Source: a virus
Strand: one strand, 5' to 3'
IMG/VR virus record: IMGVR_UViG_3300044691_000338
Span: 7,853-71,852 of that record
Length of the DNA: 64,000 bases
Under the pieces are notes generated by a model, which saw nothing but the letters and a program-made list of their open reading frames with translations, was not told the origin of the DNA and did not search any database. Positions 1 to 64,000 of this stretch are shown piece by piece. Each line of letters starts with the position of its first letter. The first letter of the stretch is position 1. The position numbers were made by a program, and so were the translations under genes.

Positions 1-2094
1 CTGATCCAGGGCCGTTTTGATCTGTCCGTTCGACCAGGCCTTATCGATGACCTCATCAGCCCGGCGCCGTGAATCATCCGTGGGCATGCCACCGCGGGTC
101 AGGATCTGGGTGTACGCCATCTTGTAGGCGTTCAGTGAATCGATTAGGCGAATGACCGCTTCGCCTCCGGTACCTTTCTCCGCCGCGAGCAACAGAGAAT
201 TGACCGTGGGAAATTTCGTCCGGTCGACCATATCGGAGGCGCGAAGAACCATCGGCGCGAACTTGCCCGCTTCCGCGATGCCCAGATCGATGCCGGCGCC
301 TCGAGTACCAAGCACACGTTCGGCGGCCAGGATGCCCATGAACTCGGCGGTGTTCGCCGCCAGGTCGGCACCAGACAGACCCTGCTCCTTGGCCAGTTTG
401 CCACGCCATTCGGCGATCTTGCGCATGCTGGCCTGATTGCGGCCCATGCCGACGGTGCCATGCCAGTCCCCGCGGAGGCTTTCCTCTGCGATCAGTTTGG
501 CCGAGTCGTCATCGATCGCGTTCGCGTCCTGCTTGCGCGCGGTCTCCTGGATCTTGGGATCAGCCCGCGCGATCTGCCGTTGTTCGGCGCGTTCCGCCTG
601 ATCGAGCGGGGTGCCGCGTTGTGTCTCCATGGCCGCGATGCGCTTGTCAGCGATGGACATAGCGTCTTCTTCGGCGGCCTGCCCGGGTGTCTTGCTCCCT
701 TCGGCGCGGGTGACCCCGAGGACTTTCCCCTCCATGGGCGTGCCATCGAGATTGAAATAGTGTCCGTCGTGAAACAGTGCGTCCTGCCGCACGCCGTTGA
801 CGGTCACTGGCATCGGTTTGCCGGCGGCCTGTTGCGCCGCGACCCGCGCGCCCGTGGTCGCCCCCGCCCGATCGGCGGCGCGCTTGTCCTCGGCCGCGAG
901 CGTGCGACGGTCCAGTTCCGCCTTTTCGTTGGGATCAGCCAGATTTACGGGCCGACCTAATTCCTTCTCATAGTCGGACCGTACAACATTGGTCACCGCG
1001 TCCCGGTCCTGATTGGCCGCGCTGGGCGCGCGCGGACCGGCGAGTTTCGTCGAGTGACCCTTTGGCGCGTAGGGCTCGCCATTCATGTCCAGGCTTTCGC
1101 CCGTACCCTTGCGATGCTGATAGTCGTTGCCTTCGGCGTCAGTCAGAATTTCCCAACCCTTGGTTGGATCCTGAAGGGTTTTGTTGGTCGCCCCGGCGAC
1201 CTGACGCATCCGCTCAAGTTTGACCTGATTTTCCCCCCAGTCCGAATGGTCTTTGCGGATCCCCGCTTCGATCGCGGCGTTGTCTGCGTCCTTCTGCGCA
1301 CCTGCGCCGGTACCTACCTTCGTGAAGCCGCCCTCTTCTTCCGGAGGAACGGACGAGCCATCACCGTACTGCAACCGCTTTCCAGGTTCCGCATTCGGGA
1401 AGGCAAATATGAGCCTTCCCTTTGAATCCTTGCCGATGGCGGCGCCCGCACGGCGGTTAGTGTCTTCGTCGCGCTTCTCCTGCCGTTTAATCCTCTCTTC
1501 CTCAATTCCTCGCTGCTTTTCCTTATCGCGCTCGGTTTCCCACTGCTGATAGGTCTGCACATGCCCGGCCGCTTGGACAGGATCGAACTGGCGCGGCCAA
1601 CTTTTCTGCTGTTCCTCAGAAAATCCGCCACCTTTCGCAAGACGCTCCTGTCCCTCCGTCTGAGCCTGCTGGCCGATGGCGCGCGCTGCCTGTTCGTCCT
1701 TACCGTCCGCGAGGGCCTGTTTGTATGCCGTGTAGGCTTCGTTCGAGACATCCTTGGTCAGTTCGTACTGCTTGGCGAACGTGTCCGTCTTGTATCGGTC
1801 CATCTGCAGCTTGTGTTGCTGCATCTCCAATGTGTTCTGCTGCAATTTCATCCCGGCCGCTGGATCGACGCCCATCACCCTGGACAGCGTGTCCGGCTTT
1901 GGAGCCCCCGTGGCAGGGTCGATCGCGTCCGGTGCGCCGAGGATGTCGCGCAATTTGTTGGCGCGCTCCACCTGCTGCTTGAACTGTTGCAGTTGAACAA
2001 GATTGTTCGCGTCCGAAATCGCCTTGCCGAAGTTTGGTCCGACGTTCGGTGTCGGCTGAAAACTCAAGGGGATTTGGGCATTGACGCCGGACAT
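1..2094 (-). CDS. Large DNA ejection/internal virion protein (P22 gp20/gp16 position), partial; runs off the left edge
   Basis: Not in the ORF track. Manual translation from ATG at 2094 (MSGVNAQIPLSFQPTPNVGPNFG...) is in frame with position 1; helical Q/A/K/E-rich; directly follows the gp7-like gene. Confidence 0.75.
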   Translation of the reverse strand, partial: MSGVNAQIPLSFQPTPNVGPNFGKAISDANNLVQLQQFKQQVERANKLRDILGAPDAIDPATGAPKPDTLSRVMGVDPAAGMKLQQNTLEMQQHKLQMDRYKTDTFAKQYELTKDVSNEAYTAYKQALADGKDEQAARAIGQQAQTEGQERLAKGGGFSEEQQKSWPRQFDPVQAAGHVQTYQQWETERDKEKQRGIEEERIKRQEKRDEDTNRRAGAAIGKDSKGRLIFAFPNAEPGKRLQYGDGSSVPPEEEGGFTKVGTGAGAQKDADNAAIEAGIRKDHSDWGENQVKLERMRQVAGATNKTLQDPTKGWEILTDAEGNDYQHRKGTGESLDMNGEPYAPKGHSTKLAGPRAPSAANQDRDAVTNVVRSDYEKELGRPVNLADPNEKAELDRRTLAAEDKRAADRAGATTGARVAAQQAAGKPMPVTVNGVRQDALFHDGHYFNLDGTPMEGKVLGVTRAEGSKTPGQAAEEDAMSIADKRIAAMETQRGTPLDQAERAEQRQIARADPKIQETARKQDANAIDDDSAKLIAEESLRGDWHGTVGMGRNQASMRKIAEWRGKLAKEQGLSGADLAANTAEFMGILAAERVLGTRGAGIDLGIAEAGKFAPMVLRASDMVDRTKFPTVNSLLLAAEKGTGGEAVIRLIDSLNAYKMAYTQILTRGGMPTDDSRRRADEVIDKAWSNGQIKTALDQ

Positions 2095-2099
2095 GCTGT

Positions 2100-2975
2100 T
2101 TATCCGATCGGGGTGAAATTATCCGCCTGATAACCCGGCACGGTCGCGTTCGGATTGGACGCGGACGGGAATGTCCCGTCACCGAATTGAGTGCCGAAGG
2201 TGCTGTTCAGGCTGTTCGCGCTGAACGGACCACCTCCGCTGAACAGGTTCATTCCCCCACCTCCGCCTCCACCGCCCTGCATCTGTGTGAGGATGGCCTG
2301 AAGCGCGTTGCTGAAACCGCCGGTCATCGCGTTCGCGCTGCCGACTTGTCCGGCGGCCAGCGCGTTCCCCGCGCCAATTGTGTTAGCCCCGGCCTGCGCG
2401 CCAAAACTCTGACCGAAGCCACCCTGGTTGACCGCGGCGTTCTGGCCCTGGTTCGCGACACCAGAGAGGTTGCCGATCTGCTGCTGCCAGGCAGACCCAA
2501 CATTGCCGAGATACTGCTGCCACCCCTGGTTCGCGTTCTGTTGCCCCACGCCAAGAAGCGCACGGAGCGCGTTGCCGCCAAGGCCACCGTTCGCCGCGGC
2601 GCTGTTGGTGACCGCATCGGTCCCCTGCTGAAGGTTGTACTGATACCCGGGAGAGGACTGAAACGTCGCCGGATTGATGCTGCCCGTGCCACCGGTACCG
2701 CCAGGACCACCAATCCCGAGCATTTGCAGCACCGGGCTGGTCGGCCCTCCCGCCGAACCGATGCCGAGCATCTTTTGCAGATCACCGAACGCGGCGGTGC
2801 CACCATGAAGGAATGGTGACAGGTTTTGGGTGGTCTGATTGTAGATTCCCCGCTGCATCTCGGTCGCGTTATTCGCGGCGTCAGCCTGGGTTTTGGCCGC
2901 TGATTTGGTCGCGTCCGCGCCAATCAGACCTGTCGCGACTGATCCAACAACGGATGCGGCTGCTGCCCACGGCAT
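2100..2975 (-). CDS. DNA transfer/ejection protein, P22 gp7-like
   Basis: N-terminus MPWAAAASVVGSVATGLIGA...AAKTQADAA, FQSSPGYQYNLQQG motif, G/A/Q/N-rich; synteny. Confidence 0.8.
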   Translation of the reverse strand: MPWAAAASVVGSVATGLIGADATKSAAKTQADAANNATEMQRGIYNQTTQNLSPFLHGGTAAFGDLQKMLGIGSAGGPTSPVLQMLGIGGPGGTGGTGSINPATFQSSPGYQYNLQQGTDAVTNSAAANGGLGGNALRALLGVGQQNANQGWQQYLGNVGSAWQQQIGNLSGVANQGQNAAVNQGGFGQSFGAQAGANTIGAGNALAAGQVGSANAMTGGFSNALQAILTQMQGGGGGGGGMNLFSGGGPFSANSLNSTFGTQFGDGTFPSASNPNATVPGYQADNFTPIG

Positions 2976-3085
2976 GTCGGGTATCTCCGGCGCATCGCGC
3001 CAAAACAGTGAGACACCCGTGTATTCCCGCCACGGTTCGGCGAGATCAGCCTAGCATTGTGCCAACGAAGTCAGCAACAAGACCG

Positions 3086-3328
3086 TCAGTCGACGACGAC
3101 GTCACCGATCTTCAGCGTGCCGGCGTCGATCAACTTCGCGTCGGTACCGGGATTGAAGGTCGTCATGGCGGGGAGAACCTTGATGCCGACCACGCTCCCA
3201 ACCGGGACGTGATACGTCATTTCGCCCTGTCGAACGACGCGGACTTTGGTGAGAACGATTGCCATCGGCTTCGGTGGAGCGTCAGGCGCGGCTGGTTTCG
3301 CGTGCGCAGCTGCGATGGATGCGGACAT
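3086..3328 (-). CDS. Hypothetical protein (80 aa)
   Basis: GGAG RBS before ATG 3328; co-oriented in the late operon. Confidence 0.6.
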   Translation of the reverse strand: MSASIAAAHAKPAAPDAPPKPMAIVLTKVRVVRQGEMTYHVPVGSVVGIKVLPAMTTFNPGTDAKLIDAGTLKIGDVVVD

Positions 3329-3341
3329 GGTGTGGTCTCCC

Positions 3342-4664
3342 TTACTGAGGTGTGCCCCAAACGGTGATGCAGCCAGCCGACGCGGCGAGAACGCCGGTCG
3401 TGACCATGCAAAGGCTGTCGCCAGCGGCGAGCGTGATATCGGCCAGTGTCGCACTGAGCGTAAGCGTCTGATTGGTGTTCGCGGTCCCGGTCAGATCCAT
3501 GGATGTGCTGGTCAGCGCCGTTCCGCCAGCGGGAGCCGTACCACTTGCCGCCTTGACGATCACAAGCGTCGCGGCACCCCCGTTCACGATGTCGGGCCTT
3601 CCTATCACAGCGGTCACTTGCATTTCGCGCGTGGTGGTGAAGATCGTCTGATTGTTGAGTTGCGCGCCGGCCACCCAGGAATAAGCGGCGACGATCAGCG
3701 AGGGATCGTTGTTGATCCGCATGGTCCCTGGGGGACTGCCGCTTCCGAGATTGATCTTGGCGTTTCCGCCGGCGCCACTGCCGCCCGCGTTGCCAGGCTG
3801 CACGATGACATCGCCGGCTGCACCCGATCCGGTGCTTTGGCCGCCGTAAAACGCCGCAGCGCCCCCTGCGCCTGTACCGTAGCCAAAGCCGCCCGAGAAC
3901 TGGGCTCTTCCTCCTATCCCGTTTGTCGCGAATGCCCCAGCGTTACCACCATTGAATATGATTGACCCGCCTACGGAATAAGTCCCAGAGCCCCCGTTGC
4001 CCCCACCGGCGAAGATTTCTCCGCCATAGGTGTTAACGGTTCCAGTACCGCCGGACCCACCGTACATCTGGACAGATTCGCCCGACGCCGCGGCAGAAGA
4101 TGGAGGTCCCAATCCCCCTGTCAGGAGAATCCCGGTTCCAGCCACCGAACCAATCCCCGGCGCCCCAGTGATTGTCGTCATGTTGGTAATCGCGGACGGG
4201 CTTGATCCACTGGCGACGACCCCTTTGAACGTCAGCGTGCCAACGGAGGCAATCGTGTGGCCGGTATCGTCCTCAACGGTCAGACTGGTTCCGCCGCCGC
4301 CTCCAGTGCAACACACCCCAGACTCAGGTGTATAGACGAACGAACCGCCCACCGGCACCGGATCAGCGGTCGCTGTCGTGCCGACGATCCAGGTGTTGGT
4401 GCCGTCGAACAACTGCAACGTGACAGTGTGCGGCACGGTATCGTTGTTGAAGAGCCGGATTTCCTTGACCTGGCGCGGTGCGTCGGTGACGGGCGCCGCG
4501 ACGACGATGACCGGCGTCGTACCGTTCGATTTCTCGTTCTGATTGCCAAGCGAGAAATTGTTGATCATGCTGTCGGCGTATGAGGCGGTGATATCGCAAT
4601 CGTTGGTGGTCTTGGCCTCACCGAGGACGATCCGCAGGACCTTCAAGGTGGTGTCGAGATTCAT
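3342..4664 (-). CDS. Gly-rich tail fibre/spike-like virion protein
   Basis: About 7 periodic Gly-rich repeats (VQMYGGSGG, IFAGGGNGG, IIFNGGNAG, AQFSGGFGYG, AAFYGGQST...), beta-rich N- and C-terminal domains; tail module position. Confidence 0.65.
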   Translation of the reverse strand: MNLDTTLKVLRIVLGEAKTTNDCDITASYADSMINNFSLGNQNEKSNGTTPVIVVAAPVTDAPRQVKEIRLFNNDTVPHTVTLQLFDGTNTWIVGTTATADPVPVGGSFVYTPESGVCCTGGGGGTSLTVEDDTGHTIASVGTLTFKGVVASGSSPSAITNMTTITGAPGIGSVAGTGILLTGGLGPPSSAAASGESVQMYGGSGGTGTVNTYGGEIFAGGGNGGSGTYSVGGSIIFNGGNAGAFATNGIGGRAQFSGGFGYGTGAGGAAAFYGGQSTGSGAAGDVIVQPGNAGGSGAGGNAKINLGSGSPPGTMRINNDPSLIVAAYSWVAGAQLNNQTIFTTTREMQVTAVIGRPDIVNGGAATLVIVKAASGTAPAGGTALTSTSMDLTGTANTNQTLTLSATLADITLAAGDSLCMVTTGVLAASAGCITVWGTPQ

Positions 4665-5174
4665 TTACATTCCCCAATAAACGATGGCTTTGACCATAGC
4701 CATGCTGACGACACCGCCACCAGAGGGCGTGACGTTCAGCACATTACCGAACAATGACAAATCAGTGCCGAGCAGGATCGCACCAGGAGGCTTTGCGTCG
4801 GGCCCTGGATTTCCGGACAGCGTGCCCGCCGGGATGGCCAGCGCCGCCAGCGTGCCACCATTGAATGACAGTGACGGATCGACCACCTGCGGCTCTGGTG
4901 GCGCTGGTGCGTTCGTGCTGTTGCCCAGGATAGTCAGAGGCGGGCTGTTCGCCAGGGTGACGGTAGACCCGGAATTGATCGTGCCAGGTGTGATCACGCT
5001 GTTCGGCGCGATGGTGACCGGCTTGCTCAAGGATCCCGAATTGACACCGAGCGTGTTCCAGAACCGCCACCATGTCCGGTTGACCACCATATTGCCGGTG
5101 GGCTTTCCGTCACCGCCGATTTCCTGTGTGCCGACGGGCTCTTTTGGAGTCGGGATGTTCGGCGATTGCGCCAT
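4665..5174 (-). CDS. Putative tail-associated virion protein
   Basis: N-terminal P..PV...RTWWRFWNTL motif typical of the gene following gp10-like hubs; P/T/G-rich. Confidence 0.5.
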   Translation of the reverse strand: MAQSPNIPTPKEPVGTQEIGGDGKPTGNMVVNRTWWRFWNTLGVNSGSLSKPVTIAPNSVITPGTINSGSTVTLANSPPLTILGNSTNAPAPPEPQVVDPSLSFNGGTLAALAIPAGTLSGNPGPDAKPPGAILLGTDLSLFGNVLNVTPSGGGVVSMAMVKAIVYWGM

Positions 5175-5650
5175 CAGTCCGGCTTCAGGATCGCGTCATC
5201 GACCTTGGCCGCGTCTGTCTCATCGGTCGGATGGATGCAGAACCAAACCGCGTCGGTATGAGCAAATAGCGTGTGATGCTCGCCGGCTTTGATCGTTAAC
5301 GCACGCGGACCAATCATCTGCTGCGATTGGTCGCCCACCTGAAGCGTGATCACTCCGCTCGCCAAAATGGAAATATGATCGTAGGGGTGCGCGTGCGAGA
5401 CCATCCGAAAGCCGGACGGGATATGCAGTTCCTTCGCGTAGACGCCCTTGGCCTGGTCCTGCCCGACGAAGTGATGGTGGATGTTCGCCGCGGGGAAGAC
5501 GTCGGCGAAGGGGCGCATAGGTGGAGCTTCATCTTCGCCATATGATGGTGGCGCACCGGCCGCGCGCATCCTCGAGTACGCCGCCCTTTCTTCGGCGGGC
5601 GTCTTGGCGTTCCAATAGGCGGCAGTCGCCTCGTCGAGTTCGATGGTCAT
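5174..5650 (-). CDS. Cupin-fold protein
   Basis: GVYAKELHIPSG...SHAHPYDHISILASG...GEHHTL cupin metal-binding His motifs. Confidence 0.8.
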   Translation of the reverse strand: MTIELDEATAAYWNAKTPAEERAAYSRMRAAGAPPSYGEDEAPPMRPFADVFPAANIHHHFVGQDQAKGVYAKELHIPSGFRMVSHAHPYDHISILASGVITLQVGDQSQQMIGPRALTIKAGEHHTLFAHTDAVWFCIHPTDETDAAKVDDAILKPD

Positions 5651-6213
5651 ACGTCACCTTCGATTTTACGAAAGCACAATATGAGGACGATCCGCTCCGA
5701 TTCCCCATCGTTGCGGACGGAGTGCGGGATCAGGTTGTCATGGTGCCACCCCTCGCCGGGCTTCCAGACCATGCTCTCGTCTTCAACTGTGTTCACGCAC
5801 CGGTCGTTGCCGCGGAGGACCACCCAAACCTTGGTCGAATAATATCGAGCATGCCAGGCCACGTCGTCATCGTGCTCGTACACGCGGCACCCCGGCGGTA
5901 TCCGGGTCATGAGCACGCCGCCGAACTCCAGCGGCACGTCCAGCGCGTCCATCACGGTCATCAGCACGTCAGGCAGTGACGGCAGTTGCCGATAGGCGGG
6001 CCACCACACGGACTTGTGCGGCTTCTGGGAGAACTCCGGTTCGAGCATGGCCTCGGGTGAGGCGTACCGAATCCAGAGGTCGGAAGTTTCTCGATGCGGT
6101 GAATTACCGAGGCGCCGCTCTGGTCGATCGTTCCATAGGCTCGGCTGCGCATCGAGTTCGGCCAGCAACGGCGCGACGTCGATGTCCTTGGCGATCAATT
6201 TGAAGTGGCTCAC
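5647..6213 (-). CDS. Aspartyl/asparaginyl beta-hydroxylase family 2OG-Fe(II) oxygenase
   Basis: TRIPPGCRVYEHDD (HxD), WHHDNLIPHSVRNDGESERIVL (distal His and 2OG-binding Arg). Confidence 0.85.
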   Translation of the reverse strand: MSHFKLIAKDIDVAPLLAELDAQPSLWNDRPERRLGNSPHRETSDLWIRYASPEAMLEPEFSQKPHKSVWWPAYRQLPSLPDVLMTVMDALDVPLEFGGVLMTRIPPGCRVYEHDDDVAWHARYYSTKVWVVLRGNDRCVNTVEDESMVWKPGEGWHHDNLIPHSVRNDGESERIVLILCFRKIEGDV

Positions 6214-7943
6214 GAGACGTCAACCTCCGCGTCGATCAGAGCGATTTTGAACGGATCTGTGCTGCTCAACTCGAATATACGATCCGAGCCGCTGAACCGC
6301 GATGTCGCTCCAAGCCGGTTCGCCTTGATGGTGAACGCGGTCTCTCCAGACCGCCCGACCGGCAGCATGCGATAGTTCGACCAAACATGCCCGCCATCGT
6401 CCGACCAGCGCAGCATCACCTGCGGGTTCGTCCCCTGCGGCACGCCGGCGCCGGTTTGCATCTTGATCGCGAGATAGCTGTAGCGATCGGCCGCGACCGT
6501 GGTGGCGGGCAGCGCGCGCCAACGCCTGATCCATTTCCGCGGCGTCCCATTGTCCAGATATGTGGCCGGATTGAACCCGTAGAGGTTCCCGCTGCGATAA
6601 TCACCGAGCACGCCTTGCCCCGGCCCGCGCGTGCTCCCGCTGGTGACTGACCCGGAGGTCCCCGGGGGATCGGTCGCGCCATGGACCAGAGAGCCGCCGC
6701 TCTCCGCGAAGGGACCGCCGCGGCCGTTGTTGAGCGCGAAACTGGCTGGCGCACCGGTATTGGTCAGGAACACCACGGGAGAGACGCCAAACGGGAGTTC
6801 GCCATTGACCCCGAGGTTTTGCGCGCCTCCCGTGGCCGAGATGAATTTCCGGCGATTGGCGGCCTGGGTCAGATCGACAAAGGCCCCGGTGTTCGAGAAC
6901 CACAACTCGGCCATGGTGGCGGAAACGACAGGGCCAACCGGGATCCAATAGACCGCGTGACCCGTGAACTGAGAATTCCCGACGGGTCTGGTGCCATCAG
7001 ACGAAATCGCCTGTACGCTGGGAATTGTATCGCCGGAGAGCGGAGGCAAGTCCTCGAATCCCGTCGCCAGTGTCCAATGCCATGCCTGCCCTGCGCCGAC
7101 TGATGATCCACGGCCGACCAGATGAAGCCCATCAGCCGATATACCATCGGCACTGCTGATCGTTTGGGAAAACGGGTTAGCCAATAACGCGGTCGTGCCG
7201 CTTGAGTTTACAAAAATTCTACCAGACCCACTAATCTCCATACCCCCGGCTATGACGGTGCCCGCGCTAGAAACCGAAAATGCCTGGCCCGTTGTTGCGC
7301 CGCCGGTAAATGGGATAGCGACCGCGGGACCGGCGGATGTCCACATGACAGGGGTATCCACTCCAAGTCCGCTGCTCACCCCGACGATCACATTGCCATC
7401 GGCGGACACCGCCAGAGCAGTGCCGCTCTCATCTCCCGACAGAATACCGAGCTGCACCATTCCGCCACCCGAAGTCCAAACAAACGGAAATTCAAAAACC
7501 GGCCCAGGCGGCCCACCGATAAGGTATCCTGGCATGTTGCTGGACGTGCCGACGATCGTCGTGCCATCCGCCGATATCGCGTTGGCCTGTGAAGCCTGCC
7601 CGGTCCCGAGAAAGCCCAGGCCAACCATGCCGCCGCCCGAGGTCCAGCGGAACGCTTCGCTGGTGGCGAGCCCAGCTCCATCCGGCAGTGATCCGCCGCC
7701 GTCACTTCTGCCGACAACGATGGTGCCGTCATCGGAAACCCCGGCTGCTTGCGATGTTGTGCCGGATGCCAGGAGACCGAGCGATGTGAATGTCGCACCA
7801 GTCCAACGAAACGCGATCGGGGAACCGCTGCCATCGAAATCCGCTGACCCGACGATGACCGTTCCATCAGCCGAGGCGGCGAACGCCACGCTGAATAGAC
7901 CGCTGGGGGGAACCCCCATATCGACCGCGACCCAGACCGTCAT
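6210..7943 (-). CDS. C-terminal part of a P22 gp10-like tail hub, fused behind HAF-repeat propeller and half of a LamG-like domain
   Basis: Repeats A..VSADG..IVG...AFRWT..GGMV.LG; AELWFSNTG...ANRRKFIS; C-terminal GDYRSGNLY...PQVMLRWSDDGGHVWSN...RIFELSSTDP of gp10 family; ATG 7943 overlaps upstream TGA (ATGA). Confidence 0.8.
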   Translation of the reverse strand: MTVWVAVDMGVPPSGLFSVAFAASADGTVIVGSADFDGSGSPIAFRWTGATFTSLGLLASGTTSQAAGVSDDGTIVVGRSDGGGSLPDGAGLATSEAFRWTSGGGMVGLGFLGTGQASQANAISADGTTIVGTSSNMPGYLIGGPPGPVFEFPFVWTSGGGMVQLGILSGDESGTALAVSADGNVIVGVSSGLGVDTPVMWTSAGPAVAIPFTGGATTGQAFSVSSAGTVIAGGMEISGSGRIFVNSSGTTALLANPFSQTISSADGISADGLHLVGRGSSVGAGQAWHWTLATGFEDLPPLSGDTIPSVQAISSDGTRPVGNSQFTGHAVYWIPVGPVVSATMAELWFSNTGAFVDLTQAANRRKFISATGGAQNLGVNGELPFGVSPVVFLTNTGAPASFALNNGRGGPFAESGGSLVHGATDPPGTSGSVTSGSTRGPGQGVLGDYRSGNLYGFNPATYLDNGTPRKWIRRWRALPATTVAADRYSYLAIKMQTGAGVPQGTNPQVMLRWSDDGGHVWSNYRMLPVGRSGETAFTIKANRLGATSRFSGSDRIFELSSTDPFKIALIDAEVDVS

Positions 7944-10516
7944 GGGACAGTGCTCACATGCCAAGGTTGGGTGAAGGACGGCGCGATCGGGTTGGTCGAA
8001 CTCCAGGAGATAGCCGTCGGCGTCAGCAAGGTTTCCACCAAAGACCCAGCGACGATCGTATTGGCGTAAACCTGCAATTGCTGCGTCGTCGTGTCGATCG
8101 AGATCAGCAGGTTCACCCAGGCCGCCCAGTTGGTGAAAGCATAACCCGCGCCAACGATGGGCGCGTTGCTCATATCGAACGCGGCAATGGAGAGTTGCGG
8201 CGTGCCGAGGGTATCGTTCTCAATCTTGATGAGCAGACCAGGATTGGTTGACCCCAACGTGTCATCGGTCTGGTTCGAGAAATAGATGCCAGAACCGTCG
8301 GCGTCCGGAAGATCGACCCAGATGGACAGCAGCGCCGTCGAGACAGCGGAAGGCAAGCCCGTGAGCCCGGTCCCGGTTTGCAGCACCTCTGGTGAGGTGA
8401 TCGTCACCGATTTCGGGTCATACGCGGAGAACGTGGTCGACGGCTGGGCCGAGAGTTTGAACGGGGTAAAGAAATTGCCCCAGTGCCGTTTGATCTGCCC
8501 GTTATCGAGCGCGCCAAGCCGCGTCCAGATGGGGAAACCGGCCAGTTTTGAGGACGTCTTGTCGTACTGCCACGTCTTGTCCGCCTCTGGGAAGGTGATC
8601 ACGTAATAGACGTGCTGGCCTTCCTGCCGCGCGTAGGCGATCGCATCGCCGAGATTGGGATACTTCTGAAATTCCGCCACCAGCGCCTGGGTGGAAATCG
8701 GCACCGCGGAATACCCGCTCGCCTTCACAACGATCCCTTCCCCTTGGTCGTTGCGGGACAGCCAGATCAGTTCCTCTTCAGCGAGCGCCACGGAAAACGG
8801 CGCGATGCAACCGGATTCGATGTGGTTGCTGGAAAGAGGACCGAAGGGAAAATTCGGAAGCCCCTGATCATTCCAGATTTCCGTGTTTTTTTCCTTGATG
8901 ATGTAGACCTCATCATGGATCACACCGAGGGTGACGCAGTTGTCCGGCGATTGGTTGGCCACCCCGAAATTGAGCGGTTGCCAGGTCGAGAGGTCCTCCT
9001 GGTCCGAGGACGCGATATTCTGCGAGTTCAGGAAGACGAGGACGCCGAATCCGTCAACGACACCGCCCATGACGGGATTCGGAAACGGCATGTCGATCGG
9101 CACCAGACCGACGAAAGCGCCATATGTCGGCGAGGTCAGCGTGAAGCCCGCTCCGGATCCCGTGGTCGATTTCTGGGTGAACGAGATCGCCGGGTCGGAA
9201 ATTGCCCCCGGAGAGGTGATCGTGAACCCGGTCACACTCCCTGTCGGGCCAACCCGGTTCACCAGATAGGTCGCATTGACGCCGCCACCTGTGATGAAAC
9301 CGGCCACGCCAACGACATAGCCATGGCCACCGGTATGCACCGCGAAGCCCGAGATAGGTCCGGCGGCGGCGATATCGACGGTGAACCCGGTCCCGACATT
9401 GGTGGCGATTCCTGGCGCCGCTTTCGTCGTCGCCGCGGCGGTGATCGCGTAGGCCGTGCCGCGGTTGAGCAGAATGAATCCGGTGACGACTCCACCCCCA
9501 ACGGAGGTCACCCGATAGACGGCATCCTGACTGCCGACCGTGATCAGGCCGGTGTCATTGGCCGCGTAATTGGTGCCGCCGGAAGTAATTGAAGCGGCGG
9601 TGATTTCTCCCGCGACCGCCGTGATGTTGATCGTCAGGCCGCTTCCGCCGCCGGGATGCGGCTGAATGTTCGTCGTCGCGACGTTGCTCGCCGTCGAATA
9701 CCCAGTGCCCGCGTTGGGCAGGATGAAGTCAGTCACCGGGTTGTTCGCGACAGCGGTGACCGTCGCCACCGGAAAGGCGCTCTGAAAGCCAGAGGACGCC
9801 TTCAGGAGAATGGTGTCGTTGACCGCGTACAGGCCGCCAGCGGGATTTACGGTACCGATCACCGGCCCGACCACGCCACCAGTGAGAGGCAATCCGCCCG
9901 GCACCAGCCATGCCCCCACGCCATCGACGATCAGCAGTTGCTTCTTGTTCTGGAACATCGAAACCGGCGTTGTCTCGTCACCGATCGTCCCGCAGAGGGT
10001 ATGAATGCCGTTCGCGGTGATGCTGATTACCTCGGGGCCGGATACGACGTAGAGAACGTCGTTCAGTGGCAGACCGCCGCGGCCAGGACCAAGAAAATCA
10101 TATGTCGGCGATGTCAGGATAAACCCGGTCCCGGTCCCTGTCGTCGAGAATTGGGTGAAACCAGAAGGTATGCCGGACGAGTCGCCTGGATCGATGATAT
10201 CGAACCCGGTCACAGCCGAACCGGTCAGCGTGGTCACTCTGACCCGAGGGGCACCGAAGTTCCCGCCCTCAATCGGGATCAGCACAATTACATCACCGAA
10301 AGCATATCCGGTCCCGCCTGATCCGACCGCGCCTCCGATCAGCCCGACACGGCCAACCTGATCAAGCAAATCGAGGCCGGACGCGCCGAACAGAAAGCCG
10401 GGAACGATGCCGTCGCGGGTCTCGATCACCTCAACGCAGAGGTTGAGCGCGTCTGAATCTCCAGCGTCGCTTGAATTTTGTGTGGCAAATCCACCTAAAA
10501 TTGGCGACTTCGCCAT
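7940..10516 (-). CDS. N-terminal/core part of a P22 gp10-like packaged-DNA stabilisation (tail hub) protein with inserted G/T-rich repeat modules
   Basis: MAKSPILGG...NLCVE N-terminus; core DGFGV..SSD...NFGVANQSPDN...TEIWND.G..FPF...GCIAPFS...YYVITFP.ADKTWQYD; gp10 C-terminus absent. Confidence 0.85.
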   Translation of the reverse strand: MAKSPILGGFATQNSSDAGDSDALNLCVEVIETRDGIVPGFLFGASGLDLLDQVGRVGLIGGAVGSGGTGYAFGDVIVLIPIEGGNFGAPRVRVTTLTGSAVTGFDIIDPGDSSGIPSGFTQFSTTGTGTGFILTSPTYDFLGPGRGGLPLNDVLYVVSGPEVISITANGIHTLCGTIGDETTPVSMFQNKKQLLIVDGVGAWLVPGGLPLTGGVVGPVIGTVNPAGGLYAVNDTILLKASSGFQSAFPVATVTAVANNPVTDFILPNAGTGYSTASNVATTNIQPHPGGGSGLTINITAVAGEITAASITSGGTNYAANDTGLITVGSQDAVYRVTSVGGGVVTGFILLNRGTAYAITAAATTKAAPGIATNVGTGFTVDIAAAGPISGFAVHTGGHGYVVGVAGFITGGGVNATYLVNRVGPTGSVTGFTITSPGAISDPAISFTQKSTTGSGAGFTLTSPTYGAFVGLVPIDMPFPNPVMGGVVDGFGVLVFLNSQNIASSDQEDLSTWQPLNFGVANQSPDNCVTLGVIHDEVYIIKEKNTEIWNDQGLPNFPFGPLSSNHIESGCIAPFSVALAEEELIWLSRNDQGEGIVVKASGYSAVPISTQALVAEFQKYPNLGDAIAYARQEGQHVYYVITFPEADKTWQYDKTSSKLAGFPIWTRLGALDNGQIKRHWGNFFTPFKLSAQPSTTFSAYDPKSVTITSPEVLQTGTGLTGLPSAVSTALLSIWVDLPDADGSGIYFSNQTDDTLGSTNPGLLIKIENDTLGTPQLSIAAFDMSNAPIVGAGYAFTNWAAWVNLLISIDTTTQQLQVYANTIVAGSLVETLLTPTAISWSSTNPIAPSFTQPWHVSTVP

Positions 10517-11475
10517 TAAGCCACCTCTCTACGCCGCACAGGTGGACGCCTGTTGTTTGCTTGCTGTTTGGCGTCAGCCCAGATGCAATTCTTCGGCGAG
10601 TACCCCAGATCGTTGTTCATTCTTTCCAAGGACAATCCTTGTCGAGGACGTATTCCCATGTCCTCGATAAAGTTACGATAGCTGGTCCAGCGAGGACAGA
10701 CCGTGATCCCGCGACCGGCGTATCCTGGGAACAAAGCCTTATTCTTCGGATCACACCTCCGGATCATCCCCTTCCACACATGGTACTCGAGTGGCTTCAG
10801 ATTGAGTTTCCATAGAGGGAGCGTCGTTTGCCCGGCGAACAGCGCGGTCTTTTTACAGCCACATGACTTAGTCAACCCCTCCCGCAAGGCCGTGCCCGAA
10901 ACTACCCGTTCCACCCCACAATCACATTGGCATTTCCAAAAAGGTCCGCCTTTTTTGGGCGCCGAACGATCCAGCGAAATCGCGAACCAATATCCAAACC
11001 TACGACCACTTAGGTCGATACGTGTTCGGGTTCCTGTATTTTCGTACTGTCGACAACCGCAATTAGTCGATAAGCCCCTGACCAATGAACTGCAAACAAC
11101 AGGCGTTTCAGTTCCGCAATCACAGCGGCATAGCCATCTCGCCTTCTGATGTGCGCTCACTGTCGAACGGCCCATGACAAGCCACATACCGAACCGTTTT
11201 CCGATAAGGTTAGCCCGTTTTTCTCTAAGTGTTTCGTGGACCCTACAACCACATGATTTCGATTTTCCGCTCATAAGAGAGGTCGTGAGGACCACTCGTT
11301 CAGCACCGCAGTCGCACCGACACAGGAACCTTCCTGTCGGCCGATACTCAATGACAGTCCATTTATCGAACTTTTCCCCCGTGTGATCGATCCAAGAAGG
11401 ATGCATGTGATTCCACCCCATAAAAGAGGGGAAATTCTTAACTGAATCTATCGAAAAGTCAAGGGTTTCCGCCAT
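10516..11475 (-). CDS. Free-standing HNH-type homing endonuclease with three Cys-rich repeats
   Basis: 3x G.KF/RFG.W...CxCDCG...SCGC; C-terminal YAGRGITVCPRW..F..DMG.RP..LSLERMNNDLGYSPKNCIWA...QANNRR; AT-richer than neighbours. Confidence 0.85.
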   Translation of the reverse strand: MAETLDFSIDSVKNFPSFMGWNHMHPSWIDHTGEKFDKWTVIEYRPTGRFLCRCDCGAERVVLTTSLMSGKSKSCGCRVHETLREKRANLIGKRFGMWLVMGRSTVSAHQKARWLCRCDCGTETPVVCSSLVRGLSTNCGCRQYENTGTRTRIDLSGRRFGYWFAISLDRSAPKKGGPFWKCQCDCGVERVVSGTALREGLTKSCGCKKTALFAGQTTLPLWKLNLKPLEYHVWKGMIRRCDPKNKALFPGYAGRGITVCPRWTSYRNFIEDMGIRPRQGLSLERMNNDLGYSPKNCIWADAKQQANNRRPPVRRREVA

Positions 11476-11477
11476 AA

Positions 11478-12215
11478 TTAGTTTCTACCCGTTCCGCGAT
11501 CCGAATAAATATTATAGACAACATTCCCACGACTGATCAATTCCGGGTCGAATATTGCGATTTGAGTCCTCATGTTCGTCCGCTTGATGTTCGCCTTCGA
11601 CTCGCTGGCCGCCTTTACTGTGCTGGGGTCGAGCGCCGCATCCTTGAAATACGGCTTCATCGATACGGCGAGGTTCGCCGTGTAGGCCAACTTGTAACCG
11701 GGCGGGAAACCCACGTCGGTATCGAGCGTCTGAAAGTCAGTCAGTTGCTGATAGGACAGGAACGAGCAGGTGTATCCGGTCGTTGGCGTCGGCCAGAGAT
11801 TGATGATGCCCAGTGGAAATTGCGGATCGTAGAAGAGGTGATCGGGAAGGTTGCTGTCAGCGACTGCTGTCGTGGTCCAGTTCCATTTCAGTTGGTCAAC
11901 CACGTCGATCAGATAGCGGTTCAGATTTTGGTCCAGAAGGTATGCCGCGCCGGGTGCATCGCTCACTCGAAGCGGACGGGGACCGGTGATGTCTGCGCCA
12001 ATGCCGCCCACCGTGTACTGGAACTTGTTCGGGATAAGCGTAAACGTCTGCGTCAGCCACGTGAAACAGGCGAGACTTTCGTTCGACCAGGAATCGTTCA
12101 TGTCATTGAGGATCGACAGGGCTCGCGCCATATCGGGCTGACTCGCATCTTCACCTGCGGCATAGATGCGGAGCATTTCGAACGCATCCTGGATCATGGT
12201 GCGCGCGGTGGTCAT
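11478..12215 (-). CDS. Head-to-tail adaptor, P22 gp4-like (copy 1)
   Basis: MTTARTMIQDAFEMLRIYAAGE...ARALSILNDMNDSW; FPPGYKLAYTANLAV; upstream of gp10. Confidence 0.8.
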   Translation of the reverse strand: MTTARTMIQDAFEMLRIYAAGEDASQPDMARALSILNDMNDSWSNESLACFTWLTQTFTLIPNKFQYTVGGIGADITGPRPLRVSDAPGAAYLLDQNLNRYLIDVVDQLKWNWTTTAVADSNLPDHLFYDPQFPLGIINLWPTPTTGYTCSFLSYQQLTDFQTLDTDVGFPPGYKLAYTANLAVSMKPYFKDAALDPSTVKAASESKANIKRTNMRTQIAIFDPELISRGNVVYNIYSDRGTGRN

Positions 12216-13177
12216 CAGTTCGGCTTCTGCGGGTTGGTTGGGAGGACGAACCGGTTCATCAGGGCGCGACTGTTGATCGACTGGTAGCGCAGGAAGGCGC
12301 GCGACGCGGCGGCGGCCTGGATAATCATTGGGTCGATCTGGGCATCGCGGAAGTAGGTTTTGACCGATGCCGCGAGATTTTGCCGCAGCGCGTCATAGAC
12401 CCCGACGGCGAGATCGAAGCTGCTGTCCAACGTCGGGAAATTGAGGATGCGCTGCCACGCCTGGAAAGAGAGCGTCAGGGCGGCGTTGGGTGTCGGGAGG
12501 AGTTTGATCAGTCCCAGAGGAAAGGACGGCCGGTAATACAGCGTGTTCGGCTGGCCAGCGGAGGGTGTGTAGGCCGCGAGGGACTGGAACTCGATCATCG
12601 AGACCACCTGCACAGGCGCGCCGATCACGCTACCCACGAAGGTCGAAGCCGTGATGGGACCGCTGCTCGCGGTGATGCTCAGTTGAAACCCGGTTCCCTC
12701 GCCCGGCTGCGGGCCGGCTGCGGCGGTCGCCGCCGCCGCATTGGTCGTGTAGGTTGTCCCGTTGTTGGTCAGGCTGTAACCCGCCACGGCGCCGCCTGGG
12801 ACGATCGCGGTGATGATGTACGTGGCGTTGGCTGAACTGACATTGATGATGCCGGTGTCGTTGATTTCGTAGCCGGACCCTCGTCCTGGGCTTGAGACGT
12901 TGGCGGCGTCCTCGCCATAGGCGATCGTATAGGGGCGGGACGCGGTGACATCGGCACCGATCGAGCCGACGGTGTATGTGGGCTTGGCGATCGTGAGCCC
13001 CAGATTGATCTGATTGATGCTGTTGACGAAGATATTTTCCGCCGCCAGTTCATCCATCAGCGCGTTGAGCACCAGGAGGCTGCGCGCGGCATCGGCGGCA
13101 TCGAGGTTTTCGCCCGGGGAGAACACCCCGAGCATTTCCAGCGCGTCCTGGATCAGGTCCCTGGCGGTCGTACTCAT
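12215..13177 (-). CDS. Head-to-tail adaptor, P22 gp4-like (copy 2) with an ~80-aa inserted module
   Basis: MSTTARDLIQDALEMLGVFSPGE...ARSLLVLNALMDEL; aligns by eye with 11478..12215 (YTVG.IGAD.T..RP, YY.P.FPLG.I.L.PTP, NLA.S.K.YF.DA..DP). Confidence 0.8.
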   Translation of the reverse strand: MSTTARDLIQDALEMLGVFSPGENLDAADAARSLLVLNALMDELAAENIFVNSINQINLGLTIAKPTYTVGSIGADVTASRPYTIAYGEDAANVSSPGRGSGYEINDTGIINVSSANATYIITAIVPGGAVAGYSLTNNGTTYTTNAAAATAAAGPQPGEGTGFQLSITASSGPITASTFVGSVIGAPVQVVSMIEFQSLAAYTPSAGQPNTLYYRPSFPLGLIKLLPTPNAALTLSFQAWQRILNFPTLDSSFDLAVGVYDALRQNLAASVKTYFRDAQIDPMIIQAAAASRAFLRYQSINSRALMNRFVLPTNPQKPN

Positions 13178-13250
13178 GGGGCAATTCCGGAGAGAGTGGA
13201 GCCGCCCGTGTAGTCCGCGCCACGGTTCGCCTGACTACTCTAACGTGGTG

Positions 13251-13442
13251 TCAGGTCGATTGGTAGCGGGTAGCGCGATTGATCTCCCGCTCGCTCTGGT
13301 GCGGGAAATACCGGCTGCGGTCGAGGGATTTCGGATCGAAGACAGGACCATCGGCCAGCGCCTGGCGGGCGGCCTCGCGCAATTTCCGTTTGTGCAGTTC
13401 CTGCCGCCACTTCCGGACCTCTGGTGGGACTGATGCGCTCAT
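13251..13442 (-). CDS. Hypothetical protein (63 aa)
   Basis: ATGA-coupled to upstream gene. Confidence 0.5.
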   Translation of the reverse strand: MSASVPPEVRKWRQELHKRKLREAARQALADGPVFDPKSLDRSRYFPHQSEREINRATRYQST

Positions 13443-14269
13443 TCTGTTTCCCCGGCCTCCGCCTGAACTTCGTCCTGGAGCGCGCGCGCGGTGAGTTCCG
13501 CGACCTCCTTCGCTGCCTTCTCGGCTTTCTTGCGCGCCATGGTGGCCTTGATCTTGGCGACACGGGTCGCGTTTTTCATGGCCTTGGTGACATCGGCGGG
13601 AGCCGATACATCAGTCACAGGCTCTTTCATAACCAACGGCTCGGTGAGTGCGGCTTCGTTGAGAGTGACAACCGGCTCTGCCTTCTTCGCTTTCAGCGCG
13701 GCGAGCTTCGCCTCAAGAGCCGCGATCTCGTCTTCCTCGCCATCTGGTTCCTCGATGGTTTCGGCAGCGAGATCGGCGATAATGTCCTCGACCACGCTCG
13801 GTTCGGATGGCGCTGGCGCTGCCTCTCGCGGACTCCCATCCGCATTGATGTTCAGTTCGATCAGCCGCGCCTCGGCTTCCTCCGCATTGTCGACGATCTT
13901 GCCGAACACGAACTTCGGGTACTCGATCGGGATGTAATTTTCCTGCACCGGTTGGGCTTCGGCCACCAGACGATGGAACGCGGCTGCGTCCGACTTCCCG
14001 TTGTCCTCATACCCCTGCGACAGATGATAGTCCCGCTGCGCCGCGGTGCGCGCGAGGACCGGAGGAAACCGGATCGACTCGCCGCCCATGTATCGCTTGC
14101 CGACTTCTTGTCCGGCCTCATTGAAGACTTTGATCTCTTTGTCCGGCTTCCCACGGCGATACCCCGGATGCGTCATGTAACGAGGGAATTCCTCATGCTG
14201 CGTGGCGGGACCGCCGTCGCGCATGATCCCCGCGCCAGGAATTTCCATCGTGCGGTGTTGCTCGATCAC
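13439..14269 (-). CDS. Hypothetical protein with acidic/coiled-coil C-terminus
   Basis: 276-aa ORF with two EFP/EYP-aromatic motifs (EEFPRYM, IEYPKFV); coupled to neighbours. Confidence 0.7.
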   Translation of the reverse strand: MIEQHRTMEIPGAGIMRDGGPATQHEEFPRYMTHPGYRRGKPDKEIKVFNEAGQEVGKRYMGGESIRFPPVLARTAAQRDYHLSQGYEDNGKSDAAAFHRLVAEAQPVQENYIPIEYPKFVFGKIVDNAEEAEARLIELNINADGSPREAAPAPSEPSVVEDIIADLAAETIEEPDGEEDEIAALEAKLAALKAKKAEPVVTLNEAALTEPLVMKEPVTDVSAPADVTKAMKNATRVAKIKATMARKKAEKAAKEVAELTARALQDEVQAEAGETE

Positions 14270-14496
14270 TTGCTTCTCCGGATGACCTTGGTCAGGTGGT
14301 TCCGCTCCTCGACGGCGTGCTTCTTCACATGCGCCATCAAATGCGGGTCCTTCTTGATGTCCTCGGCCCGCTTCAGGGTGTCAAGGGCATCGCGCGCCCG
14401 GTACTTCATCATGTCCGGGTCGTGCGTCGCAGTCGTGGGCATGGCGGCCGGCGCCGAGGACTTCTTGGGCGCGCCCTTCTTAATTGGCTGCTTCAT
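14266..14496 (-). CDS. Small basic hypothetical protein
   Basis: MKQPIKKGAPKK...ARDALDTLKRAEDIKKDP; GGAG RBS. Confidence 0.65.
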   Translation of the reverse strand: MKQPIKKGAPKKSSAPAAMPTTATHDPDMMKYRARDALDTLKRAEDIKKDPHLMAHVKKHAVEERNHLTKVIRRSK

Positions 14497-14671
14497 GTCG
14501 CTCACGCTCCTGGATGCACTCATGCCCATACGACGGCACCCGGTTGATGGTGATGCTGTACTCCTCGGGGAAGCCTTCGCTGCGCCCGTCGGCATACACC
14601 GCCATCACGCGCCCATCCGTTGTCCGACGCTCAAACACCGGCTTGGCGTCGGGACCACGGAAAAGCGACAT
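14480..14671 (-). CDS. Hypothetical protein (63 aa)
   Basis: TGATG coupling with upstream gene. Confidence 0.5.
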   Translation of the reverse strand: MSLFRGPDAKPVFERRTTDGRVMAVYADGRSEGFPEEYSITINRVPSYGHECIQERERHEAAN

Positions 14672-14961
14672 CACGGGTTCTCCGCGATGCGGTCCTCGTG
14701 CGACACGCCGTGCATGGCGAGGTGCAGTTCCTTGCGCACCCAGTCTTTCACCGCCTGCTGCGCGCGGTCCATGTGGTCCGCGAACTCGCGGGGCGGAGGC
14801 TCCGGCATCGGCGGTGCTTTGCTTGCCGGCGCGCTTGGCTTTGCCGGCGCCTGGATTGTAGTTCCGACGATCGGTTTCGGCTTCCCTGGGATGCCGGGAG
14901 TTCCTGGATCGGTCTCCCACGTCTTCAGCGTGTCGGAGAACGACGTCTTGGGTTTGTCCAT
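14671..14961 (-). CDS. Pro-rich hypothetical protein
   Basis: AGGAG RBS before ATG 14961. Confidence 0.6.
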   Translation of the reverse strand: MDKPKTSFSDTLKTWETDPGTPGIPGKPKPIVGTTIQAPAKPSAPASKAPPMPEPPPREFADHMDRAQQAVKDWVRKELHLAMHGVSHEDRIAENP

Positions 14962-14971
14962 GGTAGGGCTC

Positions 14972-15238
14972 CTACTGTTGAACGCGGGTGTAGCCTTCCT
15001 CGAACGGCTTGGCCGGCGAGACCGATTTGAAGCCGTCCAGATAGAGTATCGCGTAATCGCCGATACCAACACGCGATTCCATCCCGGCCTGCGTCGGCAT
15101 GAAGTGCTCAGGCGGTCCCCCGTTATCTGGCAATACCACGAGATGCTCGATTGTTCGTCCATCGGGCGTTCGTTGTATCGATACGATCTTCGCCGCCTGC
15201 ACCACCTTGTGACTGTCGTATTTCGGCCAATCGCTCAT
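14972..15238 (-). CDS. Conserved small phage protein (YxSHKxVxAxKI...GDY..Y.DG..S.SP...FE.GY family)
   Basis: Recognisable motif pattern; AGGAG RBS. Confidence 0.7.
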   Translation of the reverse strand: MSDWPKYDSHKVVQAAKIVSIQRTPDGRTIEHLVVLPDNGGPPEHFMPTQAGMESRVGIGDYAILYLDGFKSVSPAKPFEEGYTRVQQ

Positions 15239-15330
15239 GATTGCTCTCCTGGCTCTCGCACAACCCCGTCTTGCCTTGTGCGCCTGTCGATATCGTCCCG
15301 GTATTCGTGCACGGTGTACGGGTCGCTCAT
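15235..15330 (-). pseudogene. Orphaned duplicate of the C-terminus of the 15817..16200 gene (31 aa)
   Basis: MSDPYTVHEYRDDIDRRTRQDGVVR vs ENPYEVVEYRPAVDRETRQDGTIR. Confidence 0.7.
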
Positions 15331-15334
15331 CTGA

Positions 15335-15820
15335 TCAATGCTCCTGACCGGCCAGTGGGCACGCTTTCCTGGCGCCCTTCGCCAGATTGCATGAGCCGCA
15401 CAGTAACTGATAAGTCGGCGGGAACCCCTGCTTCACGATCTCGCGATAATAATCCCGCGTTGATCGTCCCACGCGTTTGCGATGCTCGCCACCGTCGCCG
15501 TTCACGTGATCCACCGTCAGGAGTTCCGCATGATGGACATGGCAACCATGGCAGTTGCACTTGCCCCCGTAGGCGGCGATGACCGCCAGCCGGAGTTCGA
15601 CCCTGGCCGTTTTGGCTTTACTCCTGATTTCCTGGCGATTTGCGGCATTGTAACGGTTATTGGTTTCCCGTTTTCTCGCGAACCATTCCTCGGGGTGGTC
15701 CGTTCGCCATGCCGCCTTGCGCGCGGCTTCCCGCGCGGCGTTCACGGGATTCTGTCGCCACGCTCGCGCCCTGTCGCGCGCCCTGCTCTCTGGCGTGCCA
15801 TTGAGGTTCAGCGCACTCAC
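15335..15820 (-). CDS. HNH-type endonuclease
   Basis: YGGKCNCHGC...LLTVDHVNGDGGEHRK...YQLLCGSCNLAK. Confidence 0.85.
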   Translation of the reverse strand: MSALNLNGTPESRARDRARAWRQNPVNAAREAARKAAWRTDHPEEWFARKRETNNRYNAANRQEIRSKAKTARVELRLAVIAAYGGKCNCHGCHVHHAELLTVDHVNGDGGEHRKRVGRSTRDYYREIVKQGFPPTYQLLCGSCNLAKGARKACPLAGQEH

Positions 15821-16200
15821 CGGATAGTTCCATCCTGCCTTGTTTCGCGATCGACCGCTGGCCTGTATTCGACGACTTCGTATGGATTTTCTCCCGGTCC
15901 ATGCAGTGGCGCGAAAGGCCGCTCTCCATCAACACGGAACCATTCGCCCAACTCGTGGTTTTCGACGCCGCGGCATCGTTCAAACATCCAGCGCCGCCAT
16001 GTCTTTTCATTGTAAGTCGCGGTGGGGACTGGGAAGTAGTGACTCACGGCGATGGAAGCGCCTGGATCGCTGGCGTCAGGACCAAGCACGGTGATTACAA
16101 GGCGGAGCGCGCCGTCCTCGCTGGCCAGTCTGAATGTCCAGAATGGCTTGCAAGTGACCTTGGTAACCAGGGTCCGCAAGATCGAGTGAGTATCGCTCAT
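15817..16200 (-). CDS. Hypothetical phage protein
   Basis: 127-aa ORF with VENHELGEWF..DG.RPFAPLH motif; coupled to neighbours. Confidence 0.7.
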   Translation of the reverse strand: MSDTHSILRTLVTKVTCKPFWTFRLASEDGALRLVITVLGPDASDPGASIAVSHYFPVPTATYNEKTWRRWMFERCRGVENHELGEWFRVDGERPFAPLHGPGENPYEVVEYRPAVDRETRQDGTIR

Positions 16201-16451
16201 GCGTGTCCGCCTCCCTGATTGAGAAACCCAAGGATATACGCCCGCGACAACTCCACCAGATCGGCGAACTTCTTCTCGGGATCGTCCTGGCTGGTCACCA
16301 TCGACACGATCACGCTGGTAATTACTCGCAGCTTCATCGTGCCGGGCACCGTGTTGATGACATCGAGTACTTTGGTCGTGGCCTCGACGATCGTCGCCGC
16401 GACCTCTGGCGATTCCGCTTCTCCGATGCCGCTGGTGGGCAAGCCGCTCAT
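16197..16451 (-). CDS. Small helical protein, paralogue of 17257..17517
   Basis: Shared pattern IG....P.....I..A...V..S.IV....SQD.P......LV...R..I. Confidence 0.7.
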   Translation of the reverse strand: MSGLPTSGIGEAESPEVAATIVEATTKVLDVINTVPGTMKLRVITSVIVSMVTSQDDPEKKFADLVELSRAYILGFLNQGGGHA

Positions 16452-17257
16452 CCCGCGATCACCCCCTCATTGATCGGGATCGCCTGCTCCGCCTGCCTGA
16501 CGCACTTTCCCGCGTGCATGCAGGACGAAAACGACCGGCACGGTTCGCCGAACTGCGTGCATTTGCTCATGATGAGGTACGGCCGCTCAACCGGTTTCGC
16601 GCTATCCCAGAGCCGAGCTTTCCACTGCTTGCGACCCGAGTGCGTAAACTCGATGGTCGGATCGACCCAGATTTCGCCGCCCATCTCGCGCCATTTGTTG
16701 CACCAGTCGAAGTCCTCGCCCCACCAAAGGCCGCCCTTGACGCCCATCTGGAAGATTTCGGCGATCTCCGCCTTGCTGCCGTCGGGCATCTCCTGGGTGT
16801 ACAGAGGCGATGCCGCCGCCATCTTTTCCAGCACATGCCGCCTGATCCGCAGGAAGCCGGTGGGCACCCGCAGCGCCTTGAACAGCCCGCTTTCGGTCTT
16901 GGTCAGGTGTCCGGCGCTTTCGTCCATGACAACAGGGAACTCGAGTACCTCTTGCTTCTTGGGATAAACGCCAGCGACCACATCAACGTCATCAACAAGC
17001 AGGCGTATCGGCGCTTCGGGATCAGTCCACCCGATGTCATCGTCGAGGAAGAACAGATCGGTCCCGTCGGGGAACTCGGTGAAGAACTTGTGCACCAGAC
17101 GGTTTCGCGCGCTGGCGAGGTAACAATCACCGTTGACGTTGATGCACCCGTGCATGATCCCGGCCTTGGTCAGGATCTGGCTGGACGCCAAGTAGCTGTG
17201 GAAGAACTCCACCGTGACGGTATGGGAAACAGACGGAATCGCGAACACGGGCTGCAT
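16448..17257 (-). CDS. GT-A fold glycosyltransferase-like protein
   Basis: ARNRLV...LFFLDDDIGW (DxD), DVVAGVYPKK, PTGFLRIRR, GEDFDWC..WR..GGEIWVDP. Confidence 0.85.
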   Translation of the reverse strand: MQPVFAIPSVSHTVTVEFFHSYLASSQILTKAGIMHGCINVNGDCYLASARNRLVHKFFTEFPDGTDLFFLDDDIGWTDPEAPIRLLVDDVDVVAGVYPKKQEVLEFPVVMDESAGHLTKTESGLFKALRVPTGFLRIRRHVLEKMAAASPLYTQEMPDGSKAEIAEIFQMGVKGGLWWGEDFDWCNKWREMGGEIWVDPTIEFTHSGRKQWKARLWDSAKPVERPYLIMSKCTQFGEPCRSFSSCMHAGKCVRQAEQAIPINEGVIAG

Positions 17258-17517
17258 CAGGATGTCCCCATTGCAGGGTGATTTTCAACTTCGGCGATGC
17301 CCTCCCGGACACAATCCACGAGTTGATCCAATGTCTCCGTCGGATAATCCTGGGACACACAAGCTGTCACAATGAAACTGACCAGGACCGAAAACGCACA
17401 CTCAGGCGAAACTTGGCGAAATCGAGCACTCAGATCACGGATCGCATCAGCGATCACCATCATCTGTGCGGGGGTGCCTTGATCTCCGATGGGAATGACC
17501 GGTTCAACGTCAGGCAT
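17257..17517 (-). CDS. Small helical protein, paralogue of 16197..16451
   Basis: See paralogue alignment; GAGAGGG RBS. Confidence 0.7.
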   Translation of the reverse strand: MPDVEPVIPIGDQGTPAQMMVIADAIRDLSARFRQVSPECAFSVLVSFIVTACVSQDYPTETLDQLVDCVREGIAEVENHPAMGTS

Positions 17518-17541
17518 GGGCGATTCCCTCTCTCAACATTC

Positions 17542-17576
17542 AGCCGATGAAGGACCGTTACAGCCCTTCATCGGCC
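17542..17576 (-). terminator. Stem-loop downstream of the decoration gene (terminator or mRNA-stabilising hairpin)
   Basis: GCCGATGAAGG...CCTTCATCGGC 11-bp perfect stem; weak U tract. Confidence 0.5.
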
Positions 17577-17587
17577 GATGTCAAAGA

Positions 17588-18664
17588 TCAGGTGCCGGAT
17601 GTCAGGCCCAGAGTGGACATCGCGGCGACATCATTGCCCTTGGCGGCCGGCAGGACCGTGGTGGTCCCGGTGGTGTTGCCCGCCTGGGTCGTGAAGTAGG
17701 CGATCTGGTAACTCTCCGACGGCGGGGTGATCGCCGCGGCTGTGTTGTTGGCGAAGTTGAGCGCCAGCGTGTTCGCCGCCGAAATACGCGCGCCGGCCAG
17801 CATCAGCCCCGTGGTCACCGATGGTTTGGTGACCAGGACCTGGCTGCCCAGCACAAGCCCGGCCACGGTGAAGGTCTGTTCCGCGCTCGTATTGGCCGCG
17901 ACCGACACAGGAGTCAGCGTGGTGTTGAACACGTCCATGATCGGCGCCGGCTGGAACCCGGACTCAGAGGCGAACAGATAGGTCTCACTCGCGGTTGGAG
18001 TGATCGCGGCACCGGTGAGGTTCGAGAACTGGACCGCCACCTGGTTCGCCGCGGAGGCGCGGGCATTGGTGATGATCAGACCCGCCTGCGCCGTCGGCTT
18101 GTTGACGATGACCGTTTGACCAGGACTGACACCCGCCACGGTGAAGTACTGTTCCGAAACGGTGTTCGAGGCCACGGACGACGGAGACAGCACGGCCGAG
18201 GTCTGCAGCGCGGCGCCGATCGCGATGGTGGCCCATGTCTGTGTCGTGGTCGGGGTGATCGCGGCGGCGGTCACATTGCCCAGCGTGATCTGCACGGTGT
18301 TCGCCGCCGATACGCGCGCCGTGCCGACAATCAAGCCGGCCTGCGTGGTGGGTTTGGTCAGCGTCACCACGTCAGTCGCCAGGACCCCGGTGATGGTGAG
18401 CGATTGCTCGGCCGATGTATTGGCCGCGACGGACGCGGGGGTCACCGCCAGGCCGTAGATGCTCACATTGGCGACGGTCGAGAACATATTGCCCGCGGTG
18501 CCAGGCTGAACGACAGGCGCGGTGCCGAAAAATCCCTGCTTGTCAGCCGGGCTTTGGCCCATCTGCGTGCCAGGTCCACCAGTCAGGCCGTTACCGTCGG
18601 ACAACTGGCGAGGCGCGGTGGTGGTCGTAACAGTGCCGGAAGTAGTGAACGAACTGCCAGACAT
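17588..18664 (-). CDS. Thr/Ala/Ser-rich capsid decoration or virion protein with three tandem ~85-aa repeats
   Basis: 3x (TP.SVA.NT..EQ..T..G......V.KP....GL....AR.SAAN......N.T.AAITP); just downstream of coat; N-terminal GQSPADKQGFFGTAPVVQP. Confidence 0.7.
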   Translation of the reverse strand: MSGSSFTTSGTVTTTTAPRQLSDGNGLTGGPGTQMGQSPADKQGFFGTAPVVQPGTAGNMFSTVANVSIYGLAVTPASVAANTSAEQSLTITGVLATDVVTLTKPTTQAGLIVGTARVSAANTVQITLGNVTAAAITPTTTQTWATIAIGAALQTSAVLSPSSVASNTVSEQYFTVAGVSPGQTVIVNKPTAQAGLIITNARASAANQVAVQFSNLTGAAITPTASETYLFASESGFQPAPIMDVFNTTLTPVSVAANTSAEQTFTVAGLVLGSQVLVTKPSVTTGLMLAGARISAANTLALNFANNTAAAITPPSESYQIAYFTTQAGNTTGTTTVLPAAKGNDVAAMSTLGLTSGT

Positions 18665-18665
18665 A

Positions 18666-19049
18666 TCAGTGAACTCCTGTTGAGATCGGCGTCATCGGGT
18701 AGGCTTCGGCCTTCGTCCAATCGCGCCGCTGGCCTGTCGTGATTTGCTTGTTGATGTCCGCCACAACCTGGCGGATGGCGCCCTCGCCCATCATTGGACC
18801 AAGCGGGACCAGCACATTCGCGTCCCTGTCATGGACCATGACCTGCCAGAGTTGGTCCTCTTCCTTCGCGGGAGTCATCCGCTCCAGGATCGCCCCTGGG
18901 ATCGGTGCGCCGTTCGATTCCTGCTGCATCTGAGAGCGGAGGACTTCCGAGTAGGCAGCTTGGTCCGCCCGACGTCCAAGTTCGCCGACAAATTGGCTCT
19001 TCGGTCGATGGAGGGCCTGCTCAAACCGGCGCTGTGCTCGGTTGCTCAT
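18666..19049 (-). CDS. Hypothetical protein
   Basis: ATGA-coupled 127-aa ORF. Confidence 0.65.
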   Translation of the reverse strand: MSNRAQRRFEQALHRPKSQFVGELGRRADQAAYSEVLRSQMQQESNGAPIPGAILERMTPAKEEDQLWQVMVHDRDANVLVPLGPMMGEGAIRQVVADINKQITTGQRRDWTKAEAYPMTPISTGVH

Positions 19050-19909
19050 GTGACGTGTTTCCAGGTTCGGCAAGTCAGGATTTGACTGATGCAAGCCCGC
19101 GACACGTCGTACTCGAGGGCGAGATCGACGCCTTTCTTGCCACTCGCGCGGATGGTCCGAACATCGTCATCGGTCAAAGAGGTCTTCCACTGAGTGGCCC
19201 CCCGCTGATGCAGCACGACGGCCTCACCGTTCTGCTCCAGCACACGAGCGCGGAACCGATTCATGTGGCAAGTGTGGCACAGGCCGTTCCACTTCCCGTC
19301 ACGGTCGCATCCGTCGACCGAACAAGGAGGCAGAACTTCCCCAGGGATGTCCGCGACATAGCGTGGCACAAATGCTTCGACCACAGGCATGGCTGGTAGC
19401 GGAGGCACGGGGCACGGCCGGGTTAGGTAATCAAGCAATGCATCCTCCCCTACTTCCCGTAGAAGCTTCTCGTGGTGCCCAAGAGCCGTATTGCATGAGG
19501 TACACAAAAGACCACGCACGGCGCCCGTTTGGTGGTTGTGATCGATGTTCCAACTGCTGGCTTTCACCGTACTGCGTCCGTGATCCTCCGCGTGACACAG
19601 TGCGCACTTGCCATCCTGCGCCTCCAACAGAGCGTCGAACTGATCTGGGGTTAACCCATACTGACTCTTGATGATCGAATTGCGCCGAGCAACAGCGGTC
19701 TTCGCCATATTGGCAACCCGCCATTTCGCGGTGCGCTGGCGCGCCTCCAACCTCATCTTCGGGTCTGAATTGTAGCGTTTCTTGATCCGCGCCGCCTCGC
19801 ACGCGCGACACGGCACCTTCCGGCGCCCAGTGCGCTTGTCGATGATCGTAAACTCGGAGATCGGCTTCTCGAAGTGACACTTGCGGCAAACCCTCAACTC
19901 TTCTGACAT
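19046..19909 (-). CDS. Endonuclease VII-family homing endonuclease with C-terminal HTH
   Basis: YGLTPDQFDALLEAQDGKCALC...IDHNHQTGAVRGLLCTSCNTALG; C-terminal LTDDDVRTIR...LALEYDVSRACISQI. Confidence 0.9.
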   Translation of the reverse strand: MSEELRVCRKCHFEKPISEFTIIDKRTGRRKVPCRACEAARIKKRYNSDPKMRLEARQRTAKWRVANMAKTAVARRNSIIKSQYGLTPDQFDALLEAQDGKCALCHAEDHGRSTVKASSWNIDHNHQTGAVRGLLCTSCNTALGHHEKLLREVGEDALLDYLTRPCPVPPLPAMPVVEAFVPRYVADIPGEVLPPCSVDGCDRDGKWNGLCHTCHMNRFRARVLEQNGEAVVLHQRGATQWKTSLTDDDVRTIRASGKKGVDLALEYDVSRACISQILTCRTWKHVT

Positions 19910-20050
19910 TCTCGTCTCCGGTATAGATTTGCAATAGTTCTACACCGGAGTCGTTAGGCTTTCAAGACGGCATTATTACGGCGACAACAACAACCGGAAA
20001 CATTTTATCATCACGCCGTTACCGGAACGAATAACCAAAAAACTCCTGAT

Positions 20051-21235
20051 TTAGTTGGTCAATCTCACGAGCAAGGCATTGTAAAATGCCGCAGACCCGA
20101 AAAGCAAATCCAAACGGCACGGTGTAACGTCGTTCCATACGTCATACGCGCGGATTATTCGGATTGACAGATTTCTGAACATCTGCCGAGCCGCGAAGTC
20201 CACTCCGCCTGGGAGTTCCATGGGGACGCAGACCAATCCCATGGCATCGCGGCAGAAGCCGATGTTCTGGAAGTAGGACGTGGCCGCGGTGCCGGTCACA
20301 GTGATGGTCGCGCCGTTGGCGGGTGCCGCTGAGACGTTCTGGTAAGCGCCGGTGGTCGTGATCGCCGGGAAGATGCCGAGCGTCGCGTTGCCGCCGCTGT
20401 CGGATGCCGCCACGCTCGTAATGGTGAAGTTGTGCAGCGAACCGGTGGAGAGATAGTTCTGCGGGTTGACCGCGAACACGTTGGCGAAGGTGATCACATC
20501 GCCGACATTGAGCAGCCCGGCGCGGGAGGCGGTCCACCCATTGGTGATGATGCTCGAACCGGTCTGGTTCGCGCCGTTAACGATCGGGGTTCCGCCGTAG
20601 TTGCCGACGGTCTGCGCCTGGATGTTCTGGTCCAGGTAAATCTCAAAGTTGGCGATTGCGGCGAGGAAGCCCTTCAACGCGGGTTCCGCGACGGAGCGGG
20701 TGAACAGGTTCGAGACACCGTTCGCCATGGCCCAGTATGCCTGTGGATTGAGGATCAGCACGCGGCCATCCTGAGGTGCGGCGTTCTCATCGAGGCGCTG
20801 CCCGACGGCGGCCAGTGAGGCAAAGCTGTTCGGCGGAGTGCCCGGCGTGCCGACCTCGTTGCTGAACTGATTGAACAGCGCCAGCACCGACGTATCGATG
20901 GTGTTCGCCAACGTTTCGGCGGCGGGTTTGCAGTAACGCTCGCTGTATTCCTCAATCGTGAGGGTGAGTTCCTGCGAAGAGAACTGGAAATCGACGTGCG
21001 CCTGGGTCGAAATGGTGATCGACGTCGAGGGCTCGGTGATGTCCTGGATCTTCAGCGCCGGACCCAACGTGACCGTGAACCGGTTCGGCTTGCGAACGGT
21101 CAGCGTGGTGCCAATCTTTACGAAAGCGTTCTCAAACTGCCTGTTAACCTTGCCGGCTGCAACAAGGTTATTTGTAAGGATAGTCAAAGTTTCTTTCGTG
21201 ATCAAGCTCGGAGTGAGCAACGCATTTGTTGCCAT
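20051..21235 (-). CDS. Major capsid protein, P22 gp5 (coat) family
   Basis: MATNALLTPSLITKE.L..L.NNLV...VNRQF...KIGTTLTVRKP; C-terminal IRIIRAYD......CRLDLLFG. Confidence 0.95.
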   Translation of the reverse strand: MATNALLTPSLITKETLTILTNNLVAAGKVNRQFENAFVKIGTTLTVRKPNRFTVTLGPALKIQDITEPSTSITISTQAHVDFQFSSQELTLTIEEYSERYCKPAAETLANTIDTSVLALFNQFSNEVGTPGTPPNSFASLAAVGQRLDENAAPQDGRVLILNPQAYWAMANGVSNLFTRSVAEPALKGFLAAIANFEIYLDQNIQAQTVGNYGGTPIVNGANQTGSSIITNGWTASRAGLLNVGDVITFANVFAVNPQNYLSTGSLHNFTITSVAASDSGGNATLGIFPAITTTGAYQNVSAAPANGATITVTGTAATSYFQNIGFCRDAMGLVCVPMELPGGVDFAARQMFRNLSIRIIRAYDVWNDVTPCRLDLLFGSAAFYNALLVRLTN

Positions 21236-21387
21236 GGTATTTAAGCTCCCATCATAGGAGTGTTGCCGCACGACCTGCGACGGGTGTAGATTTCTGGGTG
21301 ACGGGCTAGATCGACGGATCGAAGACCCTGAGCTCCCGCAGTGGGCCGCCCGTCACTTCTCTTGCGGGAAAGAAACGGGAGCATTCC

Positions 21388-21903
21388 ATGACGGCACAGA
21401 GAAGACGCGGGCACTTGAGTGCGCCGCCGATGCCGGTTGAAGAACTGCGCGCGCTTCTGCGCTACGAGCCTGAGACCGGTCATCTCTATTGGTTGGTCAG
21501 CACTCACGGGCGAAAGATGAATCTGCCGGCCGGAAGCGTCCAACACAAAGCTGGATATTTGAGCCTCATGATCGACGGTGAGCGTTGGCAGGTTCACGGT
21601 CTGATCTGGTTCATCGTCACAGGCGACTGGCTGAAGGTTGACCACAAAGACCTGAACGGCTCGAACAACGTCTGGATGAACCTTCGTGAAGCGACCAACA
21701 GCCAAAATGGCCGGAACCGGCGACCGTGGGCCAAGAGCGGCTTCAAAGGCGTGTACCCGACCCCAAACGGCAAATTCACCGCGCGCATCAAGGTCGATGG
21801 GAAGATCATCAACTATCCGAGCCGCGTCACAGCCGAAGAGGCGTGGCATGACTACTGTGCCGCGGCACGCCAATACTTTGGCGAGTTCGCGCGTCTCGAT
21901 TGA
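21388..21903 (+). CDS. HNH-AP2 homing endonuclease, antisense to the late operon
   Basis: LRYEPETGHLYW...VDHKDLNGSNNVWMNLREAT.SQN.RN; SGFKGV...ARI....A...FGEFA. Confidence 0.9.
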   Translation: MTAQRRRGHLSAPPMPVEELRALLRYEPETGHLYWLVSTHGRKMNLPAGSVQHKAGYLSLMIDGERWQVHGLIWFIVTGDWLKVDHKDLNGSNNVWMNLREATNSQNGRNRRPWAKSGFKGVYPTPNGKFTARIKVDGKIINYPSRVTAEEAWHDYCAAARQYFGEFARLD

Positions 21904-22096
21904 TCCGGGGCGGACTGTGCCCAACGCCGTGCTCCTTGAGCCACGGCGGATGCCGCAGCTACGTGTGCTGTTTCATGGGAATTTGCCTCTGTCCGAGATT
22001 AGCCTCGGTGCTGCGCCCGGTTTCGCGGGGAGTAGGCGTTAGTCACCCGACCGAAGTCGGTGGCAGTCAGATCCGAGCGGACTCGGTGGGTAGGCT

Positions 22097-22423
22097 TTAG
22101 ATGGCGTTTTTGATGCTCTGGATCAGATCCAGGGCGTTCGACTGCTGATTGCTCAACATCTGTTGGTGTTCGCGTAACTCACCCAAAATGCCCGCTGGCA
22201 CAGCGGCCAAGCCGACAGTCTTCGTTGCTGGTTCGGACGGCAGGTTGCCGCGCAACTTGATGACGACCGCCGCGAGCATCGCGTTCATTTCCTGTGCGAA
22301 ACTGGCGGAACCCGCGAGATTGTCGCGTACGCTTTCCAGGTCCGTGGACGGACGCACCTCTGGGTTGTCAGTCGCATTCCCGCCGGCCAAACCCGTTGCG
22401 TAGCTCATGAGACGACTTTCCAT
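22097..22423 (-). CDS. Hypothetical protein
   Basis: TGATG-coupled to scaffold. Confidence 0.6.
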   Translation of the reverse strand: MESRLMSYATGLAGGNATDNPEVRPSTDLESVRDNLAGSASFAQEMNAMLAAVVIKLRGNLPSEPATKTVGLAAVPAGILGELREHQQMLSNQQSNALDLIQSIKNAI

Positions 22424-23646
22424 CAGTGCAGGTTGCTCGACGGGTAGAACGGCTTGCGCGCCGCGTTCAGTTGCGGAGTGCGCTTCGCCGCGTAGGCTTC
22501 CATGTCCAGTTCCTCGTCGGACCGGTCGGCCGCGTTGTTGCGGGTAGTGTCGATCGGCTCGATCGGAGGGGCCGGCCGCGCGCGACGTGGCGGGTTGGCC
22601 AGCCGTTCGGCCAAAGCACCAATGGCGATCAACTGACGGGCCGGGTTGGGCAGTTCGGCGATGCGCTTCGCCTCGTCCACGTTCATGCCGAGGTGATAGG
22701 CGACGTCGGGTCCATTATCGACCTGCATCATGCCGGCGATCATCGCGTCGGTGACCAGCGGGCCACCTTCCTCGGCTGGCTTCGTGGTGACCTCAATGAA
22801 GTCGTCGTACTTGGTCTTGGCCTCTTCGACCCGGCCATCCCATGTGGTTTTGATCTGGGTGATCTCGGCCTGTTGCGCGTCCAGGGCTTCCTGGTCGGCT
22901 GTCTCCTTGGCGACACGCGCTTCTTCAACTTTCGCCGCTGCGACCTGTGTCTCTGTCTCGCGGACGCCTTCGCGCTTGCCCCATGCGGTCAGGGCTTCAT
23001 CATAGGCATCCGGATCGTCGAACGCATCGCGGGTCGGGCGGGGGTCCTCGGCCGGCTTGGGATCGACAACGCCACCCTTGGCCTTGATGTCGTCCAGTTC
23101 CTTATGGGCCGCCGCGAGGGCTTCCTTGGCTTCGCGGGCTTCTTTGCCGGCCGTCTTGACCGCATCCCGCTCCTTGGCGATGACCTGGTCACGCGCGGCA
23201 TTGACGGCGGCTTCCCATTCGGCGCTGCCCATCTTTGTCTTGGCGGCGGCATCGACCAGGGCGCGATACTCGCGTGCCCTCTTCTTCTCGGCCAGGATCG
23301 CCCGTTGCGCGAAACCGGGCAACTTGTCGTCGACCACATCGTCGGGGTCGGCAGCATCAACCTTCAGCGGTGTGTCATCGACGGGATCGGCTGCGGCGTC
23401 TGGTTTCGCCTTCGGGTCGGGTTTCGCCGGATCATCGACCAGATCAGCGGTCGCGAGATCACCCTTCCTCGCGGCGGCGGCTATAGCCTGCTCTGCGGGG
23501 GTGATCTCTTTCTTGATGCCCGCCTGCTGGTCAACAGGATCGTTCGAGGCGGAGATTGGGGGTGCTGGAACATCAAGAACCGGCGCGTCCGATGTGGCGG
23601 CCAGGGGGATCGATTGGTTCTGAATGATGTCTGGTGCACGTGCCAT
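22423..23646 (-). CDS. Capsid scaffolding protein
   Basis: Acidic coiled coil, PTRDAFDDPDAYDEAL, GPDVAYHLG.N.DEAKRIA..P...Q...IG, PPIEPI; between portal and coat. Confidence 0.85.
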   Translation of the reverse strand: MARAPDIIQNQSIPLAATSDAPVLDVPAPPISASNDPVDQQAGIKKEITPAEQAIAAAARKGDLATADLVDDPAKPDPKAKPDAAADPVDDTPLKVDAADPDDVVDDKLPGFAQRAILAEKKRAREYRALVDAAAKTKMGSAEWEAAVNAARDQVIAKERDAVKTAGKEAREAKEALAAAHKELDDIKAKGGVVDPKPAEDPRPTRDAFDDPDAYDEALTAWGKREGVRETETQVAAAKVEEARVAKETADQEALDAQQAEITQIKTTWDGRVEEAKTKYDDFIEVTTKPAEEGGPLVTDAMIAGMMQVDNGPDVAYHLGMNVDEAKRIAELPNPARQLIAIGALAERLANPPRRARPAPPIEPIDTTRNNAADRSDEELDMEAYAAKRTPQLNAARKPFYPSSNLH

Positions 23647-23901
23647 GGGGCGGCAGATATCCTATGATCGTCCGGATTCCGTCACCCGTGAAAGTCAAGC
23701 CACGGTGCATTGCCCAATGTCTAGGCCGATGGATTCGGTTGCGTCAAGTCTCAGGTTGTGGAACACAGGCGGGGTGCTGCGGTGCGCCAACTGTTTCGCC
23801 CAAATGTCGGCCAGGGAACAGCCAATGAGCCGATTGCGTTGATGCGGGGATATTGCCCGCCCGCAGCACTTGACGCCCTCGCCGAGAACGAGGGCGTCAA
23901 C

Positions 23902-24141
23902 CTACTCCCCGCGCGCCGCTTTCATCTCTTTGGTGTGCTCTTTGAGCGCCTCGGTGTTCTCCTTCAGCGCCTCCGACAGGCTCCATATCCCGGCGATCAT
24001 GTGCGGCGGGAACGTCATGATGATGGCCGGCTCGCTATGCGCGGCATCTTTCGGCGTGGCCTTTGGTTTGGCGGCCGGCTTCGTCTCGGGCTCGGGATCG
24101 GCGTCCTCGTGGTGGACCGGTTGCCACTCCGCCCCGCTCAT
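23902..24141 (-). CDS. Hypothetical protein
   Basis: ATGA-coupled to portal. Confidence 0.55.
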   Translation of the reverse strand: MSGAEWQPVHHEDADPEPETKPAAKPKATPKDAAHSEPAIIMTFPPHMIAGIWSLSEALKENTEALKEHTKEMKAARGE

Positions 24142-26543
24142 GGATGCCGCACCGGCTTGCCGTCAGCACCCAATGACCATTTCTGACCATTGCCGAAACG
24201 CGTGATCCTGTTCGGCCTGAGATGCTGCAACGCTTCCGGCGGTGGCCCGGCTTCGGCAGGTGGAGCGGTTTGACCTGCACCACCCGCGGGGTTTGCATTT
24301 TGCCTCTCGGATTGAGGCTGTTGCGCACCCTGATCGTTCGCCGCCTCCGGATGCTCCATCGCCTGGATCAATGTGGTCACACCAGTTCCAAGTTCGTTCA
24401 GTTGCGCGCCAATGTGGGCGTTGAAGTTGCTTGTAGCCCGCTCCTGAACCGCTGCCATCTTGGTTTCGACGTCTGCCACGACCTTCAAGAGACGCGCCTC
24501 AAACTCTTTGTTGATCTTGTCCATTTCGATCTGTCTGTCGGCACCCTTATCCGCGACTGCGGCCATGGCCTGTCGGAGTTGTTCCGTCAGTTGCTTAATC
24601 GACTGTTCCTGTTGAGACATGATCGCCTGCACCTGCGGCGGCACGTCTTTCATGTCAGGCGCCAATAGATGCGGCGGTATGGTTTTTGCCAAGCGGGCGG
24701 CGATCTGCTCTGCGCCATCCCAGTCCTGCCTGGCGGCGAACAAATCGACTACAAGGGCCGCCGTCTGAGGCAAAGCTTTCATGAAGGCCATCATATTCTC
24801 AGACGCTTCGATGCGCTTGGTGGCGTAGCTCGGCCCGATCGTCACGGTCACGCCGTACTTGCCGAACGTCGGGTTGAACAGCTTCATCGTCTTGCCGTTC
24901 GCCCGCTTTTCCTCGCCCATCGGCTTGTTCAGGTTCGGGTCGACCTTGACCTGCTCCTCCTTGTCGTCGTCGCGAAGGATCGTGAGGACACGCTTGTCGT
25001 TGTAGATTTTGGGGATCAGTTCCACCAGGATCTCGCCGGCGCGACGTAGTGACCGCGCGAGGTTGTCGACGTAGTGGAACGCTCCCAGATCGCCCGACCG
25101 GCGCAGCTCGCGGATCGCCTTGCCACTCTCATCGATCATCCGCTCGTTCATCGTGGCGTCGAACCGGATGCCGGTCACCGCCTGCATGTCCTGCGCCGCG
25201 TTGATCCCCGCCTGCACCACGCCGGCCGGCACCCCAGCCATCTGCTGGCGCTGCGGTGGCGGGATCATCGTCCCGGCGATCGACGTGCCCTTGTAAGAGA
25301 GATACGGCTGGTTTTTGACGTTGGCCGCTTTCCACTCATCTTCATGCCCCTCAAATTGCCCCTCCTCCCCAATCCATGGCGCTTTCGGCTGTAAGGCGAC
25401 CAGCTCCGCCTCCGCCGTTCTCCAGTAATTCAACATCCTCTGCGGGTCTTTGGCGTGGCGCACGATGCCAGAGTATGTGACCTTGCCCTCGATGTCCTCT
25501 TCGTCGCCGATCACCTTCACGAGCGGGATAGAAGACCCCTGCCACTCGCGCTCCATCAGCACGTCAACCGCGGTGATCTTGTACCACATGACCTTCGGGC
25601 ACCGGCTCTCGCGCTCATCGGTGATGTGGATCGTCTTGCGCTTGATCTTGGCCTTCACGAGGTCATCGAGTTCGTCCTTCCACCCCACGAAACCGGTGTC
25701 GAGTTCCACCAGGGTCCGGGTCTCGTACTCGATCTCGAAATACTCGGCGACGCGCACTTCGTCCTTGGTGACCCAGTTTTTCATTTTCTCCCCAATGCCG
25801 CCGTCGGTGTATGGCATGGGCGCGGCGTCGGGGTATTTCTCGTCGAACTCTTCGCGCGGCACCATTTCGGTGACGAACGCCCATTTCATGTCAGCGCCGG
25901 TCGGATCCTGATGCGCCGGATCAGCGTAGACCGTGAATGGGTTGCGGATGCGCCGCACCACGGCTACCAGATTGAAGCTCTTGGGTTCCTCCCATTCGGT
26001 CAGGATCCGGAACCAGCCCCATCCTTGCGTCACTGCGTCATCGAAGGCCGTGTCGTAGGCGATGTCGGCGGCGCAATCTCTTTCGATGAATCTGATTAAT
26101 CCTCGAAACATTTTAGCGACCTCGGGATCGCCTCTGTCGCCAACGGGTGAAATGTTGATGCTCGGCCGGTTCTGCCTCTGATCGTTGGTGATCTGGTGAA
26201 TGAATGTCGGGATTTTGTTGACGGTCAGGCAAGGGCGCTTATCGAGGGCGCGCTGTGCCATGATTTCGGTCGGCCACTGGTTTCCGACCTTGAATTGCCG
26301 ATCGTCCAAAGCGGCTTTTCTGTTTTCACTCTCTGCGGAAATTGCCCTTTCCATTCTTTTGCGAGCACGCTCCAGGATTTTCTCCTTGCGCGCTTCATCG
26401 GTGTCAGGTTTTCCGCTGCGGAGCGTGATCGCGCCTTTGTCATCAGCTATACCGATCCTCGGTGCGACCTTGTTCATTCCGGAATCTGTGGGAGGCAGGC
26501 GGATTCGCCCGCTGTCGAGCGGTCTCAACGGGTCTTGCGCCAC
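24138..26543 (-). CDS. Portal protein, P22 gp1 family
   Basis: GNQWP...RPCLTVNKI...QITNDQRQNRP, KDPQRMLNYW, SGKAI, GKYGVTVTIGPSYATKR. Confidence 0.95.
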   Translation of the reverse strand: MAQDPLRPLDSGRIRLPPTDSGMNKVAPRIGIADDKGAITLRSGKPDTDEARKEKILERARKRMERAISAESENRKAALDDRQFKVGNQWPTEIMAQRALDKRPCLTVNKIPTFIHQITNDQRQNRPSINISPVGDRGDPEVAKMFRGLIRFIERDCAADIAYDTAFDDAVTQGWGWFRILTEWEEPKSFNLVAVVRRIRNPFTVYADPAHQDPTGADMKWAFVTEMVPREEFDEKYPDAAPMPYTDGGIGEKMKNWVTKDEVRVAEYFEIEYETRTLVELDTGFVGWKDELDDLVKAKIKRKTIHITDERESRCPKVMWYKITAVDVLMEREWQGSSIPLVKVIGDEEDIEGKVTYSGIVRHAKDPQRMLNYWRTAEAELVALQPKAPWIGEEGQFEGHEDEWKAANVKNQPYLSYKGTSIAGTMIPPPQRQQMAGVPAGVVQAGINAAQDMQAVTGIRFDATMNERMIDESGKAIRELRRSGDLGAFHYVDNLARSLRRAGEILVELIPKIYNDKRVLTILRDDDKEEQVKVDPNLNKPMGEEKRANGKTMKLFNPTFGKYGVTVTIGPSYATKRIEASENMMAFMKALPQTAALVVDLFAARQDWDGAEQIAARLAKTIPPHLLAPDMKDVPPQVQAIMSQQEQSIKQLTEQLRQAMAAVADKGADRQIEMDKINKEFEARLLKVVADVETKMAAVQERATSNFNAHIGAQLNELGTGVTTLIQAMEHPEAANDQGAQQPQSERQNANPAGGAGQTAPPAEAGPPPEALQHLRPNRITRFGNGQKWSLGADGKPVRHP

Positions 26544-26544
26544 C

Positions 26545-27048
26545 TTACTTCACCCGCGCGAATTCGCCGTGCGCTTCTTTGGCTGCTTGAGCATAGATTG
26601 CGGCTGCTTCTTCTTTCGTCCAAAATAGGCCCAAATAACGGTAGCCGGCATCCTCACTGATTCTAACGGTCCATTTCCCCAGTCGGAAATCAAAGGAAAC
26701 TCCCTTGAATCCTGATTTGTTGGATTTCGTTATTCCAACATTGCGTTGGTTTTGCACCCGAGTAGCGCGCCGAAGATTGGCAATCGCATCGTTGCTCGCG
26801 TCAACGTCCTTGTGATCTATTTCATGGTCCGGCCACACCCCATGAACCATGAGCCACGCGAGTTGAGATGCCAAAACAAGGCGCCCGTTGATATTAATCC
26901 GCTTGCGCCCAGAGCGCGTCCCCGCCTGCCTACCGGGCCTGTGTCCACGTCCAGAAACTGAACGCCAAGTGAAAATTCCCGTTTCAGGGTCATAGTTCAG
27001 TATGTCAGCAACCATCTCGCGCGTTAACCGCGCGACAATTTCTGTCAT
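26545..27048 (-). CDS. HNH-AP2 homing endonuclease
   Basis: LNYDPETGIFTW...EIDHKDVDASNDAIANLRRAT..QNQRN; NKSGFKGVS...YLGLF...AA..Y..AA...HGEFA. Confidence 0.9.
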   Translation of the reverse strand: MTEIVARLTREMVADILNYDPETGIFTWRSVSGRGHRPGRQAGTRSGRKRININGRLVLASQLAWLMVHGVWPDHEIDHKDVDASNDAIANLRRATRVQNQRNVGITKSNKSGFKGVSFDFRLGKWTVRISEDAGYRYLGLFWTKEEAAAIYAQAAKEAHGEFARVK

Positions 27049-27142
27049 CGGGGCACCCGTCTCATGACGGTGGAGGGGCCCGTGCATCCAGCGCCACGGT
27101 TCGCATGATGACCGTAGCATCATGGTCAAAGTCGGCGCAAAT

Positions 27143-27170
27143 GCGAAACGGGCCCGGTTTCCCGAGCCCG
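27143..27170 (-). terminator. Rho-independent terminator
   Basis: Minus strand CGGGCTCGG-GAAA-CCGGGCCCG followed by TTTCGCATTT. Confidence 0.65.
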
Positions 27171-27251
27171 CTGTCAGTCAAGTCCGAAGTGCTGGCGGCG
27201 GGCGCGGTTCACAACCTGTGATCCATGCCCACCGAAGCGAGGGCGATGTAC

Positions 27252-27614
27252 TCAGACGGGCACTGGCTGCGAAGTCTCGACCACCCCTGCGGTGTCGATG
27301 CCGATCTGGTCTGCTACGAAGGCGGGCGGCACCATGTCGAAGGTCTCGGCGTTGTCGGCGGTGTTACCGGCGGAGTCGGTGATCGCGATGCCAATGCCGG
27401 TGAGCATCGGGCTGGTAACATGAAGCCAATTCGTGCTGACGGTGGTCTGCCCAGCGGCATTCTTATCGATGACAGCCTGGAGATTGACCGGATCGGCGCT
27501 GACCACGGTGAACACATCGGTCGGATCGACCGGATCAAGTGCGCCAGTGGTGGGGTTCTTCAGCGTGAGAATGAAATGCGCGACGACATTGGTCTTCAAG
27601 GGATAAGCGGCCAT
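27252..27614 (-). CDS. Beta-rich (Ig-like) hypothetical protein
   Basis: GGAG RBS before MAAYPLKTNVV; frame is open further upstream to 27818. Confidence 0.55.
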   Translation of the reverse strand: MAAYPLKTNVVAHFILTLKNPTTGALDPVDPTDVFTVVSADPVNLQAVIDKNAAGQTTVSTNWLHVTSPMLTGIGIAITDSAGNTADNAETFDMVPPAFVADQIGIDTAGVVETSQPVPV

Positions 27615-27844
27615 GACGGGTTCTCCGGTTGTGAGGTTTGTGAGCGTGGGTTGCAGCAACACGTAATCGGGCGGGCCGGGATGTTCGTAGCGCAGGACCA
27701 GATCCAGCGCGACCGCGAACGGGACCTCCAGCGCAACCCCGTTGCCCCGGTATTCGACGAATACTTGCACTGTGTGGTGGGCCATGGGCGGGTGTGTAGG
27801 GCAGGGAATCGGGAGCACGCAAGTGACGGTTTAGGTCACGGAGC

Positions 27845-28357
27845 CTAATAGGCGGCGATCGCGGCGACGGCGAGCTTCCGCCAAGATCCTCGGTGGTTGC
27901 GCCCCAAAGCTAGCCAAACCCGAGGAACGTCCTTTGACGCCAAATAGATCGCCTCGGCTACACGTTCGACGCGTGCCTCATCGGTCGGGGGAACGGGAAC
28001 GCGCCGGTCAGGCACTTCGATACCAAAACCGGTGAACCCCACGTTGGCGGCTTCCAGAGCGCGGCGCAGCGCCACGTTGTTGGCCCGCGTGATGGAGCGC
28101 GAGGTGTGGTGTTCAAAGGCGGTGATTGTTCGCTCACTTACTCCGCTCGCCGCGGCAAGTTGCTTGCGCGACATCCGCGCCGCCGCGCGACCCATCCTGC
28201 ACTGGTGCGGCCAAATGTCAGCGCCACTGGGCATAGGGATGCCCAACTTCTCCGCCGCCTTGGCGAGCGCTCTCACCTGATCGGAAGGGCGCATTGGGCC
28301 GAGGATTGGGTCAGTCACGCATCCATGCTCCATCGTGAAGCGGGACGATCCGGACAC
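27845..28357 (-). CDS. XRE-family HTH protein
   Basis: QCRMGRAAARMSRKQLAAASGVSERTITAFE...ALRRALEAANVGF. Confidence 0.75.
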   Translation of the reverse strand: MSGSSRFTMEHGCVTDPILGPMRPSDQVRALAKAAEKLGIPMPSGADIWPHQCRMGRAAARMSRKQLAAASGVSERTITAFEHHTSRSITRANNVALRRALEAANVGFTGFGIEVPDRRVPVPPTDEARVERVAEAIYLASKDVPRVWLALGRNHRGSWRKLAVAAIAAY

Positions 28358-28586
28358 GATAGTCGGACTGTCGGTCGGTCTGCCACCGCTCTGGCGGTAG
28401 CACCTGCCCGGTTTCGATCACCCATCGCAGCCGCTCGGTCTGGGTATTTCCCGGCGCCTCATTCATGATCACGCTGAGTGGCGAAAGCATGGTGACGGCG
28501 AGTATTTCGCCCTTGCCGTTGATGATCGCCCATCCACCGGTCTGCATATGCGATCTGGTATCCAACAGTTCCGTGGGGTCAGCCAT
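28311..28586 (-). CDS. Hypothetical protein
   Basis: Overlapping small-gene array. Confidence 0.5.
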   Translation of the reverse strand: MADPTELLDTRSHMQTGGWAIINGKGEILAVTMLSPLSVIMNEAPGNTQTERLRWVIETGQVLPPERWQTDRQSDYRVRIVPLHDGAWMRD

Positions 28587-28932
28587 CGACCCGATACCCA
28601 TCACCCGCGTCCGGCGGCTCGCCCATGGCCTGCTTCAGCCTCGCAGTGTTCAGCGCCTCAACGTAGTGCGCGAAGTTGTCGCGATCGGTCAGAGGCATCT
28701 CGATGTGCAGTTCGCTCGGCGGGTGGAACAGCACGATGCACGGGTCCTGATCGGGCACATGGAACAGCCGCGCCTCGATATCGTCCGGCAGGTCGGGCAG
28801 CGCGTCCCGCTCGATCTTCGGCATGGACCGGATGATGATCTTCACTGTCTCCGCGGCAAGCGGGTGGCCGGCCGCGTCCAGCAGCGGGGACTTGAGCCCG
28901 GCCGTTCCCATGAGGGCTCGCTTGTCGGTCAT
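28579..28932 (-). CDS. Hypothetical protein
   Basis: ATGA-coupled; 117 aa. Confidence 0.55.
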   Translation of the reverse strand: MTDKRALMGTAGLKSPLLDAAGHPLAAETVKIIIRSMPKIERDALPDLPDDIEARLFHVPDQDPCIVLFHPPSELHIEMPLTDRDNFAHYVEALNTARLKQAMGEPPDAGDGYRVDG

Positions 28933-29111
28933 TTCGTGGCGGCCTTCTGAATGCGGTCGGTCAGCAACTTCCGCTGTTCCAGGTTGTGCTCTCGATATGG
29001 GTTTTTCGGGCAATCGAATGTGTGGACGATATACGAAACGTCGCAGAACTCTGGCCCCGTGATCGAGGCGCCACAGCCGTCGCAGCGAAATGTCTTGCGA
29101 ACGTCGGTCAC
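28929..29111 (-). CDS. Small putative Zn-binding protein
   Basis: CDGC...H..DC. Confidence 0.5.
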   Translation of the reverse strand: MTDVRKTFRCDGCGASITGPEFCDVSYIVHTFDCPKNPYREHNLEQRKLLTDRIQKAATK

Positions 29112-29851
29112 AACGGCCCCATGCGCCGCGGATCGTGCCCAAAGTCACGGAACGGATTTCTCGCTGGCTCAGGCTTGGCGTCAGGGTCCTCGAACGCCAC
29201 CGGTGTCGATGCCAGGACAGACTTCAACTCGCCTATGCGAGCGTCCTTCATGGCCAGCGCCTGGCGGAGCAGGGCGATCTCGGTGGCAGCGTCACCCAAG
29301 GCATGCGCCTGCCGCTCGATCATGGTGTTCAGTTCGCCATTCCGCTCAGTCGTCTCGCAATACAGTTTACCCAACGCTTGGTTTTCACCGCGAGCCTTCT
29401 CGCGGTCCTGCTGTGTCCAGCGAAGCGCTTGTGCGGTTTCCAGGTGCGCGGCGTGTTCCGCCTGATATGAGACTGGCGAAACCGGCTCAAGCGACCGCAT
29501 GGCGCGGTAGATGACCTCATTCTCGGTGATGGCAGACGAGAAGACACCAAGACCGTGCAATTCCCGCGCCTCACCACCAGCTACCTTCATTTCGTCCGTC
29601 ACCGGGATTTCAGCGGCGGGCGGCGGCCACGGTCTGCCGCTCACTGTCACCCGATATGACGCCGACGCTCCAGGTTCGGTGAGCGTACCGACGTCGCCTG
29701 GTGGATATGGGTTGTGGTCCAGGTCCGCAGGCGGCGAATGATGTCGGCTGATCCGATCCGTATCGGTGTAGACCAGAGGCATCGCGAACGGCGCCATTCT
29801 CTCTCCTGGATTGTTCAGCATGGCGGCGATCTGCTCGTCCCATTCGTCCAC
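29108..29851 (-). CDS. Hypothetical protein with coiled coil
   Basis: GGAGG RBS; 247 aa. Confidence 0.65.
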   Translation of the reverse strand: MDEWDEQIAAMLNNPGERMAPFAMPLVYTDTDRISRHHSPPADLDHNPYPPGDVGTLTEPGASASYRVTVSGRPWPPPAAEIPVTDEMKVAGGEARELHGLGVFSSAITENEVIYRAMRSLEPVSPVSYQAEHAAHLETAQALRWTQQDREKARGENQALGKLYCETTERNGELNTMIERQAHALGDAATEIALLRQALAMKDARIGELKSVLASTPVAFEDPDAKPEPARNPFRDFGHDPRRMGPL

Positions 29852-29865
29852 GTCAGCCTCCTTTG

Positions 29866-30171
29866 TCAGAACTGGTTCGGATCGAAGATCGGATCGGACA
29901 ACTCCGGTTCACTATACGGGACTTCGCCCATTTCGATAGGTGATTTTCCTTCCGCGATCCGTCTTCCGTCCCGTTTGATCGCCTGCTCCAGCAGATACAG
30001 CAGGTGCTCGCGCTGCGCCCGGCGAGACTTCCCCGGTGGCGTCAGGGGTTGGCCCACCCAGTATGATCCCGAGCCACTGTAGCCAATGATCTTGATCGAG
30101 TCGCGGTCGTTGATCGGGTCGTACCACTTGACCTCGTTCCAGCCGGTCATGTGGGGTTCGAGGTCGGGCAT
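29866..30171 (-). CDS. Hypothetical protein
   Basis: TGATG-coupled; 101 aa. Confidence 0.55.
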   Translation of the reverse strand: MPDLEPHMTGWNEVKWYDPINDRDSIKIIGYSGSGSYWVGQPLTPPGKSRRAQREHLLYLLEQAIKRDGRRIAEGKSPIEMGEVPYSEPELSDPIFDPNQF

Positions 30172-30629
30172 CAGGCAAGGGTCACGCTTTCGGAATGCAC
30201 CTCACCGCCGAAACCGGCGAGCATCTTGCCGACCAGGCGCACGGCTTCGACCGCCGACAATCCGCACGCCATGCCGGCTTCCGCCACCAATCCGGCCGCA
30301 TAACCGCCGATGGTCGTGGGGTTCGGCTGCGGATAGAACCCATCCACCCCGATGCCGTTGCGCCACACGGTGCCGTCGGGTCGCAGCATGAGGATGTCCA
30401 CCTCATTGTTTTCCGCGCGTGTGCCGTAGAACGTTGGGCGCGTCTCAGGCCCTCCCGCGAGAAACCATTGCTGCGCCGCGTAGCAATCGACCACGGAACC
30501 AGAAGTGCCAATGATCCGGCCATCCGGCAACCGGACAATCTTCGGAAACGCGACCGGACCGATCAGGTCCCCGCTTCGAACGATACCATCGGCTGCCATG
30601 GTGGCATCCTTCACCGCGATTATCGTCAT
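30171..30629 (-). CDS. Ntn-hydrolase/HslV-proteasome-beta-like small phage protein
   Basis: MTIIAVKDATMAADG N-terminal Thr; KI; IG.G...A.AGM..GLSAVEAV...GGEV. Confidence 0.65.
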   Translation of the reverse strand: MTIIAVKDATMAADGIVRSGDLIGPVAFPKIVRLPDGRIIGTSGSVVDCYAAQQWFLAGGPETRPTFYGTRAENNEVDILMLRPDGTVWRNGIGVDGFYPQPNPTTIGGYAAGLVAEAGMACGLSAVEAVRLVGKMLAGFGGEVHSESVTLA

Positions 30630-30928
30630 GCTTCGGACGCCGGCCGCGCGTCCACCATCAGGTCATTGGGCATCCCGGCGCGCGAGCGGATGCCTTTGAC
30701 CTCTTCGATCAGGATTGCCCGGTCCTCGTGAAAGCGCGCCAGGATGCGGGCGTAGGCCGTGCGAACCAACTCCAACTCATCAATGTCCAGTTGTGTTGCC
30801 GCGCGCCGCTCCAGTGTCGTCGCATCCCAAACCATCAACGCCATATTCGATCGATCCCTTGGCCAGCCGCACCAGCGGCATTTCCCGCGTTCGTATATGC
30901 ACCATGACAGACACGGCTCAGGACGCAT
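30626..30928 (-). CDS. Hypothetical protein
   Basis: Coupled small ORF. Confidence 0.5.
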   Translation of the reverse strand: MRPEPCLSWCIYERGKCRWCGWPRDRSNMALMVWDATTLERRAATQLDIDELELVRTAYARILARFHEDRAILIEEVKGIRSRAGMPNDLMVDARPASEA

Positions 30929-31081
30929 CTACATCTTCTGCCGCTGGCTCGGCTTCCCGTATGTCGTCTTGGCCACGACCTGGGGGATCGATGCCTTGTC
31001 GACCTTCTTGTTCACGCCGCTGGCCTTGATCCGGCCCTGCGGCTTCTCCTTCGTGCCGTGGCCCTTACCCTTGGTCTTCAT
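30929..31081 (-). CDS. Small Lys-rich protein (50 aa)
   Basis: AAGGAG RBS; MKTKGKGHGTKEKPQGRIK... Confidence 0.6.
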   Translation of the reverse strand: MKTKGKGHGTKEKPQGRIKASGVNKKVDKASIPQVVAKTTYGKPSQRQKM

Positions 31082-31271
31082 GGTGATGCTCCTTGGTGAA
31101 CGGTATGGCGCGCAACTCATCAGCCAACTGGTGCGCTGCGCCCTCCGAGATTTTGTAGACGAACCGGTGCCCGCTATCGTCGATGAGGACCAGCGCCGCA
31201 TACGATCCGTCAGGATGGCGTTCTCCGATCCCATCGACAGGGCCATATGCGCTTACCTGCTTGAGGCTCAT
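31065..31271 (-). CDS. Hypothetical protein
   Basis: AAGGAG RBS, ATGA coupling. Confidence 0.55.
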   Translation of the reverse strand: MSLKQVSAYGPVDGIGERHPDGSYAALVLIDDSGHRFVYKISEGAAHQLADELRAIPFTKEHHHEDQG

Positions 31272-31537
31272 GGCGCTGGTTCTCCTTTGTTGGTCGGCTT
31301 CGTGAGGTAGTGGCCCCGGTCGACGTAGCCTTCCGACCCGGCCAAGGAGGTCGCGGCGGCCCTGATTTGCTCGTAACCCCACGGGCCCGGCGCGGCGACG
31401 TGCGAACTATCGCAGTAGACGCACCACCATTCGACGCCAGTATCCCGATGCACGCCCTTCAGCCCGGCCATGCCGCCTATGGTTGCGCGCTCGTAGCGGT
31501 ATTCCGGGTTCGCGGCGATGATCTCGTCAGCCGTCAT
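31268..31537 (-). CDS. Hypothetical protein
   Basis: ATGA coupling. Confidence 0.55.
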   Translation of the reverse strand: MTADEIIAANPEYRYERATIGGMAGLKGVHRDTGVEWWCVYCDSSHVAAPGPWGYEQIRAAATSLAGSEGYVDRGHYLTKPTNKGEPAP

Positions 31538-31734
31538 GCTGATGCCGCCCGCGTCGCTGCGGTGAACGGGTCAGGATCAATCTGCTCGACTTCAGCCCAA
31601 TGGCCAGGTGCGATCGCTCGAACGAGAGTGTCGTCTTCATTGTGGAACGTCAGTTCGCCGCGCGTGCTGATGTCCCAATAGCATGCGTCGCACTCCATGC
31701 TGGTGGCGTTCGGTCGCGTGACGCGCAACTTCAT
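31534..31734 (-). CDS. Hypothetical protein
   Basis: GGAGG RBS, ATGA coupling. Confidence 0.55.
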   Translation of the reverse strand: MKLRVTRPNATSMECDACYWDISTRGELTFHNEDDTLVRAIAPGHWAEVEQIDPDPFTAATRAASA

Positions 31735-31898
31735 CTGCGTCCTCCCATCGACCCGTCCCCGGACTGTGCCGACAGCTTGGGCTTGCCCTTGCTGGTGAAA
31801 TTTCTGTCGTAGGCCTGGTCCTTCGGGGTGACGTCGTGCGGCGGGCCCTTCTTCTTCGGCTTCGCGGTCTTGGCCAGCGTCAGCATCGAGTTCTTCAT
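31731..31898 (-). CDS. Small Lys-rich protein (55 aa)
   Basis: AAGGAG RBS; MKNSMLTLAKTAKPKKKGPP... Confidence 0.6.
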   Translation of the reverse strand: MKNSMLTLAKTAKPKKKGPPHDVTPKDQAYDRNFTSKGKPKLSAQSGDGSMGGRR

Positions 31899-32203
31899 CG
31901 CTTGCTCCTTTTCGGCACCGTGACCTTCGCCGTGCCTTTGTTGACCGAGGCCATCTTCTTCACCCCGTATTTCTGCGCCGATGCCTTGCGGATCACCTGC
32001 TCGCCCTTGTGCACCTTGACCGGACCGGTGGCCTTCACCTTCCCGCCCTTGCGCATGCCCTGCTCGTTGTCGTCCGGGTTCCGCGGCGCCGGCCCGCGCA
32101 CCACGTTCTTGTCCGCCGAGGCTGATGACGGATCGACACGGATGCCTGGATCCGCTCCTCCGGCGAAACCGCGCGACCGATAGCCAGGATTGGGCGATCT
32201 CAT
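31895..32203 (-). CDS. Small basic protein with KGG.V...G...HKGE.V motif
   Basis: GMRKGGKVKATGPVKVHKGEQVIRKASAQKYG. Confidence 0.65.
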   Translation of the reverse strand: MRSPNPGYRSRGFAGGADPGIRVDPSSASADKNVVRGPAPRNPDDNEQGMRKGGKVKATGPVKVHKGEQVIRKASAQKYGVKKMASVNKGTAKVTVPKRSKR

Positions 32204-32352
32204 TTCTTCTTCCTCGATGGGTGCTTCTTGAGCTGCGAGTTGGCCCCCATCGCCGCCTGCTTCGGTGTCGCGCCGCGATCAAGCATCGAGTCCTCGATAT
32301 GGCGGAACTGGCGCTTCTTCGCCGCAGTGTTGGCACGTTTCGGGTAAGGCAT
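32200..32352 (-). CDS. ChaB-like small basic protein (50 aa; not in ORF track)
   Basis: GAGGGAG RBS; MPYPKRANTAAKKRQFRHIEDSMLDRGATPKQAAMGANSQLKKHPSRKKK; ATGA coupling. Confidence 0.55.
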   Translation of the reverse strand: MPYPKRANTAAKKRQFRHIEDSMLDRGATPKQAAMGANSQLKKHPSRKKK

Positions 32353-32415
32353 CGCCAGAAACTCCCTCTTTCCGCCCATTCATACGGCAGGTGCACCGTT
32401 ATCGGTCAATCGCCT

Positions 32416-33165
32416 TCAATAAAACGCCCAGAACAGCCCGAGCATGCCGAGGGTAACCCCTAAGCAATTCACCAGCGGCCATGGAAACCTCGGCTTCTCA
32501 TAAGGCGCAGGAACAAGGATATATGGCGGCAGTTTGCCATACTCGCTCGGGGGCGGCGTGTCCGCGATCGCGAGCCGCGAAACGTGCGTGGGCACCTCCA
32601 CACCATGGATTTCGCACAAGTCAGCCAGCACCTCCCGCGTGACATCGCGCGTCGCGCCAGCGATCGAGACAATGCGAGCCTTCGAGGCCCGATATCCGTC
32701 CTTGTGCTCAACAACATGCCCCCAAAGGAGCACGCTACCCCACACGTAGCCGTAACCATGCTCGACGGCCTTTTGAAACGCCCGGCGCTTATCCTTGAAC
32801 GCCCAGATACCCGCGCCATCATGATCGCCTGGGACGCCCTCGGAGACCTCACCCGGCATCCAGGCATAATCAGCCGAGTATGACCACAGATGACCGTTCT
32901 TCACGCGCCAGATGCGCCAGCCGATCAGATCCTCGACCTTCATGCCAGCGGATGGCAGGGGTTCGAGCGGTTTTGTTGGAGTGCTGTTCTGCACGGCGGC
33001 GGCGAGGGCCGAGTAAACGGCAACGGTACCGAATGGCATGGCTTGCAAGTACCTCTGAGCCAGAGTGTTGCCGAGTTGGGTGTTTATTTGCTGGTAGTAA
33101 GCGCGGGCAGGGCACGCCAATCCTGACGTGAGGCAGTCCGCACGACCGCAATAATTGCATCCCAT
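32416..33165 (-). CDS. Conserved hypothetical phage protein with C-terminal TM helix
   Basis: GWRIWRV...GIWAFK...VWGSVLLWGHVVEH..GYRA motif; hydrophobic C-terminus. Confidence 0.65.
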   Translation of the reverse strand: MGCNYCGRADCLTSGLACPARAYYQQINTQLGNTLAQRYLQAMPFGTVAVYSALAAAVQNSTPTKPLEPLPSAGMKVEDLIGWRIWRVKNGHLWSYSADYAWMPGEVSEGVPGDHDGAGIWAFKDKRRAFQKAVEHGYGYVWGSVLLWGHVVEHKDGYRASKARIVSIAGATRDVTREVLADLCEIHGVEVPTHVSRLAIADTPPPSEYGKLPPYILVPAPYEKPRFPWPLVNCLGVTLGMLGLFWAFY

Positions 33166-33548
33166 CAGGCCGGTTCTTTCTCAGGAACGCGCTCGGGCTC
33201 ACGAACCGGCGCTGGTTCACGCGTCGGCTCGATCGGCTCAGACAGCGGCACAACTTCCCAGCGTTTCAGGGGCTCACCGATTTCCATGGTTATCCTCCTT
33301 TGTGGGCGCACCAGCGCGCCCCGAGATAGATCAGCACCATCGCCAGAGCGAGCGCCGCGGCTTTCAGCAGGCCGAGGACGTTGACTTTGTCCGGTAGCAT
33401 CAGCCGGGTCATGACAGCATCAGCCCGACACAGGACCCGGCACAACACGCCAGCAGCCAGTATCCCATGCGCTGCCGATTGTGGACCAGCGAACACAGCG
33501 AGGCGATGCCGAACACCACCTCGGCAGCAGCGAAGCACCAGATCATGT

Positions 33549-33830
33549 CTACTCCGTCCCCGCTCGAATGCGCTCTGCCCGGTCAGGCGAGTATTCGTAG
33601 AACCGTTTCCACCCCCGATCGGTCCACACAATGTCGGCCGCCAGGACGTCGGCCCAGAACTGACTGCCGGTGGCGTTCTCCCCCTCGATCAGCGCCGGCC
33701 CATCCTTTCGGTCCTGCTTCGGATCCTCTGGCGCACCGAATGAGGGTATGCCTTCCACCAGAGCGGCGACGTGCTGGCCGGCCTCATTGGTGCGGCCGAC
33801 GACGTGGTAACGCTTGCCTGCCTCGATCAT
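33549..33830 (-). CDS. Hypothetical protein
   Basis: GGAG RBS; 93 aa. Confidence 0.55.
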   Translation of the reverse strand: MIEAGKRYHVVGRTNEAGQHVAALVEGIPSFGAPEDPKQDRKDGPALIEGENATGSQFWADVLAADIVWTDRGWKRFYEYSPDRAERIRAGTE

Positions 33831-33832
33831 TG

Positions 33833-34150
33833 TTACTCCGCCCCCCGTTTGGCCTTCACGGCTTCGATCAGTTGCGCAGCATCGGCGATGCAGGTGAAGC
33901 AATATCGGCCCGACGGATCGGCATATTCCCCGATACGGACCAAACTCGGCACGTCCGCGCCACACGAGTTGCACCACCACAATTTGTCGTCGGGCTTGTG
34001 CTCAATCGACACATACTTCGCCCGCGGCGTGAGCGGTGGCGTCTCGGTCTCGACTGCTGCGATCAAATGGCACATTTCGGCCTGATCCTGCGCTTCGACG
34101 TTAAGGTCGCGCGCCAACATCAACAGCAGCTTCCGCTCGGCCGGCGTCAT
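33833..34150 (-). CDS. Hypothetical protein with CxxC...CxxC
   Basis: CNSC...CFTC; GGAGG RBS. Confidence 0.55.
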   Translation of the reverse strand: MTPAERKLLLMLARDLNVEAQDQAEMCHLIAAVETETPPLTPRAKYVSIEHKPDDKLWWCNSCGADVPSLVRIGEYADPSGRYCFTCIADAAQLIEAVKAKRGAE

Positions 34151-34461
34151 GGCTTCGTGGCCTCCTGGATCATCGCGTTCCACCAGCAATGAAGCGGTGT
34201 GTTCGGCGAGTGAAATTCTGTCGGCATGAAAGCGCCGTGCACCGCGGCCAACCCGATCATCCCATTGACCACTTCGGATACGGGGTGATCCTGGGCCGCT
34301 TTATGCATCGCCTCCGTGGCCTTGCGCGGCACGATCACGAACCCCGCGTCCGACAGGCGATCGATCAGCGCGCCCGCCATCTTGTCGTACTCGAGGTCGA
34401 TCTGGTGTTGTATTTGGTTCAGCGCGGCCAAGTAGGCAATGATCACTTCGCGTGGTGTCAT
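34147..34461 (-). CDS. Hypothetical protein
   Basis: VIVPRKATEAM...WWNAMI motif common in small phage proteins. Confidence 0.6.
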   Translation of the reverse strand: MTPREVIIAYLAALNQIQHQIDLEYDKMAGALIDRLSDAGFVIVPRKATEAMHKAAQDHPVSEVVNGMIGLAAVHGAFMPTEFHSPNTPLHCWWNAMIQEATKP

Positions 34462-35114
34462 GTCGCCGATCCCTCCGCGCCGCTCCACGTTTGATGCCAG
34501 CGGGTGCCCATTGGTGTCCGCACCCAACCGTGGCCGCCTCGGACCACCAGCCCATCGCCTTCCAGATGCGCCAGGATCGCCTCCATGCGGTCGACGGTCG
34601 TGCCTTCGCCAGCCGTGTTAGCACCGACCAGATACTGGATCGATACGCCCTCGCCTTCCTCCAGCAGCCCCAGCGCGGACACCATATCGCCCGGCGGCAC
34701 GATCTCGTGGTGCACCGCACGCGCATTGTGCGGCACCGCGCGAGATGCGCCGACCATGCCAGCCACGCCACTCTCGAATGTTCTGACTGTATCGCCTTCC
34801 TGCGGTTCCTCGCCTTCGAGCCAAGACGGGCCTTTGGCGGTCACAGCCTGACGGCGGGCTATCTCATCGCGCCAGATCCGGTGCCACGTCGAGCCCTTCT
34901 CGGTGAGGCGCCAGAGCCGCAGCTTACCGAACCAGCCCCTCTCTCCCTCGACAAGGCCGAGTTCGATCGCGAGCCGCCCCATGCGTCGGGGATCAGCATC
35001 GAGGTGCTTGGTCAGCCAGTCCGGAGTGCGCGGCATCTCATCCAACGCAGCCAGAACGGCGCCGACCGGCGGGCTGATCAGCGTCATCACCTCGCCAACA
35101 GAGGGAGCGGTCAT
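34458..35114 (-). CDS. Putative tandem winged-helix protein
   Basis: Two similar halves (L...GLV....W.LT..G..WH). Confidence 0.55.
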   Translation of the reverse strand: MTAPSVGEVMTLISPPVGAVLAALDEMPRTPDWLTKHLDADPRRMGRLAIELGLVEGERGWFGKLRLWRLTEKGSTWHRIWRDEIARRQAVTAKGPSWLEGEEPQEGDTVRTFESGVAGMVGASRAVPHNARAVHHEIVPPGDMVSALGLLEEGEGVSIQYLVGANTAGEGTTVDRMEAILAHLEGDGLVVRGGHGWVRTPMGTRWHQTWSGAEGSAT

Positions 35115-35449
35115 TGCTTCGGCCTCGCATAGTTAACGGCAATCAGATAGGCCAAGTACCGATGAAGGTGCTCTACCTGTTCCCACGACAGGCTCACATT
35201 CCCGTTAAAGTGAAATGCCCTGCCCGTTTCCTCGTTCACTGCATGATGAGTGGAGAAACGCAAACTAATCGTGCCCTCTGGCTGGTCTTCTTCAATTCCC
35301 ACGGACACCTCAACCTCATTCTCTCCGTCGACCAGACAAACGGAACTGTAACCACCATGCGGGACGATCTCGCCACGCTCGCGGACTGAAACCGTGGCCA
35401 GCACCGAAATCGTCAAGTCGGTCTGAAAATTCGGCATAAACTCGCTCAT
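35111..35449 (-). CDS. Hypothetical protein (AT-richer)
   Basis: ATGA-coupled on both sides. Confidence 0.55.
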   Translation of the reverse strand: MSEFMPNFQTDLTISVLATVSVRERGEIVPHGGYSSVCLVDGENEVEVSVGIEEDQPEGTISLRFSTHHAVNEETGRAFHFNGNVSLSWEQVEHLHRYLAYLIAVNYARPKQ

Positions 35450-35985
35450 CGCTTGCCCTTTCCTTTGGTTGGCGCCTGCCCAAGCACGTCGAGGGCGGCG
35501 CGCTGGTTTGGCTTGAAGAACGAGTGCGCCTCGCCCTTCACCTCGGTCGGCACCGCTGACGACAGGACTGGATTGCCCATCAACATGCCTCCCATCGTCG
35601 CACGCGGGCCTCGATTACCTGGAACTGGCTGCGGAAGCGGTTCGCTTGTCTGTCCCGCGCCATATATGATGGCCTCTTCCAATTCGTTGATCTTTGCCTG
35701 CATCCGCTCGCTGGCCGCGATCTGTTGATCGAATAGTCCCTTCGTTATGTCCTTTTCGCTTTCCAAGAACGCAATGCGGTCTTTGAGCGAAGCGATCTCC
35801 TGATCTTTGGCCGCGACGATCTGACTAATAGCATCAGCCAGATCACCTTCGCTTGGCCCGGACGCCTGGCCTTCCATGCTCTGGACGATCAGTGCCGCGA
35901 CAGAGGTGCTGGCGACAGCGGCGCGAGCCTGCCATCGCTCCCACGTCGCGTCGTCGAGCTTCATCGTGCGAACCTTGAGCGCCAT
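35446..35985 (-). CDS. Ribbon-helix-helix/coiled-coil DNA-binding protein
   Basis: MALKVRTMKLDDATWERWQARAA...SVAALIVQSME; GAGGG RBS. Confidence 0.65.
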   Translation of the reverse strand: MALKVRTMKLDDATWERWQARAAVASTSVAALIVQSMEGQASGPSEGDLADAISQIVAAKDQEIASLKDRIAFLESEKDITKGLFDQQIAASERMQAKINELEEAIIYGAGQTSEPLPQPVPGNRGPRATMGGMLMGNPVLSSAVPTEVKGEAHSFFKPNQRAALDVLGQAPTKGKGKR

Positions 35986-36009
35986 CCGATTCCCTCTGTC
36001 AGACAGCAG

Positions 36010-36051
36010 CGGTATATACCGGCTCGGATTGGATCGCCACCGGTATATACC
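36010..36051. promoter_or_regulatory. Paired palindromic operator CGGTATATACC(G), copies 31 bp apart
   Basis: 36010-36021 perfect 12-bp palindrome and 36041-36051, between divergent genes. Confidence 0.65.
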
Positions 36052-36089
36052 CATTGACCCGACCACGCCGCGCCACGCTATCGCGGTGC

Positions 36090-36434
36090 ATGACCCCATT
36101 GCACGTCTACGCCACGCTCAGCGCCGTCGAGGAAAGCCAGATGCTCGGCTTCATCATCAGGCGCGACGACTGGCGCGATATCTTCCTGGCGATCACCGAT
36201 ACGCTGGCGGGCGATGGACAACAGAGCATCAAACTGACCGCCGCCCGATACGTGGGCCCCGTGCGGATCGGCGAGCGATGGAGTGTCGTTATCGTCGGGC
36301 AGGCGCGGTTCGACGTGCTCTATGACCCCTCTCAGGCGCGGATATACCGCGTGGCGCAGCCGAGGGATTTAGCGGGCGCGATGGCTCATGTCCCAAGCCA
36401 ACCGAGCCCAGGCGCGTTCATAGATCCCGCCTGA
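36090..36434 (+). CDS. Hypothetical protein, antisense orientation, overlapping the TerL 3' end
   Basis: 114-aa ORF divergent from the RHH gene. Confidence 0.5.
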   Translation: MTPLHVYATLSAVEESQMLGFIIRRDDWRDIFLAITDTLAGDGQQSIKLTAARYVGPVRIGERWSVVIVGQARFDVLYDPSQARIYRVAQPRDLAGAMAHVPSQPSPGAFIDPA

Positions 36435-37978
36435 ATCTGCTGCACGCTGGCCACGCGGCGCACCGGGCGGTCCTTCACGGGTTCAGCGAATGTCAAAACC
36501 ACCGCGTCCCATTCGTCACTGCTTCGAATGCCGCGAGCACGTATTTGCTCTTTGCTTTCAAGGACAAGCGCCTGATCGGTGGTCCGATAACTGAACCGCG
36601 GACCAGTGGCGTCCATCTGCAAGCTGTCGAGGTCGGGCAGATCGGCGCCGCCCTCCTGTTCGAGCCACATCTTGGAGCGCATCCACATTTCGGCCCTGCG
36701 ATTGGCCGGGCCAGCCCGCTTGGTTCCGTCACGCTCAATCAGCACCTCTGTCTGCGGTTTCCCGCCGAAATTGACCAAAACACAGGTGCTTTCGAACGGT
36801 TCGCCCCATGAGGTCAGCAGGTCGAACAGCCGATCGCCACCGCCGCCCGCATCAATGAACATCTTCACCGGGCAATGCTGCTCAACGATATCCTTGAGCC
36901 AAGCCAAGGCCTCGGGTGTGCCGATCTTGTTGCGGCTCTCGATCTTCAGCACCTTGCGACCCTTGCGCCACGCCACGCTGAACCGATCGTCACCGAACCG
37001 GGCCGGATCCACGCCAACCACCAGCGGCCCAATGCCTTCCTTCGTGGTCTTGCGCGCCGCGATGACCAGATCGGGCGGGATGTAGCTCGCTTTGCCGGTT
37101 GCCTCAAACATTTCTGTTGCGGATGCAGGATATTCGATCTTGAAAAGTTTCGGGTCCTTCAGCTCCGCGACCTTCGCTCGGCGCCATACCATTTGATTGA
37201 GCGAAAGCCCGTAAAGCTGGCAATACCGCTCCTCTTCCTCGTCTAGAACAAACCCTTCCGGCACCTCGCGGGCGTACTCGAGCGTCCAGAAGTAGGGCAC
37301 GAATATCGCCTCGTAGTCGCCAATTCCCGCCTCGGCCTGCTGCCACCGCTCGAAATACTCGCCCGCCGGTCCGTCGCCCGTGCTCTCCAGCACAATCTCC
37401 GTATCGGGCAAATCAGGCACGGCCTGCACGATGCCAGCGAAGTGACCTGCGGCGTTCGGACTGTGCGCGATTTCACTCCAATGCAGCATGCGCAGCGTCT
37501 TTGACCGGCCCGCGCCCGTTGTCCTGGCCGTGCCCACCGAATAACCGCCGTCGAGGATATCGAACTCAAGCTCCTTGGCGTTGTCGTTCGCCGTCGATGG
37601 CCGGATCGGGTTGTGCTTCTGAAAGCGCGCGATCACCTTGAACAGCGTGTCGGTCGCGTCCTGCTCGTGCGTCAGGATATGACAGCGGGTGCCGCGCCAG
37701 AGTGTGGCCCGGTGGTAGAATCTGGCGCCGACGTAAGTGCTGACCGTGGTTTGCCGGCCCTTGCCGATAATCGCCCGCACGCGGCCGGTCCTGGCCTTCT
37801 GCGCCTCGATACGCTCGTGCAGATAGGTCTGGGTGCGATTGAAGATCAGCGGCACCGTCGCCCCGCTCTTATCCTCGATCTTGAGGCATTCCCTGGCGAA
37901 CAGCGGCAAACTGTCCCGCAACCGTTCCAGAGCCCGCAGGTGGCGCTTCTCGCGCTCGGCCGCGAGGGTCGTGCTCAA
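36386..37978 (-). CDS. terL: Terminase large subunit
   Basis: PLIFN..Q, IIGKGRQTTVST (Walker A variant), LHWSE, LESTG, GVDPARFGDDR, NRRAEMW, SSDEWDAVVLTFA. Confidence 0.95.
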   Translation of the reverse strand: MSTTLAAEREKRHLRALERLRDSLPLFARECLKIEDKSGATVPLIFNRTQTYLHERIEAQKARTGRVRAIIGKGRQTTVSTYVGARFYHRATLWRGTRCHILTHEQDATDTLFKVIARFQKHNPIRPSTANDNAKELEFDILDGGYSVGTARTTGAGRSKTLRMLHWSEIAHSPNAAGHFAGIVQAVPDLPDTEIVLESTGDGPAGEYFERWQQAEAGIGDYEAIFVPYFWTLEYAREVPEGFVLDEEEERYCQLYGLSLNQMVWRRAKVAELKDPKLFKIEYPASATEMFEATGKASYIPPDLVIAARKTTKEGIGPLVVGVDPARFGDDRFSVAWRKGRKVLKIESRNKIGTPEALAWLKDIVEQHCPVKMFIDAGGGGDRLFDLLTSWGEPFESTCVLVNFGGKPQTEVLIERDGTKRAGPANRRAEMWMRSKMWLEQEGGADLPDLDSLQMDATGPRFSYRTTDQALVLESKEQIRARGIRSSDEWDAVVLTFAEPVKDRPVRRVASVQQIQAGSMNAPGLGWLGT

Positions 37979-38048
37979 CTAACGGGCCTCTGACACTCGT
38001 ACAGACGATACGGACACTCGCAAACGGTCGTTTTATCAGGTGGCCGAC

Positions 38049-38345
38049 TCATGATTTTCCGCCAGGAACCATTACCGTCATACCGGCGACCTCTTGCGCT
38101 TGCCACCCGCTGTCGAACGCCTGCACGGCATCCTTGCTTGGGACCAGATCAAACGGCATCTGCCGACGATAGCGCCACGCAAGCCTGATAATGTGGCGCC
38201 TCTGCCGTTCGGTCAGCTTCTCAATTGGAACGGTAGCGACATCGCGGGCGAACCTCTTGTTGGGGTGCCCCGGGAGGAACCTGACGCGAGCCAGAGCCAC
38301 CCGCATTCTGTCCATGGTCCCGCCAGGAAGGTCCGTGACGCTCAT
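38049..38345 (-). CDS. Hypothetical protein
   Basis: FLPGHPNKRFARD...LTERQ...LAWRYRRQ. Confidence 0.6.
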   Translation of the reverse strand: MSVTDLPGGTMDRMRVALARVRFLPGHPNKRFARDVATVPIEKLTERQRRHIIRLAWRYRRQMPFDLVPSKDAVQAFDSGWQAQEVAGMTVMVPGGKS

Positions 38346-38620
38346 GCGCGGCGCCTCTCGCGCTTGTCCCACACGATCGTTCGCCACGGCATGCCGGCGG
38401 CGATTTCGTCACGGCCGGCTGCCAGGCTCATGCGCTCAACCGTCAATTTCCACGTCACTTCGCTGAAGGGGTTAACCCTGCTGTTAACCCTTCTCGCGGA
38501 CAGAATGCGGTATGATCGCCGCACGCGCGGACCATCTCCCATGAGGATCGCGCCGATCGGTGGCGGACCGTCGCTCGCAGGCATGCGGTAACTGATCACT
38601 GGCGCGCGCCGCTGCTTCAT
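38342..38620 (-). CDS. Hypothetical protein
   Basis: ATGA coupling. Confidence 0.55.
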   Translation of the reverse strand: MKQRRAPVISYRMPASDGPPPIGAILMGDGPRVRRSYRILSARRVNSRVNPFSEVTWKLTVERMSLAAGRDEIAAGMPWRTIVWDKRERRRA

Positions 38621-38786
38621 CGCTTGCTCGTTCCTGCTGGCTGCTCAGGCTTCCATTCCTCGCACTTCGGTGCATCGTTCCACTCAGCCTCGCGATCGAA
38701 CCGGTAACACCACGGGCCGTATTCGGTGCCTTCGTCGCTATCATACGGCCCGTCGTAATGGTGGCATTGGCAACAGTGACGCTCGC

Positions 38787-39128
38787 TCACCGGCCGAGCC
38801 TGTCGAGCAAGCCCTCCATGCTCTCGTTGACGCTGTGCTCCAAGGGCTGCGTCGCCTTGCCGTAAGCGCGGTCCATGATCTTGTCCATCGCCAGCACCTG
38901 CGCTGTGTCGTTGGTCGTTGGCTGGATCTTCGGGAAACGCTCTACCGGCTCCGCCAAGCCCGCTTTGATCGCGAGGCCAAGGATGGCGTCAGGCCCATAT
39001 TGCTGCGCCAACGCGCGAACATCAGCCGTAGTCTTATTCGGGACGCCCTTGATCCTGCCCATGCCAGCGGCTGGCGGCATCGTGCCTTTGGCGCGGCCCC
39101 TGGGTTTGCCGGTAGGCTTGCGTGGCAT
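38787..39128 (-). CDS. Terminase small subunit-like protein
   Basis: GRIKGVPNKTT...A...IMDRAYGKATQ pattern; upstream of TerL. Confidence 0.75.
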   Translation of the reverse strand: MPRKPTGKPRGRAKGTMPPAAGMGRIKGVPNKTTADVRALAQQYGPDAILGLAIKAGLAEPVERFPKIQPTTNDTAQVLAMDKIMDRAYGKATQPLEHSVNESMEGLLDRLGR

Positions 39129-39171
39129 TTCAACACACCGCCAACATTCTATTGAAATCACATCTCACATG

Positions 39172-39207
39172 AAAACGGCCCGCCCGATTGCTCTGGGTGC
39201 GGGCCGC
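39172..39207 (-). terminator. Rho-independent terminator upstream of terS
   Basis: Minus strand CGGCCCGC..CCC..GGGCGGGCCG-TTTTC. Confidence 0.6.
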
Positions 39208-39234
39208 TGTCTTACAGTATCGAACTCGTGACGA

Positions 39235-39444
39235 TCAGCCGCGCGCTTTCTCGCCGCCGGACCCGAGCCATCCGGCCGGGGGATCACGGTCGAGCGTGTG
39301 CGGGTTGGCGGGCGCGCTGGACTCGATGGGATAGCGCGTGCTGCCGGGGCGCGAGCCCGAGCCGACCGAGGTGTCGAGCTTGGCACTGGACTGAGGTGGT
39401 GCTTTCACGGTGCCTTTGACGGCACTCCCGAGCGGACCGGACAT
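39235..39444 (-). CDS. Small G/S/P-rich protein (69 aa)
   Basis: AAGGAG RBS; followed by terminator. Confidence 0.6.
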   Translation of the reverse strand: MSGPLGSAVKGTVKAPPQSSAKLDTSVGSGSRPGSTRYPIESSAPANPHTLDRDPPAGWLGSGGEKARG

Positions 39445-39508
39445 GATGAACTCCTTGGAGCGAGGCGTTGTTGCAACGGGGGCGAACCTACTCAGGTGTC
39501 CGTTGTCG

Positions 39509-39538
39509 TTGCAAGCCCGCTGTGTGCGGCGGTATTGT
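39509..39538 (+). promoter_or_regulatory. Putative sigma70-type promoter for the peptide gene
   Basis: TTGCAA-18 nt-TATTGT. Confidence 0.4.
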
Positions 39539-39577
39539 GCCGTCGCCGCGATTGGACGGCAATCGATGGAGATTGCA

Positions 39578-39688
39578 ATGAAACCGACACAAACAGCGCC
39601 AGCGACACCGAAAGCCGACCCGGCGACGAAGGATGCCGGCCGAGTGCATATGGGCGCAGGCATGAGGCGAGGACCGAACGACTTCTGA
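39578..39688 (+). CDS. 36-aa peptide MKPTQTAPATPKADPATKDAGRVHMGAGMRRGPNDF
   Basis: GGAG RBS 6 nt upstream; own terminator; opposite strand to all neighbours. Confidence 0.65.
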   Translation: MKPTQTAPATPKADPATKDAGRVHMGAGMRRGPNDF

Positions 39689-39707
39689 TCTGACTGACAG
39701 CCGACCG

Positions 39708-39740
39708 GGCTGGCGATCCGTGGGGTTGCCGGCCTTTTCT
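39708..39740 (+). terminator. Rho-independent terminator after the peptide gene
   Basis: GGCTGGCGATCC-GTG-GGGTTGCCGGCC-TTTTCT. Confidence 0.7.
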
Positions 39741-39951
39741 ATGTCCGGAGGTTGGCCCGCTCCCACTCGGCCAGGCTCTGATGCTCCGGTTCGGGCTCTT
39801 CTTGGCTTGGCGACGTGCGTTTGTCGCGTTGGCGTATCTGGTGGATCACCAACAGATCGCCGACAAATCCGGCCATGTTGGCGAGCACAATCAGTCCGAC
39901 AACAAGGACGACCGCGGCGAGGATGATGCCGGCGGCGATATCGATGATCAT
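39739..39951 (-). CDS. Small membrane protein
   Basis: MIIDIAAGIILAAVVLVVGLIVLA TM helix. Confidence 0.55.
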   Translation of the reverse strand: MIIDIAAGIILAAVVLVVGLIVLANMAGFVGDLLVIHQIRQRDKRTSPSQEEPEPEHQSLAEWERANLRT

Positions 39952-40202
39952 GGATCGAGACAGACATGCTCGTTGGTGCCGAGGACGGTGTAGTCCCTGC
40001 CGTAGATGCAGCCTGAACAGCCAGCGATGCTGACGATCAGCAGCATCGGTATCGCCCGCCAGATCGCTCGGCCGAGTTGCCGTGCGAGTCGCCGGTAGAG
40101 GGCGGCGGTCTCTTCCTCGCTGCGCTGCATCCGGCGCGACTCGGCCCAATCCCAGATGACATGATCGGGCAGGCCGAGGATGAACCAGCCGGGGACGCTC
40201 AT
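39948..40202 (-). CDS. Small membrane/lipoprotein-like protein
   Basis: AIPMLLIVSIAGC; ATGA coupling. Confidence 0.45.
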   Translation of the reverse strand: MSVPGWFILGLPDHVIWDWAESRRMQRSEEETAALYRRLARQLGRAIWRAIPMLLIVSIAGCSGCIYGRDYTVLGTNEHVCLDP

Positions 40203-40621
40203 GGCTCGCACGCGCCACGACGTATCCAATACGTGATGGCCTTCCGAATCGTCTCTGTCCTTGTCACCCGATCATCGGTCCGACGCCTCTCATCAGCGCA
40301 AAATGCGTCAAGATCGCGCAGTTCGTCCTCCGACAGGCGGAGTATTATTGTCCAGCCACATGTGGGCCGCTCTGCCGGCGGCTCGATTGTCAGCATCTCA
40401 GCCTGAAACTCAAACCACTCTCCTGTCGCCCGCACTCCCGAGAAAAACCCGTGAAGCCAGACTTCAGCCCACCTTGGGGCATCCTCTATCGTCCGCAGAA
40501 CGATCAAAGGATACGGTTGCCCCGTTTGAAGTTTGGCACGGCGAGAGAACAAAGTTCCGTGGTCTGTAGTCCACCCGATCTTGACATGACCAGATTCCCC
40601 GGCCCGCATAAAATAGATCAT
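40199..40621 (-). CDS. GIY-YIG (T5orf172/MUG113-like) domain fused to RHH-like C-terminus
   Basis: MIYFMRAGESGHVKIGWT...R...LQTG.P..L...E..LH..F...GEWF; IILRLSEDELRDLD...TRTETIRKAI. Confidence 0.8.
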   Translation of the reverse strand: MIYFMRAGESGHVKIGWTTDHGTLFSRRAKLQTGQPYPLIVLRTIEDAPRWAEVWLHGFFSGVRATGEWFEFQAEMLTIEPPAERPTCGWTIILRLSEDELRDLDAFCADERRRTDDRVTRTETIRKAITYWIRRGACEP

Positions 40622-40836
40622 GCCACGACACGCAAACCAGGAGGATCCGACAGGAAATCCACCCCCCGTTCCATGAGGGCGCGTTCCACGGCCGCCACGT
40701 TGTTCGGGTGCATGACTGACTTGCCTAGTTCCCATGTCATGATGGAGTTTTTATTCAGCCCGGCCAGCTCCGCCAGATCGGACTGAGTTAGGTCTAGCCA
40801 GGCGCGAGCGGCCCGACATTGAAGATGTGTGATCAT
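40618..40836 (-). CDS. XRE-family transcriptional regulator
   Basis: QCRAARAWLDLTQSDLAELAGL...IMTWE.G...ALMERGVDF. Confidence 0.85.
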   Translation of the reverse strand: MITHLQCRAARAWLDLTQSDLAELAGLNKNSIMTWELGKSVMHPNNVAAVERALMERGVDFLSDPPGLRVVA

Positions 40837-41038
40837 GCCGAGAGACTAGACATTGAGATATACTCCGTCAACGCAACCCTACACGGCTAACTATGAATTT
40901 TTCCCATGAGTAGCGATAGAATCGATTGACATGGCAATTTAACGTCCGATATGCTTTTTTCCGAACCACGAAGTCAGCGGAGGACACAGGTCCTGCCGAC
41001 AACTGGAACCTGTTGTCCTCCAGAACAGGGGACAGAAA

Positions 41039-41641
41039 ATGGCAGTAACGACGCTAAGCCGTGCCTTTAACGAAGCATATGGCCGCTTCCCTCCCCTTGT
41101 GAGGGTCCGGCGACTCGCCAGTGAGGCATGGAGCCTCAGACCACGCGGTGTCGATGTAGCCAGCCGGCGGAGCCATCTCACCGCCGCTCTGGCGACCGAG
41201 ATGACATATGCGATGCTGCTCAACTGGGAACCGGGCATCGCGGAACAGTTGGTGGACCGGGTTCTCGGGGAAGCCGAGCCGGCGGTAAGCAGGGCGGCGC
41301 GGCTGGCGGCGCAGAAATTGGCCGCACAGAAGGTGATTGCTGGCGCACGGAAACCGACCGTCGTCCCTGATAAGCGCCAGCGGGACGAGATTATACGGGA
41401 CCAACGGCGAGAGACGATCGTCAAGACTGCGGCCAAGCTGTCAAAGCTCGACACGTTTCTGGTCAATGCGCGACCGATCGGGGATTGCACGCCCGAGGAA
41501 GCCGAGGGATGGGCAGGAAGCCGCGAACGGGATGCGCGATTTGTCCGGCTGCTGATCTCTGGCTTGCCACCGGACAGGCCGATCCGAGAGAGCATAAAAG
41601 CAGACGAGGCAGATAGCATATACGAGAAAGCCGAGACCTGA
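41039..41641 (+). CDS. Hypothetical protein (200 aa)
   Basis: AGGGG RBS; TTGACA-type promoter near 40927. Confidence 0.65.
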   Translation: MAVTTLSRAFNEAYGRFPPLVRVRRLASEAWSLRPRGVDVASRRSHLTAALATEMTYAMLLNWEPGIAEQLVDRVLGEAEPAVSRAARLAAQKLAAQKVIAGARKPTVVPDKRQRDEIIRDQRRETIVKTAAKLSKLDTFLVNARPIGDCTPEEAEGWAGSRERDARFVRLLISGLPPDRPIRESIKADEADSIYEKAET

Positions 41642-41663
41642 AATACGAACAGTTCGGAGACCG

Positions 41664-41897
41664 GTGACACCAGCCTTGAAGCGGGAGGTCCGGACCACCG
41701 GACTGACCGCGAAGGGGTTCGCCGCGATCGTCGGACTGGACGAGGATACGGTGTGCGGGTGGGGGAAAAAGCACCGTCGGGGGCGCGGCATACAGCATGA
41801 GCCCATCTGGGCGTGGCACCTGGTACGGGCCTGGACACGCTACCCTGAACTGCTGCGGGAGGCGGTCGCCGAAGCGCACGCGGATGTGGAGCAATGA
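41664..41897 (+). CDS. Small HTH protein
   Basis: GLTAKGFAAIVGLDEDTVCGWG...P.WAW.LV. Confidence 0.6.
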   Translation: MTPALKREVRTTGLTAKGFAAIVGLDEDTVCGWGKKHRRGRGIQHEPIWAWHLVRAWTRYPELLREAVAEAHADVEQ

Positions 41898-41906
41898 CGG
41901 GCGATG

Positions 41907-42089
41907 TCATGCCGCCTTCCTAGGGCGTCCACGCTTTGGCTTGTCCTCGTCAGCGGCGTCGTCAACGGCGAGACCGCGCCTGATCAGAACGGTTGCCATG
42001 TTGGTGGTAGAGCGAGTCTCGCGCTTGGCGCGGGCTCGCAGGGCTTCGGCATCCTCATCGGACAGCCACACATGGATATCGTTTGCCAT
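41907..42089 (-). CDS. Arc/RHH-like regulator
   Basis: IHVWLSDEDAEALRARAKRETRSTTNMATVLIRRGL; AT-hook-like KRGRPRK. Confidence 0.75.
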   Translation of the reverse strand: MANDIHVWLSDEDAEALRARAKRETRSTTNMATVLIRRGLAVDDAADEDKPKRGRPRKAA

Positions 42090-42351
42090 GTCCGATATGT
42101 CGCATGCCGATTTCTTAAAATCAATCCCATTTCTGGATTGACCGTCCTGTATAAATGTGGGAGTAATTATCTCGGAGACCCGATTAACGCCTACCGGAGA
42201 GGACCAAACCGATATGCCCTTTCTGGCTTCCCCGTGGAGCGAGGATCACCAAATGCCCAGTCTTATCGCCACTTACACCATTGATCCCGAGCGAGATAGA
42301 GGAAATGCTGGCGGCTGACATCATCGCGTGGACAGACACCGGGAGGGCCGC

Positions 42352-42738
42352 ATGACCGAATTGTCCCTCTACGCCCTTGATGGGGTTTGCCACAACGCCG
42401 AGCCCGGCACCTATGGCCATGAATGCGGCAAGCCGGCGAAGTTCCTGGGCACCGCGGCGAACGGCATGACATCTGGATTCTGCGCCGACTGCCAGAAGTG
42501 GGGATACGAGGCCAAGGGACGGACCAACTGGCGGTCAGTCGGCAATCCATGGCGCGTGGAGCAGTGGCGATCACCTAACGGGGACTGGCGAGGCTGGAAG
42601 GTTATTCGTGACCGCGACGACCAGCCGCCAGAAGTTGCCGATGCTATTCCGACGATCGAGGGGCCGACTGAATGGCGCATCCGCACTGCGATGAAAACCC
42701 TCGCTGTCGATCTGAACCGGAAGGAACTGGCATCATGA
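42352..42738 (+). CDS. Hypothetical protein (Cys/His motif)
   Basis: GGAGG RBS; CHN...HECGKPA...FCADC. Confidence 0.6.
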   Translation: MTELSLYALDGVCHNAEPGTYGHECGKPAKFLGTAANGMTSGFCADCQKWGYEAKGRTNWRSVGNPWRVEQWRSPNGDWRGWKVIRDRDDQPPEVADAIPTIEGPTEWRIRTAMKTLAVDLNRKELAS

Positions 42739-42962
42739 AACTCACGCTCACACCCACCGCGACCATCGACACCGTTGGCGGCACCATCCCGGCCCGTATC
42801 TGGGAGGGCACCACGGACGCCGGTGTCCCGGTGAAAGCCTGGATCGCCGTGTTGCAGCCGCAGACCCATAACGAAGCGTTGTTGGCTGAGTTCAATCGCG
42901 AACTGAAAGAGGTTCCGGCGAAGCGCGAGTTGACCAGTTTCGACATCCGACTGGTGATGTGA
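42735..42962 (+). CDS. Hypothetical protein
   Basis: MKLTLTPT...PARIWEGTTDAGVPV; ATGA coupling. Confidence 0.65.
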   Translation: MKLTLTPTATIDTVGGTIPARIWEGTTDAGVPVKAWIAVLQPQTHNEALLAEFNRELKEVPAKRELTSFDIRLVM

Positions 42963-43006
42963 AACCGGCCTGTAATCCTTCCCGCCGTAGGCAGGCGTGG
43001 CAACCA

Positions 43007-43189
43007 ATGGAGGAACTGATGACGATGCACGCCTTTCGCGATACGGCCAAAAAGTTACGGTTCATCGACCGAGATGATGTGCCGTTCCTGAGCGAGCAAC
43101 AATGGACCGCTTTCCACGATGACCCACTCGGATACTTCATGCTGGCCGACGATCTGACCGCCAACCGGATATGGGACACATTGAAATGA
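43007..43189 (+). CDS. Hypothetical protein
   Basis: Small ORF in plus-strand cassette. Confidence 0.5.
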   Translation: MEELMTMHAFRDTAKKLRFIDRDDVPFLSEQQWTAFHDDPLGYFMLADDLTANRIWDTLK

Positions 43190-43356
43190 CGATCACTCTG
43201 AACGGCAAGACATACCGCCCGGCCCGCGACAGCGATGGGAACCGCGTGGTCATTGTCGAAACCGGCCCCCGCACCTCGCGCTTGGCTGATCCGGAGATCG
43301 CAGCGAAGGTCATGCGCGGGTTCCTACTGGTCCCGCTGTCTCTGGGTTCGCGCTAA
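43186..43356 (+). CDS. Hypothetical protein
   Basis: ATGA coupling. Confidence 0.45.
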   Translation: MTITLNGKTYRPARDSDGNRVVIVETGPRTSRLADPEIAAKVMRGFLLVPLSLGSR

Positions 43357-43494
43357 CCCATATCCACACGTCCCGCATATCCATACGCATCAGGTGCATC
43401 GTCAGTCTGTGCTCGGCTGACGATGCGTTTGCGTTGTGCAGACACAACCGGTCCAGCCCGCGCATGAGTTCGCCGATCTCGCGGGAGATATCGG

Positions 43495-43680
43495 TCACTG
43501 CCTGAGCCAGGACTCATACTCCGCCGCGCCCTGTTCCCGCTTCCACCGGCCCACGGGACCATCGGACAGGATCTCGGCGCAGTTCTCGATGCAGTCCGAG
43601 CAAATGAAAACCCGAGGCCCAGCGATCATGCGCTCCGTCTCGAACTGTTCTCGGCCGCAGAAGGAACAGTTGATCCTCAT
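43495..43680 (-). CDS. ClpX-type C4 zinc-finger protein
   Basis: CSFCGR....RMIAGPRVFICSDCIENC. Confidence 0.85.
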   Translation of the reverse strand: MRINCSFCGREQFETERMIAGPRVFICSDCIENCAEILSDGPVGRWKREQGAAEYESWLRQ

Positions 43681-44069
43681 GGGGTGACCTGGGCGAACAT
43701 GCCGGCGTCCTTGGTCAGCCGGCGGCGGGCGATGTCGATGTATTCGGCGTTCAATTCGATCATGATTGCGTCGCGGCCGAGGCGATCGGCGACGAGCCCG
43801 GTCGTACCAGCGCCACCGAAGGGATCGAGGACGGTGCATGGCACAACCTTCGCGTCACACCGACACGTCGGCGCCCACGAGTAAGCTTTCTCTCGCATTC
43901 CCTCGAGGATGCGCCGCTTTTGGCTTTCCAGACTGCCCTCTCCGTCTATGAGACCAGCGATATACGCTACCTGCGTCTCGGACAAAGATGTCACCACGCA
44001 ATGCACGCTCTGATCTGGCAACTCGCGCATCGCCGTTCGGCAGTCCCCATGTAAAATCCGAACGCTCAT
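43677..44069 (-). pseudogene. Internally deleted N4/N6 DNA methyltransferase containing a LAGLIDADG helix
   Basis: ILHGDC...SVHCVVTS lacking PPY, then AYIAGLIDGEGS, then VLDPFGGAGTTGLVA..LGR..I.IELN. Confidence 0.75.
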
Positions 44070-44455
44070 GGGCGCAACAGCCCCATCGCCCGCGACGCCT
44101 CGGCCAATTTTTCGGCGCACTGCATCAGATCAATCCCCCATCGTGCCGCGCAGGTTTTCTCGCCGGCCTGATGCACTGCCTTATGGTGTGCATCGCATAG
44201 CCCGACTGTTTCATCGTCACCCGACTTGACCGCCGTTCCCGCGTTGCTGGCGCGGCGCACGTGGTGCCAGGTGACGTGTGAGTGCGGTTCCGGTCGGGTG
44301 CTGCGGAAGCGAGCGAGTAGCCTCAACACAGCCGGTAGATGACGATGATACTGGCAACCAGGGACAACACAGCCGCAATGGCTGACAAAGTGGAGATGAG
44401 CGACGCAGCGCACCCGAGCGACCTTAAAGTTCGGTGTGACCTCCGTTTGGCTCAT
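44066..44455 (-). CDS. DUF968/HNH-like putative nuclease
   Basis: CVVPGC...HHVR....GTAVKSGD..TVGLCDAHH...H. Confidence 0.7.
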   Translation of the reverse strand: MSQTEVTPNFKVARVRCVAHLHFVSHCGCVVPGCQYHRHLPAVLRLLARFRSTRPEPHSHVTWHHVRRASNAGTAVKSGDDETVGLCDAHHKAVHQAGEKTCAARWGIDLMQCAEKLAEASRAMGLLRP

Positions 44456-44664
44456 CGACCCCCCCCATCCACCGGCGGTTGCGAAGATCCCGCCTTCTGC
44501 TTGCGATATTCACAGATGATGGCGGGGATTCGCCGGCGGAACCCGAACAGCGTGCTTGGCTTGCGGTTGGGTTCCATGCGCCACGCCCTGATGTAGTCGG
44601 GACAGGTCTTCCGAATTGCCCGGTCCAGCGCCGCGTGGTCGATCATCGGGATTGGTCCATTCAT
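44452..44664 (-). CDS. Hypothetical protein
   Basis: ATGA coupling. Confidence 0.5.
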   Translation of the reverse strand: MNGPIPMIDHAALDRAIRKTCPDYIRAWRMEPNRKPSTLFGFRRRIPAIICEYRKQKAGSSQPPVDGGGR

Positions 44665-45449
44665 GGTCGGAACGTCGCCGCGATATGACGCGCCAAAGGT
44701 TCAGGAATTTTGGCGATCATGGCGGAGGCGGCTTTGCGGGAAGGGGAATCGCTACTGTGCTGACGCATGAAGGAGCAATTATTCCCGGCCCCAAACCAGC
44801 CGTTGCCTACTTTGACGCCATCGTGGACGGGGTTTTGATTGACAACCTTCTGTCCAGGCGAGCCGATGTTGAACCACGAACCGCCGTTGTTTTTGTGCCC
44901 ATGAAAGTTCGTCGCGCCATTCGACCTGTGCGCAATACCGTCTTTCATCGCGTGGCGCCCAACCACGATCGGCATCAACGCCGGCACATCACCCCAGAGA
45001 TGAAACGACCCAAAATTCCAGCGAGACCGTCCGACCCACGGAATTGCGCCGCGCACATTCTCGACCACGAGCGGAATATGGTGCCCGGCCTCTTCGGATG
45101 CCTCACGTTGAATGCGAAAGCAGGCATCAAACAGCGCGGTCAGATCGGCGAGCGCGACACCGGTTTGGTCCGCCCGGATCGTCGCGGCCTTGGCTTTGGC
45201 GAGCGACCACGGCATCGCCATATACGAGAATTCCTGGCAGGGCGGGCTCGCGACGATGATCGCAGCGTCTTTGAATTGGCTTCCATGCAGCGTCAAAACA
45301 TCCTGGATCACGAGTTGCGCCGGGTAACGGTGCTCACCGTAGACGTGCCGCTCGATATCGAAGCCGATTGGCTCATATCCTTCCGCCAAGCCGCCCTCGG
45401 ACCAGCCACCAACGCCACAATAAAGATCTACCATCAGCGGCTTGCTCAC
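44661..45449 (-). CDS. C5-cytosine DNA methyltransferase-like protein
   Basis: VDLYCGVGG (motif I), ASPPCQEFS (motif IV), VVENV (motif VI); GTG start. Confidence 0.8.
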   Translation of the reverse strand: MSKPLMVDLYCGVGGWSEGGLAEGYEPIGFDIERHVYGEHRYPAQLVIQDVLTLHGSQFKDAAIIVASPPCQEFSYMAMPWSLAKAKAATIRADQTGVALADLTALFDACFRIQREASEEAGHHIPLVVENVRGAIPWVGRSRWNFGSFHLWGDVPALMPIVVGRHAMKDGIAHRSNGATNFHGHKNNGGSWFNIGSPGQKVVNQNPVHDGVKVGNGWFGAGNNCSFMRQHSSDSPSRKAASAMIAKIPEPLARHIAATFRP

Positions 45450-45667
45450 CGCCGCTCTCCCGCTATCGCCCGCAGGCACGCCACGGGCCAGCCCACGCCG
45501 ACGACGATCACCACGAACGTGACGACGACGACCGCCGCGACAACCGCGTAGACCACCGCCAGGCCGAAGGTGAGCGCGACAGAGGCACACACGAACACCC
45601 GGGCGGCGACGATCCCAACCCCGAGGATCGCGGCAGCGATGTGGGTCAGCCACCAGGAGCGGGTCAC
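45446..45667 (-). CDS. Small membrane protein
   Basis: Two hydrophobic segments. Confidence 0.5.
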   Translation of the reverse strand: MTRSWWLTHIAAAILGVGIVAARVFVCASVALTFGLAVVYAVVAAVVVVTFVVIVVGVGWPVACLRAIAGERR

Positions 45668-45854
45668 GTTGCTTCCCTTGCGCGATCGAACGTCCGTTGG
45701 AGCTCCGCCTCCACCACATCAGGGTGCTGCTGCTTCAGAGCGGCCAGACGCGCCAGATCGGCGTTACAGGCCGAGCACAGTCCAGGGCCACCGCAGCGCG
45801 CCTTGACCCCACCAGGCGCCCTGTAAACCCAACCATGGCCGCAATCTGTGTCGC

Positions 45855-46190
45855 TCATCGCGATTTGCCTCCAAGCATTGAGAAACCACGGGCCGGATAC
45901 GTGCCGGGGGGAACGCGGCGCACCGCGTTGTCAGTCTTCGGCGGCGGCACGAACCCGAGCATCACCGAAACTGGGATCACGATCGGCACTGGCAGAGATG
46001 CGGGCGCCACCTTGACCGGCTTTTCCTGGTATCGCCTCGCCATCGCGATCACGTCCGCCGCCATCGGGTAGAACCCGAGCAACGGCATCAGCTTCTTGCG
46101 GATCACCGCCATGTGCGTGTCGCCTGACCACAGAGCGTCGAGATACGACAGGGCAACTTCAGGCCATTCCTGGGGGACGGTTTCGCTCAT
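45855..46190 (-). CDS. GcrA-like N-terminal helical protein (divergent)
   Basis: W.E..L..L..LW..D......I...L. Confidence 0.4.
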   Translation of the reverse strand: MSETVPQEWPEVALSYLDALWSGDTHMAVIRKKLMPLLGFYPMAADVIAMARRYQEKPVKVAPASLPVPIVIPVSVMLGFVPPPKTDNAVRRVPPGTYPARGFSMLGGKSR

Positions 46191-46557
46191 TTTGGCACCG
46201 ACAAGTAGGTTGAGGGATCGGCGGCGTGCTGGCTCGAAAGGAGGTAATTCTCCGAACAGTTCGGACATTTCTGAGCTTCCAGATGCCCGACCCAGGTCGC
46301 CAGGGGCACATGCAGCACGGCTGGCGCCATCCATTCTGTCCCGCATTGCTTGCAGCGCAACTCGGTTTCAGAGGTTCCGCTCATGGCTCAAAAATCTCCA
46401 AATAGGCAGTGTCGATCCGGTGCCGCTCCGGAATGTTGGGCCACTCCACGATCGCGAAGCCGTCCATGTCCATCACGATCCCGACCTTGGCGCCGATGTC
46501 CCAGAACCGGGAGCGCATCTCCGCGATTACCTGGACGCGGGAACCCTTCTTCACCGG

Positions 46558-46845
46558 TCATTGCCGCGTCGCCGTCTGCGCCGCCCGCAACCGTGGCAGG
46601 GCCTGTTTCCATTGCTCCCCCAACCACGCCAGCGCTTCATCGGCATCCTCGAACCGCATGCACCAACTCAGCACCGCCGAGGACATCACTGCGGGAACCA
46701 GTTCCTCGGGGATCTTCCCGAAGATGCGCAGCACCGGACCGGTGAACTCAGCCGAGCGATCGATTTCCTCCTGCGTGATTCTCCGCTCCTGGTCGCCCAT
46801 GGGGACAAACCCGGTGAGGCGCATCGGTTCGTCGTCGTCGATCAT
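46558..46845 (-). CDS. Small helical protein, possible distant paralogue of 17257..17517
   Basis: PMGDQ vs PIGDQ; similar helical pattern. Confidence 0.55.
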   Translation of the reverse strand: MIDDDEPMRLTGFVPMGDQERRITQEEIDRSAEFTGPVLRIFGKIPEELVPAVMSSAVLSWCMRFEDADEALAWLGEQWKQALPRLRAAQTATRQ

Positions 46846-47324
46846 GGGGAGTCCTCCGTCGCGACCTGGCGCAAGGCGCGCATCCGATCGCGGATCTCGG
46901 TGACCGTCGGCTGAAGCACGTCGCAGACATCAGCCGCCGATGGGAAAAACTGGAACGTCTGCAACGCGGATCGCTGCGTTGACTGGTTAAACGCGCCAAT
47001 CGGGAAACCCTGCAGCGCGAGCATCACACCCGCCATCCAGCCCTTGAGCGCCTCCGGGGTCTTCTCGTTGCGGACCACCTGCGGGATCGGCGCCAGCCAC
47101 TCCCGGAGGACTTTCTCCGTCACCGGACGCTCGTACGGCTCAAACCGCGCGATCGCCTCCCGCGCCGAGGCCCGGATCTCCGGTGAGTACGGGCCCAGGT
47201 GCATGCCGTCCGACATTGGACTCAACATCACGAACAACACCGCATTGAGCGAATGCTTCGGGTTTAGGGAAGGAAGATCGCCTGGGAGGTTGGAAGACTT
47301 CGTTTTGGCGACATCACGGCTCAC
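46842..47324 (-). CDS. Replication accessory protein (helicase-loader position)
   Basis: Directly downstream of initiator; FQFFPSAADV motif. Confidence 0.55.
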   Translation of the reverse strand: MSRDVAKTKSSNLPGDLPSLNPKHSLNAVLFVMLSPMSDGMHLGPYSPEIRASAREAIARFEPYERPVTEKVLREWLAPIPQVVRNEKTPEALKGWMAGVMLALQGFPIGAFNQSTQRSALQTFQFFPSAADVCDVLQPTVTEIRDRMRALRQVATEDSP

Positions 47325-48567
47325 GGTTAAATTCCCCCTCAATGGTCGATGTCCAGTCTCCTGCCGGTTCATCCAGATGCTCGCGACCGGGCAGACGGCG
47401 ACCGAGGATCAGTTCGGATGCTTGCAAGCGGCTGTCGGCTGGTCGACCGTTCAGTTTTTGAGGCTTGTTGATGTATCGGCCCTCAAGAACTTTGATCATA
47501 TTTGCCGGCTTTACTGCCCAATCAAAATCTGCTGTCCAACCGCGTTCACTGTTTCCGGACAAGAACGCGCTTGCGGTGATTGTCTCGCAATACGCCAGCC
47601 AATCCGCCAGATCGTTGTGCATATCCTCGTGGAGGCGAGCCCTGACCGCAGCTCGGCGAGGGGTGGTGATTTTTTTCACGACGCCAGATGTTCCCCCACA
47701 AACCCGGTTCCAGATTGCGACAGCTTCATCGACCAAATCGCGCTCCGGCGTACCTGAGGGTTCTATGAGGGTTCCTTGAAGGTTCTGCTTTGATGGTTCC
47801 TGATGGTTCCCTGTCCCGTTTTCGGGACTGTTAGGTGGGAATTTCGGGACTGTTTCTAGGGAATTTTGGGACTGTTCGGTGGGAAAATCGGGACTATTAG
47901 GTGGGAAAATCGGGACCGTTTCCACAAACCCAGGATCGGGAAAAACGGGACCGTTAACCGGGAATTTCGGGACTGTTTCTTCTCTCTTTGCTTTGTTGTC
48001 AGCGAGGACCTGTTTGACTCGAATAGAGACCTGCTTGGGCGTTCCCTGGTTGCGACAGAGTGGGTCATGCTGAAATTCGACAAAGAGCCGCCGTTCCTCG
48101 GCTAACGCTTCTTGCACCGTGTCGAAACAACGCAGGACCTCTCTCACCAGAACGCGATTTGAGGCTGACATCTGGTAGACCCATTGCCCGCTTCCCCGAT
48201 AAGTGTCCGCTTGGGGATCGCCATCCCAGGAGCGTTTCCCGAGATAATATTCTCCGGTGATTGGGTCGGATGTCTTATACGTGTAATGCACAATGAGCCC
48301 AGAGGGACCAAGCAGTTTATAAACGACGACCTGCCCAGTCGCACCTTTACGTAACCCGGTGTCAGCAATCAGACCTTCCTCGGTTAACCTTTGCATAGCG
48401 GCAATAATCGTTTTCCGATCTAATGATGTGTCCCCAACCAATTTCGTCTGACTGGGATAGCAGATGCCAGATTCATCCGCATAATTCGCGAGACATACCA
48501 ACACGAACTTATCGCTCGATCGTGTGATCGATTGGCAGAATGCCCATGTTAGCGCGGCATTACTCAC
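47314..48567 (-). CDS. Replication initiator (N-terminal HTH) with in-frame GIY-YIG domain and iteron-encoded repeats
   Basis: MSNAALTWAF...KFVLVCLANYADESGICYPSQ..L...T.L...TI; HYTYKT..P.TGEYYLGKR...YRGSG; C-terminal FLSG.SERGWTADFDW.VKP.N..KVLEG.Y. Confidence 0.85.
   Translation of the reverse strand: MSNAALTWAFCQSITRSSDKFVLVCLANYADESGICYPSQTKLVGDTSLDRKTIIAAMQRLTEEGLIADTGLRKGATGQVVVYKLLGPSGLIVHYTYKTSDPITGEYYLGKRSWDGDPQADTYRGSGQWVYQMSASNRVLVREVLRCFDTVQEALAEERRLFVEFQHDPLCRNQGTPKQVSIRVKQVLADNKAKREETVPKFPVNGPVFPDPGFVETVPIFPPNSPDFPTEQSQNSLETVPKFPPNSPENGTGNHQEPSKQNLQGTLIEPSGTPERDLVDEAVAIWNRVCGGTSGVVKKITTPRRAAVRARLHEDMHNDLADWLAYCETITASAFLSGNSERGWTADFDWAVKPANMIKVLEGRYINKPQKLNGRPADSRLQASELILGRRLPGREHLDEPAGDWTSTIEGEFNREP
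47812..47980. repeat. Replication-origin iterons: seven GGGAC(T/C) core repeats, mostly 22-bp period
   Basis: Cores at 47824, 47846, 47868, 47890, 47912, 47947, 47969; one inverted copy (TGTCCCG) at 47812. Confidence 0.8.
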
Positions 48568-48571
48568 GGGT

Positions 48572-50026
48572 TCACACCCATGCGGGAACTTCCTCGTCAG
48601 AAGCGAACAGACTGGTAGTCGTGCTGTCGCCGGGCATCGAAAACCGGGTGCGCGGGCCGTCGAACGTGAGCCAGACCGATCCGGTTTTGCCGTATCGGCG
48701 CTTGCCCAGGATGACCTCGGATTTGCCCTTCACCTGGTCGCGGCGCTTGTACCAAGCCTCTCGGTATGCGACCTGTTTTTCCTCACTATAGTTCGCTGGC
48801 GGGGTTGGAGGTTGCGCCGGAAAGTAAAGTTCCGGCCGCCACACCATGACGATGTTATCCGCGTCCTGTTCGCCGGCGTGCGCCAGATCGGCGATGCGCG
48901 GGCGTTGCGCGTCTGGTCCCTCGCGCCGCTCGCCCTGCCGGGATGTTTGCACGAGCAACAGGATCGGAATGCCGAGCGATTTCGCCAGGGCTTTCAACGT
49001 GAACGTGATGGCCTGAGCCTGTTCCGTGCGGGACAAACGGGCCATCGATTTGTCGGGTTTAATCAGGTCGCGATGATCGATGACGATCAGTTTCGCACCC
49101 TTCCGGCGGACCGCGATCCTGGCGCCGATGCACAATTCGGTCAGGCTCATGCCGGTCCGGTCATCAACGGACAGGGGAAGTGCCCGCAACTCTTTTCGAA
49201 CCTGGATCAGCGCCAAAGTGCGCGCGTCGGTGAGTTTGCCTTGCCGAATATCGTCGGACGGAATCGAGGTGGCACTGGCCAGCATCCGCACCGCGAGATC
49301 CTTGCGGGTCATTTCCAACGAGACGATGTGCACCGATTGGCCCGCGGGAAGCGCACGCGCGATGGCCTCGGCGATCTGCATGCCGAGGGCTGTTTTGCCG
49401 TGTCCAGATCGGCCGGCGATCATGTCCAGTGCGCCAGGCCAGAGCCCGCCCCAAAGGTCATCCAGAGTTCCGATACCAGTCATGAGCCCGTCGACCTGGC
49501 CGGTCCGGTAGGCCCTGTCCGCGTCGTCCGTGGCGGTGTCGACTGACTCGGCCCAACCCGTGGCGGGTTCAACTGAGGCGACCTCCGACACGTCCATCAG
49601 TGACGCGACGAGGTCCGAGATTAGCGTGACGCCATCCGAACCTGGATCCGGCGTAAAACCGGAGGCGATCGCCTGCTCTCCAATGCCGATGACCTGACGG
49701 CGCACCCAGGATTCCCGGATGACCTCGGCGTATTCCGCGACCGTGGTGATGGCGATCATGGAAGCAAGCAGGTTGGCGATCACCGCATCCGGAAACTCGC
49801 CCTTCAGCGAGACACCGGAAACAGTTTTACCGGCGTCGATCCGCTCGATGATGCGGGCATAAACTCTGCCCAATTCGGCATCGTAAAAGTGTTCAGGCAA
49901 CAAACCGACGCAGCGATCCCGCGCATTGTTGCTGTACAGCAACGCGCCAAGGATCGCCTGTTCCGCTTCAATGTTTGAAGGTTGTGCGCGGAGTGACAGG
50001 CCGGGATAGGGAGCATCATCCGGCAT
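48572..50026 (-). CDS. dnaB: Replicative DNA helicase DnaB-like
   Basis: NIEAEQAILGALL, TGIGTLDDL.GG, AGRSGHGKT, SLEM, VIDH, LKALAK, RPRIADL..AGEQDAD, KRRYGKTG. Confidence 0.95.
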   Translation of the reverse strand: MPDDAPYPGLSLRAQPSNIEAEQAILGALLYSNNARDRCVGLLPEHFYDAELGRVYARIIERIDAGKTVSGVSLKGEFPDAVIANLLASMIAITTVAEYAEVIRESWVRRQVIGIGEQAIASGFTPDPGSDGVTLISDLVASLMDVSEVASVEPATGWAESVDTATDDADRAYRTGQVDGLMTGIGTLDDLWGGLWPGALDMIAGRSGHGKTALGMQIAEAIARALPAGQSVHIVSLEMTRKDLAVRMLASATSIPSDDIRQGKLTDARTLALIQVRKELRALPLSVDDRTGMSLTELCIGARIAVRRKGAKLIVIDHRDLIKPDKSMARLSRTEQAQAITFTLKALAKSLGIPILLLVQTSRQGERREGPDAQRPRIADLAHAGEQDADNIVMVWRPELYFPAQPPTPPANYSEEKQVAYREAWYKRRDQVKGKSEVILGKRRYGKTGSVWLTFDGPRTRFSMPGDSTTTSLFASDEEVPAWV

Positions 50027-50091
50027 CAGCGCGAATCCTTATGGTTGCGCTGTTCAGTCTTTAAGTGGCGGAGGTTGACACTTTACGCGCG

Positions 50092-50274
50092 TCAGGCGGG
50101 TGCGGTTTCGCGTTCCTTTTTGATAGCCACAAGGGATCGTTTGGCGAGTCTCCTCACCGCCTCAGACTGCGATGGGATCGGACGAAATCCAGTCCGAAAG
50201 TCCTCGATTTCCAACCACATATCCTGATCAAACTGGATCGTCAGATTGACCGCCGTCGGGTCTTTGCCTCTCAT
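50092..50274 (-). CDS. RHH-like small regulator
   Basis: LTIQFDQDMWLEIEDFR....IPSQSEAVRRL; AAGGA RBS. Confidence 0.6.
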   Translation of the reverse strand: MRGKDPTAVNLTIQFDQDMWLEIEDFRTGFRPIPSQSEAVRRLAKRSLVAIKKERETAPA

Positions 50275-50408
50275 TTTGGCGTGTCCTTGGTTCGAAGGGG
50301 GGAATGGAATATTGAATCGGTAGCGTGTCAAGTGTCCGATACCCGACGTAACATTACAAATGCGGTGTTTCGCGTGGCCTAAGAACAAGAACAAAACAAT
50401 GTTGCGCC

Positions 50409-51671
50409 TCATCCCTCGACACAGATCAGGCCGTGCGTCGGCCGGGTGGCGGAGACGTACAGACCTCGGAGTCCCTCGCCGCGGTTGCTGCCCACCCAAC
50501 GGCGCATCTCCGGGATGTCGACGAAGGTATTACGCATTGTAAGGCCCTGACTGTTGTGTACGGTGAGCGTATAGGGGGCCTGCGCGGTCACCAGTGACTG
50601 CTTGAAGGCATGGAATCGGCCCCACTCGCCATTGCGGCGCGCGGTATCCGCCATGGCCGTCAGCTTCGCCTGATAGGCCCTCTCATCGGCCGGCATGTGG
50701 ACCTCGACGGCCTTCTTGTCCTCGGTTTCGACCACCATGCGCCACGTTGGGAGGCCGGCACGGTTGTCTTTGCCGATCTCCCGGACAATCACTTCCTCGT
50801 TCGTGTTGAGGATGATCTTGCGCCGCTCGACCAGCGTTTCGCGGATCAGCGCGCGCTCCCCGACCACGAATGGCGTGTTGGTCGGGCCGTAGCGCCACTG
50901 GCGGATCCGGATGTTCGTCGTCGCCACCGTCTTGTTCGTCCAGCACAGATATCGAAAAGCCAGGCTGTCGGCGTTGAACTCTTCACTGGTGAACGCTTTC
51001 TTGAGCCATACACCTGGCTCGCGCGGCACGAACACGCCATAGGCGCCGCTGTGCGCCGGCTTGCACCAATCCCAGTTCGGCCCGTCGGTCTGGCACTTTC
51101 GGACCTCCCAGGCGGCGGCGAGCACAGGGTTGTCCTCGGCCTGCCGTTCTGGTTTGGACAGGTGGCTATGGTGTTCGGTATCGAATGTCGGGCTGCGGCC
51201 TTCCCCGACCGGAAATAGTTGGCCCTCGTCGCCGAAGAAAATGACCGCCCGCCCGTCCAGCCATCGCTCAATGTGCTGATAAAGATCGGTTCCGACCATG
51301 CTCGTCTCGTCGATGAACACGATGTCGGCATTGACCGACTCGGCTTTCGGATTGCGCGTGAAGATCAGTTTATCGCCGCGTGGCTTCGGCGTCAGCCCGA
51401 GCAGCGTCTGCAGCGTGCAGACACCGACATCAACACCGCCGGCGCGGAGCTTCTTACGGGCGACGCCACATGCCTGATGCGTCGGCGCGCTGATCGCCAC
51501 CGGCTTCCATCCCTCGTGAAGGGTGGCGGCGATCACCTGCATTAGAACCGTCTTGCCGCTGCCGGCATCGCCCGTGACAAGATGATGCCGCCGGGCTTTG
51601 ATCGACTCCATCACCTCGGTGTACGCGCGCTCCTGGTCGGGATTGAGGGTGTAGCCGAGGGTGTTCCTCAC
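50409..51671 (-). CDS. Dda/RecD-like SF1B helicase
   Basis: GDAGSGKT, APTHQA, IDETSM, GDEGQLFPV, ERQA, YTLTVHNSQGLT, YVSATRP. Confidence 0.92.
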   Translation of the reverse strand: MRNTLGYTLNPDQERAYTEVMESIKARRHHLVTGDAGSGKTVLMQVIAATLHEGWKPVAISAPTHQACGVARKKLRAGGVDVGVCTLQTLLGLTPKPRGDKLIFTRNPKAESVNADIVFIDETSMVGTDLYQHIERWLDGRAVIFFGDEGQLFPVGEGRSPTFDTEHHSHLSKPERQAEDNPVLAAAWEVRKCQTDGPNWDWCKPAHSGAYGVFVPREPGVWLKKAFTSEEFNADSLAFRYLCWTNKTVATTNIRIRQWRYGPTNTPFVVGERALIRETLVERRKIILNTNEEVIVREIGKDNRAGLPTWRMVVETEDKKAVEVHMPADERAYQAKLTAMADTARRNGEWGRFHAFKQSLVTAQAPYTLTVHNSQGLTMRNTFVDIPEMRRWVGSNRGEGLRGLYVSATRPTHGLICVEG

Positions 51672-51673
51672 AG

Positions 51674-51931
51674 TCAGGCGGCTTTCGTCTCGTCGGCCGA
51701 TGCCAGACGCCTGATGTCTGACAATTTGGCATCATCGATAAGATCGACCTCAATGGGAAGTTGTTCGAGCACGAGGCGGTAACCCTTATCGCGTAGCGCC
51801 TCGACCAACAGAAACCCGCAGTACTTCCCGGTGCCGGCGTCCTTGACCGACTGGCCCAATGTCTCGGACGTCGCGACGGCATCCATGGTGTCAACTCGCA
51901 TTGTCGTTTCCTCTGGTAAGAAATTAATCAA
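51674..51931 (-). CDS. Hypothetical protein
   Basis: Coupled small ORF. Confidence 0.5.
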   Translation of the reverse strand: MINFLPEETTMRVDTMDAVATSETLGQSVKDAGTGKYCGFLLVEALRDKGYRLVLEQLPIEVDLIDDAKLSDIRRLASADETKAA

Positions 51932-52920
51932 AGCCCGCGCGCCTTTGCTGGCGGCAGGCGGGTAACACCGCGGGCGGCGATGAACGCCTCGACGGACTCA
52001 AACCGCTCGGAGGGCAACGGGGGCAGCGTGTTGCGTATCTCAGGAATAGGACGTGCATATTTTGCGTGGGTTTTGGCGGGGCGGCCGCTACGCTTCCCAT
52101 TGACGTTCCCGTGCCCGAGAAACCGCACCCGGACGTGCGCAAGCTTCGGATTCCAGCAGATGCCGCACGTCGAACAGTGATCCGTCTTACCGATCTCCTG
52201 CGGGCAGATGAGCGATTTTGTCGCAGGATCAAAGGCATATCGCTCTGGCTTCTTCCAGGTCGTAGCGACCTGCATGGGGGCGTATGGCGTGTCCTCGGCC
52301 ACGGAGAAACGAACCTGCCACCGGCCCGGCCGGCGGACGTTCATCGCCATGATCTCTTTGCCGATCGCACTATCGGACGGCCGCGCCGTGTATCCCCAGA
52401 CGTGCAACTCCGGGAGCGCATCCGACCACTCTACCCATTGGCGAAGGTAGGCCAAATCGGGAAAGTCGCCGAGAATGTGCAGTCGGACTGAGAAGCCCTT
52501 GGGGTGCCGGATCGACAGCCATTCCAATTCGCCGTCCAGGCTCATCATCAGCGCGGGATTATAGCGGAACCGGACGGCCATCGGCATGCCGTTACCAAAA
52601 CACTCGGCCCAGCACGCACATGATCGCGGGCAGGTCGCGCGCTCTTCCAGCGATAGATTGTAGTGCCGCATGCCTGCCCACGGGCCCACCATGATCTGGT
52701 TGCCGGTCTTGGCATTGTTGATGCCCTCGATGAGGACCTGATTGCGCTCAGAGGCATCGAAGACGCGGCTTGGGAACATCGTGCGTGCCTCGACCACTGG
52801 CGGCGCGGACGGCGCCAGTGCCGCCCATGTTCGCGGCGTTGGTTCTGTCACCACGGGGTTTTTGAACCGGGCTTGGCCGCCAACGGAGTAAGCGCGTTTG
52901 TTGCCGGTCAGGAGTCTCAT
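51928..52920 (-). CDS. GP88-like Cys-rich (putative Fe-S) protein
   Basis: NAKTG, TCPRSCACWAECFG, VRLHILGDF, WGYT, CPQE....CSTCGICW...F.GHG. Confidence 0.7.
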   Translation of the reverse strand: MRLLTGNKRAYSVGGQARFKNPVVTEPTPRTWAALAPSAPPVVEARTMFPSRVFDASERNQVLIEGINNAKTGNQIMVGPWAGMRHYNLSLEERATCPRSCACWAECFGNGMPMAVRFRYNPALMMSLDGELEWLSIRHPKGFSVRLHILGDFPDLAYLRQWVEWSDALPELHVWGYTARPSDSAIGKEIMAMNVRRPGRWQVRFSVAEDTPYAPMQVATTWKKPERYAFDPATKSLICPQEIGKTDHCSTCGICWNPKLAHVRVRFLGHGNVNGKRSGRPAKTHAKYARPIPEIRNTLPPLPSERFESVEAFIAARGVTRLPPAKARGL

Positions 52921-53138
52921 CGCACGGTGAACCGGCCGGACGGTGGCCGAGCCGGGAAATCATTCCGCCGCGCGATGGCGCAGACCGCTTCCCGGGTGAT
53001 CCCCAGGAACCACGCGACCTCGGATGCCGTCTTGCCTTCGTCCCACAGGGCACGAGCGCGGTCGATCACATCCGGAGCATGGTTTGGCCGGTGTCGGTTC
53101 GTATTGCCCCTGGCGGCGTCTGAGGTCGTGCCCATCAC
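52917..53138 (-). CDS. GcrA-like HTH protein
   Basis: RALWDEGKTASEVAWFLGITREAVCAIARR...PAR. Confidence 0.7.
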   Translation of the reverse strand: MMGTTSDAARGNTNRHRPNHAPDVIDRARALWDEGKTASEVAWFLGITREAVCAIARRNDFPARPPSGRFTVR

Positions 53139-53677
53139 GCGGCCCGCCGCTTACGAAAATCGGCATGCCTGATCCCGCACTCGTAGCTCCAAACCACGGC
53201 AGCATCGCGCGCATTCGGTTCGGTGATGTCCCAACCCATCGACTTGATCCAGGGCGCGATGATCGCGGTTTTGACGGTCAGTTGCGGTCGCACTCGCTTT
53301 TCCATGTCGGTCAGGCGGGTCCGACCGATCACAGCACCACGGAGCGTATCGAGCGAGTGAGAGACGATCGGGACCCGCGCCCGATGCGCGCACCCTCTCG
53401 CAGCGAACGGCAATCCGTAGTTGTAGACGCATGACTCGCGACTGCCTTGCTGATCCGGAGCCAACGGGTCCTCATAGGAGATCAGGTCTGGTCGCTCGGT
53501 CTCGATGAACTCGTCCAGCCAGTCCTCAAGAGCCGCACAGACCGCGCCGTATCCTTTGTCCTTGGGGAGCACGACAGCCCCCCACCGCGGTTCCCTGTCA
53601 CCAGGACGGCCGAATGCCCATCCGACCGTCGGCGACAGGTCGAGCCCCAGAACTTTCCCGGGCCCGAGGTTGCTCAC
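53135..53677 (-). CDS. RuvC-like Holliday junction resolvase
   Basis: VLGLDLS..VGWA, PDLISYE, NARDAAVV. Confidence 0.75.
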   Translation of the reverse strand: MSNLGPGKVLGLDLSPTVGWAFGRPGDREPRWGAVVLPKDKGYGAVCAALEDWLDEFIETERPDLISYEDPLAPDQQGSRESCVYNYGLPFAARGCAHRARVPIVSHSLDTLRGAVIGRTRLTDMEKRVRPQLTVKTAIIAPWIKSMGWDITEPNARDAAVVWSYECGIRHADFRKRRAA

Positions 53678-54387
53678 TGGATCGTATCAGGCGCCGACGC
53701 CGATCCTTGGCGAAATGCGTCCGTGTCCTTTTCAAGTTGCGTCCGGCTATCGACGGGAGGTTGCTCCTTGCGCGGGCGGCCACGCGGCTTCGGCGTCCCG
53801 GTCGCCTGCTGCACGTTCTCGGAACCGGGTTTCAGTTCGCTGCGCAACGCGATCCCATCGCCATGGCCATCGCGCCAGCCGACGAACTCGGGCGATCCGG
53901 GCTTGCTCGAGTACGGGTTGCTTTCCAGCGCGTGCCCCTTCTTGCCGGCCTGCCAGCCCTGCTTGCGGGCGCGGGCCATGCGCAGCTCATCGGCGACGTC
54001 GCCCGTCGCTGGGGTGAACATCTCTGCCTGCTGAACCGACATCGTCCACCGATCGTCAGCCCGCGGCGGAATAAGTTCGCCCGCGACCGCGTACTGGGTC
54101 AGGCCCATGATAAAGGCCATGGCCTTGTCCAGATCCTTACGACCAAGTTTGACCGTCGCGGCCAGCAATTCCCGGTCGACACCCTGTTGCTCGTAGCGAT
54201 TGATCGCCGCGCCCTTGAGGCCCGCCAGACTGGCGATGCGGGTATCGAAGTCCAGCATATCGGTCAGCGCCTTGGCGATCAGCGCCGGCGGGACATTGCT
54301 TTGCGGTGGATCCGCCCCCTGATCGTTGAATGACTCGCTCGGAGCCGATGATCCGTTCGGCGTCGCGCCTTTTTTCGGTCGTGCCAT
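53674..54387 (-). CDS. GapR/DUF2312-like domain followed by an RMF-like motif
   Basis: I..L.G........EQQGVD...L...VKL.RKD; ARKQGWQAGKKG....NPY......W.DG; KPRGRPRK. Confidence 0.55.
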   Translation of the reverse strand: MARPKKGATPNGSSAPSESFNDQGADPPQSNVPPALIAKALTDMLDFDTRIASLAGLKGAAINRYEQQGVDRELLAATVKLGRKDLDKAMAFIMGLTQYAVAGELIPPRADDRWTMSVQQAEMFTPATGDVADELRMARARKQGWQAGKKGHALESNPYSSKPGSPEFVGWRDGHGDGIALRSELKPGSENVQQATGTPKPRGRPRKEQPPVDSRTQLEKDTDAFRQGSASAPDTIQ

Positions 54388-54430
54388 GTAACTCAACCCT
54401 TCCTTCGCGGACCGGGATGGCCCGCTCTGA

Positions 54431-54658
54431 CTATTCTGCGGCGGATTCGGATTCGGGAACTCGCTGGAAGTCGTTGGCAGTGATGTCTCGTGCCGTTGCG
54501 ATGGTGATCTTATCAATCACATCCAGGCTTGGCCGCTTCTTTTCATTGAGAATTTCGGAAAGATAGCCCTGAGCGATCCCTGACCGGGCGCCAAACTCCG
54601 CCAATGTCTCTTGATGCTCGAAAAGCCACCGACGAAGAGGATGAATTGCCTTGCTCAT
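54431..54658 (-). CDS. Cro-like XRE HTH regulator
   Basis: HPLRRWL...TLAEFG.RSGIAQGYLSEILNEKKRPSL..I..I..AT...ITANDF. Confidence 0.85.
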   Translation of the reverse strand: MSKAIHPLRRWLFEHQETLAEFGARSGIAQGYLSEILNEKKRPSLDVIDKITIATARDITANDFQRVPESESAAE

Positions 54659-54665
54659 GCCACGC

Positions 54666-54745
54666 ATATCGCACCGAGAACAAAATTCGTCAACAACGAT
54701 CAATCTGTCGTTGACAGAATTCGTTGTTAGAGATATTTCCCATCC
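54666..54745. promoter_or_regulatory. Divergent promoter/operator region (early switch)
   Basis: Back-to-back TTGACG (minus) and TTGACA (plus, 54711) inside the imperfect palindrome AATTCGTCAAC...GTTGACAGAATT; the major strand switch. Confidence 0.7.
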
Positions 54746-54897
54746 GAGCCCGCCTTGGCAACAAATCCATGGCGGCTCACTTCAGGAGGGAGGTTCAGCA
54801 TGAGGACGTAACGCACAGTCAAATTGACGTTTCGACAAAGTTGGGAACAAAGGGGCCGGCTCTCCTGGGTCGGCCTCATTCCACACAGGATAAATCG

Positions 54898-55281
54898 ATG
54901 TCAGATGATATGGGAGCGATGGTCAAGGCGATCATCCAGGCTCAAGTAATTCAGGCACTGAACAGCGCGCCGGATGCAATCGAGGCGCTTGTGAAGTCGG
55001 CGCTGCATCAGAAGGTGGACGATAACGGCAACATCGCCCGGTACTCGAGCGACAACAAATTACCATATCTCGATTGGTTGGTCGGTCACAGCATCCGGAA
55101 CGCGGTCAGTCAAGCGGTTGGCGAGGTGATCCGCGAACGGACGCACGAGATCACGGAACTCGTTCGTCAGGGACTGGCGGCAGAGAGTGTGGTCAGCGCC
55201 GTCGCCAAGGCGATCACGAAGTCCGCCGAAATGGACTGGAACATCGATGTTCGCTTCGAGGTCGAGAAGGACCGGCGATGA
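54898..55281 (+). CDS. Hypothetical helical protein
   Basis: AGGA RBS; first gene of the rightward arm. Confidence 0.65.
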   Translation: MSDDMGAMVKAIIQAQVIQALNSAPDAIEALVKSALHQKVDDNGNIARYSSDNKLPYLDWLVGHSIRNAVSQAVGEVIRERTHEITELVRQGLAAESVVSAVAKAITKSAEMDWNIDVRFEVEKDRR

Positions 55282-55424
55282 ACATGCCCTTCACCAGCGA
55301 TCGTCCGCAGCGGATTGAGCCGATGCGCGTGCCGATCCCGTGGCGCGTCTGGGTCACCGTTGGGAGTTACGTCGCGGCGGTCGCCGTGGCTGGCGCTGTC
55401 ACGCTCTGGGCGCTTCTCCCGTGA
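55278..55424 (+). CDS. Small membrane protein
   Basis: C-terminal TM helix; ATGA coupling. Confidence 0.5.
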   Translation: MNMPFTSDRPQRIEPMRVPIPWRVWVTVGSYVAAVAVAGAVTLWALLP

Positions 55425-55507
55425 TTTCCCCGCACCGCCTCGCAGCCCGAGCCAGCACAATCCTCAACGCCTGCGGCGGGCAACCGACCCGGCAGGAACT
55501 GGGCCCG

Positions 55508-55771
55508 ATGACGTCCAGGACCACGGTGGCGTGGGACGCGTACCGGTGCGGCTGGTTTCTGGCCGCGGCGCGTGATGAGCTATCGTTCCTGCATGATTGT
55601 CGATCACGGGATGTCGCCAGCCTGAAATGGAGCTACCGCGCGTATCTGGCCCGGCGGTCCCGTGCACGACACTGCATCCGATTGGCTGCGCGCCACCTCG
55701 CACAGGCCGAGGAAGGGTTTTCGGTGCTGCAACCCCGACTGACCTGGGCACTGATGGAGAACGGATTCTGA
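55508..55771 (+). CDS. Hypothetical protein
   Basis: AGGA RBS; TGATG coupling downstream. Confidence 0.45.
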   Translation: MTSRTTVAWDAYRCGWFLAAARDELSFLHDCRSRDVASLKWSYRAYLARRSRARHCIRLAARHLAQAEEGFSVLQPRLTWALMENGF

Positions 55772-56037
55772 TGAACAAAGAACGAATCGACATTCGTCTG
55801 TCCAAAGAGAACAAGGAACTGATCGAGCGCGCCGCCTCAATAGAGGACATCAGCGTATCAGCGTTCGTTGTCGGGAATGCTCTGTTCAATGCGCGGCAGG
55901 TCGTGGCCGAGCACGCTCAATGGACTTTGAGAAGACGCGACAGCAAGGCGTTCGTCCAGGCGCTGCTGAATCCGCCCGAGCCGAATGAAACATTGAAAGC
56001 GGCGGCCGAGAGACGGCGCGCGGAAGGGGAAGCCTGA
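55771..56037 (+). CDS. DUF1778/TacA-family RHH antitoxin (orphan)
   Basis: KERIDIRLSKENKELIERAA....SVSAFVV..A...A..V......L...D..AFVQALLNPPEPNETLKAA. Confidence 0.85.
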   Translation: MNKERIDIRLSKENKELIERAASIEDISVSAFVVGNALFNARQVVAEHAQWTLRRRDSKAFVQALLNPPEPNETLKAAAERRRAEGEA

Positions 56038-56459
56038 TGGATACCGACGACAAAATGAAGATCAACACCGCCTACTACGCGGCGGAGAAGCGCCGACCGT
56101 ATGCGGTGGACAAGGAGGTCATCGCGGCTGTCACACCTGGGGGTGGCGACTGGACGTGCGAAGCGGAGGACGGCGCAATCACTCGCTCCGTCATGTGGGG
56201 CGGCACTGAGGTCGCTCTGGTCAATCCGCGAGGGCAACTGTCCGATGGCACAGAGGGCGACATCGCCATGGCCCTACGGGCGATGCCGGTCTGTGACAAA
56301 GCCCTGCGCGTCATCATGGTCCTCGCCCAAGACCCGGACAACGCGCCGCTGATCGCGCAGATCGCGAACTCGGTCATCGCCTACATCGAATTGCCTGCGC
56401 CGAAGATCGCGCGGCCCGCCGATGATGAGGACAGCGAGAGTGATGAGGGAGACGAATAA
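56037..56459 (+). CDS. Hypothetical protein
   Basis: TGATG coupling; acidic tail; no GNAT motif. Confidence 0.65.
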   Translation: MDTDDKMKINTAYYAAEKRRPYAVDKEVIAAVTPGGGDWTCEAEDGAITRSVMWGGTEVALVNPRGQLSDGTEGDIAMALRAMPVCDKALRVIMVLAQDPDNAPLIAQIANSVIAYIELPAPKIARPADDEDSESDEGDE

Positions 56460-56816
56460 TGTCTGGGAAGCAGAGATATTGCTGGGTTTGTGGTGGCGGC
56501 ATGGGCTTCATCGAAGCAAAATACTACGACCGCCGCGACACCTGCGGGAAACTTGTCTGCGAGCGGGAGGCTCGTGACGCGGCGCAAGAGGAACGCGAAG
56601 AAGCCCACCGCGATCTGGACGAAAGTATGGGGTGGTGATGAACAGACCGCCTCCCGGCTCAATGGTCTGGTGGAGACCAAAGGGCTCGATTGAGTACCGT
56701 TTCGGCTACTGCACATACGTCAGTGGGCCGACGCTGATCCGTCTTGGTCGCTGGAACGGCGACAGCACGGGCGGGTCCGTGGTGGATGCTTTTGACATCG
56801 AATGGAAGGCTTACTG

Positions 56817-57119
56817 ATGGCCATCGTCACCACACACACCTGCGACCTGTGCGGGCACACCCAAAACGCCGATATGCACAGCAAGGAATCTGACCGCCGT
56901 CACATGCGGTTGATCTGCATCGCGATATCCGGCAACGAGCATCAGGACTTCAGCTACAACGCGATGCACCACAAAGCCCTTTGGTGCGACGAATGCCTGG
57001 TCAAGACCGGCATTATCCGGCTGTCCAAACAGCCCAAAGTCCCGCAGCCTCCGCAGCCCTCGTTCGAGGACATGCTCCGCGATTTCATCCGCGAGGAGGT
57101 CGCCAATGCTGACCGTTGA
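56817..57119 (+). CDS. Zn-ribbon hypothetical protein
   Basis: CDLC...CDEC. Confidence 0.55.
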   Translation: MAIVTTHTCDLCGHTQNADMHSKESDRRHMRLICIAISGNEHQDFSYNAMHHKALWCDECLVKTGIIRLSKQPKVPQPPQPSFEDMLRDFIREEVANADR

Positions 57120-57450
57120 AACCCATGCCGTGTTCCGCCGCGACATGAACGCCTGTCGCACCACGGCAATGCGGGAAAGCAATCGGGCAAGGCACCTCGC
57201 TTACGAGACCGCCTTTGACCGCATGATAGCCGAGGTCACCGCGATGGAGGCGAACAGCCGGCGGTATGCCTGCGATCTGCTGGCGCGGCTGGGTGGGCCT
57301 CACTGCATGTCGGGGATGCCAGAGTTTCGTGCCACCTGCGATGCTCTGGCGCGCATGGGCGTGACCGATGCGAACCACATCTTCATCCACGATCGGGAAT
57401 ACATCGCGGCGACACACACGCCGGTAAAAACCAAGGAAGCAGCACAGTGA
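57106..57450 (+). CDS. Hypothetical protein
   Basis: GGAGG RBS. Confidence 0.6.
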   Translation: MLTVETHAVFRRDMNACRTTAMRESNRARHLAYETAFDRMIAEVTAMEANSRRYACDLLARLGGPHCMSGMPEFRATCDALARMGVTDANHIFIHDREYIAATHTPVKTKEAAQ

Positions 57451-57761
57451 AAATCATCGGCAGCACATACAACGGGTATCTGGTGGAAGCCACCCGCGAA
57501 GAACTCACGAGAGCGGCCGGATACAGATGGCCATTTGAAGTTCCAGGCGCGGCAATCCCGCAGTATCAAAAGTTTGATGCGTCGTTTCCCATTGGCACAA
57601 AAATCCTGGTCGAGAAAACTCACGAATATCTCGGGCAACTGAGGGAGCACGAGGACAAGGTTCGTCAGTCGGAAACGCTGCTGCGCGCGCTCGCCGACAT
57701 GCTCCACACGGCGCTCCCGACCACGATCATTCCTCCCACCGCAGAGGGAGAACCGGCATGA
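57447..57761 (+). CDS. Hypothetical protein
   Basis: GTGA coupling. Confidence 0.6.
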   Translation: MKIIGSTYNGYLVEATREELTRAAGYRWPFEVPGAAIPQYQKFDASFPIGTKILVEKTHEYLGQLREHEDKVRQSETLLRALADMLHTALPTTIIPPTAEGEPA

Positions 57762-59278
57762 AAATCCTCAAGTTATCGGCGGAGAATTTCAAGCGCATCT
57801 CTGTCGTCGAGATCAAGCCGGACGGCAATCTGGTGCAGATCACCGGCAAAAATGGGAGCGGCAAGACGTCGTGCCTTGATGCGATCTGGTGTACTTTGGA
57901 GGGTGCGACCCACCTGCAATCGGTGCCGATCCGCAAGGGCGCCGACAAGGCCACCATTCAGTTGACCCTCGGCGGCGATAAAGTGGAACTGATCGCCACC
58001 CGGACCATTCGCGCCAGAAAGGACGGGCCTGGCTTCAACACCACGTTGACAGTCGAAAGCGCCGATGGGTTCCGCGCGCCGTCACCGCAAGAGGCGATGG
58101 ACAAGTTGATGGGCCGGATCACCATGGACCCGCTGGCGTTCACGCGGGAAAAGCCCAAAGCGCAGTTCGATATCTTGCGAGCATTCGTGAAGGACATCGA
58201 CTTCGATGATATTGCCGCGAGGAACAAATCCGACTTCGACAAGCGCACCGAGGCCAACCGGGACGCGAAGCGGGCGCGCACCGCGGCCGAGATGGTCCAT
58301 GTGCCGGATTCAATCGACGCGGAAACGCAGCCGGTTGACGAAGCGGCGCTGACGGCCGAACTGGCCGGTGCTGGAGAATACAACGCCTCGATTGAAAGGG
58401 ACGCTGCGGCGCGTGCGAAGGCCGTTAAGGATGCCCAGGAACTTGAGGATGAGGCAGAAGGGATGCTTGACCCTGATGCTTTGGTTGGCCTTAGGAACCA
58501 TACCGCGCTGCCCTTCGATCGCCGCTCGGATGAACTCGGCAAGGAAATCCACCGCCTGGAATTGCTACTGAAAGACGCGAAGCAGCGCCTCGAAGATAAT
58601 ATCGCGGAGCGGACGGTCGCCCAGACTGACGCAGAGCGCAAGGAGAGAGAGGAAGCCGCCCGGAAGATGAGAGATTCGCTTGATCTTCGCGCATGGTTAG
58701 ACCGTGCGGCGCCATTGTCACCGAAAGTCGACACCGAGGCTCTGACAGTGAAAATCACCGAGGCGCGGTGGACCAATCAGGCCATCCGGTCGCGCGATGA
58801 ACGCGCGAAGCACATCGCCGAGGCGGAGCGCCTGGAGGCAACCTCGTTGAACCTGACCACCGCCATGGAGGGCCGCGACAAGATGAAGGCCGACGCCATC
58901 GCGGCGGCGGAACTGCCGGTGCCCGGTCTGGGCTTCGGCGATGGACTTGTCACAATCGACGGCCTGCCGTTCGACCAGGCATCCGACGCGCAGCAGCTTC
59001 GGACTTCGATCGCCATCGCCATCGCGACCGCCGGCACGCTGCGGGTCATCCGGGTGCGCGACGGTTCCCTCCTGGACGACGAGGGACTGCAACTGCTCGC
59101 CGAGATGGCGGACAAGGCGGACATGCAGGTATGGGTGGAGTCCGTATCAAATGGCGAGAAGGTGGGCTTCACTCTTGAAGATGGGCATTTGGCTGGTCAT
59201 CCGCCGCCAACGGAACCAGTTTCCGCGGCCAAAGGCAAAGAGCCGAAGAAACAAACAGCAGCAGGCAACTTGCTGTGA
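57758..59278 (+). CDS. SMC/Rad50-like AAA ATPase (coiled-coil)
   Basis: ENFKRI, ITGKNGSGKTSCLDAI, long coiled coil, QASDAQQL, IRVRDGSLLD. Confidence 0.85.
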   Translation: MKILKLSAENFKRISVVEIKPDGNLVQITGKNGSGKTSCLDAIWCTLEGATHLQSVPIRKGADKATIQLTLGGDKVELIATRTIRARKDGPGFNTTLTVESADGFRAPSPQEAMDKLMGRITMDPLAFTREKPKAQFDILRAFVKDIDFDDIAARNKSDFDKRTEANRDAKRARTAAEMVHVPDSIDAETQPVDEAALTAELAGAGEYNASIERDAAARAKAVKDAQELEDEAEGMLDPDALVGLRNHTALPFDRRSDELGKEIHRLELLLKDAKQRLEDNIAERTVAQTDAERKEREEAARKMRDSLDLRAWLDRAAPLSPKVDTEALTVKITEARWTNQAIRSRDERAKHIAEAERLEATSLNLTTAMEGRDKMKADAIAAAELPVPGLGFGDGLVTIDGLPFDQASDAQQLRTSIAIAIATAGTLRVIRVRDGSLLDDEGLQLLAEMADKADMQVWVESVSNGEKVGFTLEDGHLAGHPPPTEPVSAAKGKEPKKQTAAGNLL

Positions 59279-59784
59279 AAAAAGGGCGGATGATGCCCTA
59301 TCCTGTCGCTTGTGCCGTGTGCGAGACCGTGTTTGAGACGCGGCACAGCCAGGGAAAGTACTGCTCGCCGACTTGCACCAGAGTTGGCGCACGAAAGAGT
59401 TGGCATAAATATGCGGTAATCAACCGCGATAGCCGTCGTGCTTACGGCAAGGATCTATATCGCGCGGATCCACAGCGAGTGATCGAGCGCACCTCAGCCT
59501 ATCAGAAGACCCCAGCCGGAAAAGCAGCATCGCGTGTGACCGGGATCAGGCAGCGAGCGAAAAACCCAGAGAAAATCTCGGCGCGAACAGCCGTTAACCA
59601 CGCGGTCACGAGCGGAAAGCTAATTCGCCAGCCGTGCTTACGATGCTCGGCCGCCAAAGCGGAGGCGCATCACCTGGACTACTCGAAACCGCTTGAGGTC
59701 GAGTGGCTGTGTCATCGATGCCATCGTGCGGAGCATGGACGCCTGATCTCCGTTCAACCTGCCAAGGAGGGCGCGTTACCATGA
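59275..59784 (+). CDS. HNH-like endonuclease (HHxDYSKPL family)
   Basis: PCLRC...AHHLDYSKPLEVEWLCHRCH; N-terminal CAVC...YCS..C. Confidence 0.8.
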   Translation: MKKGRMMPYPVACAVCETVFETRHSQGKYCSPTCTRVGARKSWHKYAVINRDSRRAYGKDLYRADPQRVIERTSAYQKTPAGKAASRVTGIRQRAKNPEKISARTAVNHAVTSGKLIRQPCLRCSAAKAEAHHLDYSKPLEVEWLCHRCHRAEHGRLISVQPAKEGALP

Positions 59785-60074
59785 CAACCATCGCCATAGA
59801 TTTTGAAACAACCGGGATTCCGGATTGGAATGCCCGCAGCCACGATCCCAAGCAGCCGCACATCGTCGAGATGGCACTGATCGAATACGGCGATGACGGC
59901 GTTGAGATCGGCAATCAACGTGTGGTCGTGAAGCCCGACCGCTGCACGTTCCGCACCGTGGTCCTGTCGCACCAGTCAGGCCAAGGGCCGCGCTCCATCA
60001 AGGAAATCATCGAACCGATTTTGGAGCGGGGATTGCGGCTGTCCTCGGTCGAGGGACCGGTCATGCGGCCATGA
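59781..60074 (+). pseudogene. Truncated DnaQ-like 3'-5' exonuclease
   Basis: IAIDFETTG..QPHIVEMA..VVKPD (ExoI) then unrelated sequence; ExoII/III absent. Confidence 0.65.
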
Positions 60075-60301
60075 CCCAGCCGTCCACTGCCTCCGAAGCC
60101 CTGCGCCTCGCGTATCAGGCCATCCTACGTGGCGACTATGCCGAGCGGGACCGGATACTCGAACGCGCCACACGGCTGATTGAGGCCGAAGAAAAGGGCA
60201 ACGCCGTGCAGCGCGTGCTGGCCGTGGATTTCTATGTCAAGGCGAACGGCGTGGCGATACCGACACCGCTCCTGGCGCGTGCAGCCGGGGAAATTCATTG
60301 A
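60071..60301 (+). CDS. Hypothetical protein
   Basis: ATGA coupling. Confidence 0.55.
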   Translation: MTQPSTASEALRLAYQAILRGDYAERDRILERATRLIEAEEKGNAVQRVLAVDFYVKANGVAIPTPLLARAAGEIH

Positions 60302-60311
60302 GGAGTAGAGC

Positions 60312-60680
60312 ATGAGCGAAGCAGCCGACAAACCGATCGAATATCCTCCCGGCGATTGGGCCATCATTGAACTGTTCGGTCATACAACGATGGTCGGCCG
60401 CGTCGCGGAGGTCGAGCGGTATGGGACCAAGATGCTGGCGATTGAGCCGCTGTTTGATGACAAACTTCTGCCTGTCGTGTTTCACGGTGGCGCGGCGATC
60501 TACCGCGAGACGCCATGCTCGGCTGAGGTCGCCTTCAAACGGCAACCACACCACGACTACCAGTTGCCTCCCGCGATCCGCTCAACGCTTCCCGTAGGAC
60601 TGCTTGAGGGCACCGTCGCGGACATGGGCGATGAGCGCGATACCGAAATGCACGACAACGACTACAGTGAGGACGACTAA
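60312..60680 (+). CDS. Conserved hypothetical phage protein
   Basis: WAIIELFGH...GRV.EVE..G.KML.I......GGAAIYR.TPC motif; AGGAG RBS. Confidence 0.7.
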   Translation: MSEAADKPIEYPPGDWAIIELFGHTTMVGRVAEVERYGTKMLAIEPLFDDKLLPVVFHGGAAIYRETPCSAEVAFKRQPHHDYQLPPAIRSTLPVGLLEGTVADMGDERDTEMHDNDYSEDD

Positions 60681-60682
60681 CC

Positions 60683-61600
60683 ATGAACGAAGTCATCGAA
60701 GCCGAATCAGTGACCGCCACTGAGAACCCGCTCACGGGCGCCCAGGACGTCGCCACCGTCGAGCGGGGGCAACCGCCAATCGTGCCAAGCGGCGCTTCCG
60801 CCGCCGCGCAACTGGCGATGGCCGTGATCGAAGCCTCGCGGCGGGAGAGCGGCGCGATCGACAAGGACGTGTTGGCCGAGTTGCGCTCCATGGCCAAGGA
60901 GTTGCGCGCCGAGGAGCGCGAGGCATGGTTCAATCGCGACATGGCGGACGCACAAGCCGAATGTCAGGCCGTGGTGCGCAGTTCCGAGGTAAAGCTGATC
61001 AAGGATGGCAAAGACCTCGGCAGCTACAACTACGCCAGCCTTGACGCGATCGACGAGATGCTCCGGCCGATCCGGACGAAGTACGGGTTTTCGATCACGC
61101 ATGACCGCAAGCCCAGACAAGGCGACGGAGGCGGCCTGGAAGTGATCAGCACGCTGCGCCATCGAAGCGGTCACTCGATCACCGCGTCATTTCCGCTGGC
61201 GCTGGACAGCGGTCCGGGGCGCAGCAACGCCCAGGCGGCGGGCAGCACGGATTCCTACGGCCGCAAATACAATGCGATTGGGTTTTTCGACGTTATTCGG
61301 AAGAACGACGATAATGACGGTGCCCTCGGTGGAGTGATGCCGATCGGTAACGACAAAGATGGCCGAGAGAAGGCGGAACGTATTCGGGTATTGGTACAAC
61401 AAGCCGGGATCGGGGACGGGTTGCCAAAAGAGGAACGGGCCGAGGCAATCAAGGATTGGTTCAAGACAGACGCGAAGCTCGACTATCTGATCGGCAATTA
61501 TCTCGATGTGCGAATAGAGGATTACCCGAAGGTGGTTCGCCTGCTGGTGCTCGAAGCACAGGTTAACGAGGCCCGCGTGCGCAAGGGGGCGCAAATATAA
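60683..61600 (+). CDS. erf: ERF-family single-strand annealing protein
   Basis: YNYASLDAID...P...YGFS...LRHRSGHS...AQAAGSTDSYGRKY...DDND. Confidence 0.88.
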   Translation: MNEVIEAESVTATENPLTGAQDVATVERGQPPIVPSGASAAAQLAMAVIEASRRESGAIDKDVLAELRSMAKELRAEEREAWFNRDMADAQAECQAVVRSSEVKLIKDGKDLGSYNYASLDAIDEMLRPIRTKYGFSITHDRKPRQGDGGGLEVISTLRHRSGHSITASFPLALDSGPGRSNAQAAGSTDSYGRKYNAIGFFDVIRKNDDNDGALGGVMPIGNDKDGREKAERIRVLVQQAGIGDGLPKEERAEAIKDWFKTDAKLDYLIGNYLDVRIEDYPKVVRLLVLEAQVNEARVRKGAQI

Positions 61601-62367
61601 TGGAGAACCCCACATTCCTTCTTGATCTGGAACAAGGGTCTTTCGAGTGGGAAATCGCGCGCCTTGGCAAAGCGACCGCCTCCAACTTCCATCGGATAAT
61701 AACTCCGTCTCGCGGGGAATATGCGGCCGGAGCCAGGAAATATGCGCGGGAGGTTGCGTGCGGTAGAATGTTGCAAGAGCAGACTGAGCGATCGATCAGC
61801 CATCTTTCCGCCGTTGAGCGAGGCAAGATCATGGAGGCCGATGCTGTCGCCGCGTACCATGTCTTGATGAAAAAAAACCCGGAAAAATATGGCGTCATCA
61901 CCGACGGTATCGGACTGGTCATTTCCGCCAACGGTTTGTGGGCATGTTCACCGGACAGAGTCAGCACCAATCGATTGCTTGGCGTTGAAATCAAATGTCC
62001 CGGTGGCCCGGCATGGCTCGAAGCCAAGGAAAAGATCGACGGGCAGGCTGAAAAGCCAGATGAAGAGTTCGTCAAATACAAATGGCAGGTTGTCGGTTCT
62101 ATGCTGGTTTCTCAATTCGAAACATGGGACCTGTGGGTTTACCATCCCGGCATGAATCCGATCCATTCGCGCTACGAGCGTGCCAACTATCAGGACGAGA
62201 TTGACAAACTTGAGCGAGCGCTTCTGAAATTCGAGAAGGATGTGGAATTCTATTGCGACATGATCCGCGAGAACGGCTGGCAAGGGCTGATCGGTCGAGC
62301 ACATCAATCCGTTGAGGACTTCAACAAACTCCTGGCGGCAGACAGTGGCGCGTGGGCAATCGGATGA
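61600..62367 (+). CDS. YqaJ/lambda-exonuclease family 5'-3' exonuclease
   Basis: QGSFEWEIARLGKATAS, RG...E..A...Y, CSPD, VEIKCP, WQV. Confidence 0.9.
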   Translation: MENPTFLLDLEQGSFEWEIARLGKATASNFHRIITPSRGEYAAGARKYAREVACGRMLQEQTERSISHLSAVERGKIMEADAVAAYHVLMKKNPEKYGVITDGIGLVISANGLWACSPDRVSTNRLLGVEIKCPGGPAWLEAKEKIDGQAEKPDEEFVKYKWQVVGSMLVSQFETWDLWVYHPGMNPIHSRYERANYQDEIDKLERALLKFEKDVEFYCDMIRENGWQGLIGRAHQSVEDFNKLLAADSGAWAIG

Positions 62368-62858
62368 GCGGCTCTGTCAACCGGGCGATTATCATGGGCA
62401 ACGTCGGGCGCGACCCGGAGATCAAAACCCTCACCAGTGGTGATCAAATCGCCACGTTGAGTATCGCCACGGAGGATACCTGGACCGACAAGCGGACTGG
62501 TGAGCGGCAGAAGCGTACTGAGTGGCACCGCATCGTCGTTTTTAATCAGGGCCTCGTGAAGGTTATCGACCGCTACATCAAGAAGGGCGCGAGACTGCAT
62601 GTCATTGGCGAGGTCCGCACCCGAGAATGGACCGGCCGCGACGGCGAGAAACGGTTGAGCACCGAGGTCGTGCTTCCCAACTTTGGCGGGGAACTGACCA
62701 TCGTTTCGACCCCGCGTGACGGCGGGGAATCGCGCGCTCCGTCAGAGACGCGCCAGCCGGACCGCACGGATGCCAAGGGCAACCCGCAGTGGGAGCGTGG
62801 TGGATCGACCGGCTCTGATCTCGATGATGAAGTCCCATTTAGTCCTAATTGGCAGTGA
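62364..62858 (+). CDS. ssb: Single-stranded DNA-binding protein
   Basis: SVNRAIIMGNVGRDPE, TEWHRIVVF, KKGA...GEVRTREW, DLDDEVPF. Confidence 0.95.
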   Translation: MSGSVNRAIIMGNVGRDPEIKTLTSGDQIATLSIATEDTWTDKRTGERQKRTEWHRIVVFNQGLVKVIDRYIKKGARLHVIGEVRTREWTGRDGEKRLSTEVVLPNFGGELTIVSTPRDGGESRAPSETRQPDRTDAKGNPQWERGGSTGSDLDDEVPFSPNWQ

Positions 62859-62867
62859 GATTATAGG

Positions 62868-63356
62868 ATGAAAATCTGTCGTCAGTGCAATAGAAATCTG
62901 CCGATCGAGGATTTCTACATTCATGCCAGAATGGCCGATGGTCGATTAAACAAATGCAAGACTTGCGTGAAAACGCGAGTCGCAGTGCATCGGGAGGCTA
63001 ATCTTGATCGCATCCAGGCATATGATAGGTCGCGTGCCGATGCCCCGCATCGTGTGGCAAAGCGACAAGAGATAGCTACCCATCTGCCTACTCAAGTCAA
63101 ACGCATCTATCAGAAAAAGTACCGCCATAAATACCCGACGAAGGCCAGGGCACGTTCAGTTTTTGCCCGCGCTCGCAGAAAGGGTCTGGTCATCAAACCC
63201 GCTGATTGTCAGCAATGTGGAACTGTTAAGCGATTGCATGCTCACCATGACGATTACAGCAAACCATTGGAGGTGAGATGGCTTTGCGCATCGTGCCACG
63301 GGGCACACCATAAGACCGAAAATGAGCGCAGGCGCCAGGAGAGGATTGCCGCATGA
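62868..63356 (+). CDS. HNH-like endonuclease (HHxDYSKPL family)
   Basis: CRQC..FY.H..MADG.LNKCKTC; CQQC...HAHHDDYSKPLEVRWLCASCH. Confidence 0.8.
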   Translation: MKICRQCNRNLPIEDFYIHARMADGRLNKCKTCVKTRVAVHREANLDRIQAYDRSRADAPHRVAKRQEIATHLPTQVKRIYQKKYRHKYPTKARARSVFARARRKGLVIKPADCQQCGTVKRLHAHHDDYSKPLEVRWLCASCHGAHHKTENERRRQERIAA

Positions 63357-63384
63357 ACCGCCCCGCGCCCGCGAAGGACACGTG

Positions 63385-64000
63385 ATGGCTGACGGACCAA
63401 TCTTGTTTGGCGCGCCGATGGTACGCTCGATCTTGCGTCCGGTTGACCCGAAAACTCAGACGAGACGCCTCCTAAACCCGCAACCGGGTGAAGACATTGA
63501 GGAAGTGATTGTCGTCCCTGGCGGCCCGTCCGTGCGATTCAGCGAATTTCAGGATGGCCGCTGGGTTGAATTGCGTGGCCTGCGCTGGGAGGTTGGTGAT
63601 CGGTTGTGGGTGAGGGAGGCATGGAAACCGCATAGCCTCTTTGCCAAAATGAAACCGCGAGACATTCCTGTCTCCAATATATTCTACCGCGCCGACGACA
63701 AATACGCTCCGAGCAACACGCCCTGGGTGCCCTCAATCCATATGCCCCGTTGGGCCAGTCGCATCACGCTCGAAGTCACCGAGGTTCGGATTGAGCGGTT
63801 GACGTCTATCAGCGAGGACGACGCGCGCGCAGAAGGTTTCGAGGACAGCACGCTCGATGACGGTTTCGGCGCGCGCGACATCGGCGGTGGCTTCACGATC
63901 GAAAGCCCCGGCACCATGGTATCCGCCGCCGGCATGTTTCAGATCTACTGGCAGAAGATACACCCGGAATGGGACGGGTGGTCTGATCCGTGGGTCTGCG
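63385..64000 (+). CDS. ASCH/PUA-like phage protein, partial; runs off the right edge
   Basis: Manual translation MADGPILFGAPMVRSIL....KTQTRR...VGDRLWVREAW...WVPSIHMPRWASRITLEVTEVRIERL..ISE.DA.AEG. Confidence 0.8.
   Translation, partial: MADGPILFGAPMVRSILRPVDPKTQTRRLLNPQPGEDIEEVIVVPGGPSVRFSEFQDGRWVELRGLRWEVGDRLWVREAWKPHSLFAKMKPRDIPVSNIFYRADDKYAPSNTPWVPSIHMPRWASRITLEVTEVRIERLTSISEDDARAEGFEDSTLDDGFGARDIGGGFTIESPGTMVSAAGMFQIYWQKIHPEWDGWSDPWVC

Follow-up and report, generated by a model that had tools for sequence, protein, structure and literature searches.

Two overlapping genes of an uncultured soil podophage, here called A and B, encode what are likely the two halves of a single P22 gp10/Sf6 gp8-type tail hub (nozzle), set in a P22-like structural module. 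They lie in a window of 64,000 nucleotides, the whole stretch of DNA that we analysed (positions 7,853 to 71,852 of the IMG/VR virus record IMGVR_UViG_3300044691_000338). The reading frame is divided at the same point in most relatives that carry an inserted β-sandwich, the sandwich is itself interrupted by a nested and variable head domain, and insert-free, fused and split forms of the hub occur within one family.

Both open reading frames are on the minus strand, exactly where the earlier note had placed a gene split in two and coupled by ATGA, and all the motifs quoted there are present: RHWGNFFTPF (at residue 677), LSIWV (730) and WVNLLISIDT (800) in A; AELWFSNTG (345), ANRRKFIS (362), NNGRGGPF (405), GDYRSGNLY (447) and RWSDDGG (512) in B (Table 1). 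A contains an N-terminal extension, the first propeller blades, arrays of a small repeat-type domain, the hub core and the N-part of the sandwich; B opens with the HAF propeller head, followed by the sandwich C-part, the final propeller blades and a C-terminal extension. The junction letters are ...GTC CCA TGA, with the ATG of B overlapping as ATGA, an arrangement that suits translational coupling of A and B. This overlap recurs in the related loci L002 and L004, while L003 has TGAgATG and L005 has an extra gene between A and the B counterpart (B'). Among 97 B-like proteins beginning with M, 48 start with 'MT', as expected from an ATGA overlap followed by C.

Table 1. Features of the split hub, in coordinates of the window; residue ranges refer to the products of genes A and B.
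Feature	Position	Strand	Basis
Gene A, tail-hub N-terminal chain, 858 aa	7940..10516	-	ORF and translation
A 1-55, hub N-terminus (MAKSPILGGF...)	10352..10516	-	in 44/80 IMG/VR loci (tblastn) and in A-like proteins
A 56-145, extra copy of ~90-aa repeat-type domain	10082..10351	-	sequence comparison
A 216-486, repeat-type domain array between phrog_578 positions 115 and 149	9059..9871	-	gap in phrog_578 matches
A 487-690, hub propeller core up to RHWGNFFTPF	8447..9058	-	phrog_578 149-332; tblastn in 80/80 IMG/VR loci
A 691-858, sandwich N-part, ends ...QPWHVSTVP	7943..8446	-	35 cluster representatives in 1.84 billion proteins
ATGA junction, A stop TGA overlapping B start ATG	7940..7943	-	
Gene B, tail-hub C-terminal chain, 577 aa	6210..7943	-	ORF and translation
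B 1-336, head of seven HAF repeats, predicted β-propeller, variable cassette of the family	6936..7943	-	
B 337-440, sandwich C-part (AELWFSNTGAFVDLT..ANRRKFIS..NNGRGGPF)	6624..6935	-	
B 441-577, last hub blades and C-terminal extension, Asp-box-like RWSDDGGHVWS	6213..6623	-	phrog_578 342-470

The hub family profile phrog_578, which has 486 positions, is shared out between the two chains. In a profile search, A 487-678 matched positions 149-332 (E 1.7e-45) and B 442-577 matched positions 342-470 (E 2.7e-13), the latter bearing out the proposal that the last ~130 aa of B are gp10-like; positions 1-64 had no match in A or B. Searching the whole record matched A and B co-linearly, with A ~150-200 corresponding to positions 65-115, positions 149-332 found at E 9.7e-41 and positions 342-475 found in B at E 1.4e-16, and the same phrog_578 search detected no second hub copy in the 71.8-kb record. 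In our local Pfam copy, PF11134 was hit neither by A or B at E<=1 nor by the relative P0102 at E<=0.1; a precomputed table assigns this family to P0001 and nearly all relatives.

A profile of the A family matched the PDB chains 9vyg_M ('Stabilization protein', E 2.6e-11) and 7eeq_1 (E 2.6e-6), A alone matched the cyanopodophage hub structures at E 2e-4, and a B profile matched residues 367-408 of 7eeq_1 at E 0.043, along with sialidase Asp-boxes. The fold comparison with solved hubs used a single relative, P0151, whose model has a mean pLDDT of 61.7; its top Foldseek matches were 9vyg_M (7.4e-13), 7eeq_1, 7sg7_S (Sf6 gp8) and 8eap_D (P22 gp10), at low TM-scores of 0.16-0.38. By tblastn, B matched 34 GenBank phage records, annotated as stabilization protein, head closure Hc3 or tail tubular protein B, and every match fell within B 443-577. 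The only Pseudomonas phage found in this search was PAE2, through the ordinary C-terminal part.

The gene order is also P22-like: TerL, portal, scaffold, major head protein, two adaptor paralogs, hub and ejection protein. The adaptor paralogs occupy 11478-13177 (phrog_12985/637), with an HNH gene between adaptor and hub in the window; the adaptor adjoins the hub gene in L002, L004 and L005. The P22 gp10/Sf6 gp8 hub (packaged-DNA stabilization protein; 'head closure Hc3' in PHROG) has the same family profile and the same gene position after the head-to-tail adaptor. Known P22/Sf6-type hubs are single chains of ~470 aa without a sandwich or head insertion, and P22 gp10-type hubs are hexameric rings with one polypeptide per protomer; here, in contrast, the protomer consists of two polypeptides totalling 1435 aa, with three kinds of insertion (repeat-type domain arrays, the sandwich and, nested within it, the HAF propeller). 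The array at A 216-486, which is shared with unsplit relatives, has weak matches to phrog_460 and phrog_6005, and A 230-309, 307-390 and 397-437 match residues 91-179 of an adaptor paralog at 37-47% identity. The extra repeat copy near the N-terminus of A is present in P0124 and not in P0102 or P0129, and the first residue of the hub core is 486 in P0124 and 398 in P0129.

The β-sandwich sits between the two hub parts, as A 691-858 plus B 337-440, and is interrupted by the HAF propeller. Its insertion into the hub, proposed in the earlier note as that of a LamG-like domain, is borne out by insert-free relatives: in P0102, P0104 (741 aa) and 76 of the 80 best IMG/VR loci, one frame runs from the core straight into the C-terminal part, and in P0102 and P0104 the RHWGN and GDY..NLY segments lie ~20 residues apart, close together as the note had stated for one-chain homologues. 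The name is less secure. The inserted sandwich is probably ConA/LamG-like, and 'LamG' itself is a language-model lead only: in the Atlas, P0107 505-770 scores 0.90 to Laminin_G_3 (PF13385) clusters, which account for 20 of 30 hits, with 135-143 of 256 features in common, which is below the usual count for true Laminin_G_3 members. Pfam LamG, in our local copy, was hit neither by A or B at E<=1 nor by P0053, P0137, P0151, P0153, P0154 or P0102 at E<=0.1, and no LamG chain appeared in the Foldseek top 50 for the whole P0151 model. In that AF2 model, the region of the A sandwich part is all-beta with a pLDDT of 82-96.

Relatives with other arrangements confirm that the propeller is nested. P0107 (906 aa) is a one-chain hub with an uninterrupted sandwich. 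P0053 also has an uninterrupted copy, which aligns with A 798-819 through its residues 191-212 (E 7e-5) and with B 349-427 through its residues 253-327 (E 6e-8). Twelve proteins (P0137, P0153, P0154, P0156-P0160, P0173, P0184, P0185, P0187) hold the sandwich and a nested domain in one chain. The split itself falls where the nested domain begins, as had been suggested: 27 of 33 A-like matches end within two residues of the A end, as do, within -9 to +4 residues, 24 of the 35 cluster representatives from the exhaustive search. Of the 120 B-type matches listed, 101 keep the sandwich C-part and 100 have the split form, and the four IMG/VR loci with the insert (L002-L005) are all split at the same place. 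Judging by these sequences, many uncultured relatives share the two-gene hub with a head. A tree of 50 core-plus-sandwich rows needs seven changes between split and fused forms, at least four of them forced by well-supported (starred) branches. Such repeated interconversion suggests that the split is selectively near-neutral and not a functional innovation.

Alternatively, the real gene could be continuous and the apparent split an indel from sequencing or assembly or, in a dead phage, a pseudogenising frameshift of recent date. The B frame is open for ~90 codons upstream of its ATG, so that one indel could fuse the frames, and fused one-chain relatives exist at 55-63% identity; that upstream stretch, however, translates as arginine-rich noise. 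Contigs from runs X2, X3 and X4, which represent two further soil studies, cross 7940-7943 intact: the X2 contig has no differences over 7500-8041, the X3 contig (depth 72.5) differs by 38 substitutions and, at 7834, a single in-frame deletion of 3 bases, with no indel at the junction, and the X4 contig covers 7597-7979 without gaps across it. The substitutions in X3 fall mostly on third codon positions, in the B frame in the B region (10 of 12 listed) and in the A frame in the A region (14 of 20), the bias thus changing frame at the junction. The closest relatives (P0003, P0004, P0123 and P0124, 83-98% identity) share the stop and start, and the common stop of the 24 cluster representatives weighs on the same side. 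Intact contigs, the conserved stop and start and this frame-specific bias largely refute an indel, to which we give almost no credence.

Programmed frameshifting or stop-codon readthrough, producing a fused A-B protein alone or beside the separate chains, is likewise very improbable. At C CCA TGA a proline tRNA could slip by -1 from CCA to CCC, with ATG next in the B frame, and the A stop is TGA in all five loci examined. This conservation is uninformative because the ATGA overlap forces a TGA stop, and reading past the TGA would stay in the A frame, not the B frame, in all four loci in which B follows directly. Nor is there a conserved slippery motif among the loci: L002 has T CCA TGA, L004 has C GCA TGA, in L003 (ACC TGA G ATG) B lies in the other frame offset, and in L005 an entire gene separates A from B'.

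If two separate chains are made, they are predicted to join in trans. When A 480-858 and B 335-577 were modelled as a truncated 1:1 pair, the ipSAE values were 0.91, 0.91 and 0.92 against 0.17 for the best of three controls, with 312-325 contacts, a partner pLDDT of 77-78 and agreement between runs in at least 93% of contacts. Of 80 solved complexes, 58 reach the mark used, as do 2 of 110 mismatched pairs, counts that are only rough here because our own alignments were used. In the model, A 727-735 pairs as a strand with B 343-351, and A 692-736, 800-830 and 852-858 touch B 339-437. The sandwich part of B is disordered when folded alone (pLDDT <50 at 339-352; ~70-77 with almost no secondary structure at 353-423) and is confidently paired with A in the complex model. 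The idea that the hub is assembled from two chains through a split domain thus stands in silico, for this truncated pair, and complementation of A by B is modelled only. Part of the high score may be the model's memory of one-chain hub structures and sandwich folds. Split-gene halves tend to pass such a complex-model test.

It is conceivable that A alone is a complete hub and that B is a separate fibre or receptor-binding protein docking through a hub-like C-terminal domain, since B is laid out like a receptor-binding protein, with a variable head and a conserved anchor, and since a head-like protein X is a separate gene in L005. We regard this as highly unlikely. A lacks phrog_578 positions 342-475, which are found in every one-chain hub and of which B is the sole holder in the record, and the C-terminal 137 residues of B directly follow the core in one-chain relatives. 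The complex model further sets B 444-473 against A 630-686. In the Sf6 hub, as described in PMC9728967, an interrupted six-bladed propeller carries N- and C-terminal extensions that pair to form the adaptor-binding domain, which also argues against a hub made of A alone. By analogy with Sf6 gp8, the N-terminus of A is expected to pair with the C-terminus of B as an adaptor-binding apical domain.

The head of B contains the roughly seven HAF-type repeats that had been reported at its start: a regular expression counts seven S-x-D-G-x3-V-G repeats at B 24-314, and the TIGR02913 match, at 36.1 bits (E 4.6e-9), exceeds the curated cut-off of 22.65. AF2 predicts an all-beta structure for B 1-336 with pLDDT mostly >90, and its top Foldseek matches are TolB and WD40 propellers (e.g., 2w8b_A, E 1.6e-9). 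At this position, 25 of 95 B-type relatives have HAF repeats and 8 have fn3, one has Big_9/cadherin, one has F5/8 type C (discoidin), and the others carry an unnamed domain. Heads measure 81-533 aa and include no fewer than four named domain types; the flanks on either side share 55-98% identity. A variable head between conserved flanks is a pattern typical of host-range determinants, a circumstantial indication, and we infer that the head is most likely a module binding the host surface (glycans).

A different role for the head within a genuine two-chain hub is possible, if rather unlikely: it could be an accessory adhesin that attaches reversibly to slime, cell-wall polymers or soil particles, or a purely structural decoration, with a downstream fibre making the specific contact. 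HAF repeats have no known ligand, and a literature search joining 'HAF repeat' and 'phage' found nothing. Downstream, the protein encoded at 5174-5650 matches families named 'tail fiber adhesin/short tail fiber' (phrog_24280, E 5e-18); a further downstream gene encodes a protein of 440 aa that is rich in glycine. Other members carry fn3 and Ig-like domains, which are often weak general adhesins. On the other side stands the host-range-like pattern, circumstantial as it is, of a head that is the most variable part of an otherwise conserved module.

Our proposed route to a host-binding, two-chain hub is as follows. An ancestral one-chain hub would have gained the conserved sandwich between two propeller blades, and a loop between adjacent sandwich strands would have become the docking point for a variable head, here the seven-repeat HAF propeller. 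The reading frame would then have been broken exactly at the head start in most members, this phage included, leaving chain A with the N-terminal extension, the first blades and roughly two-thirds of the sandwich; the head, the final sandwich strands and blades and the C-terminal extension would come from chain B. The ATGA probably couples translation and would favour A and B amounts of ~1:1. The chains would complement each other by strand pairing in both sandwich and propeller, and six A-B pairs would form the hub ring under the adaptor, the sandwich acting as a constant socket that holds six exchangeable heads at the tail tip. The 6+6 stoichiometry, the radial display of heads and their receptor binding are inferred steps of this proposal.

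We tentatively extend the proposal to a possible though still doubtful reading, in which the conserved split sandwich would be a socket dedicated to exchanging receptor-binding heads, as cassettes, directly on the essential hub. Heads (HAF propeller, fn3, discoidin, cadherin-like, and unnamed domains of ~215 and ~395 aa) would be swapped by recombination between two conserved stretches, the 3' end of gene A and the sandwich C-part of B, and whether the incoming module has its own start codon would decide between a two-chain and a fused hub. Host range would then be set at the hub, possibly without P22-type tailspikes. If true, nature would here have arrived at a plug-and-play design in which a part of the virion has protein-fragment complementation built in.

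By sequence, the closest solved structures are the cyanopodophage hubs of Pan3 ('stabilization protein', 9vyg_M) and Pam1 ('needle head' gp8, 7eeq_1), each with six chains per deposited entry; these are single chains of 442-446 aa without insertions. 'Evolved' Dit proteins of siphophages, in which carbohydrate-binding modules are inserted in the baseplate hub, are similar in that an essential, conserved ring protein of the tail tip displays inserted binding modules; they differ in fold, in phage type and in being one chain, and we know of no nested second-level insertion among them.

The architecture is less unprecedented than the earlier note had implied, for a heterodimeric split nozzle has already been solved. 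According to the cryo-EM account of the Pseudomonas podophage A1002 (PMC13730344, PLoS Biol, Nov 2026), the nozzle-rope gp39 and the nozzle-base gp42 reconstitute one nozzle. There too, one nozzle is spread over two proteins, with platform and propeller complemented by strand addition, a likeness that holds here in silico only, and gp39 (C-terminal platform and blades) carries extra fibre-attachment domains, much as B carries its head. From the same account, the differences are that the break in A1002 lies in the propeller and platform themselves, whereas here it lies inside a nested accessory sandwich; that the extra part is a 300-angstrom rope docking separate fibre dimers, whereas here it is a globular head; and that the gp39 and gp42 genes are not adjacent, whereas A and B overlap. 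Unlike what is described for A1002, fused and split forms coexist in one family here.

If confirmed, the hub described here would be a second, independent and far more widespread heterodimeric nozzle, an arrangement so far represented by one cultured phage, and a case of natural fragment complementation in virion assembly. The at least four forced changes between split and fused forms indicate that an essential propeller ring tolerates repeated cutting into two chains. For annotation, this explanation carries a warning: soil-virome proteins of 320-780 aa named 'HAF family' or 'hypothetical' would be hub halves. Phage engineers would also gain, if the two-chain hub is confirmed, a compact scaffold on which to exchange receptor-binding modules. 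The usual view of P22-type podophage hubs is of conserved single-chain adaptors whose only task is to hold tailspikes; in this family, the hub itself would carry a hypervariable head through a constant socket domain.

The two hub genes lie in a P22-like late module on the minus strand of an IMG/VR virus record of 71.8 kb that is rated 92% complete (the window is its bases 7853-71852) and whose runs are labeled as soil metagenome. The order of the module is large terminase, portal, scaffold, major head protein, two head-to-tail adaptor paralogs, HNH endonuclease gene, A, B, small cupin-type genes and DNA-ejection protein; the portal in the window matches phrog_156 (E 1.6e-131). Genes A and B overlap by ATGA, and the coordinates, this overlap and all quoted motifs were found as the earlier note had them. 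The profile of P22-gp10-type hubs (phrog_578, 486 positions) matches three co-linear pieces across A and B, the last of which bears out the claim that the C-terminal part of B is hub sequence. Because there is no further phrog_578 match anywhere in the whole record, the last quarter of the hub is present only in B.

Features of the hub locus and hub-profile matches (genes in window coordinates, profile pieces in residues)
Feature	Position	Strand	Details
Gene A	7940-10516	minus	858 aa
Gene B	6210-7943	minus	577 aa
phrog_578 65-115	A ~150-200
phrog_578 149-332	A 487-678		E 1.7e-45
phrog_578 342-475	B 442-577		E 2.7e-13
Head-to-tail adaptor paralogs, tandem	11478-12215 and 12215-13177	minus	phrog_12985 / phrog_637 Ad3
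HNH endonuclease gene	10516-11475	minus	phrog_374, E 3.6e-82; three Cys-rich repeats; between adaptor genes and A
Asp/Asn beta-hydroxylase-like gene	5647-6213	minus	PF05118, E 2.9e-12; directly after B
Cupin protein	5174-5650	minus	after beta-hydroxylase-like gene; PHROGs label 'tail fiber adhesin'

The nearest solved structures by sequence are those of the cyanopodophages Pan3 (9vyg_M, profile E 2.6e-11) and Pam1 (7eeq_1, E 2.6e-6), both six-chain hubs. PF11134 was absent from our local Pfam scan, which gave only sub-threshold noise for A and B, yet a precomputed table lists it for A and its relatives. With phmmer, B had no match in the PDB; no near-identical DNA turned up among GenBank phages when the locus was compared by megablast, and exact peptide patterns of B retrieved no close relatives from IMG/VR; relatives there were obtained by a scan with a B-family profile. 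At RWSDDGGHVWS (B ~510-522, within window 6213-6623, minus strand), this profile matches the Asp-box of bacterial sialidases (E 0.2-0.8), which would fit a BNR-type propeller blade in the hub.

In the close one-chain relatives P0102 and P0104 (741 aa), RHWGN... and GDY..NLY are ~20 residues apart, in agreement with the short spacing given in the earlier note, and core and C-terminal part lie in one frame, <100 bases apart, in 76 of the 80 best IMG/VR loci (B-family profile). In the window, the same two points are kept apart by three parts: A 691-858, B 1-336 and B 337-440. Only 35 cluster representatives of A 691-858 were found in 1.84 billion proteins, and B 337-440 is conserved in 101 of 120 proteins among the matches listed. 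Sequence comparisons show that A 691-858 and B 337-440 together make up a single domain, a beta-sandwich. P0053 carries an uninterrupted copy, in which residues 191-212 correspond to A 798-819 (E 7e-5) and residues 253-327 to B 349-427 (E 6e-8); another occurs in P0107, a one-chain hub of 906 aa, and both parts are adjacent in P0190 and P0192. In P0151, they surround a nested domain of ~400 aa in one chain, and both are all-beta in the AF2 model (pLDDT 82-96 and 70-92). The proposal of a domain inserted in the hub, with a second domain nested within it, is thus upheld by the insert-free P0102 and P0104, the uninterrupted P0107 and the nested P0151. P0190 (912 aa) and P0192 (442 aa) end in ...VVQYRG without the hub C-terminal part; the sandwich thus constitutes a separate domain family that also occurs outside hubs.

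The insert had also been called LamG-like. The insert itself stands, as a sandwich that is all-beta in the P0151 model, and the name is only a lead. Pfam scans gave no LamG match, and the top 50 Foldseek hits of the whole P0151 model, dominated by hubs and large propellers, contain no LamG chain. In the Atlas, P0107 505-770 scores 0.90 to Laminin_G_3 clusters (20 of 30 matches), with few shared features, and Foldseek of the B model against BFVD was uninformative: its matches were a mix of phage and giant-virus proteins, some of them propellers and others labelled LamG or gp10, that superposed poorly. In two B-type proteins, P0005 (681 aa) and P0071 (669 aa), an extra repeat-type domain of ~95 aa interrupts the last hub blades after ...MQTGAGVP and before ...NPQVMLRWSDDGG, which gives this hub a fourth site of insertion.

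The break at the start of the nested domain, as first proposed for the window, recurs in relatives. Among 33 A-like matches, 27 stop within +/-2 residues of the end of A (...W-H-x-x-x-V-P), three are fused (both parts in one chain), P0150 and P0151 extend past the nested domain as far as the end of the sandwich, and P0152 goes on for another 91 residues. An exhaustive search gave 35 representatives: 24 end at the end point of A, seven are fused hubs with a nested domain, two have an uninterrupted sandwich and two are of other form. In P0150 (1080 aa) and P0151 (1074 aa), more distant hubs, the sandwich N-part is followed by a nested domain of ~400 aa and the sandwich C-part, after which the chain ends in ...APCCSTQ. 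As these chains stop at the sandwich C-part, they break elsewhere, after the sandwich, and their last blades must be encoded elsewhere. In 100 of the 120 B-type matches listed, the sandwich C-part is preceded by 81-533 N-terminal residues that do not belong to the hub. The first residue is M in 97 of 100 proteins examined (99 B-type and P0107), and 48 of these 97 start with 'MT', which is what an ATGA overlap with C as the next base would encode.

All four insert-carrying IMG/VR loci among the best 80 are split, with an ATGA overlap at the junction in L002 and L004 and TGAgATG in L003. A conserved frameshift signal was considered and rejected on comparing the junctions of these loci. In L005, the A-like gene and a short, nearly headless B' of 278 aa (5872-6708) are separated by a 344-aa gene (4850-5884), whose product gave nothing significant in Pfam, and the head may be a free protein in this three-gene version. 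For 13 A-like/B-like pairs, the longest contigs are equally long, consistent with a shared contig.

Contigs from two further studies cross 7940-7943 with no indel there. The contig of run X2 is identical across 7500-8041, that of X3 (depth 72.5) differs by 38 substitutions and an in-frame deletion of 3 bases at 7834, and that of X4, over 7597-7979, has five differences and no gap; the contig of X1 is identical and may be the source sample. The 32 listed X3 substitutions favour third codon positions of the gene in which they lie: those of B's frame for 10 of 12 in the B region, and those of A's frame for 14 of 20 in the A region. Hence, purifying selection switches frame at the junction. Upstream of its ATG (window 7944-8215, minus strand), B's frame is open for ~90 codons across the end of gene A, and its translation is arginine-rich noise. 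We rejected this stretch as evidence of a frameshifted fusion and regard it as a chance open frame in GC-rich DNA. On the basis of assemblies, relatives and neighbouring loci, the split is real.

The joint complex suggested in the earlier note was modelled with ESMFold2 as one A fragment (480-858) and one B fragment (335-577), with alignments that we built ourselves (25 and 30 rows). Three runs gave an ipSAE of 0.91, 0.91 and 0.92, against 0.17 for the best of three controls, with 312-325 contacts, of which the runs share at least 93%, and a partner pLDDT of 77-78. Among 80 solved complexes, 58 attain this mark, as do 2 among 110 mismatched pairs; these counts are only roughly valid here. Since halves of split genes tend to pass through their likeness to one-chain folds, the model speaks for compatibility of the chains, not for binding. 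In the modelled sandwich interface, A 692-736, alternate residues of A 800-830 and A 852-858 contact B 339-437, with the tightest pairs between A 727-735 and B 343-351; in the propeller interface, A 630-686 contacts B 444-473. Folded alone, B has a confident head and a pLDDT <50 at 339-352 and 424-471, the pattern expected of an incomplete domain. In the Sf6 hub, N- and C-terminal extensions together make an adaptor-binding domain (PMC9728967); by analogy with this pairing, a third contact, of A 1-55 with the C-terminus of B, would be expected.

The head (B 1-336) is predicted to be a HAF propeller, as the earlier note had it: its seven HAF repeats (TIGR02913, with 36.1 bits where the cut-off is 22.65) form a confident all-beta domain in AF2, which matches TolB and WD40 propellers in Foldseek. 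In a scan covering 95 of 100 B-type sequences, the domain before the sandwich C-part is HAF in 25, fn3 in eight, Big_9/cadherin in one and F5/8 type C in one; the remaining heads are unnamed and include classes of ~215 and ~395 aa. The flanks of the head are 55-98% identical; the head position is where this module, conserved elsewhere, varies. Variation of this kind between conserved flanks typically marks a host-recognition cassette, which is the predicted role of the head. The head may instead be an accessory adhesin, with specific contact made by a separate downstream fibre; we know of no ligand for HAF repeats. Overall, the observation and most of the interpretation in the earlier note held; the LamG fold, the hexamer and receptor binding by the head are its putative parts.

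Several neighbouring genes deserve mention. The HNH endonuclease gene has a local GC of 0.54 against ~0.61, and looks like a mobile insertion because the adaptor gene directly adjoins the hub gene in L002, L004 and L005. Residues 91-179 of the second adaptor paralog form a ~90-aa repeat-type domain of the kind arrayed in chain A (37-47% identity to A 230-437); thus, one small domain has spread into several tail-neck proteins. The GTG start of the beta-hydroxylase-like gene overlaps the stop of B (ORF coordinates), and a hydroxylase of virion proteins within a tail module would be unusual. In L003, ORFs with closely similar C-terminal ends come after the B-like gene.

Whereas P22 gp10 and Sf6 gp8 are single chains, the hub here consists of two. 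Among 50,697 GenBank phage genomes, 34 records match B (annotated as stabilization protein, Hc3 or tail tubular protein B), none of them outside its last 135 residues. Our literature search of article texts turned up no gp10-type hub that carries a nested sandwich or an inserted HAF domain; the only related case was the heterodimeric 'split nozzle' of the Pseudomonas podophage A1002, recently described by cryo-EM (PMC13730344). PhiGT1 (PMC10386132) was rejected as a split hub, as that paper concerns two tubeA genes. In A1002, a truncated gp42 is completed by gp39, which supplies the C-terminal platform and blades and also bears a fibre-docking rope (PMC13730344). The present system differs in that its chain is broken within a nested accessory domain, its two genes overlap, and it has a globular, exchangeable head as the extra part; fused, split and three-gene versions also coexist in the family.

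A search for longer proteins found eight hubs whose single chain contains the five segments in the expected order (P0137, P0153, P0154 and P0156-P0160), and the exhaustive search added four further, more distant fused hubs. Some fused forms share their nested domain type (...IAQLVVPSD...) with the start of split B-type proteins such as P0062 and P0101. We built a quick maximum-likelihood tree on the core and sandwich N-part with 50 rows (35 split, 12 fused, three other) out of 74 candidates; the 24 omitted, including P0107, were fragments or had no long match to both parts. This tree needs seven changes between split and fused states, at least four of them forced by starred branches, and resolves neither the root nor the direction of change. 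A two-chain podophage tail hub with a two-level domain insertion is real, conserved and fairly widespread, and the repeated changes make the split a recurrent state, not a single accident, which is apparently well tolerated.
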